Shown: positions 1-64,000 of the stretch, piece after piece
How positions within the stretch are numbered: the stretch's first letter is position 1
How the letters are laid out: every line of letters begins with the position of its first letter
Assembly (NCBI GenBank): GCA_002189035.1
Contig: NEEC01000018.1
Coordinates: 1,116,001 to 1,180,000 of the forward strand
Origin: Utricularia gibba
Taxonomy: Eukaryota > Plantae > Magnoliophyta
Reading direction: 5' to 3'
Length of the DNA stretch: 64,000 nt
Translations under genes and position numbers: made by a program
The notes under the pieces: generated by a model
Told to the model about the DNA's origin: nothing
What the model saw: only the letters and a program-made list of their open reading frames with translations
The model's database searches: none

Positions 1-32
1 TGACGACTGCCTAATCTTCTCCGCTGAGGCAG

Positions 33-286
33 GAAAGCTTTGAGAAGCCTCTGCCTCTAAAAAGCTCTCCCAACTTCATCGTGTACCAAGGTAAGTACCC
101 CTTCCTTGTTCTGCATCATGGAGATATGTTAAATGTTTCATGCTAGTCTTTTGACAAAGATACAAGGCAGGAGGACATCCGTTCATCAGAAGCTATGAAC
201 CCAAAAAGAGCACAAAAGAAGAGTTCTGTTTGTTCCTCACGAGAGCGGCGGCACCACCCCGGGTAACAGCTGCAGCGGTATGTTGA
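33..286 (+). CDS. Possible last two exons of an unidentified gene entering from the left edge
   Basis: Acceptor-like GGCAG at 28-32, open exon ESFEKPLPLKSSPNFIVYQ ending at strong donor AG|GTAAGT (90/91), in-phase acceptor at 170 giving GGHPFIRSYEPKKSTKEEFCLFLTR... to TGA at 284-286. No family recognised. Confidence 0.3.
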
Positions 287-942
287 ACGAGCGAGCAAGA
301 GCTTTATGCCGTGAAGTGTTTATGCCCCCACCCTCTTCTTCCCTCATGCTGAAAAAATAAGTAAATAAGGTGAGTAAATAAATATCCGTCCCTCGAATTT
401 GACGTGTTGTGAATATTTTTCTGCTTTAGCTGAACTCCTCGATCATTCAAGAGCAATTTGAGAGTACGAGAATGGATAGTGCCGCGTCGTTAGACGTATT
501 TTAAAGTTATATTTAAAATTTGATTTAATATATATATATATGAAAATTAAATGATTATTTTTATGTTTAGAAAATTTTTGCACAATAAAATTTTATTCAT
601 TGTAAAAAGGTTTTGATACAAAATAATGAATAAATCAAAGAATACGCGATAAAAAAAAAAAACAGGATAAAAATTTTTCTTCATTGTATCTTGTTGTGAA
701 GTTATAATTTTACCGAATTTAAGGGATAAATCATAGCATTTAATGTTGTAAAGAAGCAAACCTTCTTCATTCATTGAGTCTGAAATAATTGGAGTTCCTT
801 TCAGTGACAGAGGACATGTCGTGTTACATTATCCCTGCAGCCGGGACCAGCCCAGTTTTCCAGCCAACCTGGGCTTCTCTGATGAATAAATGGGAATTCT
901 CTGGACTTTTGTCTCATCGGTGGGAGAAAAGAAAGGTGGGAT

Positions 943-2701
943 ATGGAGATCGAGGAAGATAGAGTTTTGGGGGAAGCAGCAGAACCCAAGAGCGGTTCAC
1001 TTTGTGGGTTCGATTCTCTCCACCAACTTCTGCGATCTTCCTTGTCTCCCCAGGTTTTTCAGGTGTGGTTTGAATGCTCTGTTCTGTTCGTGTGAATTGA
1101 TTTATTGTCATTTGAAGTTTCATTTTTCTTCCCTTCTCGCAAGTTTCGTTCTGTGTGTTGATTCGTTTTGGTTTGTCTTGAATTGATTTTATGGTGTTGA
1201 ATCCATTGATAACACGATATCTCTCGTGGGTATGTTGATGCTTTTGGTTCATCAGGAAGTTTCCCGATTGCTTCATGGACAGAACTGTGGAGGACAACTT
1301 GGCACGATCTCCATTCCTCAGCCTGCTAAATCTCTGTCTTTGGCGCACGATTTTGATTTACAGGTTTACATATTTGTTTGTTTCGTCGCGTTTGCACATA
1401 TTTATGTTATGTGTGACATTGTATAATGGTTGTCATAATTCTGCTGCAAATGTGATCCAGGCATTCGCTTTCAAGGCCAATGAGTCAGAAAGTAAACCTC
1501 GAATGGTGAGAGTGGGTCTTGCTCAGAATTCTATAGCTCTTCCAACAACACTGCCCATATCCGACCAGAAAAGAGGCATTTTTGAGAAATTGTCACCAAT
1601 TGTTGAAGCTGCTGGTACTTCAGGTGTAAACATATTATGTTTACAGGTAACTCAAACATGAAGAATACCTGGCTTCTTTGAGAATATATATGACCTCAAA
1701 AAATTTGGGTGCAGGAGGCGTGGATGATGCCATTTGCCTTTTGCACCCGCGAGAAGAAATGGTGCGAATTTGCAGAGGAAGTCGATGGAGAATCGACACA
1801 GTTTCTTCGGAGGTTTGCCCAGAAATACAACATGGTTATAGTGAATCCTATTCTTGAAAGAGATGTGAAACATGGGGAGGTTCTTTGGAACACTGCTGTA
1901 ATAATTGGAAATCATGGCAACATAATTGGAATACACAGGAAGGTAACATGAGAACAAGCTTGGTTTTTGCATTCAAGTGAGTAAGATGTAGTGGGATTTG
2001 CTTGCAGAATCACATTCCTAGAGTTGGGGACTTCAACGAGAGCACGTATTACATGGAAGGAAACACAGGCCACCCCGTCTTTGAGACTGCTTTTGGCAAA
2101 ATTGCTGTCAACATTTGTTACGGCAGGCACCACCCCCTGAACTGGTTAGCTTTTGGCTTGAATGGTGCAGAAATTGTCTTCAACCCTTCAGCAACAGTTG
2201 GTGAACTCAGTGAACCAATGTGGCCGATTGAGGTATATAATTTTGCACCATCATTTCTGGAGTAGTTCATTTACTCTGTCTGAACTTTCAGCAGCTCCAG
2301 CCATCAGCTTTTGAGTTCTTTTTTATTCTTTTCAGGCGCGCAACGCAGCAATAGCGAATAGCTACTTCGTCTGCTCCATCAACCGCGTGGGTACAGAAGT
2401 TTTCCCGAATCCTTTCACCTCAGGAGACGGGAAGCCACAACACACAGAGTTTGGCCACTTCTACGGCTCCAGCTACATCTCAGCTCCAGACTCTTCATGC
2501 ACCACGTCCCTCTCCCGCTGCAGAGATGGCTTGCTGATATCAGATATGGACCTCAACCTGTGCAGGCAAGTGAAGGACAAATGGGGCTTCCGCATGACCG
2601 CCCGATACGACATCTACAGCGAGCTTCTGGGTCGTTACGTAAAACCCGAATTCGAACCCCAGATCATTTCTGATCCATTCATCAGCAGAGGGTCTGCTTA
2701 G
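943..2701 (+). CDS. PYD3: Beta-ureidopropionase (nitrilase superfamily, reductive pyrimidine catabolism); 6 exons
   Basis: Exons 943-1062, 1256-1363, 1461-1646, 1715-1942, 2008-2232, 2336-2701, all GT-AG. Motifs [64 protein letters not shown] (catalytic E-K-C). Confidence 0.97.
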
Positions 2702-3570
2702 GCAGAATGAATACCAAGGGTGCTGAAAGATGGAATGCAGGCTGTTTAAACTGATTTTTAATATATTGTTTTTTTTACGAATAATAATATCAAATTTGAA
2801 AATTTCCCATTTACAGGGATCTTTAATATTTTATATTTTAAAAAATTTAAGTAATTAAATGAGTAACCTAGAAGTAGTATTTTAAAAATTGTTCAAATTC
2901 ATTGAACCGTTTAGTTATGATTTTGAATTGAATCATTTTTTGAATGAATTTAACCGAGTTCATTAATTTTGAATTATAGTTATAAAAAATATTAGAATAT
3001 AATAATAAAATTATAATTTAATATATAAAAATTTAAACATAAAATAGAAAATTAAAAACATATACTTGATACAATTACATTAAAAAACTTTATTAACATT
3101 AGCTTAATCATCATATACTCATTCAAATACGAATGAAGATTTTATATTATCAATATAAATACATATATAAAAATAAAATTATTAAGATTTAATTAAAATA
3201 TATACGTCGCATATTTATAACATCTCTTCTATTTGCTCTTAATCATGTACATAAGGTAAACTGTAAACAATTAAAAAAAATAAAATTAGATTCAACCCAC
3301 TAAAATATTGATTCGAATCTAATCCAATATTTTAAAACACTGCCCATTAAAAAAAGATATTAGTATTTAATAGTAATATCAATAATTAATTAATTAATTA
3401 AAAGGGTTACATCTGATGCAGATATTAATTAAATAAATAGCGGAAATTGGAAATTAATATAATCTCATTAGTTAATTCCCTCGTAGATTCCCTGATACGC
3501 CGTTAGATGTAAGATGCCGGCAGCCGGTAGAACTTTCGGTAACGATTAACTATCCTTCCAGCTCCATTCG

Positions 3571-4858
3571 TCAGGGGAGGAGCCGCCCCTTCAGGAAGCC
3601 GGTGCACAGCTTCCTCAGTATCTCTCTGTCAGGCGCCTTCGCCTCCACCTTCGCCCTTACAGCGGCAGCGAAGGATTCCTGCACCAGGACAAGGAGTTAT
3701 TCGTGTTGGAAGACAATAGTAGCTGCAGCAGTGCGTACTTCGAACACTACGCCGTCGGAGAGGCGGTCGATGAGGTTCAGGAGAATGTCCTTGGTGTACT
3801 CCGGGTGGCCCTGTATCCCCATCACGTGATTCCCGTATCTGAACATCTCCACCCGGTTTGCGCCGACCACGCTAAAACCTCTGCTCGAGGGGGAAGCTCC
3901 AGTATCTGAAGACATCCCTGGAAGAGGTGATTACAGATTGGGTTTTATGGGTGGGGTGGGTAGATGGGTAACCTCGTCGTGGTGGATTTCGAAGATGTTG
4001 AGAGAGCTAGGCATGTTGATCGAAGCGAAGATCCGGGAGGGATACAGGTGAACTTCAGTGGTGCCGATGTCCCATCCTCCGCCGGCTCGGCCCACCTTTC
4101 CTCCTATGGCTCTCGCCAGTACCTGGTTTTGCAGAAACAGAGAGACAGAGCATTTCAGGGAAGGGAGGAATACAGGGGAGACAGGCCATTTAAGTTTCAG
4201 CTCAAGAGAAGAGAAGCAGTGAGCAGAGTCTGCAGTTGGGGAACGGATTGTTTGAATATAGAACTCGTATCCATTTCAAGGTGGGCAGACAATGCTGCAC
4301 GTCAACTAATCACATGGGAAGTTTTCTCCACAGTCAGTAACTGCGCAGAGGGACCAGTTGCTTTTTGCAGTTTTGGGGATGACAATTAGGAGGTGTTGGT
4401 GAGCCGATGCCTGTTCATGACTCGAATTTGAGCATGAAAGCCGTCTAGATACAGAGGATTCATATCGAAAGCAACAGGCCCAGAGATGAGATTTGAAGGG
4501 ACGCATAAAACACCTAGAAATGGAGTAAGTAAAAAAGATAAACCTGATGGCCGAAGCATATGCCGAGAACCTTCTTCTTCACGGCGATCAGCTTCCTGAG
4601 GAGAACCAGCAGCCGGATAATCCAGGAGTCGTTTCCGAAAGCGTCACTGCAACTTCCGGTAATCACAAATCCTTCGTACGCAAGGATCTCCTCGTCCGAC
4701 GGTAACTCGCCCTTCGTCGCGGCGAAGGCGTCCCAGATTTCTTCTTCCTCCTTCAGCATTCCCGTGAAAACCCCCAAATAACCGCCGTAGAGTTTCCTTA
4801 CATAATCGGAATCCTCGGCGCAGAGCAGCACCGCGTACTTCTTGTGAGGCCCTCCCAT
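3571..4858 (-). CDS. GGP: Gamma-glutamyl peptidase / class I glutamine amidotransferase-like protein; 4 exons, one apparent 1-nt deletion in exon 3
   Basis: Exons 4858-4544, 4122-3973, 3905-3739, 3678-3571. Motifs KKYAVLLCAEDSDYV, FVITGS, LGICFGHQ (nucleophile elbow), MGIQGHPEY (His-Glu). Exon 3 is 167 nt and shifts frame at the run 3852-3854. Confidence 0.92.
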
Positions 4859-4883
4859 CTAGATATAGATACTTTCAACTCCG

Positions 4884-4910
4884 GGAGGAAGGAAGGAAGG
4901 AAGGAAGAAG
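4884..4910. repeat. (GGAA)n simple repeat just upstream of the GGP start codon
   Basis: gggaggaaggaaggaaggaaggaagaag read directly. Confidence 0.8.
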
Positions 4911-6672
4911 GATATGCAACTGAAGCAGGGGAAGTGCAGTCAGTATATATACGCAGGCACAGGATTTTAAAGTGGTTGACCAAACTACCCTTCCATATTC
5001 AATTTCGTGAAAATTCCAAGTAAATTCAAAGTGAAAATTAGATGTATTGAAAAATTGATGGATTTTGGTGACATTTTATTTTTTTTTATACAAAAATAAT
5101 TCAAATAAAATTCATAATTTTTTACCAAAATTACTTTTTTAATTTTAATCTAATGGTCCTAATTATTGATTTTTATTAATAAAAACGGATTTTGTTCTCC
5201 AGAATTCAAAAAGGACAAAAATGGTAGGTTGTAGGGGTAGCCTAATGAGACCCTGCCACACCCACACCGACCACCGACTTCAGGAATCCTGCATGCTGAT
5301 TCAGTACCTAACCTCAAAAACCGTCCGGGTTCATCCATGACGTTAGCAAGTCGAGGTTTTCCCATCCTGTTCGGTTGAATTTTTTTTAAAAAAAACCTTT
5401 GAAAATTAACCTACTCATTAATTGTACGTTTTTTTTTTAAAAAAAAAAACATATCAAAGAGTTTCTAGTATGAAAACTTGAAATAGAAGTTAGAGTTGAT
5501 TATTTCAATACAAAGCCATTAGGAATGTTTAAAATTCCAAACAAATTTTGAATTTCAAATTTGATCAAAAAATTAAAATTTCGAGAGAAATAACATTTTC
5601 TACTCATTTTAAAAACTGATCACTATCACTTTCTATTTAAGACAATTTTTTTACATATACAATGTTCATTTTTGTAATTCACCTCAACATTTTTAGTAAA
5701 TTGTGGAAATACTTTATTTTGGCCAAATTTGAAGCTTTCATTGAATTCCATAAAACTATATTTATTTAGGGATATATATACAAAAATGCCAACATAGGAG
5801 CAAGGTCTTCTTGCTTTGGGATGGTGGGCCATCCCCATCTCAAGTGTTTGAGATCCTTGTGATGGGCCACTTAAATAGACATATGAAGGTATGGTGGATT
5901 ATTTATAAAATTGATTATCTATTATTTATATATTATCTATTAAAATAAAAAAGAATTAATATTAAAGTTGATTATATTCGTACATACATATAATGAAATT
6001 GTCGTTTTTCTAAATGATACTGAAGTAATCAATTACAAGAAAAGAATTTTTTTTTTTATTTTAGATCAGAATTATCATATTTTTATTTGATTTATTTTCG
6101 AACATTTCTTCTTGTCGTGAGATACAATTGGTCATCGCACTTGATTGAAAAAGCTAATGATGCAAAACTACCGTGCATTAGATTAGGAATGCAGGTTATG
6201 TAAGAGAGAATTTAGATCTTATCGGACTTCAAAGTTCTCATTTGAATATTTGCTTCTAAGTGGAGAAAAATTGTTCATCACCTATCATCAAAAGTAATGA
6301 ATAGCGTCAATTTCAGTGAATTGAATCGGTTTCTTATTTCAATCTTTCGATTCCAACCCCCCAAATTTCTTGGAAGAATTGGTCCACGAAAAACACATAT
6401 GGCCCCGCAGCATAATTCCGTGGAGCCCACGGAAATATGGCTGGGCCCTTGATTTGGGAAATTGGAAGTTTGGGCTTTGTATTATGGGCTATACTCAATG
6501 ATAAATGGGTTTCTTAGTGATGGGCCGTTACGACATAAGGAAGCCCATATTGGGAGTGATTGTGGGCTTGGACTGTTTTTTTCTTTCTTTTTGTTTGAAA
6601 CGTTTCATATTATTGAACGAAGGCCACTGCAATTTGAAAGAGAGGGAGGAGAGCTGCTGGATGCACAGTTGA

Positions 6673-9600
6673 TCAAAGCTTCTGAGAAGTGGGCATTGCA
6701 AGAGAAACCCCAGCACCAGAGGGCAGATCCTTCCATTGTTGAGTCACCGTCTTGATCTGTGTGTAGAACTGAACCCCTGCTTTTCCTGCATTCATCAATC
6801 AAACACCCTCTAAGTTAAACACACAAGAAGTTGCATCATGGACATACATCAAGCTGCATTCATCAATCACCATAGAAGTTGAGGTCCCCGGCGAACGAAG
6901 CTTTCGAACCGGTGAAGGAGAAGAACGGCAGCGGCACCGGGATGGGGACGTTGATACCGACCTGAGACAGAGAACCAGAATCAGATGAAGCAGAGGGTGA
7001 CAGGAAAAAGAGTATCATGGTGGTACCTGGCCTGCTTCTATCTCATTTTGGAATTTTCTAGCAGAGACCCCGGAGGAGGTGAAGATGGCAGCACCATTGC
7101 CATATCTGTAAACAATGGGGAGATTGGTGTACGAAGCTTAACTTAATGCAGTGAGGGACGAAAGGAGGTTGAGGGTGGATACTGATTTCTGTTCACAATT
7201 CTTATGGCGTCTTCCAAGGTCTCAGCCTGGGGTGCAGAAAGCAGATACATAATCAATCATTCTCAAGAGATGCAGATATGTGAATGCCATTGCTCTTAGT
7301 GCATTATGTACCTGCAGACAGATGAGCACCGGACCGAAGATCTCCTCCTGGAGAACCAGAGTAGGACATAACACACCCATCTCAATAATAGAAATTCTAG
7401 ACAAGCTTTCTGGACTGGGACAGGTCTGGTACCTTATAACATTCCATGTCGGGTGTCACGTCTGCCAAAATCGTCGGGCCAATGAAGTTACCTTGTTCAT
7501 ATCCTGGAACCTGGACATTGACAAAATGACGGTGAATGATCAGATATTGTTATGGATATTCTACATCAGAGTTAATCAGTTTCAAACAGAATTTGTGTAC
7601 TTTGATACTTCTCCCATCAAGCAACACTCTAGCTCCATCATCAACCCCACTTTGGATCAATCTGCATATCCTTTCCTTCGCCTACAAACATCATTTCAAG
7701 GCACACAAGCAATGAGAGTTATGTGATGCAGGATTGATGAATAGTGTTAGATACTCACTTGTTTGCTGATCACAGGGCCAAGGTCAGCCTTGGGGTCGGT
7801 TCCAGCGCTCACTACAAGGGCTTTTGCACGCTCCACTAGCTTTTCTTCCCTGCCAATAATAAACCATTTCTAATATAAGAGAAATGGATGCATATAAGGG
7901 GAAACTCCATGAAGTTTGAAATAGGAATACCATGGTCTTGAGTCTCCCACAAAGATGACTGTGCTGAGTGCCATGCATCTCTGGCCAGCAGCACCAAAAC
8001 CAGCCGCCACTAAAGCATTTAATGTGGCATTCTCATTTGCATCAGGCATCACAATCCCATGGTTCTTTGCTCCCATATTTGACTAAAGGCATCATGTAGT
8101 TCAATAAAATTGTAGAAAATGGTACGACTATATGGAAAATAGGTTACATTTAAAAAATATCATAACGAAGATTCTGATACACTAACCTGAACACGTTTTC
8201 CACTAGCTGAAGCTCTTGAATATATATGCATCCCAGCCTTGGGGTTAAACACAAATATAAGCCATTGTCCTGGGCCAAAAAAAAGAATAATGTGATAGGT
8301 AACTTACTGTATTTGAACCAACAAATGATACAGCACGAATATCCTCATCATCACATATGGCATTAACAATATCCTGCAAGATAGGTGCAATAAATCTTCT
8401 AGCCATTTAGATAGCACGCATTGAGTGCCATGAAAAATAGATGTTTCATTTCAAAAATAAAAAGAAAAAATGCGCTGGAGATTTTAAGGGATAGCCATTA
8501 GTATACATGAGTGCCATGAATAATATTCAAGACTCCATCAGGCAGCCCAGCTTCCTTTGCCAGTTCGGCAAGAATCATTGAGGCCCCTGAAATCAAAAGG
8601 GAATACAAGAACCTCATAAAAGTTGCATGAGACAGTTGTGCCAAAGATTGAATTTTAGCTGTTTTGATTCTGAGTTACAGCGTCAAACCAAGGCACCTGG
8701 GTCCTTTTCAGATGGCTTCAGAACAAATGTGTTTCCACAGGTAACTGCCACCGGAAACATCTGCCAAAAGGCATAGCGAAGAAAACAAAATTATTGGAAG
8801 GCCGGTTAACCAAAAAACAAAATAAAGTGAGCAGAGGACATGGAGGTGCAGAATGGCGCTTATGAACAGCAAATATAGTTGCAAACGTACCCATAGTGGA
8901 ATCATTGCAGGGAAGTTAAAGGGGCAGATTCCAGCGCAAACACCAAGTGGCTCTCTAATACTGAAGGTATCTATTCCATTCGACACATTTGTTGCATATT
9001 CTCCCATTTGTAGGGTAGCCATTCCACATGCATGTTCAACAACCTCTGAAGACGATTAAGCAATGGACTCAGCAGGCATTCACATGGGTACCATTCAATT
9101 AAAGAGAGAAAAAGTGAGCGAGACTGACCTAGGCCTCGGAAAACATCACCTTGAGCATCCTTTAATGTTTTGCCTTGTTCTGTCGTAATACTCAATGCCA
9201 GCTTATCCTAATATAATGATTTCTATACTGGATCAGCAGCACTCCAATGATTGCACAGTACATAGTTTAAAGAAAATACAAGAGGAAAACCGTATTTTTG
9301 CGTATAAGATCTTGCAACTTCAGCATGACTCTCTGCCTGGTTGTCACTGGTGTATTTCTCCATGAAGGAAAGACCTCCTTTGCAGCAGCAACAGCAGACT
9401 TGAATTCCTCCTTGGTGGTCAGTGGAACTTGTGCAACAACGTCTTGTGTAGCCTGTCATAACAACATGTGCGTACAGTAAATACAGATCAGCAATGAAGA
9501 GCCAGCAACTCTCAAGCACACCAGTCTCGATTCATTCATTCACTTACGGGATTTATGACATCAATAGTTTCGGATGAAAGAGAATCCACCAAGCTGCCCC

Positions 9601-10150
9601 CAATTACATTTGGAAGCCTCTGTGCCAACACATTCAAATTGATAAGCAAGCAATCAGATAAAAACCCTACATTCTTAAGTCAGAACCCTGTGTAGACATT
9701 TGCAAATACGATTCGAAAACCGTACATCTTTTAAACTTGAAAAACGTCATGCAATTGCGATAATCTCAAAATTTGATCATCATCATTTCCCAGAAGAAAG
9801 TGAATGAAGAAAAAACAATCGAACAACCCCCCAAAAAACCCAACTCACCAGAGACCTGCCATTACTCCAAGATGCCTCAGCAGAACTCGAAAAACTAGAA
9901 TTAGAAGTTCCCAGAAGCCAAGGTCGCAGCTTCCTAGTACCACTCACTGCATAAACAACAACGAGAGAAAAAAAAAAAAAGATCATCCCCCCTAATATCA
10001 AAATCAAGGATCAATCCCAATCCAGTCATAATTCATACAAACTTAATCCATGCACAATTCCATACAAACTCAATAATTTTTTATTATCACATCCGCCGGA
10101 AGAAGTTGTAAGTAGATTGATACACCTCTGCGGGCAGCGAAGTGCAGCAT
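6673..10150 (-). CDS. ALDH6B2: Methylmalonate-semialdehyde dehydrogenase [acylating], mitochondrial (canonical ALDH6); intact multi-exon gene
   Basis: Transit-peptide-like start [21 protein letters not shown]. Motifs [107 protein letters not shown]. The exons traced are GT-AG and in frame; TGA at 6673-6675. Confidence 0.97.
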
Positions 10151-10871
10151 TTCTGAATTCCCGTCGGCGTGAAACCGCAGTGCTGTTGATGGGAAGTCGA
10201 ATCTCCTCACTCAGCGCTGAGCTGCTGACGCGGATCCTCTTTCAAACATAATCATCACCATCCTGCATAAATATATACACAATATATTTATTCTGCATCT
10301 GTCAGTCGTCGTCTTGAGCAATTTGAGTTGGATTTGCCTGCCTTCCAACTCATTTCTGAATAAGCAAATTCTTTCCTTTTCTCACCCCTCCTACCTTATT
10401 TCAAATGCATTATCCACAAAAAATAATTACTTTTTGAACAGAAAAAAATTTTAAAATATTTTTTACTTTTTGAAAAGTAGAAACTATTTATTTACAGAAT
10501 GCATTTATTCCTACCTTTATCGAATTTTCGTAATTTTTTTCTACTTCCATTTTTATTTTTTTAAATTTTTTTTAAACATTGTTTCCACTCTTAAAATGTC
10601 CTAATTTTCAAATAATCTATAATTAAAATTATACTTTAAATTTTAGAACTAAGATCAATTAAAATGTAAATAAATACTTTTCTAAATATTTATAGTTAAA
10701 GGAAATTTTTTTTAATACATCCAATGGATTCGCATTTTGTAATAAATTAATGAATAAATAAGAAAATCATATTAATAACTAATACATATCTTAATAATAA
10801 ATATATAGTAATAAATATCAATTCTCATTAAACAAAAACAAAGTAATATTTGGCGTTCTATCAAATGTGCC

Positions 10872-13800
10872 CTAAAAGTGCAAAGTCCAGTGTGTTCCAT
10901 CCAAAGGTGTGATCGCTTGTGGCATTCCATCGCTGGCATGAATTCTCGCCTCTTCGACCAGAGATTCTCCATGGCTGCTGCTTGGAAAATCCTTGGGATG
11001 CAAAGCGGGCAGCTGCAGCCCCATGCCCTCGTGACTCGAAAGCTCATGGTGCAGTGGGAGAGATACTGAAACTCCTTCCCCATGGGAGAAGTCTCTCAGA
11101 TGCAGTCCCAGGGAGACATCGTTTACCGGGAAGTCGATGCCGGGTATTGCCTGCGCCTCTCCGCCGCCGCTGCTGCTCGGCCTTATGTCTGGTGTAAAGG
11201 CGGAGGAACACACCTTGTTGCTGGAGAAGTCCTTCAGCTGCATGGTTACTGTTTTCTTCCTGGTGTAGAAGCCAAGTCCGGCGTCACCTGCGTTTGATGA
11301 GGATCGTGAAGGGACTGGAAAGGGAATGAGGATTATGAGGAGCCAGAGAGTGTGTGGTGTACCGTGGAAATTGATGTCTCCGGTGAACGAAGGTTTGGAG
11401 CCGGTGAATGTAAAGACAGGTAACGGGGCTGGAATAGCTACATTCACACCGACCTGAATTCGAGGAACCAGATACTGAAATCCAATGAGTGGAGGAAGGA
11501 AGGAAGGCGAGCTGGAGAACATACCTGTCCAGAAAGGACCTGGTTCTGGAACTTCCTTGCAGCGGAGAGAGAAGAAGTGAAAATGGAAGCTCCATTTCCA
11601 TGTCTGAAGAAAGAACATTCATCCATGAAGTATATGATCATCTTTTTTTTTTTTTACAGAAAAAAAAAAACATCTTTAGTACTTATTTCTATTGATTATG
11701 CTTATTGCCTCATCCAAGCTTCCAGCCTGCGTATGAACGAAGAGTTAACTGAGCATAATCAAGCTGTTAACATGCATTAGGCAGCGGCTATGTATGCAGA
11801 CCTGCATGCAGAGCACAACTGGGCCCAAAATCTCTTCCTGCATGCAAAAAGGAATACACATGCTGTATTCGACGTTCCATGAGAAAAGTAGACCTGAGAG
11901 ACTACTGCATACCTTATAGCAATCCATGCTTTCTGTTACATCAGTCAATATTGTTGGACCAATGAAGTTTCCCAATTCGTACTTGGGAACCTATGGATTC
12001 CAAATTGACAACCAAAAGTTGAAGTGATAAATAACTACATGTATTCTCTGCAGATCTAGTGAATTTAGATGAAAGGAGGGGAAAAAGTTTAAGGGTGTAC
12101 CACAACATTTCTCCCGTCAAGAATCAATCTGGCACCACTGTCGACAAATCTTCGGATCACACTTGATATACGTTCCTTAACCTGAAAAAAGCTAGCATAT
12201 AACATCAAAGAAAAGTTCTTGATGGAAAAATGGAGCCAAGCAGCGCAGAGTGCATCTTGATTGTCGAGCAAAAAGTTAAAACAATTTAGAGTACCTGCCG
12301 ACTAATAACTGGACCAATGTCGGCACCTGGTTCTGTCCCAGCATCTACTTTAAGCGCCATGGCATGCTCTACAATCTTATCTTCCCTGAGGGTATTTGAT
12401 AACAATAAAACTCCTAGAACGTATATCCAAATAACCAAAGCAGCCAGCAAGTCTACCATTGGCAGTATTTTTAGCATAAATAAATTGGTAAAAATATCCT
12501 TGAAAATAGGTAATTCATACCAAGACTTTGAGCCTCCAACAAAAATAATAGTGCTAATTGCTGTACACTTTTGAACTGCAGAGCCAAATCCTGCAGACAC
12601 GAGATCATGCAAAGTAGATTCCATGTTTGCATCTGGCATGACTACTGCATGGCTTTTGGCACCAACGTTAGCCTGGACATCAAGGTGACCGATTAATGAA
12701 TTCAAGTATCCAAACCATTTCATGTAACAAAATGCATAGAACAAACAGGCATAGGGCTTCCACCTGAGGATGCTTCCTGTCGGCAGAAGACCTAGCATGC
12801 ATATACATTCCAGGCTGGAGACGAGAATGTGTTTAGTTACCTTTCACTTTCTTGTAAAAGGTGCAAAGTGAGTTCGTGGGGAAATTATGAGTGGAAACAG
12901 CAGTATATATAAAAGAGTAAGAAGCATGAAATCTAAACTGAACACCACAAAACTGTTCTCCCAAAAGACACATACCCCCACCTCAATCATTTATTGATTC
13001 AATGTGGAATCATTGCTGCATTTCATGGGCCATTTTATCTAAGAATTGGGTATTATAAGAAGCATATGTGATCTATGATTTGAAAATCATTTGCATCATT
13101 GTGCAAGCAAATTCAGTTTTCATGTGTATTATCTGTGGAATACCAAGTGCAAGAAAAAAAACAAAAATAATCTTACCGCATCTGAACCAATATAGCATAC
13201 ATTTTGGATTTCATCATCACAGATCACATCAATGATGTCCTGCAGGTTTACAACATGCGATGATGTCACTTCAATTGAAAGTAACTACCACAATGATACA
13301 ACGTTCACTGTAATCAGGAAGTGGGAAATGCAACTTATAAGCATTCTTGATGAGAAGTGAAAAAAGAAAAGGAAAAGGGAGGACATAATAGGCCCCGCTC
13401 ACATTTGTGCCATGAACAACATTTAAGACTCCATTAGGCAAACCAGCCTCCATTGCTAATTCAGCAAGATGCATGCAAGCCCCTGTGAAGAATGAGGCGA
13501 ATGTTTTTATACCGAAAGAGGAAACACATGGCAAAGGCCAATCAGGCAACTATAGTACAGAAACTGGGCGATATTTTCGAAAAGAGAACATCCACTAGCA
13601 ACTAAAAGAAGATGAATATGACGTCAGTAATTTTTACTTGATCACCTGGCGCTTTTTCGGAGGGCTTTACAATGAAGGTATTTCCACATGTAACAGCAAT
13701 TGGAAACATCTGTGACGGATGAATGAGTCATCAAAAAGCACAGAAAATGAATGAGAACTGAATAATATTCCTCTTCTCTTATATCGTTGGTTAGTTAATC

Positions 13801-15682
13801 AGAAGATCGCTTGATATTTCAAATAAAATTTTATTTAGCGAAAAACAAGACAAGCTTTTAATGCCATTTCACAATCACTTCATTAGCACAGGTAGAGGCA
13901 AATGATTTTAATTATTAGTCATGCAGCACTTAGAACAAACCAAAAGGGGAATCATGGCTGGACAGTTGAAGGAGCAAATTCCAGCACAAACACCAAGGGG
14001 TTCATGGATGCAATAAGTATCAATTCCAATCTTTGTACTCATTGAGAACTCCATAGTTTGCAAATTTGTCAATCTACATGCCTGCTCAACAAGCTCTGCC
14101 AGATAAGGAAAAGTGTTTATTGCCATCTCACAGGACCCAATTGGAGAGAATGACCAGACTTTACGAACATAATAAATTTATTCCTTTGTCATTTCATAAG
14201 TAAAATCAAACAAAAAAATGCAAATAACAACTAAACTGGATGCAACCTGGGCTCACCAATCCCATGATTGACTTCCACAAAGGCATCCTTCAATGTCTTT
14301 CCCTGCTCCGCAGTAATAATGCTGGCAAGCTTTTCCTGGAAAAAGTTTTTGACAAATCATAGTTGAATTTCCAATTCAAGTTGCATCATATATAACTAAA
14401 GCTTACAGTATCTCTGCAAATTAGCTCCTGAAGCTTGAACATGATTCGCTGGCGACTTTTAATGGGGTATTTTTCCATGATGAAGATGCTCTTTTTGCAG
14501 CAAATAGTGCAGCCTTAAGTTCTTCATCCGTTGATAAAGGAACTTTTCCAATAACTTGTTGAGTAGCCTAAATTAGATTAATCAAAATTGAGAGTCTACG
14601 AGAAGTGCAACTTGATAAAACATAACTATTTAATGCACTCACGGGGTTTAATATATCAACAAGCATCGATGAGTTTGAATCAATAAACCGGCCACCAATG
14701 AGATTTGGGACCCTCTGCATGACATGAAGTAAAAGTTTCGACATACTTCATCATGATCAAATAGAATTCAGCTTACGGAAAAGAGCCTCAAACCATCATC
14801 ATGGATGTGCAAGAAGGATAAGATGTGCAATCACTATTTCATGTGGAATTCGAAATATAGGTGCACAAATATTACCGGGGGTAACATTTCTTCCATGATG
14901 GCTCAGCTGACGTTGAAGGCTCAGACTGTCCATCCACAGGTGTAGTGGTTCTCAATGCCATCAGTCTTCTGACTGTAATAAAAAGCATAATAAGGCAAAT
15001 AATTCATAGCTACTGTCATATGCACAATCAAAAAATGAAAAGCTTAACTGTTGCACATTAGAGTGGTAAAAAATTTTCAATAAATGAAGCCAGTCAGTTG
15101 TTTCCGGAAACACAAAGCACCCAAGGAGTAGGAAAACAGCAAACACAGACCAGTCAGATTCCCTTGACGGAGCTTTGCTTTGACATTATAAACATGTTTC
15201 GGTGTGGATAAAAGCTCAGGATTTGTTTGCCTCAGTCTTTTAAGTATCTGGCGGGGTTTCAGTCCAGCATCTGTCATTTCTTTTATCAGCAAGACTTCTT
15301 TTTCACTAAATCGGCGGGCAGAAGGATGTTCAGATATGTCTCTCATCGGTTCATGATTGTGTGAACCATTCTTGACAGTTAGCAGCCACAGACCATCCTC
15401 CTTCTTACCCACAAGCTCAAATGGACAGTTAGTTAGCCGAGAACCCGATTTCCTTTTCCGAGAGTTTTCACTGGAGGACCCATCAGCTGACTTCCTCCTA
15501 TCCCGATAAACGCCTCCTCTGTCACAACCAAGTACTACAACCTTTTCCTTCTTAGACTGTTTAATTGTGACAACATATCCCTGGGAAATGGCGAACTCCC
15601 CAACATGCTGAATAAGCTCCTCACGATCAATAAAACTACCAGGAGGCGGTGGAAGCATAAGTGGAGTTTCATCCAACTCCAT
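10872..15682 (-). CDS. FAR1/MULE-type DNA-binding domain fused to a divergent ALDH6 (MMSDH-like) domain with a repetitive C-terminal extension; two apparent 1-nt deletions
   Basis: Exon 1 from ATG 15682 encodes [20 protein letters not shown]...LGCDRGG...TNCPF...HNH..., splices in phase 1 to exon 14972-14876, then an ALDH6 exon series matching the neighbouring gene ([52 protein letters not shown]). Stop TAG at 10872. Confidence 0.85.
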
Positions 15683-15843
15683 GTATGAGGTACTGTTTAT
15701 ACCAACAGCAAACTTTTTGAAATGATCATGTCATCGTCGCACCATATGCCCTGAGAAGGCAAGGACACGAGCAAAAGATAACAACCTTTTCCATCATCGC
15801 ACCATATTCCCAGACCGTAAATCACTTGAAAAATCCTCATCAA

Positions 15844-15866
15844 ACACACACACACACACACACACG
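15844..15866. repeat. (CA)n microsatellite upstream of the FAR1-ALDH6 gene
   Basis: Run of alternating ac/ca read directly. Confidence 0.85.
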
Positions 15867-16750
15867 TAAAGAACCTAAAATCCCGTAAAATTTCACTTTT
15901 TCATCAATCCTCCTAATCCCACATCCAGCCAAATGGAACTAAACCATATAACCGGAAACCACAAAGCTTTCATTTAAAGTTCATCCTTCGATCTAGTGCA
16001 CTCACAAAAATACCAGATCATTCAAACAACATCAAATGGAACCACTCAAGAGTGCGAATTTCAGTTAAAGAAGACGTTCTCACCCGCGGAAATCCAGGAT
16101 GTATGGAAATACACAGCTACGTAACGGTCGAATTTCCCCTTTGATATATCTTTCTATTTTAATTCCCTTTTCCTTCTGAAATAATAAGAGGAGCGTGGAA
16201 GAAACATTGGAGATCTGGATGTAGCGATAACCCTAATTCCGGTAGGTCCCACCTTCGGGGCTTCCCTCAACGGTCCAAAACCCCGGGGCCCCGCCCCCGA
16301 CCACGCGGCACACGATCCTTAATTTTTTATATTATATATGTTAATAAAATAATTTAATTAATAATATATTTAAACACATTTAAAATTAAAAATATTTTGA
16401 ATAAATAATTAAAAAGTAAATTAAAATTTAATTGATTAAAAAATTTTATGTAAAAAAATTAAAAAATATGAAAAATTATGTAGATGTTCAAATAATGTGT
16501 ATATTAAAATAGTATTTGATAATATATTATAAAAAATTTATATTTAAATTTATACATAAATCGTTGTTTGATTAATTATTAACTATATTATTCACACATT
16601 CATTTTTAAACATATGTATGATATACACGTATAATTAAAAAAAACTAATTATATCTATTTTAAATCATGTTTTCTCATTTATACATTTTTATATTGTTAT
16701 ATCTCAAAATTTTATTTAATATTAAACACATAATTTGTTATATAACTTAC

Positions 16751-16781
<31 letters not shown>

Positions 16782-16939
16782 ATACATTATATTTAAATAT
16801 ATTAATATTCTACTATAAAACGAAGTTACCAGTAACACCCAAACTGCAGCTAGTGGGCAATGTATCTTATTTACCTTATTATCAAACACGTACTCTTATT
16901 TACCTGAACAAAAGAATCAACATGAGAGCTGGAGAGAAA

Positions 16940-17616
16940 TCATTTTACAGGGGTAGCCATTTCTGTGGAGATCAAAACGTTACGGAGGACCTCCAAACTG
17001 CAGCTACTGGGCAATGTCTCATCTCCCACACCATCATCCAGTGACACCCTTTTCACCTCCCGCCGGCAGCGGCAAGATTCGAGCTCTTTCTCTAACCACT
17101 TTTTCTCCGATTCGTGCTTCAAGACTAACCATTGCAGTGATTGAATCACTTGCTGATCATGAATCTGCTTCTCCTCCGCAAGTCTTCTGTAATGGCTCGA
17201 TTCCATTTCAATCACGCTCTTGGAGCTCTGAATCCGGAGAATCATCGCCAGTGCTTCCTCCGCAGCGGTGGCTGAAAAAGCTCTCTCCTTTTCCAGTTCC
17301 GACAGGGCATGTTTGGCCTTACGACGCTCGATTTTGATCAGTTTTCGCAATTTTGAAACCTCTGATCCGCAATCTGAATCATACCCTGGTTTCGATTCTC
17401 CATTCGAACCCGATGCATGTTCCCGATACTTCGATTCCGTCGGTGCCCCCCATTTCCGGAATCCCCCATTACGGAATAGCATCTTGAATCCGACGCCAAG
17501 CAGCAAAACTACGGGATGACAAGCCCCGAAACCTTGTCGATATTCGCCATCGAAGAACACTTGCATCTCTGTTCAAAAACTTGGGAGAAACGCTTCAGGA
17601 ATTCAATGCAGTTCAT
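16940..17616 (-). CDS. FLOURY1-like / GTD-binding (zein-binding, DUF593) coiled-coil protein, intronless; N-terminus probably shifted by a 1-nt deficit
   Basis: Motif SEVSKLRKLIKIERRKAKHALSELEKERAFSATAAEEALAMILRIQSSKSVIEMESSHYRRLAEEK. Hydrophobic N-terminal stretch VVLLLGVGFKMLF. An upstream frame MNCIEFLKRFSQ (ATG 17616) joins it if the run at 17524-17527 is one base longer. Confidence 0.8.
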
Positions 17617-18062
17617 CAACACCAAAATCCACATTCTGGGTCATCGAAAAGCGTCCGCGGCGACGAAAAATGCTCACGTCGAACGGAGTAACGGGATGAG
17701 GAGGAGGGCCGGAACTATAAATATTTGAAACCTGAGAGAGTAAATCCGTGAGTACCGTTAAAATAGTGTGGGACAATAAATTACATTGTGGTGGAATATT
17801 CAATAAATGAGGGGTCGAATTGTTTTAATACCAAAAATCCCTAGGAGCAATTACTCATTTTTCCTGGGGCAGATTTAAGATAAGCCTTAAAAGCGAAGGG
17901 CATAATTCTTCGTTCAATAAAACATAATTTATTAGTAAAAACAAAAAAGACTCCCAACGGCGTCGTTTTGTGTATCAGGTTGCCTACAAATTCTGTCGTT
18001 TCTTTGATGGATACCTACACAGTTTTACTTGTAATAACATGTGCTGCGGAGCTGCCTCTTCG

Positions 18063-20834
18063 CTAATACACGGGGCAGCCATCAACCTGTATACCCTTGG
18101 CAGTCGGACAAGTAGACAAAGGGCAGTGATCGCCGGCGGTTCCCCACCAGTCGATCGAAACCTGCTCCATCCCCAAAGAGAAGTAGACGAGCACGGCCAT
18201 GAAAGCAACTCCGGCATCCATAGCTGCTGACAAGATGTAGTTGTATCTCTGCCACCATTGTTTCCGGTACCGGAACACGAAGCAGTTGAAGATTGTTCCG
18301 ACGATGATCCAGGCGTTGTAGTTCATTGGGGTAGCGGGAGGCATCGCACCAGTTGCTCCAAGAAGAACTGGAAGGTTGATGAGTGGAATCCATGACTGTT
18401 TAGGGAATGCCTTGTGCAGCAGCCATACCAAGAAGGGGCCTATTGCACCTCCCAGGAAGAACCAGTTCATGGAGCCGTAATTCCCAAGTGGACCGAAGAT
18501 TCTCCTCGGTCCGACTAAGCCCCATATGACTGATGCATCGAAGAACACTCTGTCACTGGGACATGTCCATGGACTGTTTGGAGAAAGAAGAGCAGGGTCG
18601 CATATGTTTTTGATTGTGGTAAGCAGCCACCACGCCACTGCAATGTTGATAGTTCCTGCTATGATTGTTCCCATGGCCTGGAGGAGCATTGTGAGTTCAA
18701 TATTCGATTAAAATGAAGGTGGGAACTGTGATTGAACGCCTGAATATACCTGAACAATGAACATGGATCTGGGAGGGATTTTCATGTAGTGCCCAAGCTT
18801 GAAATCACTAAGGAAGGAGACTGCCTGCGCCATACTCATGTAGCCATACACTTTGAAGCATACATTGGCAATTGGTCTTCCTGGGTAGATGATTCCCATC
18901 ACATACTCTGTTACTACATTTAAACCTGGGGTCTGCAGGAAAAGCATTTCGCTAATGTAACAAAAAAAATGAAGGATAATGAGAGCTCAGATGCTGCTGA
19001 TCATAGAGATTACCTGGTTTGTTGTTGCTGTGATGATGCTGATCGGAAGCGTGAAGATAAAAGCGAGAAGGCAAGCGAAGACGAGTCCCCACCATGGCAT
19101 CTGAACTTCTTTCTTCAATACAATGCATAATACTAAGGAAGCTGCAAAGGTTACTGATAACAATACAAGAAACCACCACAAAGGTATGTCCTCATATTTG
19201 CGCATAAGTCTGGTATGAATGTCATCCTTTCCCTGATATGAAGCTCGAAACTTTTCATAAATTTCTCTGTGACAGGAATTCAAGAGTCCACTATTTAGTC
19301 TGTGACCAAATATAGCACAAGACTTGAGAACTCAACTAAATTTTGTTAAAATATGAAGCCCAGAAGGCAGCACATATAGCATCAACACTTGCACATTACA
19401 GTTTCTTCATTCAAATGATTGTGAAAATAACCAAAGGAAGCGGCACAAAACATTCCCAAAGACGAAGGAGGGATTTAGTACCTTCCGTAGAAGAATCCCA
19501 CATGTACTAAAGTAGCAGCAATGGCTGCAAAACCAAACCCGTAAGTCAAAGCAAAGAACATGCTGAGGTTAATCCTCCCTTGCTGCTCATAAGCTGGTAT
19601 ATCAAGGTCAAAATTTTTGTTCACGATAAGAGAAATATCATACGTCTGGCCCTGAGAAGTGAACAGATCTGACGAAAAGATGGGGAACTTGCGGGCACCA
19701 AACAAATCAAATTTCCAATACGCGATAGGGAGGACTAAATAGATAACCAGAAGATAGCCTGCAAAGATGTTCATAATCGCGAAGAAGGGCGTCATCAGAG
19801 GGCTTCCCAGATACGAAGAAACGGCGCTCCAATCCAACGTTAGAGCGCCGAATCCAAGGCCCGTCATTCCAGATCCGAGCTGGTTCGCAGTCACTGAATT
19901 CGTGAACGCCCAGCAAACCCATGATATGCTCGTAATCGTCGGAAATAGATACCCCGGAACCACGTACCACGAGAAGCTGCAGATCAATGCGATTACGAAG
20001 AACTTCCCTCTTGAAAACCGTCGTTCCTCTTTCTCGTGCAGCGCGCTGCAAAGAAATCAATATTCCCCGTAAAAATAGAATCTTTCCTACAAAAACTAAA
20101 GAAATATGGCATTCACTGCTTTCACATGGAAATTACCGAAAGAGAGAAACTTGGATGAGGGTTCCAGGCCACCACATATGAGCCGGTTCAACAACATACT
20201 TCCTCATAAGCCCTGCCCATCCATATCCCAATACCTGGAAATTCTCATATTCAGTGTTATGATCCCAAAATTCATACTTCAATCAGTAACTAACTCCTGA
20301 GAGCATTACCTGAGTTGTGATAATAAGAAGCCACCCGGCTACGAAAGAGATGTTTCTGTGATACAAAGCCTTGATAATATCAACAATTCCCACAGCATAA
20401 GCAGGGCCATTTCCGAAAGCGCTTCCAGCGTTCGCGAAAATGGAGATCAAAACATGCTCCTTCATGTTAAACGGCCCAGGATTCAAACTGAATCTCCGAT
20501 CACCGCACCCGGGGATTCGAAACTTGGACCTCGGAAGCACCGCCGCCAGGAACTGGCCGATGGGTAGGACGGCGATCAGAACCGTGACCTGAGTTATGAC
20601 AAGGGGCTCCGTTCTGTATGAGAAGAACTGATTAAGGAAAGAAAGAAGCCCACATGAGAGCACGCCTAATAACCACATTCGAAAAGTCCAAACAGGCACG
20701 CTTGGATCGTCCGTCGTGGGAACCGTCAGACGGACTTCTTCGATCGGGGATTCATCCTCCTCGACGACGCCGTGATACAGGCTTTTCTCCGCATCGGAAC
20801 CCATGAAGGAGAGCTCCATTTCCCCAGCCCCCAT
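18063..20834 (-). CDS. OPT: Oligopeptide transporter (OPT family, OPT4/OPT2-like)
   Basis: [56 protein letters not shown]...[43 protein letters not shown] introns, in frame, TAG at 18063. Confidence 0.97.
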
Positions 20835-21313
20835 TTCCCTCAGCGGGTACTCTGAACACGATAAACTAATAATTGCTAGTAACGTTGGCTTGTATAAGTA
20901 GCGCTGGCATGCGTTGACTTTATTTCTTCTCGTACGAATCAAAAAATTGCATTTCTAATAATAAGCAAAAAAAGGAGAACGTTCATAGCACATCCACAAA
21001 TCAGACAAAATCTTCCACTAGTAACAAAATCACAAACTTATAATCAAACTTCTTCAAATTCGACGTCTTTTCGCATCGAAAATACGAGTCATTTGCATCG
21101 AATTAGATTATTTATAGATGAGTTTGGATCATAGACACCTAATGTGAATCCTTGGCTGAGTTGATATTCTTTGCTAGGTACTGTAGCGAGTAGAAAACAA
21201 CACATATTAATTGTAATGTTGCTTGTTTGAATAAAGAGAGGGTTGAAATGAGATTAATTGGGAGGTGTACATTTATGGTAATTATTGATGCCAATTGGGC
21301 CGCGTGTTATAAT

Positions 21314-22474
21314 GCCACGTGTCATTAATTATTACAGATATATTTCAACCAAAAGAAAAAAAACACAAAAAAATAATTCTCGCTCGTGGCGTTTTTACAA
21401 GGCAGCCCGGTGTTTTTAGTTTCTAAAAATAGTGTCCGGTGAAAAAAATGAGAATAGACCAATTTAGTGAGTGATGACGTCGGCGGAATAATTTGGCACG
21501 TGACGATGGCGGGACTGCCGTTTTTTGCAAGGCCGCCGGGACCACCTGTAGTCAGAGCCACGTGTTAGCTGCCTACCTTTGAACGCTGGGCTAACGTCAC
21601 AAGTCAAAAATCCATTTTTGACAAAATTGGATGTGTATTCTTTATTAAATATCCAGCGAATAATACGAAAATAGAAGTCGGTTTTAGCTTTTAGCCTTCA
21701 TGTCATTTTCACCCATATAATAAATAACTAATTTACAAATATAGTTAATTTTGTCATACACGTGTCACAAGATAAATAGATTTTAAATTATTAAAGAATA
21801 AATTAATGACGAAATGCTTACGAAGGTTGCATACATCGACAAGTTTAGAAATTAGGGATTCTTGTGTGAATAGCAACCAATTCAAATGTTAAAAAACTTA
21901 TAAATTTATATGTGAATTGATATTTTTATTATTTGAAGAGTGGTTAGAGATCTCATTACAATTGGATTTTAAATGTCATTTTCATCATTGCAAATGAACT
22001 TGTAATATCAATTTTATAAGAATTGCAAGTAAATGAAAAATTCAGATTATGTAATTAACATCAGAAATTATTGATTTTTTTGTATTTATGTTTTAATGAT
22101 TAAATAATAGCCTGATTAGAAAAATTATACTATTTAATTTTTATATATTTCAAAATTATATTTTATATTAAATTAATATTTATATAATTTTTAAAATATA
22201 TAATTAATGTTAATAAAAACAGTTTTATAATCTTAAAATTGATTCTGTTCAGATAGTTTTAAAATTAGTTCTATTAGTTGCATCAATAAGGACATAGGCC
22301 GGAAACGAAAAATGTCCATCAGCTCATGGCCCAATAAAAATATGGATTACGGGCCGGCCAGTAACAACCAATCCAACCGAATGACCAGAGACGTGTCGGA
22401 AAACGAGTGTTAGCCTGTTAGGTGTGCAGCATATTGAACTTAAGACTCCTCTAGTTAACAAACTACTTCACGTG
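21314..22474. promoter_or_regulatory. Cluster of five perfect G-boxes (CACGTG) in the OPT / ZntB-like divergent intergenic region
   Basis: CACGTG at 21316, 21497, 21559, 21759 and 22469. The first is in GCCACGTGTC (ABRE-type) context; TGACGTC at about 21475. Confidence 0.5.
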
Positions 22475-22689
22475 CATGTTGAGTGCATGTCCCATCATTG
22501 TTGTTTTGGTACGGAATATTATGATTTATATTATTTTTAGATAATATTATTCGTTCTAGACATTCAATATTTATATGCTATAAATCTTGTATTGTTTATA
22601 TTTTTTAGAATGTGTTTAATAATACAATATATAAGATTTATACTCAATTTTACATATAAACTATTTTTTTGATTAAATATTATATATAT

Positions 22690-23222
22690 TGTTGAGGACG
22701 AAAATCGATGTTAAAGTGAAAGCCGATTTTTGGGTTACGAATGTGGACGAACGTACCATATCCGATTAAGGCTTTGGTATTCTGTGTGGTGCAAACCTGT
22801 TAACTGAAAATGAAAGAAGATCAGGGTTTTAACGTGAAGATCGTCGAAGAACGGAAAAACCATGGAGCTGTTGGAACTCGTCGTAAAATACCTTCACTAA
22901 ATGGAGTTAGGGAGAAAATACAAGTTGGAGTACTTAAAGTCAAAACCTTTCTTATTTCTTGTATTTATAAGGGAGCTTGACATGATCGAATTATGAGTTC
23001 TGTAAATGTTAGCTGTTTTTTGCGTCTGCTGTACATACTGTGATTCTGCTTTCAGATAACTTTCGACTGCTCTGTCATTGCCGTAATTCGGTTACTTTTC
23101 AAAATGTGCAAAGCGACTGTTGCTGACAGACTCTGACAGTTATCGACTTGTCGGCTTGTGTTATTTCGTCAGAGCACCTTTTGGCTACTTTTCAAAGATC
23201 GATTAACCCAATCCGATTTAGA
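22690..23222 (-). mobile_element. Probable solo LTR (Ty3/gypsy-like) inserted in a TA tract
   Basis: Starts TGTTGAGGACGAAAATCG and ends ...CCGATTTAGA (expected CA, one mismatch). Flanked by TATAT on both sides, TATA-like CTTATAAATA on the minus strand near 22963-22972, GC content above the flanks. Confidence 0.55.
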
Positions 23223-24074
23223 TATATATATATATATATATAATATGATTATACTAATTATATATAAATATATGGATGGTATATAAAAATAAAAAAAAAA
23301 GGGAATGAGACTAATTTATCTATACTATTTGTATACTTAGGCTTTTATTCTCAAATGTTCTCAAGTATATGTATATCCAATTATATTATATTTAAACAGA
23401 CTAATATACTATTATTAGTATATTACATCTTGCATAATTCCCTTTTCATATTTTTAGTTAGGAGATGTTGGTGTCACATATTTAAGTCAACAGGAAAGAC
23501 ATGGAGGGGGCTACAAAAGGGGGAGAGGCCCATAACCAGCTTTAAATCAGTTTTGATTATTTAAATTAATGGATGGAGACTTTCACCTGGGGAGTGATTA
23601 TGCGCAATGAATGCATGAACCGAGTTCAACGAAGCTCTCTCTCATGCCCAAGGACGTACCACGCCGCCCCTACTAATAACCGCCTCCAGCTGCACTTTTT
23701 TTTCCTTTGTTTTTTTTCTAGTGTTGTAGAGTTGTGATGGTTTCATCCAGGAGTTGCTATACACCTTTTTTCTTGTGGTTTGCTTGTTTTTCGTTGTGGG
23801 TTTGAATCAGGACCCTCTAAAGATCATACCTGAAATCGGTTTACTAGGCTTCATTCTGGTTCACATCGGAAAAGGTAAAGTAAAGCTCTTCGCTTTATTG
23901 AAAGAAGTTGACTTCGGGTGTTCATGTCGTGAATTGGGGGTTCTTGATTTTACTCCATTTTTCGCTTGTAGGGGCATAAGTGATCTAAGTTGGATTGTTT
24001 TGTATGGTTATGATTGCTTTGAGATTGAGTTTGATCAGTCTTGTGGTTATGGACAAGTTTCCATATTGAAGTGT

Positions 24075-25924
24075 ATGGAGGTTAATGACATGGAAGGGAA
24101 TACAGATATGGAATCTGGCCCAGGACCAAGTTCAAGGGAGGATTATTTTCGTGATTCACATTATCCAGTTTCTGTTAAGCAAAAGGCGTACACTTTTGAT
24201 GGCAATGGTAATTACTACAACAAAGAATGGGACTTGACTCCAGGTAAAGGAAAAGAGTTTTGCTGGTACCATGTTGAGCTTCCAAAAGACTATAAGAATC
24301 TTACTCAGGTGGCTGAGTATCTCATAAGCATCTTATGCCCTCCGTTAAAGCTCCAAGACATATTATCTCTTGTTAGCAATGGACCATTCTGCGGGCACAT
24401 TGATGGTGCTCTTGTATTCAGAGTGAACTCACCGCGCCCTGCTTCTAGCAAATTTACTTTCAGAATTGCAGCAAGAGTTACTGAAAACTCAGTGATAACG
24501 GTTTCCCTAGGACGCATCCCAAGATTGGGATTTAGGCCTGCTAATGAGTCTTTATTGTCGGAGATTCCTGCTGTGGAGAGCTCTAGAAACACTGGCAGGA
24601 AAGGGATTCTGATCAAGGAAAGCCTACTTGAATCTCTTTTAGCAATGAACCATTCTGAAGAAGCTGATAATCCTGTCCCTAGAACAGTTTCCAATCTTGT
24701 TGTTCATATAGTTGACACACACGTGGATCATCTTCAGGTTGTTGTCACTGTTATGGAAATGGAACTGGACACCATTGAAATCGACCTCGACAGAGGTATG
24801 CTTTTTTTTTTTCGCATTGGAACATGCTTTTGCACTCCTCTGTGTCATTTCAAAACCCATAAGTTTAATATCTCTCAGTTGGTTATGGGCAGCTTAGCCT
24901 GTGATGGATGAACCATCCATCATATTTTTGTTGAGCACCTAATTCTGTCAAAGAATCAGTTTAAGAACGCATTAGAAGCACCACCATCACTATGTCCTCT
25001 TTCTTGTATTTGAATCACTATGTTTATGGTGTAGACGCATATTTCAGGTGGATTTGGCTTGAAGAAGCAGCTTTTAGATGAAAGAACATTCCCTAAAATG
25101 CATCTCGACTTGCAGCGCTTGTTGCAGGTACCTCATGTGCTTATAACCTTTGTAATGGCTAAACGAAAGGCATGAATTGCATAACGAGGAACTCTGTATA
25201 TGGCTAACCCCAGGTGATTGCTCACGCTGAGCAAGTGTTCCCACGAGTCAAGGAGAAATGCTCCATGAAAGATTGGTTCCCTCAAGAAGATGTGAATGCC
25301 TTGGAAGAGTTAGTTGGTCGGATCAGGAGACTAAAGGAGAGTGTTGGTTTCGTAGCAAATCGCGTCTCTGCCCTTCAAGCCGGACTCGATAGCTGGCAGT
25401 CAGAGCAGATAAACAGAAAGCTCTATTTCCTCTCCTTTCTCTCCATCGTCTTCTTGCCACTGTCAATAATCACTGGAGGTTAGATCTCTCCCTTAGCTCC
25501 CTTAAGTTCCTCAATCTACTGATCTTATGAAGCAGTTTCTGTACTTACCCAATGCTGCAAGTATGCAAGATATGAGATTAGTTCTAGAACTCAACTGCAT
25601 ATACAGAGTTCATCATAGTCATTGCTAACACCAATCTGCATTCTTTTGGAAACAGTTTTTGGGATGAATGTGGGGGGAGTTCCATGGACAGGCCAACGAG
25701 ATCCAGAGACGATCGAAGGCTTTCGCTACGTCATGATCCTGTGTGCAGCCATGCTGGGGGTCGTGCTTCTGTGCTTCGTTTTCCCAGTTCTTCATGGGCA
25801 AGTAGCAAAATGGCAGCACAGGCAACAGTTGAAAAGTTGCTTGTCTCTCAGATGGAGATCCTTCGCTTACAGAGCTGGTGTTCATGGAGACAGAGCAGAA
25901 AAACAGGGATATCTTCGTCTTTGA
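24075..25924 (+). CDS. CorA-like / ZntB-like divalent metal transporter; 4 exons
   Basis: Exons 24075-24795, 25048-25127, 25214-25478, 25656-25924. Motifs FCWYHVELP, CGHIDGALVFRVNS, QINRKLYFLSFLSIVFLPLSIITGVFGMNVGGVPW (CorA GMN signature). Confidence 0.93.
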
Positions 25925-26124
25925 TTCTGGAGAATCAGTTGCTGATTCATACCTAAAGGATTCATTTTCTGCAACCTTTACGAGTGTTGTTCATGAGACA
26001 TGAATTTAATAAATTAAAAGAATATACTAATATTATGCTCACGAATTAATGTTTTTATTTTTACCAATTACATTATTTTTATGATGAAATTGTATTAAAA
26101 ACATATTAGATTTAGATCAATATA

Positions 26125-26565
26125 AAAATTTAATCTTCAAATTTTTAAATTACAAAAAATATCTTAAATTGTCAAAAATGTACAAATTAATATTTAAAAT
26201 GGTTTTCAAAATTTTTAAAAAATGAACTAGTTTACAACATCATAAATCGATTCTAATTTTACAACAATAAAATTCTGTGGGTTTTTCACATTCGTAAATA
26301 GAGTTTGACAAACTGAAATACTTTAGTAGGTTTATATCATATTCGTATCTTACGATTTTTGAAATTTAATAAGGATAAGATCATCAGAGTAAGAAAAATG
26401 AAAATTATGAATAATGTTTATTATGATACACCTTTATAATTGTGTTAAAACCAAAATTGATTAATTTGGTTAATCAATTTTGAAAAATTCGAGGATAAAT
26501 CGTTTACAAAAAATATAAGTTGAAAAATTTATGACAATTTTAAAATTTTAAGACTAAATCTTTTA
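26125..26565. mobile_element. Possible decayed foldback / Mutator-like MITE
   Basis: Left atttaatcttcaaatttttaaatt resembles the reverse complement of right aattttaaaattttaagactaaat. Internal perfect hairpin caaaattgattaa-tttgg-ttaatcaattttg at 26452-26482. No TSD identified. Confidence 0.35.
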
Positions 26566-27165
26566 TGCTAACTGTAATTTGGATTTGGAATAACATCAAT
26601 AAACTCTATTCTTATCTTTATTATTTATCATAATTAAATTTATGATGGGTTAAAAACCTTTAAAAAACAATATTTTAAAAACAAATTGAACCTATTATTT
26701 AATTTAATCATGAGTTTGGATTAAATATTTTTTATAGTTAATTGAAATGACTTTAATAGTTTTTAATTATACTTCAAATTATTAAGAAAAATAAAAAGCT
26801 ATTATTTAAAAATCTGTTCAAAAGATAAAACAAATGAGCCTAAAAATTTGATCCAATAGGCCCAAATTTTGGAGGAATATGGGCCCAAATGAAAGGCGTG
26901 AAGACAGTGTGCTGCGACTGAGCAGCAAGCCCTTTCTTCTTCTGCGCTTCTTCCGCTGCGTGCATATTCGCTGCTGTTTTCTCTCTCGGGTATAGAGCTT
27001 CTTCTTTTGTTGTTTTTAGCCTTCGTTGGTAACATTCTGGGGTGCTACCCACTCTCTGATTTCTTTTCTAGCTATCTTTTTGAGGAATGAATGCGTAAAG
27101 TTAATAGCTTTTGTTTTCTTTCCTGTTGTTTGTTTTCATAGAGAAAATTTATTGACTTCGAAGGC

Positions 27166-30100
27166 ATGGGTAGCAAAAGGAGAGTGGCTGGGCCTACGCG
27201 GGAATCATCTGGGGTTGATTCAGGGACTCAGATTTCTAGTGAAGAACATTCGGACAAGGAGAAGAAAATAGTGAAAAAGAAGAAGCATCTTGAAAGGCAC
27301 CAGAGTGGCAATCAGGATGATCAGATTTCTAGTGAGGAACGTTCAGCCAAGAAGAAAAAAATGGAAAAGAAGAAGAATATTGAAGGGCCAAAGAATGAGG
27401 ATCACGATGATCCCTCTACCCTGCCTACATCATCGATTAACAAACCATCGTTAAATTCCATGGAGAGGAAGAAAAGACGGAAGCTTTTGGATAAAGAAAG
27501 ACACGAAGTAAGTGTGCAGAATGCTAATTCGGAATGTGAGAAGCCGGATAGTGTAGTGGAAAACGGCCACATTGAGAATGGTAGTACGAGTAGGGGTGGG
27601 ATAACAATATTGCCTGAATTTCATATTGGGGTTTTCAAGGATCTTGCAGCTTTTGATGCAAGTGTTAGAGAATCTGCGGCCAAGGCATTGGCCACAGAGT
27701 TACGGAAGGTACAGGATGTGTATGAGAACCTGGAAGATAAGACTGTCGTTGAGGATAAGTCGAAACTTGAGGCTGAAAAGGAAGATGGTTTGAACAACTG
27801 TGCGCCATCTGTGAGATATGCTGTGAGGAGACTTATTCGTGGTGTGTCATCATCCAGAGAGGTGAGATTATTTATTTTAGAAAAATGATGTTAGACTTTA
27901 TTGAAAAGCATTTGCGCAGATACCTGAAAATGTTCTGGCACTGTTTTACATATATATTGATCGCTGGACGTATATGATTTCACATGGATATCATGCAATT
28001 TTGTGGTATTGTTTTTTGTTCTTCATACATGATATTCAAAAAAATTTGGGTGCGGTAGAAAAAGAATGTGCTGCTTGTGCTAATTTTATTTTTCCTATTG
28101 ATAAAGTTTGCCAGGCAAGGATTTTCCTTGGGGCTCACCATTTTAATTAGCAAGGTTACAAGCATTAAGGTAGAATCTTTGCTGAAACTCATCGTGAGTT
28201 TGCTGGAAATCTCTTCTTCCATGAAAGGCCAGGTTGGAAGATGTTGAAGTATTCAATATTAAAACGACATTAACACCAGGTGGCATTGCCTGACATTAAT
28301 GCTTGCCATGTAGGAGGCTAGAGATTGCCTATTGGGGCGTTTGTTTGCGTATGGAGCTATTGCCAGGTCAGGTAGACTTACTGAAGAATGGAAAAATGAC
28401 CAAAAGACTCCTTTAATCAGAGAATTCACGAGTAGTCTCATTTCCATTGCTTCCAAGAAACGCTACTTACAAGAGCCTGCTGTTGCAGTTTTGCTGGAAA
28501 TGATTGAAAAGGTTCTCTTTCCTTCACCATTCTCCGCAATTATTGGGAAGAAACTAAAGGAACATAAAATGCTCCTCAAATTGGGAATGTTGTTCCATTC
28601 TGTTTTCTATGAGGGTCTTGATTATTTTTTTCGTCATTTGGATAGATAGTCAGAGTTCTTCTGCTGCCATGGCGTGTCTTTTATTTACTTATTTTTTCTA
28701 ATCTTACTTGTTAGTATTGCTCTAAAATTTTGTTAAAACTCATTTTAGTTACCTATTGAGGCCTTGATGGACCATGTCATCGAAGCGCCAGGAATTCAGG
28801 ATTGGTTTGCTCAAGCATCAGAAACAGGGAATCCCGATGCATTGCTACTAGCTCTTAAATTACAGGGGAAGATTCGTGTTGATGACAAGTGCGGAAAATT
28901 ACTACCTTCACCATATTCTAAAAACAATTTTTTTGCTGCGGATCATCTATCATCTATTGCTAATTGCTTGAAGGTGATTTCATTGACTTATTGCAATCAT
29001 ATTCTGTGTTTTTTGGCTGCCTGAATCTCATATTTTTTCTGCGAGATATCAGGAATCTACATTCTGTCAGCCACGGGTGCATCCTATCTGGCCTTTTTTA
29101 GTTGGCTACTTATTGCCTGACTGCGGACAAGAATTGAATGCAGAAGCAGGCCTAGTTGACATCAAGAGACACAAGAGACATCGGAAAACTAGTTCTGTTG
29201 AAGAAGATACAGAAAGAAATTTTAAATGTTTTACAGTGCAAATAATTGAAGATTCACTTCTTGCATCATCACATGATCGCAAGAAATTGGCATTTGATGT
29301 TTACTTGCTCCTTCTTCCGAGGATACATCCAGGCTGCGTTCGGTTTCTGTTGTCTTACAAGGTTGTCCAATGTATAATCGATATACTTTCAACAAAAGAT
29401 TCATGGCTTTATAAAGTTGCTCAAAATTTTCTCAAAGAGCTTTCTGAATGGGTGGTACAAGATGAGTTTCGGAGAGCTGAGGTTATTGTAGCTCTTCAGA
29501 AACACAGTAATGGTAAATTTGATTGCCTGACCAGGTCAAAAACTGTAAAAGATCTCTTGATGGATTTAAAAACAGAGTCAGGTTGTACTCTTTATATTCA
29601 GACTTTGGTGGCTATTTTCCTTGGTGAAAATAATGCCTCGGAAGAGCCCTCAGATCAGAGTCAAACTGTGGATGAGAATTCTGAGAGTGGTTCTATTGAA
29701 GACAAAGATGCCGTTTTGACATCGGGTGGTTCTGAATTCCTTAGGAGTTGGATCGCTGAATCCTTTCTGAGTATCTTAAAGCATTTGAAAGTTGATCAGG
29801 ATGCTAGATTCCGTGTACAGAAAGATATCATGAAGTTCCTTGCTGTTCAAGGTCTATTTTCATCAGCACTTGGGTCTGAAGTTACTTCTTTTGATTTAAA
29901 AGAAAAGCTTAGGTGGCCAAAATCTCCCATTTCTAGTTCTCTGGGCCTGATGTGCATTGAGCAGCTACAATTATTGCTTGCAAATGCCGAGAAAGGAGAA
30001 GTGCATCAAACTGTGGGAAGTTTTGTCGATTCAAATGATCTTGGTTCTGAATTTATGCATTTCCTTAGCACACTATGCAACATTCCATCAGTATCTCTAT

Positions 30101-32413
30101 CCAGACAATTGAGCGATGATGATGAGAAATGTTTCAAGATGATCCAGGCCATGGAGAGCCAACTATCAAGAGAGGTATGGCACTTAGAGTGATTTACCTT
30201 TTAAGTGATTGCTTGTCCTTTGCTCTCCTACTGGTTATTATCAGATTCCATGGTCTTCTCTCTACCATCCGCATTGTTTTCTTTGCCCATGTTGTTATCC
30301 CCTGATGCAAAAACATGTTCTTACGCACTCAGCATTAACTTATAACCATGCATTCTTCATATAAATTTCTGTCACTTAAGTGCAACTTTTTTCCATGCCC
30401 TCCCCACCCTCTTCTTATTATTTTTTCTTTAAAGCAATATTTTCTTTCAGATGAACGTTATATCGACTCTCTTTTTTTTTTCCTGTTGAAGGAGCGTAAT
30501 TGTGGCCTTAGCACAGATGCTAATAAATTCCATGCACTGAGGTACTTGCTTATCCAATTGCTGCTTCAAATCTTTCATAGACCTGGGGAATTTTTCGAAG
30601 CTGGCATGGAACTCGTAATGTGTTGTAAAAAGGCAATTGGCTCACCAGATCTCCCAGAGTCTGCCGAAGAAGATGAACCTGAGTTGATGGATGTGCTTGT
30701 TGACACTATGCTTTCTCTGTTGCCACAGGCTTCATCTCCACTTCGCTCTGCAATTGAGCTGGTAAGATAATTTTTGTTTTTACTCAAATCATTCTCTGCT
30801 ACTGAGTCCCCCCTTCAAAGTTATCTCTATGCGTCAGTGGAAGACATTGGAAGTTTGTTCACCCTGCTTGTATGTTTATATCATCTCTAAAAAGAATAAA
30901 TGAACTGCAATGATAACTTAGCATATCCCTTTTATATTTATCATAATACGTTATTAAATAATGATCAAACTGGTCACTCCAGTAATTTTAGAGAAGTCAT
31001 GAGTTGTGTTTGTCTGTATGATGCAGGTTTTTAAATATTATTGTGATGATATCACGGATGATGGGCTGCATCGCATGTTATGTGTCGTTAAAAAAGATTT
31101 GAAACCGGCTCGACATAAAAATACCAATGATGAAGATGAAGATGAAGATGGTGAAGAAGATCTCCTTGGTGTTGAGGAAGCAGAGGAGTCTTATGAGTCC
31201 GAGACTGGTGAAACTGCTGACAGTGATGACCACATAGACGATTCCGAGGTTGATGATTCAGAGGTTGTGAGTGCTGTGGATCAGGTTACTAAAGAACTTC
31301 CCGATGCATCTGATGCTGATTCCGATGAGGCAATGGATGATGATGCAATGTTTCGCATGGACACTTATCTTGCGAGAATATTCAAGGAAAAGAAGAACCA
31401 AGCGGGGACAGAAACTGCTCATTCCCAGCTTGTGCTCTTTAAGCTCCGTGTTCTTTCCTTGCTGGAGATTTATCTGCATGAAAATCCAGGCAAATTCATT
31501 TATATTTGTGTCATTCTTTAGCTTAGCTTTCTGTGTTGCTCGACAAATAATTATCTTTGCTGATCCATTTGCAGGGAGACCGCAGGTGGTTAAGATATTT
31601 TCAAACCTGGCACATGCGTTTGCAAATCCACAGACAACAGAAGGAAGTGAGCAGCTCAGTCAACGAATATGGGGGATTATTCAGAAAAGAATATTCAAAT
31701 CCAAGGACTATCCCAAAGGAGGATCTGTGCAGCTTTCTGCACTTGTGGTTCTTCTTGAGAAGTACTTGAAGTTGGCAGCCAAACCCTTCAAGAGAAAAAA
31801 ATCAGCTCCAAATCCTTCCAACAAGAAGCTATCTGCATCCTGGAAACGATATCGAATGATCAATTCGCTTGCACAGAGTTCAACATTCTGGATCTTGAAA
31901 ATCATTGATGCTGGAAACTTCAAGGGGCCAGAACTGCAAGGGGTCGGTGACATTTTCCAAACTGTTCTGGAAGCCTATTTTGATAGCAAGAAATCTCAAA
32001 TGAAAGTTCAGTTTCTCAAGGAAATCTTCAGAAGACGGCCATGGATTGGCCATCACCTTCTTGGTTTCCTCCTGGAGAAATGCAGCTGTGCAAAATCTCA
32101 GTTTCGTCAAGTTGAGGCTCTTGATCTGGTGCTGGAAGTGTTGAAGTCCGTAGCAACTTCAAAGTCTGATCAAAGTACATTGTGCAGCCATCTCCCCAAT
32201 CTGAGCCATCTGATCAGTCACCTGGTGATCCATATGCCTGAGAAGCAGTCGAGGCGAGCCGACGTGCTCAAATTCTGCCGCAAAGTGATCCAGATGCTGA
32301 CCACCTCCAATCTAGGCGAAAGATTCATTGACACCATGGGAGCGGATGATCAAGCTGCATGTATAATCCATCTGGGTGAGGCTTTTCTGACTTTGAAGAA
32401 ACAGCAGTCCTGA
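27166..32413 (+). CDS. DNA polymerase V family / Myb-binding protein 1A-like nucleolar rDNA transcription regulator; 8 exons
   Basis: LPEFHIGVFKDLA, EAEKEDGLNNCAPSVRYAVRRLIRGVSSSRE, ARQGFSLGL, KKRYLQEPAV, SHDRKKLAFD, DDDAMFRMDTYLARIFKEKKNQAG, AHSQLVLFKLRVLSLLEIYLHENPG. Exons join in frame to TGA at 32413. Confidence 0.95.
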
Positions 32414-33985
32414 AGATATCAGCCATGGGAGGTTCTGGTTCATGAAAACAGGATTCAGAAGCTTCTGTATTCAACTTCTTGTCAGTAGGGATGATGGCTA
32501 TCCATTGCTTTTCCAATAGAATTGCCTTGTAGCAGCTCCTAGCTTTCCTGCAATGCATCATTAAAAATTTTGTTTGTAATCTTTGCAGCATGGTTGGTGC
32601 CTTTGTATTGATGGGGATCTGGATTCATTCTTTCCTGGTTATTTTATTCTGAGCGACTAGATATTACAGCATTGTGTTGTGGAAGCTGATGCAGATGCCA
32701 TATTCAAGATGATATTCTTAAAAGATGTATTTCATGTCATATCAGCATGCTCAACATGGCATGCTGGAAATTCAACAGTTCAGTTTTTTTTCAAAAACGG
32801 ATCATTTAGAAAGTGGTCACTGTTATTTTTTTTTCTTATATAGTTCATCAAAAAATTTACACGTAAAATGATCATTTTTTTTTTCACACAATGTTTTACA
32901 CATGTTCAATTTTCTAATTCATCAATAAAAAAACTGTATCTTTTGTTTTTATATTAGAATTATAGGATTTGGTAGTACTTTTAACGTATATGGTGTTAAA
33001 TTTATAGTACAAGTCACTTAAATAAATACGAGTGTTTTGTAATAAATGTTATTTGAAAAAAATAATAATTATTAAGTATGTAATAAAAAAGATTATTAAA
33101 TTCATATCTAACATCATTAAATATTTGTCATTCAATATTATTATATATTTATTATAAGACTAATTAACACTACATAATACATGAATTTATATTTTATTAT
33201 AAATAAAAGCTTAAATAAAAAATTATTGAAATGAAAATAACATTCAATATAAAATAATCTTTCTCACCCCATCATTTTTCTAACTGTCTATTTGTACTGT
33301 TCACCATCGTTTTTATAACAGTCTGGTTGTTCAAAATTTCCGATGGCCTTTAGCTGCCATTAATTAACTCCGAAGAAGATAAATAAAAGTTTTTAACTTT
33401 TTTTCACAATACCAACAGCACTGGAAAAACAGCAGCGCAGCGCACACGGTTTCTTCTTCAGATCAGCTGCAGGGGAGTTGATGCTTCCGATAAATAGTAG
33501 TCACATGTTGTCATCCGATTCTGGAAGGCGAAATGTCACCGACGGCAGCTATGCTGATGCTGTGCCACCACCACACCTCGACGCCGGCGCTGTCAGCGGG
33601 CTCGCCCGCGAGCAAAACTTCAGTGGTTTCTCGATTCCGGTTGTACATGGCGAAGTGGATTTCAGGGGAGATGATGGTTTCCGGCGAGCGGAGGGCGGGT
33701 GAGGGTCTGTTGATCAAAGATGGGTTGAAGGATGTGTAGAAGATCGATCCCTTTTTCCTTGAAAGTTCTGTTGTAATGCATTAGTTTCCATCCTTCTGTA
33801 AATAGAGGAATCATGTTAAGTGGATAACCCTTTTGTTGTAATAGCAAAGTAATGACTATTTACTGATAAACGCGTATACTTTTCACCTATTTGTCTCTGC
33901 AAATGTAGCTTCTAAGCTCCAATCCAAGAAAGCATCTTGTTCAGTTCATATCAGCAAGACCTGCAGGGAAGCGGGGGAGAACAGT

Positions 33986-35220
33986 TTAGTTGTACAATTG
34001 GTGGAATCCTGAGCACGCCTCCAAGACGCTTTCCTTGTGACCAAAAGCACTTTCCCTGATGAACCCTTCTCCACCTGGCCCGAGCCCACTTCCAGGGGGG
34101 ATGACAACAGAGGCTTCTCAAGGATCTAATTTAGCACATCCCCATGAGCTTTGTGCAGGGGAGTGAACCCTCACACAAGGAGTATTCTTACCACTTTACA
34201 CGTTGAACCTGAGTGTATTCAATGTATCCACCATGATCGAAAGAACCTGAGTGAAGTACGTTTAGAATTTTTTTCTTACAGAAGAATCAAATGAACTTTG
34301 CATTCACAAAGTATAAATGTTTCGGCAGTAAGCTTATAATTGAATGGAAAATATCACGAGTAAAGGTACTGCGAACTAACTGTGTAAGAGGGGTCTCGAA
34401 CAGCCATTTTCTGTCTGATCCAAAAAGAACCTGCCGAAATAAAATGATGTGATAATCAGATATAAACCATTCAGAAATAAAAAATGGGGTAACGTTGAAT
34501 AAACCAATCCTGAAGGCGAAAAATGTCACTTTTTGCACCATCAGAAACAAATATATCATCTTCCTCAATGCCAAGATCAGCAAAATATATTGAAGCAATG
34601 GCCGCTCCAGGTTTCTGCTTTGAGAATGTGTTAAGGACAAACAAACAAAAGTCTACGGGCATTTTAACATGTGTGCTGATCTTCTTCTCGCCATCTGATG
34701 AACACAGATAATCATGAAGCCATGAATGGGAGATTCCTTATACAACATCTCCAAACTGTAACAACTTACCTACGGGAAGAGATACTAGCTTCAAGATTCG
34801 CCAGGTTTGTATTATGGGACACCTTTGTCTTGTCAATTTCATCAGTATGACATGAGAGTCATAATTATTTAACATTTTAACCATCACAAACAAGAGAATC
34901 AGCACAATTGTGCTTAATACGCAAAGGAAAGGAACACTCCAGCAATAAAAGCTTCACACATGATACAGTTAAAAAAAAAAAAAAAAAAAAAACTCCATTA
35001 ACTGTTTTCCCCTCAGCGGTGGCCGGAGCCACACATTTCAGGCTTAGTACCAGTCTTCTAGAAAAAAGAAACACTAGCATGCCTGCGAAATTGTCAAAAT
35101 CCTTGCAATAAAACCTTTCTCAAGAAAATGGAACCAGGATATCTAACTACCCAAACTCAACTAGACAATCTTCAGATCTGCGTCGCCCATGAAACTCGAG
35201 CCGCAAGAGATTAGCGACAT
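33986..35220 (-). pseudogene. AGD2: LL-diaminopimelate aminotransferase (AGD2/DapL-like) pseudogene with nonsense codons, frameshifts and two internal deletions
   Basis: Remnants [125 protein letters not shown]. The central PLP-lysine region is absent. Confidence 0.88.
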
Positions 35221-35523
35221 TTTTTTCCCGCAGCGGCAGACCCAGTTACCTTCCACGCCTCACTCCAGAACCCTACAAGAACCTCAGTTGCAGATTGCTA
35301 CATTATTAGACGCCCATCTTGGCAAGAGTTAGAAAACGAAAATTCTCATTTCGATTCCATGATTTTTTATAGAAAAAAACAAGGAAATTTAGCGAATAAT
35401 TTAGAGAGATTTGGCTAAAAAACTAGAAGAACATGCATTGCTTAAATTACTGAGGGAAAAGTACAAAAGGGATAAGAGGGAAACTAAGGTATCTACGGCG
35501 GAAGCACAGAATTCCAACTTGAA

Positions 35524-35982
<459 letters not shown>

Positions 35983-35985
35983 TCA

Positions 35986-36140
35986 AATATATAGAGGCGG
36001 TTTCGGGGAAAAACTGGCGGGATGAAGAAATGATCTGAACCGTAGAATCCCATCTTTTCTATCGGACGGGTGGATCATGTTCTTTAATGAAATCAACGCT
36101 CCTTATTCCTCCTCTAACATACACACGGATTCATGACGTG
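35986..36140 (-). promoter_or_regulatory. Histone H3 promoter: TATA box, CCGTC motif and type-I-like Hex/Oct element
   Basis: Minus strand CTATATAT near 35988-35995, CCCGTCC near 36064-36070, and CACGTCATGAATCCGT at 36125-36140 resembling plant histone type I element CCACGTCANCGATCCGCG. Confidence 0.6.
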
Positions 36141-36659
36141 TAAATGAAAAACAGAAAAAATACATAGATTAAGATACAACATATTCACTTGCAAATTTTA
36201 TTTTATTTCAAATTTGTGTGTAATATTAAGCATATACGTCATTTTGAGTGAAAAATAATAAATTAATTTAAGAAAATTATATTTTATTAAAAATATAATT
36301 GAAAAATCGAGAATAATTTACTTTTACTTTTAACCTCAATCCACTATAAACTCATAAATATTTATGATATAAAGTAATAGTGAAAATTAGTACGTTTTAA
36401 AAGAAACCGTCCATCCTATTATTTAATTTTAATAGTAAAAATTAGTTATATTATATATATAATTTCTTTTATTTTTCAAAAAGTGATCACATGACGGAAA
36501 GAATCACAATGGGGATTTTTTTTGAAAACTAATCATTCTAAAATTTTATCTCACTCATTAATTTTATACATTTATTTTAACACAAACTAATAATATGACT
36601 CAACAACCATTCGCAAAAAAGTGGCGGATATGTCAAGATCCCGACACTTGTTTTCGTTC

Positions 36660-38087
36660 CTAGTACTCGGTAACCTGTTGCCTGAGTTCTTTGCGTAGAC
36701 GTCGAGAGAAAGGGCCGCAGGCGTCAACGCTGAGATCAAGCGCCGCCGCAAGGGCCACGAAGGCGGCCGCGTCCTCGGCGCAACTCACGTGTTGCACACC
36801 CACTTCAACCTCCGGCTTACTGGGCTTGCCGCAGCCGCCGACGGTCGAAGACATGACAAATCCTTTGTACAGTAGATGCCCCCACGATCCGGACCCAGAA
36901 GCTGAACCGAAATCCGAACTCGAGCCGGAACCCGAACAGGATCCGAGATCGAAGCTCCCGGTGGGGCTCGGGAGCAAACTTGGTCCGGTGGTGATGTCGA
37001 CGCTGAACTTCCCACCTGTTTTCGCGTCGATGGTGGAATTCGCCAGGGATAGAGTCTCTGTGCCTCCTCCATCGGGGATAAGATAAAACCGGTAACCGAG
37101 ACAGCTGCGGCCAATGCCGCGGCGTTCACGCCACGCCTCGAGCCGCGCCCATGGCTTCCAGGTGCCGTCGCCTGGCCGGAGAATGAGCCACGCCCCTGGA
37201 TTGGATTTCGTCACATAATCGGAGCCTTCGGAAGGCACAAACGGCGTTAGAATCGAGGCTGCGGCCACCGGAGAACCAGAGAGATCGTGGATAGTCAAGG
37301 ACCACCCTTTTCGCTCTTTCAGAGGCTTCTGTTGTTCATCGGCACTCGGCGAACGGAAACAGCTAGCCACCGAGGAAGTACTTGGCTCCGATGCCGAAGA
37401 CCTGGCATCAATCATGCCAATTTCTCGTGAGAATTAGAATTCGATTTCAATTTTGCGAAACATTCTCACTGGATTATTCAATTTACCTTGATCTCAAGCT
37501 CCATTCCCCAGAATTTCTGAAAGCGAACTTGCAACTGAAAACAGGCTGCTTCACATTACCATTGACCTGGAAAACCTGGGGGCTGCACTCAGGCTCGCCG
37601 TCGAATCGAAACACAAATCTTGGGTCTGCCTCAGCCCTAACAGTGAGGTGCAGCTTCGCCCCCGACCTCCCAAACCCCACCCACCCGTTCTGAACCACAG
37701 TCGCCTTGTTCACCCCACAATTCTCCACAACATTCTTCAAATCCAACCGCACAACAACGCGGCCGATAAGCTTCCCCTCCTGAAACCGCCACAACCCCAG
37801 CCACTCCCTCCGCTACAGATATCAATCTTCAAATCGGAACAAGCCTTTCTCGATTTCTCAATAAGCGTTTCCACCTCCACCTTGCTCAACGAGAAACACA
37901 CGTTAACCCTATTCTCCACCGCATCATCCCCCTCAGCGGCGGCGAGCTTCACGTTGCAGGTCTGCGAAGGCAGTCCCCGGAGTTTGAACCTACAGCAGTA
38001 TTCGGACGAAGAGAGACGCATCCGCACCTCCGGCAATGTCAGCGCCAAGTTCCCGACGAGTAACCGCACGAAGGGACAAGGATCCAT
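36660..38087 (-). CDS. DUF1005-family protein (N-terminal C2-like domain); 2 exons, one apparent 1-nt deletion
   Basis: MDPCPFVRLLVGNLAL, LHLTVRAEADPRFVFRFDGEPECSPQVFQVNGNVKQPVFSCKF, KERKGWSLTIHDLSGSPVAAASILTPFVPSEGSDYVTKSNPGAWLILRP, WKPWARLEAWRER, CAEDAAAFVALAAALDLSVDAC. Frame slips at the run 37774-37777. Confidence 0.92.
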
Positions 38088-39523
38088 CGTCGTGAAAAGC
38101 AAAACGCAGAATAACAAACATACAAAAAAAGAGGACCTTGAGTTTACGGCGGCGCGGAGTGTATGCTATATAACAGGTCGTTAGGGGCTGGGGCCCCACA
38201 GATGCGCTGGACAGCTGGACGTGAGAAGGTGCTTCCGGAAATGAGCTGGTTTACGATATTGTGCTTGTATAATAAATAAATAAATATAATAAAATGCCAG
38301 CTGGAGGAGATTGGTGCACCAAACGGACCATCAACGGAGCAATGAGCGCTGTTGGCCGGCCAACCCCAACCACAATCACCAGCCATAATATTGAATGAAA
38401 ATTCACGTATTTTAAAAATTAAAAACTAAATTAAAAGTATGTATCCAGTTGTCTCCAACCAAAGCACCCACTCACACCTCATTCATGTGTGTTTTTTCAA
38501 TTACAATATAATTGAAATTGGATGTTAATTTTTTATTTAGTTATAATCATCTAACATTTATATAGATTTATCTTCTCTTATCATGTACAAGTTCTTTTAA
38601 ATTGAGTACTTGAAATGGAAAATATCATGTAAGAAGAGAATGAATCGTTATATTTGAAATAGATGAATTTCAATGAAAATTTCAACTTCTAAGAAATGGG
38701 AGCGAAAATATCTGACCTAAAAAAGGGGTTTAAGATGAATCTAACATTAATTATTGATGCGGTATAAGGACAAAAAATTTTTAAAAAATTTTCCTATGTA
38801 TATAATTTTATTATATGATCAAAATTGAATGTTAAATATATTTTGGATATAAAATATCTCAAATAAATGATAATATTTATATCGAATATGTTTAATTTCT
38901 ATAGTTTGATGCATCGTACAAAAATTAATCTCTAATGTTTTTTTATCTTTAATATTGGATATAAAAAATCTCTATCTGAAAATAGGATATATTTATCTTA
39001 TAAAATTAAAATTATGATCACCGCCGGCCACACCTGTCCTCGTTTAGTAATGGAGCATCATCCCTTCCCTTTTGGTGACGTATGACGGATGGATGCTCTT
39101 CAGATATTTATAAGGTGATGGTTCCTCCAGAAACAGCTGCCAGTGCTATTCTGTATACGCGATCGCTTTTGATTTCCGGGGATGCTTTCCTAACCTTTCT
39201 GCTACGCCATCCTCAGCAGAATCGATGCTGTTCGCCAGCCCGCTCTCTTTCGTTCGTCAACTCGTGGACCAGCAACTCTTCGCCACGTTTGCTGCTTTCC
39301 AGCTGCAAGATGCCTCTGCGCTTCAGCGTCATGTAAAAGTTGTGTAGCTCACACACTTGGAATTTTATAAATCTTTTGGTTGATACTATTGGTGGAATAT
39401 GCGGATGAACAACACAAAGAATCAAGGCAAAATGGTGTAAGAATAAGGAATAAATCTAGAAGTATTCTTTTTGTTTCTTCCTAAAGTTATTAAGATAGTT
39501 ATAAGGATTGATAATCTTTTATG

Positions 39524-42500
39524 GGGAAAATTTCATTAAAGCCATTAAACATAACACACGTTTTCAATTTTGTAATTGAATTTTTTTTGTTTCATTAAAA
39601 CCATTAAATATATATGAATCGTTTCAATTTTAACTGATACATAAAAATCGATTTTTTATATCATTAGATCAGCAATAAGACCAGTTTAAATACAGTATAC
39701 CCGATTTAGTAATAAATTTACATTAAGGCCCTTAAACATATGTCTGATTTTCATTAGTGCCACCAAAGTTATTTTATTTCATTAAAACCAATTAATCATT
39801 TTACTAATGCCATTAAAATATCAAAATTGATTAATTTTTTTACAAAATCAGAAAAGTTCAACTTTTTAAAAATATAATAACATGTTTTTCTTTTTATTTT
39901 TACCACCTGATACTTGAATTATAAGCTCAAAATTTTAAAAAATAACATAAAACATTGGATATGTCTAAAATTATTTTTTATATTAAGCATTATATTAAAT
40001 ATTTTCCCAATGCAACAAAATATATCATTCAAATACCTTGAAATAAGAGTATGAGCAATCAAATAAAAAACATACATATGGCAATATAATTACCATTGTT
40101 ACAAAAGTTAGTAAACAACATAAGCAATATTACAATCATATGTTTCATTACTATCATCTTTGGCATGAAAAACATTCATTGAATTTTTCAAGTTTGAAAG
40201 GGTGATGAAATTTTGACCTCTTTTGATAATGATAGATGCATTAACAGGTGCCATAGTTTGTGATATCTACAAAAAAAATAATTGGTTATGGAAAAACTTG
40301 AATTAGCATTAACATCAATAATTGTTACAAACCTGAAATATTGTTGTGGTTGAAGAGGTTCACTTCTTTTTATTATGTACCGGTTGTAGCTTGGTCTGTA
40401 AAAAATGCAACAAAAAAGTACTATAATCAATAATACTCATTCATTCAACATTATTTACTAAAGACAACTCAAATATAATTATGGTGATGATAGAATATTT
40501 TCATCTTTATTTTAAAATCAAATGTTTCAGTTCTACAGAATCTTTGAAAGTATAAAAAATGGAGAGAAAAAAAACTTAATGTAGATCACAAGTGTACATT
40601 AAACTCTGATATATTCTTTCAATTACTATTACACTTTAAATCTTTCAAGAAAATTTAACAGCAATCAAATATAAATCTCACTTTGATATTTTACCTTTAA
40701 ATTCTTCATTGTATAAACACCAATCTATACCTTTTCATGATGACTTCTATTTCCTTCATTTTGAACCATGCCTCCACCTCTTCCCCGTGTACTCAGCATT
40801 TTGCATGGTCGTTTTACCTAATTATCAATATATATAATAAAATATATGTAAATACACGTATAAACAATATAGATTTGATTTGTTTTCACTGTTGCACTTG
40901 GAATAACTTCAGACCCACTTTTAGTAATGATAAGAGGTTGTTGTCAAGAGTTATTCACACAATTGTTGGCCTAAAAAATCATAATATGACAAACATATTC
41001 AGATTTTAATGAAAATTTAGTTAAATTCGAAATTTACCATCACCTGAATTTCTTGTGTAAAAGCACTTGGGATAATTTCCCTTGCGATGTGACTTGAATC
41101 AGCAACTATTAATTGAGACTTTGTTTTGTAACCTGAGATCTAATCACACAAAAAGGTTTATTACAAATATGATTGAGTAAAATTGATAAAAAAAATATTA
41201 TAAAACAATAGAATTTAATAAACATCTGATTAGCTCTTTTTTGAACACTTTCAGCTAGCTTTGTACCTGTATATTTGCAAGTCTTGCATTATGACCACAT
41301 TGTTTGCATATGCTACACTGATTATTCATCCTAATCATACCAACAAGTCTATTGGTATTCTTATGTGCATGCGATGACTCATTTAGTTGCCTTTTTCACA
41401 ATTTTTTGGGACAACCTACCTTCCTCTCATATTTGGGTGGGATTGGGGAAGGAATATCAACTTTTGGCCAGAAAACTGAACTTGTTATTCCGATCACAGC
41501 AAGTGTATAGCAACGGATATAAGTTTCAACAGTATAACACTCATGAATATAGTTTTTAGGTTTTTCTTTCCTTGCCCACATTACAACAACAGCATGCTTA
41601 CATGGGATTCCCCTAAGTTCCCATTTTCTACAGCTACAAATTTTGGCTTCCATATCAACTGTGTGTTGCTCATATGGTCCCATTACTTGGTAATTATTTC
41701 TATCTGATTTCATGACAATCATGTCTCTTGCTTCCTCTATAATGTTATCAAACATTTTCCTTATCCTTGGACAAATTACATCCGTCCATTTTTTAGAAGC
41801 ATTCAAATTTGCATCAACTCTTACCATTAAATAATTTGTAATTCCTTCTAATAAACCAATAATGGCTTTTTTTCTAATTTCAAGGATTGCACTGTTGAAA
41901 CATTCACAAGCATTATTAAGTAGAGCATCACATTTATTCCTTGTTATGAAAAATGCTCTACTTCATTGTTGCGGATGTCTCTTTAACAACCACTTATATG
42001 CCTCTAAATCCGTAGCTTTAATTTCTTCCATATGAGCTTGAAAAACGTCTCTTTTCGTGGCTTTAGCTGCTGCCCATAACAAATTTTTCAATTTGATACC
42101 ACCATGTCCAGCTAATTTCATGTTACTATGCAAATGACGCACACAAAATCTATTTTCCACATCAAGCAGTAGATCATCAAATGCTTCTAGCAAACCCTTC
42201 TACTTATCAGAAATAAATGTCCATTTCTTCTTATCAACAATTTCCAAATCCTCCTTCAAAAGTCTTAGAAATTCTTTCTATGTGTATGCATTTTTAATTT
42301 CAACAATTGAATATGCAATGGGAAATATTCCATTATTAGCATTTATCCCTACAGCTGTGAGTAATTGATCATTAAAACCTCCTTTCAAAAAACATCCATC
42401 GACTCCAACTACATTCCTATACCCTACCTTGAAATAATCTCTCAAAGCTACCAAACAAATATACAAACTAACGAATTTTTGATCATCTGGTTTTTTTATC

Positions 42501-44105
42501 ATCAGAGACTTTTAGATGCATGGTTGAACCTGGATTTGTTCTTCGTAACTCTGCACAGTAACTTCAAATTAAGTTCCACTGCTCTGCTTCAAATTTATGC
42601 AATATTTCCATTGACTTCTTACGTGTCCTAAAAGCCTTAGACTTGGAAATATCTGTTCGAAGTACCTTGATCATGTGTGCCCTAAATTCTTTTAATCCAA
42701 TTTTTTGATTTTCTATAATTTTATGAATGAATTTTTTCACAAGATAAGTACTTCTTAATCCCAAATTTTCTTTAGTTCTTGAACATCCATGATGATCATA
42801 ATTGTAACTTTTAACTGTCCAACCTTTGTCATTCTTTTTCTTGGACATGTGAATGTGTCATCCACATCCTAATATTCTACATTTAGCTATAACTCTTGAT
42901 TTATCAGTTCTAAATACTAAGTCTTTTCCACGTAAAATTCCATGTGTCTGAATTGCATATTTTGCTTCTTCACGATTACTAAATACCAATCCCTTTACTA
43001 AGTTTGGATCATCAGCATCACTCTTGGGATTATAAAGTGTATTCTTACTAATTTCATCATCACTTGATCCATTACTAATCACAAAATCATCTCTAGATTC
43101 AGCTACATTCATATCTACCTCCATGTTCAAGTTATCATGTGCAAGTTTTGCAGCAATGGTCCCATCATGTCCATCAAACTCAATATTGTGATTACCGTAG
43201 TTAGAAAACAGCTCTTTATTCTTCTGAAACTCATACATCTCGTCAGTCCAAAATTCTATATCACTATACTCTGAGTCAACATCAGCATTTACCTCATCAT
43301 ATATATTTTCATTTGCAATAATATTTGCATCTAAATCTGTCCACATTTGCTGAAAAACAACATCAACTTCTGCATTTTCTATCAAGTTGGAGATATCATT
43401 TGAGAAATCATTTAGTAATCTCTCATTCACAAATTTACCAACTTCATCCACGACTTCACATTCATCTACTATATTAATAAAAATTTCAACTGGTTCCAAT
43501 TCAAGTAGGCGTTGTTGTACATATTTGTAATCATCATCAACCAACAAATTATACAAAATTTCACTCACGTCTACTCATTTCATGAAAACTCTAATTTTTC
43601 CAGAAATCCCCAAATCTGAAACCAACCTAGCAAGCATAGTATATGTAAACTCAAAAACATCAGACAATCCCACCAAATGTTGACTTCCATTAACATAAAA
43701 ATTCGATTGAAGATCTACTTTACCATCAACATGAAGTTTGAACATAAAAGCCTCGCTTTCAGTGGCTAATAACATACCCATTTCCTTCATTGAAGTCCCT
43801 TGTCTCTTGCATTTTGATTCCTCGGCATTCTCAGTGCAACACTTCTTCATAGTTAAATGAAAAAAAAATATTGTGCAAAAGCAATTAAATGAGTGGTAAA
43901 AAAAAACGAAAAGTATTATTTATTTTTAAATAATAAATTGAGTTCTATATTGATTAAATCGATCAAACCGCCGGTTTTGACAAATCGAATAAACCGATTT
44001 TTTTATTATAATTAATAATGAAACGGTTCATATATATTTAATAGTTTTAGTGAAATAAAAAAAATTCGATGGCAAAACTGAAAAAGTGTGTTATAAAATT
44101 TTCCC
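39524..44105 (-). mobile_element. Complete Mutator-like element (MULE/MuDR), 4582 bp, with a disrupted transposase
   Basis: TIRs of roughly 120 bp beginning GGGAAAATTT at both ends. Perfect 10-bp TSD ATCTTTTATG at 39514-39523 and 44106-44115. Minus-strand transposase fragments about 41396-43850: MuDR DBD, GVDGCFLKG...AVGINANNGIFPIAY, RFCVRHL, SWIM CSCRKWELRGIPCKH; broken by stops and frameshifts. Confidence 0.95.
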
Positions 44106-46240
44106 ATCTTTTATGTTGGAAATGATTATATTGAAGAAGAGTTTGGTATCCCATATTACTAATATAGTTAAAGAGGAATTCAAATAATTTATATAGAATA
44201 TTAACTTATTAATCTTGATTTTCGGAGAGTCTTGAAATCCAAAAATACTATACACAGAGGGTGGGGGGTGCAACCTGACCCGAAAAGAATTTGGCATGTA
44301 TGTGCGAACTAAGCCTTTATTTTGTCTCAAACCCATTAGGGTGAGACATATATATTTGATTGATTTCTAAGATTGATAGAAGTTTTCGAAAAATCTCTTG
44401 AATCCTATGAAATCAAGATATTATTTAAGACATTAATTTACGTGCTTGAGGTTTAATCTTTTCTTTTCTTAATGTTCAATTTTCAAAACCTTATGTAATA
44501 CTATAAAGCAGTTACACTTTCTTATCAATAAATAAACTAATTACATACAACCAACTAACTTTCAAAAACATAATGTCCACTCCAAACTATATTCAATGCT
44601 TTCTGGTTTATCAGCCAACAATTGTTTATTTCATTTAGATTGCTGCTATTTATAGGGGCAATGCCTCATATCCATCCATGTCAGCACAGAGAGCCATTAG
44701 ATTTGCAGGTTGCAGTTGAGTGTCATTAGAGCTATTATTGTTCGGACTTGTGCTAGTTGCCCTTGCTAATTCTCATCTTCACCTCCTTTTGCCCAAATCT
44801 CCTTTTGTTCACCTTCTTGTGTGTGATTAGGTCAGTTGGACCAGCAATGTGAGTTTCAACTTGGTGACACCAGTGTGCCTCATGTTGATTTCTTATGAGT
44901 TAATTCTTGCAAATCTACTCAGACATGAAATGGCTTTAGACATTGTTAGAATAACCTGCATGTAGAGAAGATGATGTGGATTTGGAAACAATGAAGGGAA
45001 ACTTACAAAACTACCACCACATACAAGTCCCATGTCCAAACAAGAGTGGTTTGTTTAACATTTATGTAAATGTTTTGTTGATATCAATTAAATAAAATGA
45101 ATTTAATTTATTCAGATTTAAATAAATGTTTTTAAGTAACATTTAGTTATTGAGATTAGAATTTAAATTACGTAATTATATATAAAATAAAAGAGTGTAA
45201 TTTTAAATAAACTCATGTATATAGAATTATAAACAAACTTATGTAATTCTGAATTTAATTAAATCTATGAACTAAATATTTTATAATTTATAATTTTATT
45301 TTAAACTTATGTAAGTTATTGACCAAGCATTACCTAATACTAACCTGCAAATCCAACGACTATCTGTCCCTATATCTAAGGAATAGGAGATGTTGCATCT
45401 ATACTGTAATTGAATATAACATTACCATGTTTTTAATATTAGCCAAAGTATTTGTTTAATAGTCTTTAAGTAGTTATAAGCCATGCAAACAAAACAATAT
45501 GATAAATTCACATTAAATCTTTACTCTTGCATCTATAATTAGATTAAATGTAAATGAAACTATAGTAATATTACGATAAGTCTATAGTGAATTCACCCTT
45601 AGGTTGCTCATGGTTTATTAAAATATGATTAATTTTAAAATTATATAAATAGAATTAGTTTGAGATTGTAAAATTATTTTATGAGATATCATACAATTTT
45701 AATAAAATAAAGGTATATAGCAATGTCAAAATATACAAATATTTTATAATTTAATATTATGATATAAATATATTTTTAGAATAAATAAAAATTAAATAGC
45801 ATAATTTTCTAATTAATTTCTTATTTAATCATCAAAATATAGATTTAAAAAAATTTAATAATTTATAAAATTATTCATAGAATTCAAATTTTTAATTTTA
45901 TTACATAACATTAAAAGTTAGAATTTTAAAAAGTTACACAAAATCACTTCAAACATTATTGCAACAAAAACAGGCCCTTAATAAATTGTAAAATTCGGAT
46001 TGAAGGGATTAACTCGTACGGATTCACTTTTAAATCGTCACTTCTACTTTTGCAACGGGCGATTTTGAATTAGAAAATGAAAGCGTGAGGCGCGGCTATC
46101 GCGATTCTAACGTTTAGGTACGGAACTAGAGGCGCCATTCCAACGGTCATATTTTGAGTTCGAATAAAAAGCCTGTCTGTTACTGTGATTAGCCGTTGCC
46201 CTAATACTCACCACTCGAGTTCACAGGCTTCTACTTCTCA

Positions 46241-48755
46241 ATGGCATCCCATTCTACGAGAGCGCTGTTTTCATCTCCTCCCGCGTCACCGGAAAGCAAA
46301 TCTTCGAGGTGGAGAAGCTTCGTCGCAGAGAATCGGGCTTTTGGTACGCTGTGGTTTTCCATGATTCTGGAATTCTTTTCTTGATTTTGGTGTAAGTTTA
46401 TTGATGGGTTTTATTTGGCAGTTGCTGAAAGGCGTTCGGTAGATAGTGGTTCTGCCATTTCTGCTGCGTCTTGCGCTAGGAATTATGATGAAAAGGAGAA
46501 TGGTGAGAGGAATAACTGTACGAGAGTCTGGAAAATGGACTCTCCTTCGAAAAACTGTAAAAATTTCATGTCGCCCACCATTTCGGCGGCGTCTAAGTTC
46601 ACTTCATCACCTCGGAAGAAAGTGTTTGCTGAGAGGAATGATCCGATTCGGGCCTCCTCGACGTTGTCTGATGGAAAAGTTGCGTTTTTCTCTTCGAAAT
46701 CTCAGTATTTGGATCAGAAATCTGGATCAGGAGGCCTTCGTAACTCCCATAGTGAATGCTCTCTAGATTCCCTTACAGGGGAAAAGAAGAAGCCTCCAAA
46801 AAAGGTGTTGTCTACAGATCGCTCTTCAGATTCTGACTCAGAAACCGCTGATCACAACACTTCGAAACCGGAATTGAGTTTCAGTCCCAGTTACTGCTGT
46901 TCAGTTGCTGCTTCTAGTATAGCTCCTCTAGATGCTGATCCATCATTGCAGCCATATGATCCAAAAACGAATTACTTGTCTCCACGGCCACAGTTTCTCT
47001 ACTACAGGCCTAAACCCAGAACTGACATTCTTCTGAACAGAGAAAAGGGACTTCATCCTGAGTTTGAAGGTAGCCTTATGGCAGATATGATGTCCGAGAG
47101 CTTTTCAGAGGCTTCAGGATCAGGTGAATCTCATGCCGACGACAAGGATGAGTTTCCAGTCATAACTTCATATGACATGGTAATAGGAACGGAAGAGCTA
47201 GAGTTTTACCCCCTGTTTCAGAAAACTGTTGCACTAATGCTGAATCTGCATCTGGAGAGGAGGCTACTGCTTCCGAAATAAAGGAAAGAGATTTATGGGA
47301 AGAAGAGGATGAACCCGAAGCTCATGATTCTCAAGCTTTTGAGCCGTTGGCCCTCAGAGAAACTCCAAAAAATGCAGAACCTGATGCAAGGTCTGATAAG
47401 AAAACTAAGAAGAAGTATTGGGGGTTCTCAAGATTAATGTGCTTTAGCATGTTCCTTACCTTGTTTCTAGCATGCACCACAATTTGCTTCATTCATTCTC
47501 CTTCATTGGAGAAAGTTGTCCCTGAAGACTTCACCTTGTCCAATGTTAGAGCTCTCTGTCAGGAATCCTTGGTCGCTGCTGAAAAGGAGTTCCGTCGTTT
47601 AGGCAAGCATGCAAATCAACTTTCTCTTAGTTTAGTATCATACGTTTTTCAGCTGGTTGATGAGCTTGGAAAGGGTGGAAAACGAGTCCAGATTCAATAT
47701 ATGAACATTTCAGACTTGCAAAAGGTCACTTGGAATCAAGAAAACTTGAACAATATCGACTTCAAAGTAGAGGCCAATACTGAAGCACTTGATGAGGCAA
47801 AATGGCACGAAGAAACTGATTTGGAAGAGAATTTTGATCTACATGAATTCATGCTTGAATCTTTAGTAGAAGCTATACCCGATGTTGAGGATGAACTGGA
47901 AATAGTAGGACTGGCACAGAACCTTGAGAAGGAATATGTTGAGGAAGCCTTGAACGGTGATGAACTGCAGATTATGCTAGAAACTGAAGTAGTTACTCCA
48001 AATCTACTGCCCTCAATTCCTGAGTGGGAGGAGCCTAAACATTACCAAGAAAGTAAACATGAAGATGAAAGTGAAACTGTCGAAAAGAAAACTGAAGAAT
48101 CCTCTGATGAGGTGCAGAACAAGGAAATTTCTTTGTATCATTTGGTTCATGAAAACACTAATGAAGCTGCAAGTGAAGATGGTCAGTCCTCTCAAACTCT
48201 TGAGGGCTATCGTGTCACTGGGGTTTCGGGAGATATTACGACTTCGCCGGACCCTGAGTTGTTGTCTCCTCTGCAACACAACTACCGTGCCATGGAAGTC
48301 ACTCTCATCATCTTCGCAGCAGCATCTCTAATGGGAATCTCATTTTTTATCCATCAACGCAAGAGAGGCCCCAGTTCTGAACATTTTCATGAGAGAACAG
48401 GCCCCTCTGAAACGAGTAGCAGCTTTGAAAACTCATCCTCTGGTTTCAAGAATGACACAGGAAATGAAGCTGGAAGCTGGGAGAGAAGAGCAAATGAACA
48501 CATGAGAAGGGATTCATCATCAGGATTTTCATCTGACTCACACTCCTACGGCAGCTTCACTACTTTTGAGAGGATCCCTATAAAGAGTGTAAGCACATCT
48601 TGCTTATGAATTCTTCATATTTTCAGCATAAACATATCATCTGTTCATGGATGACGCAATCCACCCTACCTCATTACTTTCAGGTCAATGGAGAGGAAAA
48701 AATCCTAACCCCAGTACGTCGCTCTAGCAGAATCAGAACGCAGTTAACACAGTAG
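46241..48755 (+). CDS. Uncharacterised plant membrane protein with conserved YDPKTNYLSPRPQFL motif and TPVRRSSRIR C-terminus; 3 exons, one apparent 1-nt deletion
   Basis: Exon 1 46241-46343, exon 2 from 46422, last exon 48684-48755. Motifs NFMSPTISAASK, SPRKKVFAERN, PYDPKTNYLSPRPQFLYYRPKP, two hydrophobic segments, GSFTTFERIPIK. The two ORFs join if the C-run 47209-47213 is one base longer. Confidence 0.85.
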
Positions 48756-49099
48756 AATGGTATTGTAGGACAACTGTAGCTGTGTTTGAGTGTTGTTGCA
48801 TTGTAATTCAAACTTCAGGAGAAGTTTGAACGTTTAGCTGATGATTTCATTACCAAAATATAGGACCGGTTATCGTTTGCTAAGAAAAAGAAAGGGGAAA
48901 CTGGGATGGCCAATGAAGCCAATTTCACAGACTACAGCTAAAACAAAGTGGACCATGATTATGAAGCCTTGAAAACAAATAACACATTCCTCCCCTGCAC
49001 CTAGAAATTTTCTAGAAAAAAAATGAGATCAGAAAAAAAGAAAACAGATGCTACGAACACGATGAGGCTGCTTGCAAATCCATGTAAAGTTTAGTATGA

Positions 49100-52050
49100 T
49101 TATTTTCTTTCCACTAGTTTGAGAATGAAATCAGTGAAAATGTTCTCGTATTCAGGCATCTTTGCAAATCCTGCAAGCAAGCAGTTGATGTTATATGAAG
49201 GTTTATGGGATTTCAAGAGTCAAGAAGTACGAGACTAACCAGGGAAATAGTTGATATCAATGACATAATATACATCTTTTGTTCCATACTCACGAATTAT
49301 GTCTATGTTGAACAGCCGGAGCCCCTAGCATCACAACAGTATGGTTGGTTAACTTCAGCAACGAGAAATGGAACTTTATGAAAGCTGGTTTCAGTAGAAG
49401 ATAAACTTTTTACCATTCGGCGATGCACTTCTCTAGCAAGCATCTCAAGCAAAGGTTGGGGAGGTAGCTCTGCATAAAACCATTGGAGTTAGAGATGGGG
49501 GGGAGGGGTCAGACTTCAAAGAACCAATATTCGTGTATGTGGTGGATTAGTAGGCTAAGAATCAATAATCTGTATAAAAAAGAACTCAATCTAGCTTACC
49601 AGAGACAGAAGGATCAAGGTCAGCACCATCAGCAGATGCAGAAGCACAAGAAACCCGAGGAAATCGGAACACACCAGAAACTTTTGATAAATCGGACTTG
49701 GTTATGTCAGGCAGGGAGAAACGTTTGACAACATTAATGGACTCACCAACAATGAAAACCTTGAAGAGAACACCACCTGCCCAGACAACACACTTGGGAA
49801 CGAAGAAAAACTTAAAAATGGCAAATAATCATAACGCATACCATGATTTACGAACTCCTGCAGAACCACAGGAACTGGAAGTTCCAATAGGGAAAAATGA
49901 TCGTATGCAAGAAAGAGTTCATGTGACTTTGCACTTCCATCAACAACCAGAGGTTTAACAACTGTGAAAAGAAACTACAAAGTCCATGAAACTAAACCAA
50001 ATTCAAACCAAAAGTATCATCCAACAGATTACTTCCTTCACATAAAGAAGATATCATGAAACAAATGAAATAATTGTTTGTGACCCTTGATAGACAAATG
50101 ATTCCTCGCTAATCTAAGCACCAACATCTGACAGAAAATATATTTACATATATACAGTAGCTCATAGGAGTAGAATACTGAGAAATAGAAGATTCGGTCA
50201 CCTAGAGGGACTCCCAACCCAGCTTTAATAACTTCAGTTGCTACTGAGCTTGAACCTTCCGAAAGCACCAGCTGCTTGGGAACACATACTTTTCCTAGAA
50301 GAGTCATTACCGAGGCATGGCATGTCAAGAAACAAAGAGCTTGCAAAAAGAATGCGGAGTTTTCCAGTAAAACAGAAACAATAGAAAAAGTTTTGGGAAA
50401 TCTTTTTTCAGGGATAAAAGATGGAGGCACGAATACATAAGCATGGAGTTTATTCCTTCAAATCATTCAAGAGATTGGGTTATATCCTGTGTGTGCATTA
50501 TGAGAGAAATGTTGAATCATAGAGCAGGCAGTTTTCATTCAGCGAATACACAAAAAGAATGGATGATAGTTCGCAAGGTACCGTAACAATCTGGAAATTT
50601 CAGATCTCCAACCACCTCAAGCATTGTTTGACGATTGCTAACATATTGGATGGCATCAGGAGAGTCAACTACGATCACTTCGGGGTGTATCTTCTGATAT
50701 TCCTTAAGAATTGTAGAAATACAATGAGACAGGGGAAGAACGTAGCATATCATCCTAGAAAAAACATTTTCTTCAACTGAGATGGCACACGCTGTCAGCT
50801 CATTCATATGGGAAAAAAGTGACTCTCGAAGGTTTCCCAAGAAAAAATATAAACAATTCAGCCCTTCAGAAAAAAACAGTTACAGTTCGAAGCACAAACC
50901 TCAATAACTTGTGGCCAATCTTTTGATGTTAACTGCACAAAAAGATGATGCTAAATAAAAAAAATGCAAACACAAGGGACCAAAGGGAGATGATAATCTA
51001 TCCAAGCTAGAGTGAGTGGTGAGGATAAGGGAAGTTCCAAGAACCTTATTTAGAAGCATTCAAACCTTGTGTAAAATGACGTTAAATGGGCCTTGCTCTG
51101 ATAATGGTCTCTTTAGATCAATGGCAACAAAGTCAATACCCTTAACACTGCATCAAAAGTAGACACTTTTAAAGGCCGGAGCAACACATTTCAACTTAAA
51201 AACACTCATCAAAGAACTTTGCCTCAAACACAGGAAAGGAAAAAAATGGGCAATACGCTTCATTGCAAACCCATTATTCTCGTTTTCAACCAGATACATT
51301 ATGAGATCAACTCAAACCTTATGTCAGGAACAGATAACGGTGTTGCTTCCACTTTAAAATATGCTCAATCGTATTATGCCCAACAATTTTCCTACACTAT
51401 GGTTTCTGAGTTCCAGGTTATTTTATGGCTCGAAAGTCGGCATACCAAAGCAAAGGCACGATTTTAGTGTAAGGTAAAGGCACAAACTTTGGAATATTCC
51501 CCCAAAAGACGCATTACCTATTAATTTCCAATATTCCATCTCTGAACCATAAACATGCTTGAAAAGTCAAAACGAATAAAAACAAAAAAGGTCAGTGAGG
51601 CCCAGCAACCTCTGTCTGCACATTAAGCTTAATTTCATCAAGGCAAATCCTTTATATTGGCTTCAATCAATCCAAAACCAGAACTCCCCTCCAATTCACC
51701 TTGCTTCATAAGCCGAATAACAACAGAATTACAAGAATCAAAACTTTCACCTATCGATGACTTATTTTCCATGTATCAGCAAATCCACACAATGAAACAA
51801 TGGAAATATAGAAATCAACCACATAAGCAAGCAAATAGAAACACGTAAATGGGCATTAAAAAAAACCGGCGAAAATGTCCAATCAGTACCGGGCCAAGCA
51901 AATAAACTTGGGCTGCAAAAAGCTCTTCCTCTTCTTCGAAGTTAGAGCATACCCAACTACAATCCTCGGCGACGCGGCAGAAAGTTCCGATCCCTCCACC
52001 TCCTCTTCGGTCTCATCATCAACAATTGAACGCTGCCCCTTCAGTTTCAT
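49100..52050 (-). CDS. ITPK: Inositol-tetrakisphosphate 1-kinase (ITPK2/3-like); 10 exons
   Basis: VVGYALTSKKRKSFLQPK, FVAIDLKRPLSEQGPFNVILHK, NRQTML, VVKPLVVDGSAKSHEL, LQEFVNHGGVLFKVFIVG, GLRLFNIDII, YYVIDINYFPGFAKMPEYE. GT-AG introns. Confidence 0.96.
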
Positions 52051-53825
52051 ACCCACTCCGAATCCAAAACAGGAAAAAACGAACCCAATTACGGATTGAT
52101 GCTCCCCTTCCCCCTCCCCCCACCAATCAACACGAATCCCACTCCACCCCAAACACCCTACCCATTCATTCCTACCTTTCTGCCACTAATCCCAACAACA
52201 CACAACAGAAACATATGCACGGAACGAGTTGAAGATTTCCAAACACCCACGATATCTCGTATTTATATATACTGACGGAGGCAGCTCGGAATCTTCACGG
52301 AGCGTTCTCTCACCTTCACACCGCACATATCCCAAATTCCACTCAAATAAACTTCAAAAAGCTCACCATATTTAATTTCCATTAAATTAATATAATATCT
52401 AATCACCCTTAATAAATAAATAATTACAAAAATAAAAGGTGGACAGATGCCTTCAAACCAATGATTATCCAACTTTCCACTTACATATCAATTTTTATAT
52501 TTTTATTCATATACAAAATAATTTTGTTATTAAATAAGAACAATTTCTATTTTAAAAATAACATGAATTTGATGATATTTTTTATTCTTAAAGAAAAATA
52601 TATCAATATTTATTTTATTAAAAACACTTTTCTAAAATATTTTTCAATATTCATTATTAAAAAGTACCTTAATCTCATCAATTTTCCATTAAGATTCACA
52701 ATAACTCTTCTTTTTTGACAATTGAGACAATAAGATTCCATTTATTATAATTTTTTGAAAAGTATTTTTTAAAAAATAAAAACTTGTATTTTTATAATTT
52801 TTAAAAGTAATAAATATTTATAAATCTTTAATTTGTTTAAAGAAATCATTCTTATCGATAATAAAATTATTTTGAAAATAATTTAAATTTATATAGATTT
52901 TAATTCTGTCTTGGATTAAAAACTTGTGGGTGGATGCTGACTGGACATTTTTGCGGTGGTCCCACGTGGCCTCGTCTCCTATTCAGACAGGAGTTGCAGG
53001 AGGATTTGTGAAAGTGCCTCCTCCTTATCCCAAAACGTCATTTTCACCCCTTGCAATACCTAATGCTGGGCCCCACCAACACACTCAAGAAAAACATGCA
53101 ATTCCATTTTTGATCCTTTTTTTTTAGAATTAATCAATTTGGAGGTAGCTTGTGAAGCTTTCATTTATCTTGGTAGTTTAGATGTACGTCAGGACGGGGA
53201 CACGCGTGTCCGGATTCTTGACTCGGGGGTGTCGTGCGTCTGAGTCCATCTACGGGAATCCACCCCCTAAACGGAGATGTCGGAATGAGAAAACGTATCC
53301 ATATTCTTCGCACTTATTCCCAGATTGTGCTCCAGATCTTTGAAAACGACGCCGTTTGTAAAGACGTAGTTCTTTTTAGGACAAATAATTAGAAAAAAAG
53401 AAATTATATTAATTGGCGATATTTTGGAGCTTATTATTTATTTTTTAAAAAGAGATATTTTATTATAATTATAATTTATAATGTATTTGAATTATTTATA
53501 ATTTTAATAAATATGTATTATGTTGGTATTATTAAAATATTATTATGTATAATATAGTTGTTTATTTTTAATATTATTGTTATAAATATTATTATTTATA
53601 AGCAAACGGTCGTCATCTTCGATTTTTAGGCGAGTGGCTTCCGGCGGTGGACGATACGTGGCGACGAATATTCCCTGCTGTGTCTGGCGTGCACAGCGAA
53701 CTGGGAATCTTTTAACATGGAGCCCCGAAAATGTTGGCACTGAGATCTCTAAAGCTGTAGCTTTCTGGTCCCGGATACACCAACGCTGTTATCTTTGAAT
53801 TGTTAAAAGTTTTGATCGCGTGAGA

Positions 53826-54950
53826 ATGACGGCGGCCGTGGGACGTTTCGGGGTGGAGTTGATTATGAGGAAAGGGGATGCCGATTTCAACAAGATGGTG
53901 TATGGGGTTCCGATATGTCAGCTGTTACCGTGTTCTAATGGTAGAAGATCCGGTTGTTTTAGTTCACGGGTTGTGAATAATCCAGTGACGCAATTGGGAG
54001 TGGAGAATGATGGGAAAGGGTTAGAGGGGATTGTGTAGTTTGATGTGGTTTCAGAGATGGAATTGAGAGATACTGGCATTCGGGGATTGAGGAAAACAAA
54101 GCTTGTGTGCACTATTGGGCCAGCGTGCAGCTCTTCTTATGATCTAGAGAAATAGGCCATGGCAGGAATGAATGTCGCTAGGCTTAATATCTGTCACAAT
54201 ACGCGAGAATGGCATCGGGGTGTGATCCGGAGGATCAAGAAATTGAATGAAAATGGGTATTGTGTGTCGTTGATGATTGACACTGAAGGAAGCGAGATAC
54301 ATGTGGTTGATGGCGCTTCTTCTTCTGTCAAATCAGAGGTTTGTTTTATGTTCTCTGGATAAATTTTCCCTTCTCACAGCATATCTTTTATGGCCTTTTA
54401 GGAGGCCTCCATTTGGTACTTCACTGCTGAAAAGTTTGAGGGTTCAATGCCCTTCACAATTCAAGCCACCTATGAAGGCCTCTCTGAAGGCTCATTGATA
54501 GATGAAAATGGAAGGCAACAGGTTTCTCTTGGTTGATGAACATTGCACTGTCTCTCCATTCAGGTATTCGACGGGGGCATGGCAACATTTGTAGTTGTTG
54601 AAACACTTGATAATGACCTGCGTTACAATTGCACAGACCCTGGCATCCTTTTCCCCCCTGCCAAGCTGAGCTTTTGGAGGGATGGATGCCTTTTGTCAAA
54701 GAACAATGAGTTACCAACGCTGTCAACAAAGCTAGAATGCGTTGATGTTCTTATGAACTTGCAGAGGCATTCATGTGTGTTGATTGAGCTTAGACAGTGG
54801 AACTCATTGCTGATATGCATACCATCCACATGACTGGTCTGACATTGAAATTGAGATTTCAGAAGGAACCGTTTTATTGCATTGCCATTTGTTAAAGATG
54901 CTGATGTTGTTGAACATCTGAAGCAGCATCTTTCCAAGAAGTCCAAGTAA
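53826..54950 (+). pseudogene. Plastid pyruvate kinase (PKp4-like) pseudogene, 5-prime half only
   Basis: [76 protein letters not shown]. In-frame TAG at 54036 and 54153, a later frameshift, and no C-terminal exons after 54950. Confidence 0.88.
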
Positions 54951-55927
54951 CCAAGATTTTATATGCTATGTGTTTGTTAAGCCCTCCTCTTCCAAATGAG
55001 AATCCCTTTCCTGTAGGTGGAACTAATGTTTTTACATGCAGATTTTAACCAAGATTTTTGAACATCTCATGTCCTATATTTTGCAGGGAACAAACTGGAA
55101 CTAGAATGGTGCTCAATCTATATTGGGGAGTCACTTCTTTGGTCATTGATCTCTCAAAGAACATCCAAAAGAATGTCCATTGTTCCATTATATAAATATT
55201 TTAATAATTTCAACAATCGAGGTATTAACAAAATTATTATCTAAAGAAATAGAAGAAAAACTTTTTTTTTTAAAAAAACCCATAATATGATGTTATTTTT
55301 ATCAATATAAAAATCATTATACAATGATGTACATTTTTAAAAAGCTATAATACATTTATATAAATTAAAAATTATAATAATATAGCTTCATTATTACGAA
55401 CTTCCCAACCATTATAAATTAAATAAAAAGTATATTGTAAAGATTTAATATTAGAAATTAAAGAATTAAGTATGTTAGAATTTTATAACTCAAATTGAAC
55501 ATGTTTTAACATTTTATCAATCCTGAAATGGAGGTAGTTTAACTATTGACATACATGTAAGATCAATCATGTTAAATAGATACCCATTATAGAATTATTT
55601 AGAATTTAAAATCAATCAAATTGTGTGGATTCAAAATATAATATTTTAAAACCATTATGCCTAACTAAAAATAATTAAAGATAATGTGATAACAACAATA
55701 ATTAAGACCACAAAATTCGGTCACTTTTAATTCACATAAACTGTTTAGACTTGGAATATTAAAGGGACTGGAGGACCAAAATTTGTCAGATCTGAAAGAG
55801 TGAAACTTGGCGTGGCGGTGGTGTCATTTTATACAATCTGTCCTATTTTATTCCAGTGAAACTACATCTAAACGTATACTCTGACCCAAAAGTACAAGGG
55901 GAACAAGTTGGAAAGAACCAAAACTAT

Positions 55928-57481
55928 TCAAACAAAGCGGCTGTTGTTTCCACCAAGGCAACAAGGTGGAGAAATGGGATTTATTGGGTTGAGGCGCCGC
56001 CTCAGAATGCCACCTCCGACAGGCGGCGGGGCAACGTCGTAGTCACCGTTGATGATTCTAGGAGGCCATCGTGGTATCATGAACGGATTGGGGTACCATC
56101 TTCTGGGAAGGTGGTGATATATAGCTGGGAAAACCATTGGTCCTCTGGTTTCTACCAAAATTGCAGCTTTGCGTAAGGTCCATTCAGTAACAAATGCCCT
56201 CTTCCAAGTGAATTCAGGATCTTTTATTCGATCAGGGAACTCCTCCAGAAACTTGAGCTTCCACAAGTCGTCGTTCGACCCCAAATACCGAAGCTCGAGG
56301 CAGACAGAGATCACACTGGCTAGGTCAACAGCAGGCAGGGATTCTAAGATTTTCAGCTTGAGATCAGTTGGGAGGCGCATGAAGCATGGGGGAAGTTCTA
56401 AACCGGCTGCCTCACAGAGATCAATAGATAATGGCAGTGCTAGGGAATCTTTCAATGTTTTCCAGAACTTAAACACCTCTTTCTCAGAAGAAATGCCAGA
56501 AACTCTATCAACTTCAACAGAATTTTCTATATCCCAAGAGTTGGCCAATGCAATATTTAGGTAGGGGATTAATTTCCTCTCGTTCAGCTGCACCCTGTAC
56601 ACGTTTCTCGTCACTGAATCAAAATCTGAAGTCCCAAATATATTGATGAAATCTCCCAAACACTGAAATTTGAGAACTACAGTGTTGGTAGCATCTACCT
56701 GGGAAGCACCAGCAGCTTCAGGTAGAGTGTAATGCAACGCCAAACTGAACAATCGAGAAGACCAATCATTCTGGAAAGGGAGACCTTCCGAAACCATGTT
56801 CGCATCCTTATCAAATGCCACAAACCCAGACTCCAACATAACAGCATGAACCGCGAATATGATCAGCTTGTGATCCCTTGCACCATCATTGCTCAACTCC
56901 TCCGTCAATACTTGCTTTAGAAAACCAGGCACCGAAAAAGGCCTGCTTGATACGTCTGATGCAGCGATGGTTTCAGTATCCCCTTCATCGGTTTCCATCA
57001 TCCCCAAAGTTTCAGAATCCACAACTCTCTGTGCATCAGCCGATGTGTGCGAATTCTGGGCAGCGGGAGTGTCCGAATTAACGTGGGTTCTTCTATCTCT
57101 GTCATCCGTTGGCATTTTTCTCTGTGCCTCCACCGCGACAGAATCAAATCTGCGGTCAGCACGATGCGACGTCGGCCTTGCAGAGCATTCAGCAATCTCC
57201 GAATCCATCCGAGCCTGGGAATTCAAACCGACGCCCTCAGACTGATTCCCAAAGGAGAAAAAGATCAAATCCCCAGCAGCAACACCGAGGGATTGCAGAG
57301 ATTCTTCGCCGTCAGATTGGAGCTCGTCCTTGCGGTTGAGCGAGAGGCGAATAGAAGCAGGAGAGGGCGAATTGGGGAGGAAACCAGCGACAATCTGCTT
57401 GAACTGCGGTAAAGAACATGGATTTGGAACCTCGAGCTTTAGCGTTACCTTGGAATCGATGCATCTCAGTCTCAGCCTCAT
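55928..57481 (-). CDS. SKIP22: F-box protein SKIP22 / FBXO7-like (Ubl + PI31-like + F-box), intronless, 517 aa
   Basis: MRLRLRCIDSKVTLKLEVP (Ubl), LSLNRKDEL...LGVAAGDLIFF, AVHAVMLESGF (PI31/FP domain), PPCFMRLPTDLKLKILESLP...LRYLGSNDDLWK (F-box), GGD-like NGDYD tail. Confidence 0.93.
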   Translation of the reverse strand: MRLRLRCIDSKVTLKLEVPNPCSLPQFKQIVAGFLPNSPSPASIRLSLNRKDELQSDGEESLQSLGVAAGDLIFFSFGNQSEGVGLNSQARMDSEIAECSARPTSHRADRRFDSVAVEAQRKMPTDDRDRRTHVNSDTPAAQNSHTSADAQRVVDSETLGMMETDEGDTETIAASDVSSRPFSVPGFLKQVLTEELSNDGARDHKLIIFAVHAVMLESGFVAFDKDANMVSEGLPFQNDWSSRLFSLALHYTLPEAAGASQVDATNTVVLKFQCLGDFINIFGTSDFDSVTRNVYRVQLNERKLIPYLNIALANSWDIENSVEVDRVSGISSEKEVFKFWKTLKDSLALPLSIDLCEAAGLELPPCFMRLPTDLKLKILESLPAVDLASVISVCLELRYLGSNDDLWKLKFLEEFPDRIKDPEFTWKRAFVTEWTLRKAAILVETRGPMVFPAIYHHLPRRWYPNPFMIPRWPPRIINGDYDVAPPPVGGGILRRRLNPINPISPPCCLGGNNSRFV

Positions 57482-57749
57482 CTTCTTCTCTTGCCAAACA
57501 AGTCACAGAGAATATCGAAAATAGAAAACCTGCTGTGCTTCATCCACATCAGTTTGGGGGAAATGGGGCAAATATCCCCAACTTTTTTTATTTTCTTTGC
57601 CATTTATATTAACTTTATAAACATTTTACTAATTATAAAAAAATTAGGTATTCTTTGTATTTTACTTCAACTTTATATTTTTCATATGTATATTCTTAAT
57701 AAAATTGCTAGATGTATTTTTTTATACATTAATATTGTTAATAATATAT

Positions 57750-57910
57750 TTTGAATTTAAAATTTAAGATTTCAGTTTTAATAGTATTTGATATTTAATG
57801 TTTACCTTTTTTGGTTTTGGATTTAAGTTTTAAAATTTAAAATTTAATGATTTATAGTTTAAGATTTAGAATTTTATATTTTTAATTTTTATTTAAGATT
57901 TAAGATAAAA
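57750..57910. repeat. Degenerate heptamer array (TTTAAGA/TTTAGAA/TTTATAG-like)
   Basis: Repeated tttaaaa/tttaaga/tttagaa/tttatag units read directly. Confidence 0.5.
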
Positions 57911-60243
57911 ATTCTCTATATTATTATCCACTTAGGAAGTAAATTCAAGACAAAATTTGTATTATACTAATTGTAGAAAGATAATGACACAGTACCACAT
58001 CTTTATTTTTGTTTTGAAAAATATCACATACACGATAAAGATATTGCAAAATAACACTAATAAATATTAACTTATTCTTTTAATCATAAAATAATATTTA
58101 GAAAAACATAATATAAAAAATTACATAATATTTTTCATAAATATTTACACAAATATTCCAATGAAATATTTCATTTTATTTGCGTTTATTATTATTTTTA
58201 TTTTGTATTTGGATGATGTTAATTTATCATAGACATATGAAATTATTATTTTATGTATTTATTCTCATTTTTTTAATGAAAAAATTAAGAAGGTTCTAAA
58301 TTATTAAAATACTTTATTTGTATAGTATATAATACTATAAATTATAAAGATGAAATCAAATTAGAGACTACAAATTCACATAAAATTTATAAAGTTAAAG
58401 TTCAAAAGCAAGAATGTGATTACGAAAGTTAGTAAATATATCGATATCCATATTGTCATTCACAAAGATAAACTAATTATTTATACATATTTAAACTTTT
58501 AAGTAATATCTTATTTCATGTGAAGGCTTGTCATAAGTTTCGAATAAATCCAAGAGATAAATTAAGTTACGATTATTGAACATCTTTCTTGATGAATACT
58601 TACAACTTTCAGATTTATCCAGTATGAAACAAGCATCCAACACCTTTTCGAATTTCAATGATTCATGCAATGCCTCCCCCATGATGAGATACTACTCTTT
58701 TATCAAAAGATTTTTCTACTTCAAATAACTATATCTTTAGATATTCATTATATGAGGAATATCATTGGAATCATGACATAATCTCTTTCTTTATTGCACC
58801 AACCTCATTGTCGCATTTACATTTATCAATGTTCCTATCATCATCCATAATAATGACATTTCAATCGCAGATGAGACAACCATTGAAAAAATACTTTAGT
58901 TAGTCAAATGGTATGCAGTTTATTGTAACCATAAAACAAATGACATATTATTTTTTTATATAATATTTTAATTTCAATTATATATTTCTTGTATTTAAAT
59001 GTTTTAAAATATAATATATTCATAAAAAAATCAATGTTATATTTTAAAATATACCTATGTTGTATATTTATTTTATTTCAATTTTATTTTTCAATTTTGC
59101 ATCATATTTTATCATAAAGTTATTATATAAAGTAATTAAAAATTAAATTAAATCTACAATAAGGTAAAACAAAAATCAATTTTACTGAAAGAATAAAATA
59201 TAATTGATTTTTGTTGATAAGATAGCATATCTGTTGATTATATGATAAGGTTAATTTGCTTAAGGGATACATTCACAATTTACCTTATTTTTGAACTAGA
59301 ATTTTAGTTTAAATGTAAAAAAACAAAATGAATTTTTTATATCATATTTTATTTTTAATTATACAATTTTTCACTTGAAAGTTTCAAAAATATAATTTAT
59401 TCATATAGAATCAACATTGTAGCTTAAATTTTTATTATGATAAATAATTTAATAATATAATGAAAAAGTTTTAATATCTATTTTCACTTTTTGGTAAATT
59501 AAATAGTTTATTTATATATATTATTTTTATGTATGTCACAAGTATTTGATATTATATTAAATATACGTTTAAAGATAAAATTATATTATTCATGATTTTT
59601 CATTCTATTTTTACTTAATTATATTTTATTAAATTAATTTTTTACATTTTCACAATATAAAATATATTTTATTTTAATGCAAATAAATAATAACTTTGGA
59701 ATAAAATACTTATTTGTCTTATATAATAATTTCTTTTGATATAAACATATATTAATATTAAAATTTGTTATATAATCTAATTTTGATATTTCAACTTATC
59801 ATATGTTTGATATTTATTCATGAAATTTATTTCATTTTTTATTATTAATATAGTACTAAAATATTATTACAAAAATAATAAATCACATATTATTATTTTG
59901 GTAAGTAGCTTTTGTAATCTTTTAAAAAATGAATATTAATACACAATTTGATTAAATTATAAAGTTATTTCATTTACTCCTAATAAGGGTAAACCGCAAA
60001 TAAATTTTGTTAATAGATTAAAATGCAAATGCAATGATCTCACAAGGGTAAAAGATGACGCCCATCAGTTTGTTTTCCTGAATAATATCCGAACACGCCG
60101 AGTCGCCGAGTCGTATTATCGTATTGTAACCACATGGGCCGACATTTATATTTGGGTTTGGGCCTCTTTCAACCATGCGGGAGAGATGGGCGGTCCCTAA
60201 TTCGATTTCCGGCAGGTCATCTGCGGCGGAGGGGAATTTGTCG

Positions 60244-61756
60244 ATGCTTACTCCTGTTTGTGTCTCCCGGCTGTTCGGACTGGGGACCGGATCTTCGCTG
60301 AATTTGAGTTCACGTGCATTTTCGGTGTCTACATCTGCAGAGTATTCTAACCAGTCGCGAGGAGGCCTCCCTCGCTTCTTCTCCGAGACTTTACCTTCTT
60401 CTAAGGTAGTGGTTAACATCTTGTTACTCAGAATTTTGTATGGCTTCCGAGATCTTTGATTTGCAGGGTGGTGTTGTGCGCGTCAAGGGTGACGAATTCT
60501 TTCACATTGTCAAGGTTCTGCGGCTTGGAGTTAACGCTAGGTACACGAAATATTTTATTGATTTGAATTTTCAGATACGTGATTCGAAGTTGGGTATTTT
60601 TCATTTCTGTGTAAGCATTTTGGAGCTTGTTCAATGTTTGGATACATCAGCTTTGTCTGGAATTTCTCCATTTGTTGTTTTGGAGTAGATTGTCTCATGT
60701 TTTATGCAAATGATTTCAGTTATCCTGTTTTTCGTACTTCAGGGTGGAGCTATTTAATGGTAATGGGGTTTTGGTTGAAGGACGCATAGACAATGTTGAT
60801 CATGGAGGTCTAGATTTTGAAGCTCTTGAGGATCCCAAAACTGTGCTCACTCAAACCGCACAGTGGCATGTCTTTGCTGCATTCGGTTAGTTTCTTCATA
60901 GGAATCAGCATTTTTCCTCCATGAGTTGCTCCTTGGATTTGTGCAAGATGCTTTGATTCCTTAGGCACTCTGAAGGGAGGTCGAGCCGATTGGCTGGTTG
61001 AGAAATGTACTGTATGTGTTTCAATTACTCTTGGTGTTTTGAATTTTTTTTATGATATCTCTTCTCTAAATTTATTTGCTGTAGGAGCTTGGAGCATCAA
61101 GTGTGACACCATTGTTAACTGAGCGATCTCATTCAGTGTCGGATAATCGGGTGGACAGACTGCAGCGCGTTGTGCTAGCTGCTACAAAACAATGTAATAT
61201 GTTGTCATAAACTTCTTTTCCCAGTTCATATAGTCTGAATTTTCACATTTTAAGGCTGTCCTGATTCATGTAGGTCAGAGGTTACACCAGATGACTTTGA
61301 AACCCCCCATCAAAATCGCTGACCTCCTCCCACTCGTAAGCATGAATCAATTCTGAATCCCACTTATTCTCATTCTGTTGCATTCATATTCAGACTCCCA
61401 TTTTTCTTACCGTGGACACAGATCTCCCAAACAAGGTTAGCTTTCGTAGGTGTTGCAGAAGCTCCTCCGATCTTCAACTCCCTGCTCTCTCTTAAGAAGC
61501 AAGCTTCCGGCTTGATCATTGTTGGACCAGAAGGCGGTAAGCAATGGACGCTTCTCCCTTCTTCTCTACCAAGCACAGCCATCATCTTCCTTTGAACTTT
61601 AGCTTGTGTACCGCAGACTTCACAGAGAAAGAGTCCAGCAGTATCATAAAAGCTGGAGCCACACCTTGTGGCCTCGGACCACATCGACTTCGCGTTGAAA
61701 CAGCCACGATCGCCCTCCTTTCAACACTGATGCTATGGTCTGATTCCCTGGAATAA
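60244..61756 (+). CDS. rsmE: 16S rRNA (uracil-1498-N3)-methyltransferase RsmE-like, organellar; 8 exons
   Basis: YSNQSRGGLPRFFSE, GGVVRVKGDEFFHIVKVLRL, VELFNGNG, WHVFAAFGTLKGGRADWLVEKCTELGASSVTPLLTERS, AATKQCQRLH, LIIVGPEGDFT, GLGPHRLRVETATIALLS. The start could also be ATG 60175. Confidence 0.94.
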
Positions 61757-62329
61757 GTTTATATCTCTCCACAATATACGTTTGCAAAGTAGCCTGTAAT
61801 CTTTGGTAAAATAGTCTTGTTTTATTTAAAATAATATTTTTATTTATTATTTATTCAATTTGATGTATAAATAGATTATTTCATAAATATAATCTATAAA
61901 TATAATTATTTTTATATGATAGAAACTTTATTTTTAATATAACTTTTTATAAAAAAATAAACATTTAATAAACAAAATTGTACATTTTAATACAGCTAAA
62001 TGCATTGATAGTTTTTTTATATGTATATAATTATTAAAATTTCATAATATTACCGGTAATAATATTTTTTTAATTAAATACATTCTAATTATAAAACTTC
62101 ACATCATCCAAAGGCATACCATTGTATATGATTAAATATTAATTTGTTTGATAATTTATTATGTTTTGAAACCGTCATTATAATATTAATTAAAATTTTA
62201 TTAATTAAGATTTTACATAATTTCTTAATAATACTTTTAATTTTAATTTTATAAAAAATAAGTTTATAATCATTATGAATCTAACCCACAACCATTAAAC
62301 ATAAATATCAAAATATAAATATTTAAGTT

Positions 62330-62480
62330 ATGGACATAGTTTACGTATAAACCATACTCATAAATAATTTGGTATACGACACAGGCACTGCTTATGTATA
62401 AATCATGACTGTATTGTATACAAAACATCATATGGGCACTATTTATATATAAACCATGCGCGTATTTTATATAAAACACT
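62330..62480. repeat. Degenerate minisatellite of about 24-bp units
   Basis: Minus-strand units such as ATGGTTTATATATAAATAGTGCCC, ATGATTTATACATAAGCAGTGCCT, ATGGTTTATACGTAAACTATGTCC. Confidence 0.55.
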
Positions 62481-63069
62481 ATATAAGTATGAATTATGCA
62501 TAAAACAAGTACATAGTATATATATATATCACCGTAGCTTAACTGTAAGTATTTTGATATTTACATTTGATGGTAGAAGGCTTGATTCGTATTCATTGCA
62601 GATTTTATTTTTTACAAGTTTAAAATTAAAATATATATATTTATATGAATTCATATTTCTATATGGAATCATCACTTTAATAAAAATTACAAATAAATAA
62701 CATTAATTACACTTTTAACAATATTTTGAAACATGATAATGTATGCGAATGCAAATATATTCCAGTTTAATGCATATCACAATTATCACGAAATCAGTTA
62801 CACAAACGAAATAAAAAATATGAGCACGTTAATCTGAATTTCATACCCGAAACCTAAATGACATACCCGAAACAGCCCGGAAACCGGCGATGGCGAAGCA
62901 TTTGGCTGAAGAAATCTGAGAAGAAGAAACCTTACTAGAGAATGGAGAGCACGAGCATCCAGATGGAGATGAATAGCAGGTTAATCAACAATTGTTTCTA
63001 AACCACCATGATCTTATCTTGATAATGCTTTACCCCAATAACCTATTGCATATCAGCACCCCATTATTG

Positions 63070-63607
63070 TGTTAGAATATACAATTCCATGTCGAAAAAT
63101 GAAAGTGGAATAATCTAGTATATAAGAAATTATAGATCACAATTAATTAATTGAGTCTAATCTTTTCTATTGTGATCCACGCTTTTTGTGCACTTGGGCT
63201 TCATGTGTGCGGTTGCCCGACCCATCGGATCCTGAATTTCAACATGGTATCAAAGCGTTTGCCTCATGGCACGACGTGGGTGGCCAAAATAAGTTTCGTT
63301 TTGGTCTGAGTTCTGGTTAAAAAAAAAAAAGGGATGTATTGAGCTTAGGCGACAAAAAATTAGATCGATCTATGATCCGAGCACTACCTACAATCATAAA
63401 AAAAACAAGTCATCACCAGACTTGAGGGTGGGTGTTAGAATACATAATCCCACATTGGAAAATGAAAATGGAATAATTTAATATATAAGAAACTACATAT
63501 TACAAGTAATCGATTGGGTCTAATCTTTTTTAATGTGATTCACGTTTCTTGTGTACTTGGACTTCACGTGTGTGCTCGCCCAACTCATAGGATACTCAAT
63601 TTCAACA
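63070..63607 (+). mobile_element. Complete TRIM (terminal-repeat retrotransposon in miniature), 538 bp
   Basis: Two 175-bp LTRs (63070-63244, 63433-63607), both TG...CA. PBS TGGTATCAAAGC (tRNA-iMet type) at 63245, PPT GAGGGTGGG before LTR2, 188-bp non-coding interior, perfect 5-bp TSD TATTG on both sides. Confidence 0.95.
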
Positions 63608-64000
63608 TATTGAACATACATCAACCACACCAGATAAGCTCTTTACACAGGGGACTTGGAAAGCCATCTCTCAAGCATCGCGTAGCATTCTTCCGCCTTG
63701 TGCTCCGGAGCCGTATGCCCCGCACCCTATGGGGAAAGCCCATTCCTTTACTTGTATGTGTTGGAAAAAGAGATTTTGATTTTTGTTGTGCGTTGTCAGA
63801 TCTTGCCTTAACAGTGGCAAAGGTGAGTATAGCTTCATCGTTCTTGTAACTCATGGTGTATCTAAACATTCATAGAGGATAGACTTTAGGTTAGATGGGA
63901 TATGAGTTGAGTTTATAAACAAAGAGAGTACTTGCCCTGCAACTTGGTTTTTCACCATCCATGGCCTCCACTCCTCACTTAGACTGAGATTTAGTTGCTG

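What the first reader, a model, noticed from the sequence alone, without database searches (positions are those of the whole stretch)
10872..15682. FAR1/transposase-derived DNA-binding domain fused to an ALDH6 paralog, in tandem with the canonical enzyme: candidate metabolite-sensing transcription factor
Seen: exon 1 encodes a roughly 180-aa domain with FAR1/WRKY-GCM1-like metal ligands (GCDRGG...CPF...HNH), basic NLS-like stretches (RDRRK, RKRKSG) and the helical region that follows this domain in MULE transposases. It is spliced to a full-length ALDH6 with all splice sites intact and no nonsense codons. There is no mitochondrial presequence. The gene ends about 720 bp upstream of the canonical ALDH6B2 on the same strand. 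Established: FAR1/FHY3 are transcription factors domesticated from MULE transposases, and ALDH6 binds NAD and CoA. Inference: a nuclear enzyme-TF chimera that could couple NAD, acyl-CoA or semialdehyde status to transcription, or tether acyl-CoA production to chromatin. Similar architectures may already sit in databases under an MMSDH label, but I know of no functional description.
Basis: partly seen in the sequence, partly recalled or inferred. Interest (0 to 1): 0.85.

Follow-up and report, generated by a model that had tools for sequence, protein, structure and literature searches.

The report
Conserved FAR1 DNA-binding–ALDH6 fusion gene
This plant gene really does splice a transposon-derived DNA-binding domain onto a copy of a mitochondrial aldehyde dehydrogenase, and it belongs to an old, strongly conserved family found across core eudicots that databases label as the ordinary enzyme and that no paper I could find describes.

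Summary
Spliced RNA contigs from four runs in two studies join the FAR1-type exon (15750-15151, ATG 15682) in frame to 18 ALDH6 exons. All introns are GT-AG. The two "homopolymer frameshifts" are 1-base assembly deficits that the RNA restores. The product is 807 aa: a zinc finger, a helical region, a linker, an ALDH6 domain and a roughly 118-aa tail.

The gene is not unique to this genome. More than 100 orthologues (F1, 700-860 aa) and a second paralogue family (F2, about 1050 aa) occur across rosids, asterids, Caryophyllales, Santalales, Saxifragales and Dilleniales. Nearly all are labelled "methylmalonate-semialdehyde dehydrogenase, mitochondrial". F1 usually sits in tandem with the canonical gene, as it does here.

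The DNA-binding module is as constrained as the canonical enzyme (dN/dS 0.00-0.08; four zinc ligands invariant in 48/48). The fused ALDH domain evolves faster (dN/dS 0.13-0.14). It has repeatedly lost catalytic or substrate residues that are invariant in canonical ALDH6. This window's copy has Arg124 changed to His and Arg301 changed to Lys.

The best reading is a domesticated DNA-binding factor in which the ALDH6 moiety is a ligand-binding or oligomerising module, not an obligate MMSDH. Nuclear localisation, DNA binding and sensing are untested. The scan had already noted the lost arginines and the exon swap on this same stretch; I tested both and they hold.

The parts
16084..16155 (-). Non-coding first exon (5'UTR). 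The upstream end is approximate: it is where the RNA contigs stop, not a mapped transcription start.
   Evidence: the X1 loose end at 15751 matches 16085-16099. The X2/X3 1898-nt contig has 72 nt beyond 15749, and there is depth in bin 16016-16212. The donor GT is at 16083-16082 (sequence).
15751..16083 (-). 5'UTR intron (333 nt, GT..AG)
   Evidence: zero depth in 15819-16015, and the acceptor AG is at 15752-15751.
15151..15750 (-). First coding exon: 68 nt of 5'UTR, ATG at 15682, then 177 codons plus 1 base (phase-1 donor). It encodes the whole transposase-derived module.
   Evidence: contigs 15151-15749 joined to 14972.
15347..15643 (-). FAR1/AFT-type WRKY-GCM1 zinc finger (residues about 14-112). 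Zinc ligand codons are C53 15526-15524, C86 15427-15425, H108 15361-15359 and H110 15355-15353. A basic, NLS-like disordered loop (RDRRK...RKRKSGSR) spans residues 58-83.
   Evidence: Pfam FAR1/AFT hits. AF2 model with pLDDT 80.6 and the pattern strand, helix, four strands. Best PDB hit is AFT2-DNA, 4lmg. Ligands are invariant in 48/48 fused proteins and in the 38-sequence alignment A1.
15152..15337 (-). Helical region (residues 116-177, four helices). This is the most conserved part of the protein.
   Evidence: helices 120-172; it aligns with Arabidopsis FRS10/11/5 residues about 46-246; 74-90% identity between rosids and asterids; dN/dS 0.00-0.03.
14973..15150 (-). Coding intron 1 (178 nt). 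It is retained in a minor RNA species, which would give a 201-aa protein with only the DNA-binding module (stop at 15077).
   Evidence: joint 14972/15151, and X1 record 7 spans 14944-15180 unspliced; analogous intron-tailed ORFs P0002 and P0005-P0009 in other species.
14876..14972 (-). Linker exon (residues 178-210). It is homologous to exon 2 of the canonical gene (the end of the transit peptide) and is entered at the same phase-1 acceptor. It contains C-run 14877-14881, which is one base short in the assembly.
   Evidence: SAExSW homology with 9946-9849. dN/dS 0.26-0.31.
11363..14714 (-). Sixteen ALDH6 exons (residues 211-670). Exon ranges: 14714-14643, 14567-14407, 14335-14257, 14095-13941, 13709-13646, 13482-13403, 13239-13177, 12814-12764, 12672-12521, 12385-12295, 12181-12101, 11990-11913, 11837-11802, 11726-11683, 11603-11525, 11453-11363. 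C-run 14464-14467 is one base short in the assembly. Key codons: His312 (Arg124 position) 14266-14264, Asn358 13967-13965, Lys487 (Arg301 position) 12570-12568, Cys488 12567-12565.
   Evidence: RNA joints, GT-AG; colinear with the canonical copy; Aldedh and PDB MMSDH matches.
10872..11287 (-). Last coding exon. It holds the end of the ALDH fold and then a tail of about 118 aa that the canonical enzyme lacks. The tail ends in ...[10 protein letters not shown], a terminus conserved in lamiids. The stop codon is at 10874-10872.
10806..10871 (-). 3'UTR, up to the end of the RNA contigs
   Evidence: contigs end at 10806, and depth is 0 in 10500-10696.
6673..10150 (-). Canonical ALDH6B2 (MMSDH) gene in tandem downstream. 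It has 19 coding exons and a 538-aa product with a transit-peptide-like N-terminus, and all catalytic residues are intact.

Best explanation
The gene is the F1 member of an ancient core-eudicot family.

**Origin (inferred from gene structure and trees).** An ALDH6 (MMSDH) gene duplicated in tandem. In the upstream copy, the tiny first coding exon (8 codons plus 1 base, the start of the mitochondrial transit peptide) was replaced at the same phase-1 intron. The replacement exon carries the N-terminal DNA-binding module of a MULE/FAR1-type transposase: a WRKY-GCM1 C2H2 zinc finger and a four-helix region, without the MULE catalytic core or the SWIM finger.

**Shown.**
- The fused mRNA exists and is in frame.
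- The DNA-binding module is conserved as strongly as the canonical housekeeping enzyme.
- The fused ALDH6 domain keeps its fold and its NAD-contact residues Lys192 and Glu195.
- That domain has relaxed, repeatedly lost catalytic or substrate residues.

**Inferred mechanism.** Without an N-terminal presequence and with a conserved basic RKRK loop, the protein is nuclear or cytosolic rather than mitochondrial. The zinc finger and helices bind DNA. The ALDH6 body supplies dimer/tetramer assembly and a nucleotide or acyl-CoA-type ligand pocket that could modulate DNA binding. MMSDH turnover is not its conserved function. In this species the enzyme cannot bind the substrate carboxylate in the canonical way (His312, Lys487), although Cys488 and Asn358 remain.
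For: - **Fused transcript.** Spliced RNA contigs in 4 runs from 2 studies; both frameshifts are restored in the RNA. Full-length fused mRNA contigs occur in other species (L003, L004).
- **Exon swap.** It uses the same phase-1 acceptor, and the following exon is homologous to canonical exon 2.
- **Distribution.** More than 100 F1 proteins and a second family, F2. The set includes Sesamum XP_011087969.1 and proteins from Acer, Theobroma, Populus, Glycine, Coffea, Helianthus, Daucus, Camellia, Chenopodium and Dillenia.
- **Tandem synteny.** It is conserved in Sesamum L001, in adjacent locus tags and in merged gene models with two ALDH domains.
- **Trees.** F1 is a clade that mirrors the species tree (SH-aLRT 90-91) and F2 has support 100. 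The N-terminal modules of F1 and F2 form one clade (95) nested among MULE transposases. An AU test does not reject a joint F1+F2 clade for the ALDH domain (p = 0.47).
- **Selection.** dN/dS is 0.06-0.08 for the zinc finger, 0.00-0.03 for the helices, 0.13-0.14 for the fused ALDH domain and 0.05 for the canonical ALDH.
- **Residues.** Zinc ligands are 48/48 invariant. Canonical catalytic residues are 36/36 invariant. In the F1 clade (45 sampled), Asn169 is N27/D11/E4/T2/S1, with Asp or Glu in every rosid. Arg301 is R28/K17 and Arg124 is R33/H6/C5. Cys302 is lost in Sesamum and Gossypium F1 and in 9/29 F2 proteins. Lys192 and Glu195 are invariant in F1.
- **Fold.** AF2 model with pLDDT 80.6. The best PDB match is the AFT2-DNA complex. 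The best Swiss-Prot models are FRS10/11/5, FAR1, FHY3 and AFT1/2.
Against: - Localisation, DNA binding and ligand binding were not and could not be tested here.
- Pfam FAR1 and AFT scores for the window protein are below the gathering thresholds.
- Most asterid F1 proteins keep a complete catalytic set (pattern RNSRCE), so some members may still be active enzymes.
- Single-residue calls in other species rest on automatic gene models.
- dS between the compared species is near saturation (0.7-1.3), so the dN/dS values are approximate.
- The RNA runs are assembler contigs, which hide rare isoforms.
Confidence: 0.55

Rival explanations
1. Chromatin-tethered active enzyme. The fusion is still a CoA-acylating ALDH6, and the DNA-binding module recruits it to specific loci to make acetyl- or propionyl-CoA, or to consume NAD+, locally.
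For: Cys302 is kept in 43/45 F1 proteins. Lys192 and Glu195 are invariant. Most asterid F1 proteins keep Arg124, Asn169, Arg301 and Cys302. The ALDH domain is under purifying selection (dN/dS 0.13-0.14).
Against: The oxyanion-hole Asn169 is Asp or Glu in all sampled rosid F1 proteins. Cys302 is lost in Sesamum and Gossypium F1 and in 9/29 F2 proteins. This window's copy lacks both carboxylate-binding arginines. A function that needs catalysis would not tolerate these repeated losses while the DNA-binding module stays nearly invariant.
Confidence: 0.17
2. Relocated enzyme with a non-DNA-binding N-terminal domain. The captured module serves as a protein-interaction, stability or targeting domain for a cytosolic ALDH6-like enzyme with a changed substrate. 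There is no role in transcription.
For: The same module is found in gene models fused to other metabolic enzymes: DEP1 in P0010 and aspartyl-tRNA synthetase in Amborella P0157. The clade-wide, internally conserved substitutions in rosids (pattern RDPKCEF) look like a shifted rather than decayed active site.
Against: All four zinc ligands and the fold of a DNA-contacting domain are invariant. The closest solved structure is a DNA complex. The helical region shared with FRS transcription factors is the most conserved part.
Confidence: 0.2
3. Artefact or neutral chimera. A transposon fragment next to a decaying ALDH6 pseudogene is joined only by annotation, read-through or assembly error.
For: The genome sequence as assembled has two frameshifts. 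The window copy has a long branch (0.24) in the ALDH tree. This module is often merged with neighbouring genes in automatic gene models.
Against: Spliced RNA in four runs restores both frames. The 807-aa ORF is intact. Orthologues occur across more than 100 species, with dN/dS far below 1 in every domain. Intronless full-length mRNA contigs exist in other species.
Confidence: 0.02

Closest known systems
FHY3/FAR1/FRS transcription factors and the DNA-binding-domain-only FRS-related factors (FRF) of Arabidopsis: MULE-derived domesticated transposases
   Same: The N-terminal C2H2 WRKY-GCM1 zinc finger and the following helical region superpose on the models of FRS10, FRS11, FRS5, FAR1 and FHY3. 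Both originate from MULE-type transposases: relatives P0013, P0015, P0020 and P0493 carry MULE and ZSWIM RNaseH-like domains. Both show long-term purifying selection after domestication.
   Different: There is no MULE core and no SWIM finger; an ALDH6 enzyme body takes their place. Sequence identity to Arabidopsis FRS proteins is only about 20%. The module comes from a different, AFT-like MULE lineage and scores below Pfam FAR1 gathering. No FRS or FRF protein is known to me to be fused to an enzyme (my own knowledge; 0 papers hold both 'ALDH6B' and 'FAR1').
Canonical plant ALDH6B2 / MMSDH (CoA-acylating methylmalonate/malonate-semialdehyde dehydrogenase, mitochondrial)
   Same: The 18 exons downstream of the FAR1 exon are colinear with canonical exons 2-19. 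The domains are 59% identical and share the ALDH6 fold. Cys302, Asn169, Lys192 and Glu195 are present. The two genes are tandem neighbours.
   Different: The start of the transit peptide is replaced by a 177-aa DNA-binding module. Arg124 is His and Arg301 is Lys. The rate is about 3-fold higher (dN/dS 0.13-0.14 versus 0.05). There is an extra C-terminal tail of about 118 aa. Catalytic residues are not conserved across the fused clades, whereas they are invariant in 36/36 canonical sequences.
Bacterial trifunctional PutA (a ribbon-helix-helix DNA-binding domain fused to proline dehydrogenase and an ALDH-superfamily P5C dehydrogenase) and NAD(H)-sensing dehydrogenase-like co-regulators such as CtBP
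   Same: A DNA-binding or transcriptional role is combined in one polypeptide with an ALDH or dehydrogenase fold that binds a nicotinamide cofactor. This is an analogy of mechanism (my own knowledge). A PutA ALDH domain appears as a distant PDB match, 5ux5.
   Different: There is no homology in the DNA-binding part. PutA is a fully active enzyme, and its switch is driven by flavin redox state. Nothing of the kind has been shown for this protein.
Yeast Aft1/Aft2 iron-responsive activators
   Same: The best solved structural match to the zinc-finger module is AFT2 bound to DNA (4lmg, E about 1e-3). Pfam AFT hits occur in the window protein and its relatives.
   Different: These are fungal proteins with no enzyme fusion. 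The similarity is at fold level only (17-21% identity).

Membership tests
FAR1/FRS family (Pfam PF03101 plus MULE PF10551 plus SWIM PF04434 architecture) | Sequence match to the FAR1 DNA-binding domain model above Pfam's gathering score | tested here: not met
   FAR1 22.7 bits against a cut-off of 28.1, and AFT 20.2 against 21.6. Homologues found with the window exon do pass: P0015 FAR1 41.8, P0012 30.2, P0003 AFT 39.8.
FAR1/FRS family (Pfam PF03101 plus MULE PF10551 plus SWIM PF04434 architecture) | C2H2 zinc ligands on a WRKY-GCM1-type beta sheet | tested here: met
   C53, C86, H108 and H110 are invariant in A1 and in 48/48 fused proteins. The AF2 fold matches AFT2-DNA, WRKY18 and the FRS/FAR1/FHY3 models.
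FAR1/FRS family (Pfam PF03101 plus MULE PF10551 plus SWIM PF04434 architecture) | Central MULE transposase core domain | tested here: not met
   There is no MULE hit in the window ORFs or in orthologues P0001, P0004 and P0011. The ALDH domain follows the helical region after a 33-aa linker.
FAR1/FRS family (Pfam PF03101 plus MULE PF10551 plus SWIM PF04434 architecture) | C-terminal SWIM zinc finger | tested here: not met
   None was found in the Pfam scans. The C-terminus is an ALDH6 tail.
FAR1/FRS family (Pfam PF03101 plus MULE PF10551 plus SWIM PF04434 architecture) | Sequence-specific DNA binding and nuclear localisation | not testable with these tools
   Only an NLS-like basic loop (RDRRK...RKRK, residues 58-83; RKRK conserved in A1) and the fold are available.
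ALDH6 / CoA-acylating MMSDH | Aldedh fold and phylogenetic placement within plant ALDH6 | tested here: met
   Exon-level Aldedh hits. Orthologue P0001 scores 426 bits over model positions 1-461. The best PDB matches are MMSDH chains 9izu and 8xxq. Trees place it in ALDH6.
ALDH6 / CoA-acylating MMSDH | Catalytic Cys302 and oxyanion-hole Asn169 | tested here: met
   Cys488 and Asn358 are present in the window protein. They are not conserved across the fused clades.
ALDH6 / CoA-acylating MMSDH | Arg124 and Arg301, which hold the substrate carboxylate. Their role is as I recall it from Talfournier et al. 2011, J Biol Chem 286:21971, which I could not read here. | tested here: not met
   His312 and Lys487 in the window (shared with Genlisea P0205). 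Both positions are Arg in 36/36 canonical sequences and in the PDB MMSDH alignment ('GQRCMA').
ALDH6 / CoA-acylating MMSDH | N-terminal mitochondrial transit peptide | tested here: not met
   The exon encoding its start is replaced. The N-terminus is acidic (MELDETPL). The remnant exon has gained Asp and Glu residues. The internal Met182 is not conserved (Sesamum has Lys). No targeting predictor was available.
ALDH6 / CoA-acylating MMSDH | MMSDH enzymatic activity | not testable with these tools
   This needs a recombinant enzyme assay.

The most novel reading that the evidence does not exclude
Core eudicots carry a conserved, so far undescribed class of transcription factor. In it, an ALDH6-derived pseudoenzyme or near-pseudoenzyme acts as an NAD(H)/CoA-thioester-sensing and tetramerising domain that gates DNA binding by a domesticated MULE zinc finger. 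It would be a eukaryotic counterpart of PutA- or CtBP-type metabolic regulators. Its target pathway is unknown; branched-chain amino-acid, propionate and beta-alanine catabolism (the canonical enzyme's pathway) is an untested guess. A shorter isoform from intron retention, carrying only the DNA-binding module, would act as a competitor.
Probability: 0.22. Interest if true: 0.85.

Novelty: new variant of a known kind. Interest (0 to 1): 0.66.

Why it matters
Domesticated transposase DNA-binding domains such as FHY3/FAR1 are major plant regulators. This family would be the first case I know of in which such a domain is permanently welded to a metabolic enzyme fold and kept under strong selection since at least the rosid-asterid common ancestor.

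Its members are currently named "MMSDH, mitochondrial". That label probably mis-states both their location and their activity, and it inflates counts of ALDH6 enzymes in crop genomes.

Published ALDH inventories list only ALDH6B2 in Arabidopsis (PMC9714362) and a single canonical family-6 gene in rice (PMC2902511). That absence would explain why the family has escaped genetics.

It offers a clean test bed with many natural variants, some with and some without the catalytic Cys or Asn. It can be used to study how an enzyme turns into a regulatory module, and whether plants couple acyl-CoA or NAD status to transcription.

On the practical side, the two homopolymer deficits show that this assembly produces false frameshifts.

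Tried and rejected
- **Another FAR1/MULE copy or flanking repeat in the window.** A tblastn/blastn self-search for a recent transposon insertion found none.
- **Tail from read-through of a canonical 3'UTR.** I found no convincing DNA homology. The tail looks more like reiterations of the canonical C-terminal GVSLAMPTS motif, judged by eye only.
- **Pseudogene reading.** Rejected by the RNA-restored frames and by dN/dS.
- **Alternative mitochondrial isoform from Met182.** The Met is not conserved in orthologues, and the following peptide is acidic.
- **Peroxisomal PTS1.** The C-termini (…WTLHF in lamiids, …MPSS in rosids) are not SKL-like.
- **Literature.** Eight full-text searches found no description of a FAR1-ALDH6 fusion. 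The two plant papers holding both terms mention them separately.
- **First codon mapping.** The tblastn-based mapping missed short exons. I replaced it with exact-match mapping.
- **Talfournier et al. 2011.** The paper could not be retrieved, so the role of Arg124 and Arg301 rests on my recollection.
- **Monocots, early-diverging eudicots and Brassicales.** I could not determine whether they carry the fusion.

Full report
**1. What is in the window**

The minus strand of 6.6-16.2 kb carries two ALDH6 (MMSDH-type) genes in tandem. A tblastx comparison of the two regions shows the same series of ALDH exons twice.

The upstream copy is preceded by ORF 15682..15077. Its product has weak Pfam hits to the FAR1 DNA-binding domain (22.7 bits) and to the AFT domain (20.2 bits), both just below gathering. 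The exon fragments further down hit Aldedh. The catalytic exon aligns to solved mammalian MMSDH structures such as 9izu and 8xxq.

**2. Is the chimera transcribed and in frame?**

Nine RNA runs of the organism hold 5-43% of the sampled words of the stretch. I laid four of them (two studies) on 10500-16400.

- Their contigs skip 15 listed segments, plus three more seen in the contig pieces. Every one is bounded by CT..AC on the plus strand, which is GT..AG on the minus strand.
- An 1898-nt contig in X2 and X3 and a 1005-nt contig in X4 run directly from 15749-15151 into 14972-14877 and on into the ALDH exons.
- A loose end at 15751 matches 16085-16099. This defines an extra non-coding 5' exon and a 333-nt 5'UTR intron.
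- Depth is zero between the gene's 3' end (10806) and the canonical gene, so the two genes are separate transcripts.

- All four runs carry an extra base next to the C-run 14464-14467.
- All four runs carry an extra base in the C-run 14877-14881.
- Runs X2-X4 are otherwise identical to the assembly. These are therefore homopolymer deficits of the assembly.

With the two bases added, the CDS is 2424 nt and encodes 807 aa without an internal stop. The corrected exon is 162 nt, exactly the length of its canonical counterpart.

One X1 contig (14944-15180) retains coding intron 1. That form would end at 15077 as a 201-aa protein made of the DNA-binding module alone.

**3. Origin of the architecture**

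The canonical copy encodes 538 aa, with ATG at 10150 and stop at 6673. Its exons 2-19 are colinear with the 18 exons that follow the FAR1 exon, and every border is canonical.

- Canonical exon 1 encodes only MLHFAARR plus one base.
- Canonical exon 2 (9946-9849) begins at a phase-1 acceptor. It is homologous to the fusion gene's linker exon 14972-14876 through the shared motif SAExSW.
- The FAR1 exon therefore replaced the first transit-peptide exon at the same phase-1 intron.

**4. It is a family, not a one-off**

An exhaustive HMMER search with the 177-aa exon product found 1911 proteins. The best hit was an 801-aa protein that is 92% identical over residues 1-177. Pfam shows Aldedh behind the module in P0001, P0004 and P0011, while other hits carry MULE and ZSWIM RNaseH-like transposase domains.

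P0001 is Sesamum indicum XP_011087969.1, named [quoted passage not shown]. P0004 belongs to Acer/Dipteronia and P0011 to quinoa.

**Family F1.** A search with P0001 listed 120 proteins, nearly all with the module at the N-terminus. They come from:
- asterids: Lamiales, Solanales, Gentianales, Asterales, Apiales, Dipsacales, Ericales and Cornales;
- Santalales;
- many rosid orders.

The module is 76-95% identical to the window's. The closest is Genlisea aurea, at 94-97% in the module. This suggests the window comes from Lentibulariaceae or a near relative.

**Family F2.** A search with the module of P0004 revealed a second family of about 1020-1100 aa with a long repetitive tail. It occurs in rosids, asterids, Caryophyllales, Saxifragales, Dilleniales and Santalales.

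**Independent RNA evidence.** Assemblies from other species contain intronless full-length fused ORFs: L003 (2867 nt, ORF 153-2555) and L004 (2493 nt, ORF 172-2301).

**Synteny.**
- Sesamum has the same gene order as the window: Zein-binding gene, fused gene, canonical gene.
- Consecutive locus tags pair the fused and canonical genes in Theobroma, Camellia, Buddleja, Rubroshorea and Diplodiscus.
- Merged gene models of Rhododendron, Corchorus and Turnera (P0158-P0160) carry the module followed by a fused-type and then a canonical-type ALDH domain, showing the tandem pair there too.

**Absences reported in the literature.** The Arabidopsis ALDH list contains only ALDH6B2 in family 6 (PMC9714362). 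Rice has a single 534-aa family-6 gene (PMC2902511).

**5. Phylogeny**

- On the ALDH domain, F1 is a clade (SH-aLRT 90-91) whose branching mirrors the species tree. F2 is a clade with support 100.
- An AU test does not reject a joint F1+F2 clade (delta lnL 1.55, p = 0.47).
- On the N-terminal module, F1 and F2 form one supported clade (95) with short branches. This clade is nested among long-branched MULE transposase relatives.
- The simplest history is one capture event, followed by duplication into F1 and F2 before rosids and asterids diverged.
- The window copy falls within the Lamiales F1 proteins but has a long terminal branch of 0.24.

**6. Selection and residues**

NG86 dN/dS values between the window, Sesamum and Genlisea (dS is 0.7-1.3, so the values are approximate):

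| Region | dN/dS |
|---|---|
| Zinc finger | 0.06-0.08 |
| Helical region | 0.00-0.03 |
| Linker | 0.26-0.31 |
| Fused ALDH domain | 0.13-0.14 |
| Canonical ALDH domain | 0.05 |

Identity between rosid and asterid sequences:

| Region | Identity |
|---|---|
| Zinc finger | 70-83% |
| Helical region | 74-90% |
| Fused ALDH domain | 68-78% |
| Canonical ALDH domain | 85-88% |

The four zinc ligands are invariant in 48/48 fused proteins. The canonical clade is invariant (36/36) at Arg124, Asn169, Lys192, Glu195, the GSxxxG motif, Arg301, Cys302, Glu399 and Phe401.

In the F1 clade (45 sampled) the same positions vary:

| Position | Residues in F1 |
|---|---|
| Asn169 | N27/D11/E4/T2/S1 (Asp or Glu in every sampled rosid) |
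| Arg301 | R28/K17 |
| Arg124 | R33/H6/C5 |
| Cys302 | Lost in Sesamum (Phe) and Gossypium (Arg) |

In F2, Cys302 is replaced in 9/29 proteins. Lys192 and Glu195, which contact NAD, stay invariant in F1.

The window protein has His312, Asn358, Lys487 and Cys488, a pattern it shares with Genlisea.

**7. Structure of the module**

An AlphaFold2 model of residues 1-177, built with a 38-sequence alignment, has a mean pLDDT of 80.6. Only the basic loop at 58-83 is disordered.

- The fold is one strand, one helix and four strands, followed by four helices.
- The only PDB hit below E = 1e-3 is AFT2 bound to DNA (4lmg). WRKY and GCM domains follow.
- Among Swiss-Prot models the best matches are the N-terminal 170-190 residues of Arabidopsis FRS10, FRS11 and FRS5 (E 4e-8 to 7e-7, TM 0.53-0.59). 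These cover both the finger and the helices. FAR1, FHY3, AFT1/2 and RBF1 come next.

**8. Interpretation**

*Shown:* a real, expressed, in-frame fusion gene. It belongs to an ancient, widely retained family. The DNA-binding module is under housekeeping-level constraint, and the ALDH6 domain has conserved its fold but not its catalytic residues.

*Inferred:*
- Loss of the N-terminal presequence and the conserved RKRK loop argue for a non-mitochondrial, probably nuclear, location.
- The zinc finger and helices bind DNA.
- The ALDH6 body contributes oligomerisation and a nucleotide or acyl-CoA-type pocket.
- Catalysis is dispensable in many lineages.
- In this species, canonical binding of (methyl)malonate semialdehyde is unlikely.

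The "metabolite-sensing transcription factor" idea remains an attractive but untested version of this reading. I put it at about 0.2-0.25. A chromatin-tethered active enzyme (about 0.17) and a relocated enzyme with a non-DNA-binding N-domain (about 0.2) are the live rivals. An artefact is essentially excluded.

**9. Novelty**

The architecture is visible in public protein sets under MMSDH or "uncharacterized" names. Eight full-text searches found no description of it. No paper holds both "ALDH6B" and "FAR1".

It is best classed as a new variant of a known kind: a domesticated MULE/FAR1-type DNA-binding protein whose transposase core is replaced by an enzyme-derived domain.

Noticed in passing
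window 14464-14467 and 14877-14881: The assembly is one base short in two C/G homopolymers compared with RNA contigs of four runs. Other apparent frameshifts in this genome may be the same artefact.
   Followed up: yes
P0396-P0505; no copy in this window: A second fused paralogue family, F2, of about 1020-1100 aa: module, ALDH6 and a long tail with reiterated ...SERMYMPxTSH...-like units. It is widespread in core eudicots. Its catalytic Cys is replaced in 9 of 29 sampled members.
   Followed up: partly
P0010 (XP_048327329.2), P0008, P0009, P0042; P0017/P0157 (Amborella XP_006848204.2): The same DNA-binding module is fused in gene models to other metabolic enzymes: methylthioribulose-1-phosphate dehydratase/enolase-phosphatase, and aspartyl-tRNA synthetase. 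The first group is the sister clade of the ALDH6 fusions. These may be recurrent enzyme capture or annotation merges.
   Followed up: partly
window 14973-15150 (intron 1); P0002, P0005-P0009: Intron-1-retaining RNAs encode proteins of 200-264 aa made of the DNA-binding module alone. They end in intron-derived tails right after '...RQGNLT/S-G'. They are seen here (X1 contig 14944-15180) and in RNA assemblies of several other species. They may be a conserved short isoform or simply unspliced precursor.
   Followed up: partly
P0189 (Sesamum alatum), P0191 (Dorcoceras), P0193: These 690-707-aa gene models join the FAR1 exon directly to a canonical-type ALDH6B2 body (82-89% identical to the window's canonical copy). 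This is possible in frame because both genes share the phase-1 acceptor. They may be annotation artefacts or real read-through splicing.
   Followed up: no
window 10872-11240: The C-terminal tail looks like reiterations of the canonical C-terminal 'GVSLAMPTS' motif ([17 protein letters not shown]). It ends in a terminus conserved in lamiids, ...LDG(S/T)(Q/H)WTL(H/N)F. Its function is unknown.
   Followed up: partly
window 1275-2701 (+), about 3600-4858 (-): A CN_hydrolase gene that looks like beta-ureidopropionase (beta-alanine synthase) (Pfam 57.6 bits) and a weak class-I glutamine amidotransferase hit lie just downstream of the canonical ALDH6B2. This puts two possible beta-alanine/malonate-semialdehyde pathway genes next to each other. 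The enzyme identity is my reading of the ORFs beyond the Pfam family.
   Followed up: partly
window 16940-17566 (-), 18063-20942 (-); L001: A Zein-binding (GTD-binding) domain gene and an OPT oligopeptide transporter gene lie upstream. The order Zein-binding, fused ALDH6, canonical ALDH6 is shared with Sesamum indicum chromosome CM002363.1.
   Followed up: yes
window 10872-15682 versus P0205: The closest relative of the fusion protein is from Genlisea aurea (94-97% in the module, with the same His/Lys substitutions). Genes here are densely packed with very short introns (71-362 nt). The window probably comes from Lentibulariaceae or a close relative.
   Followed up: partly
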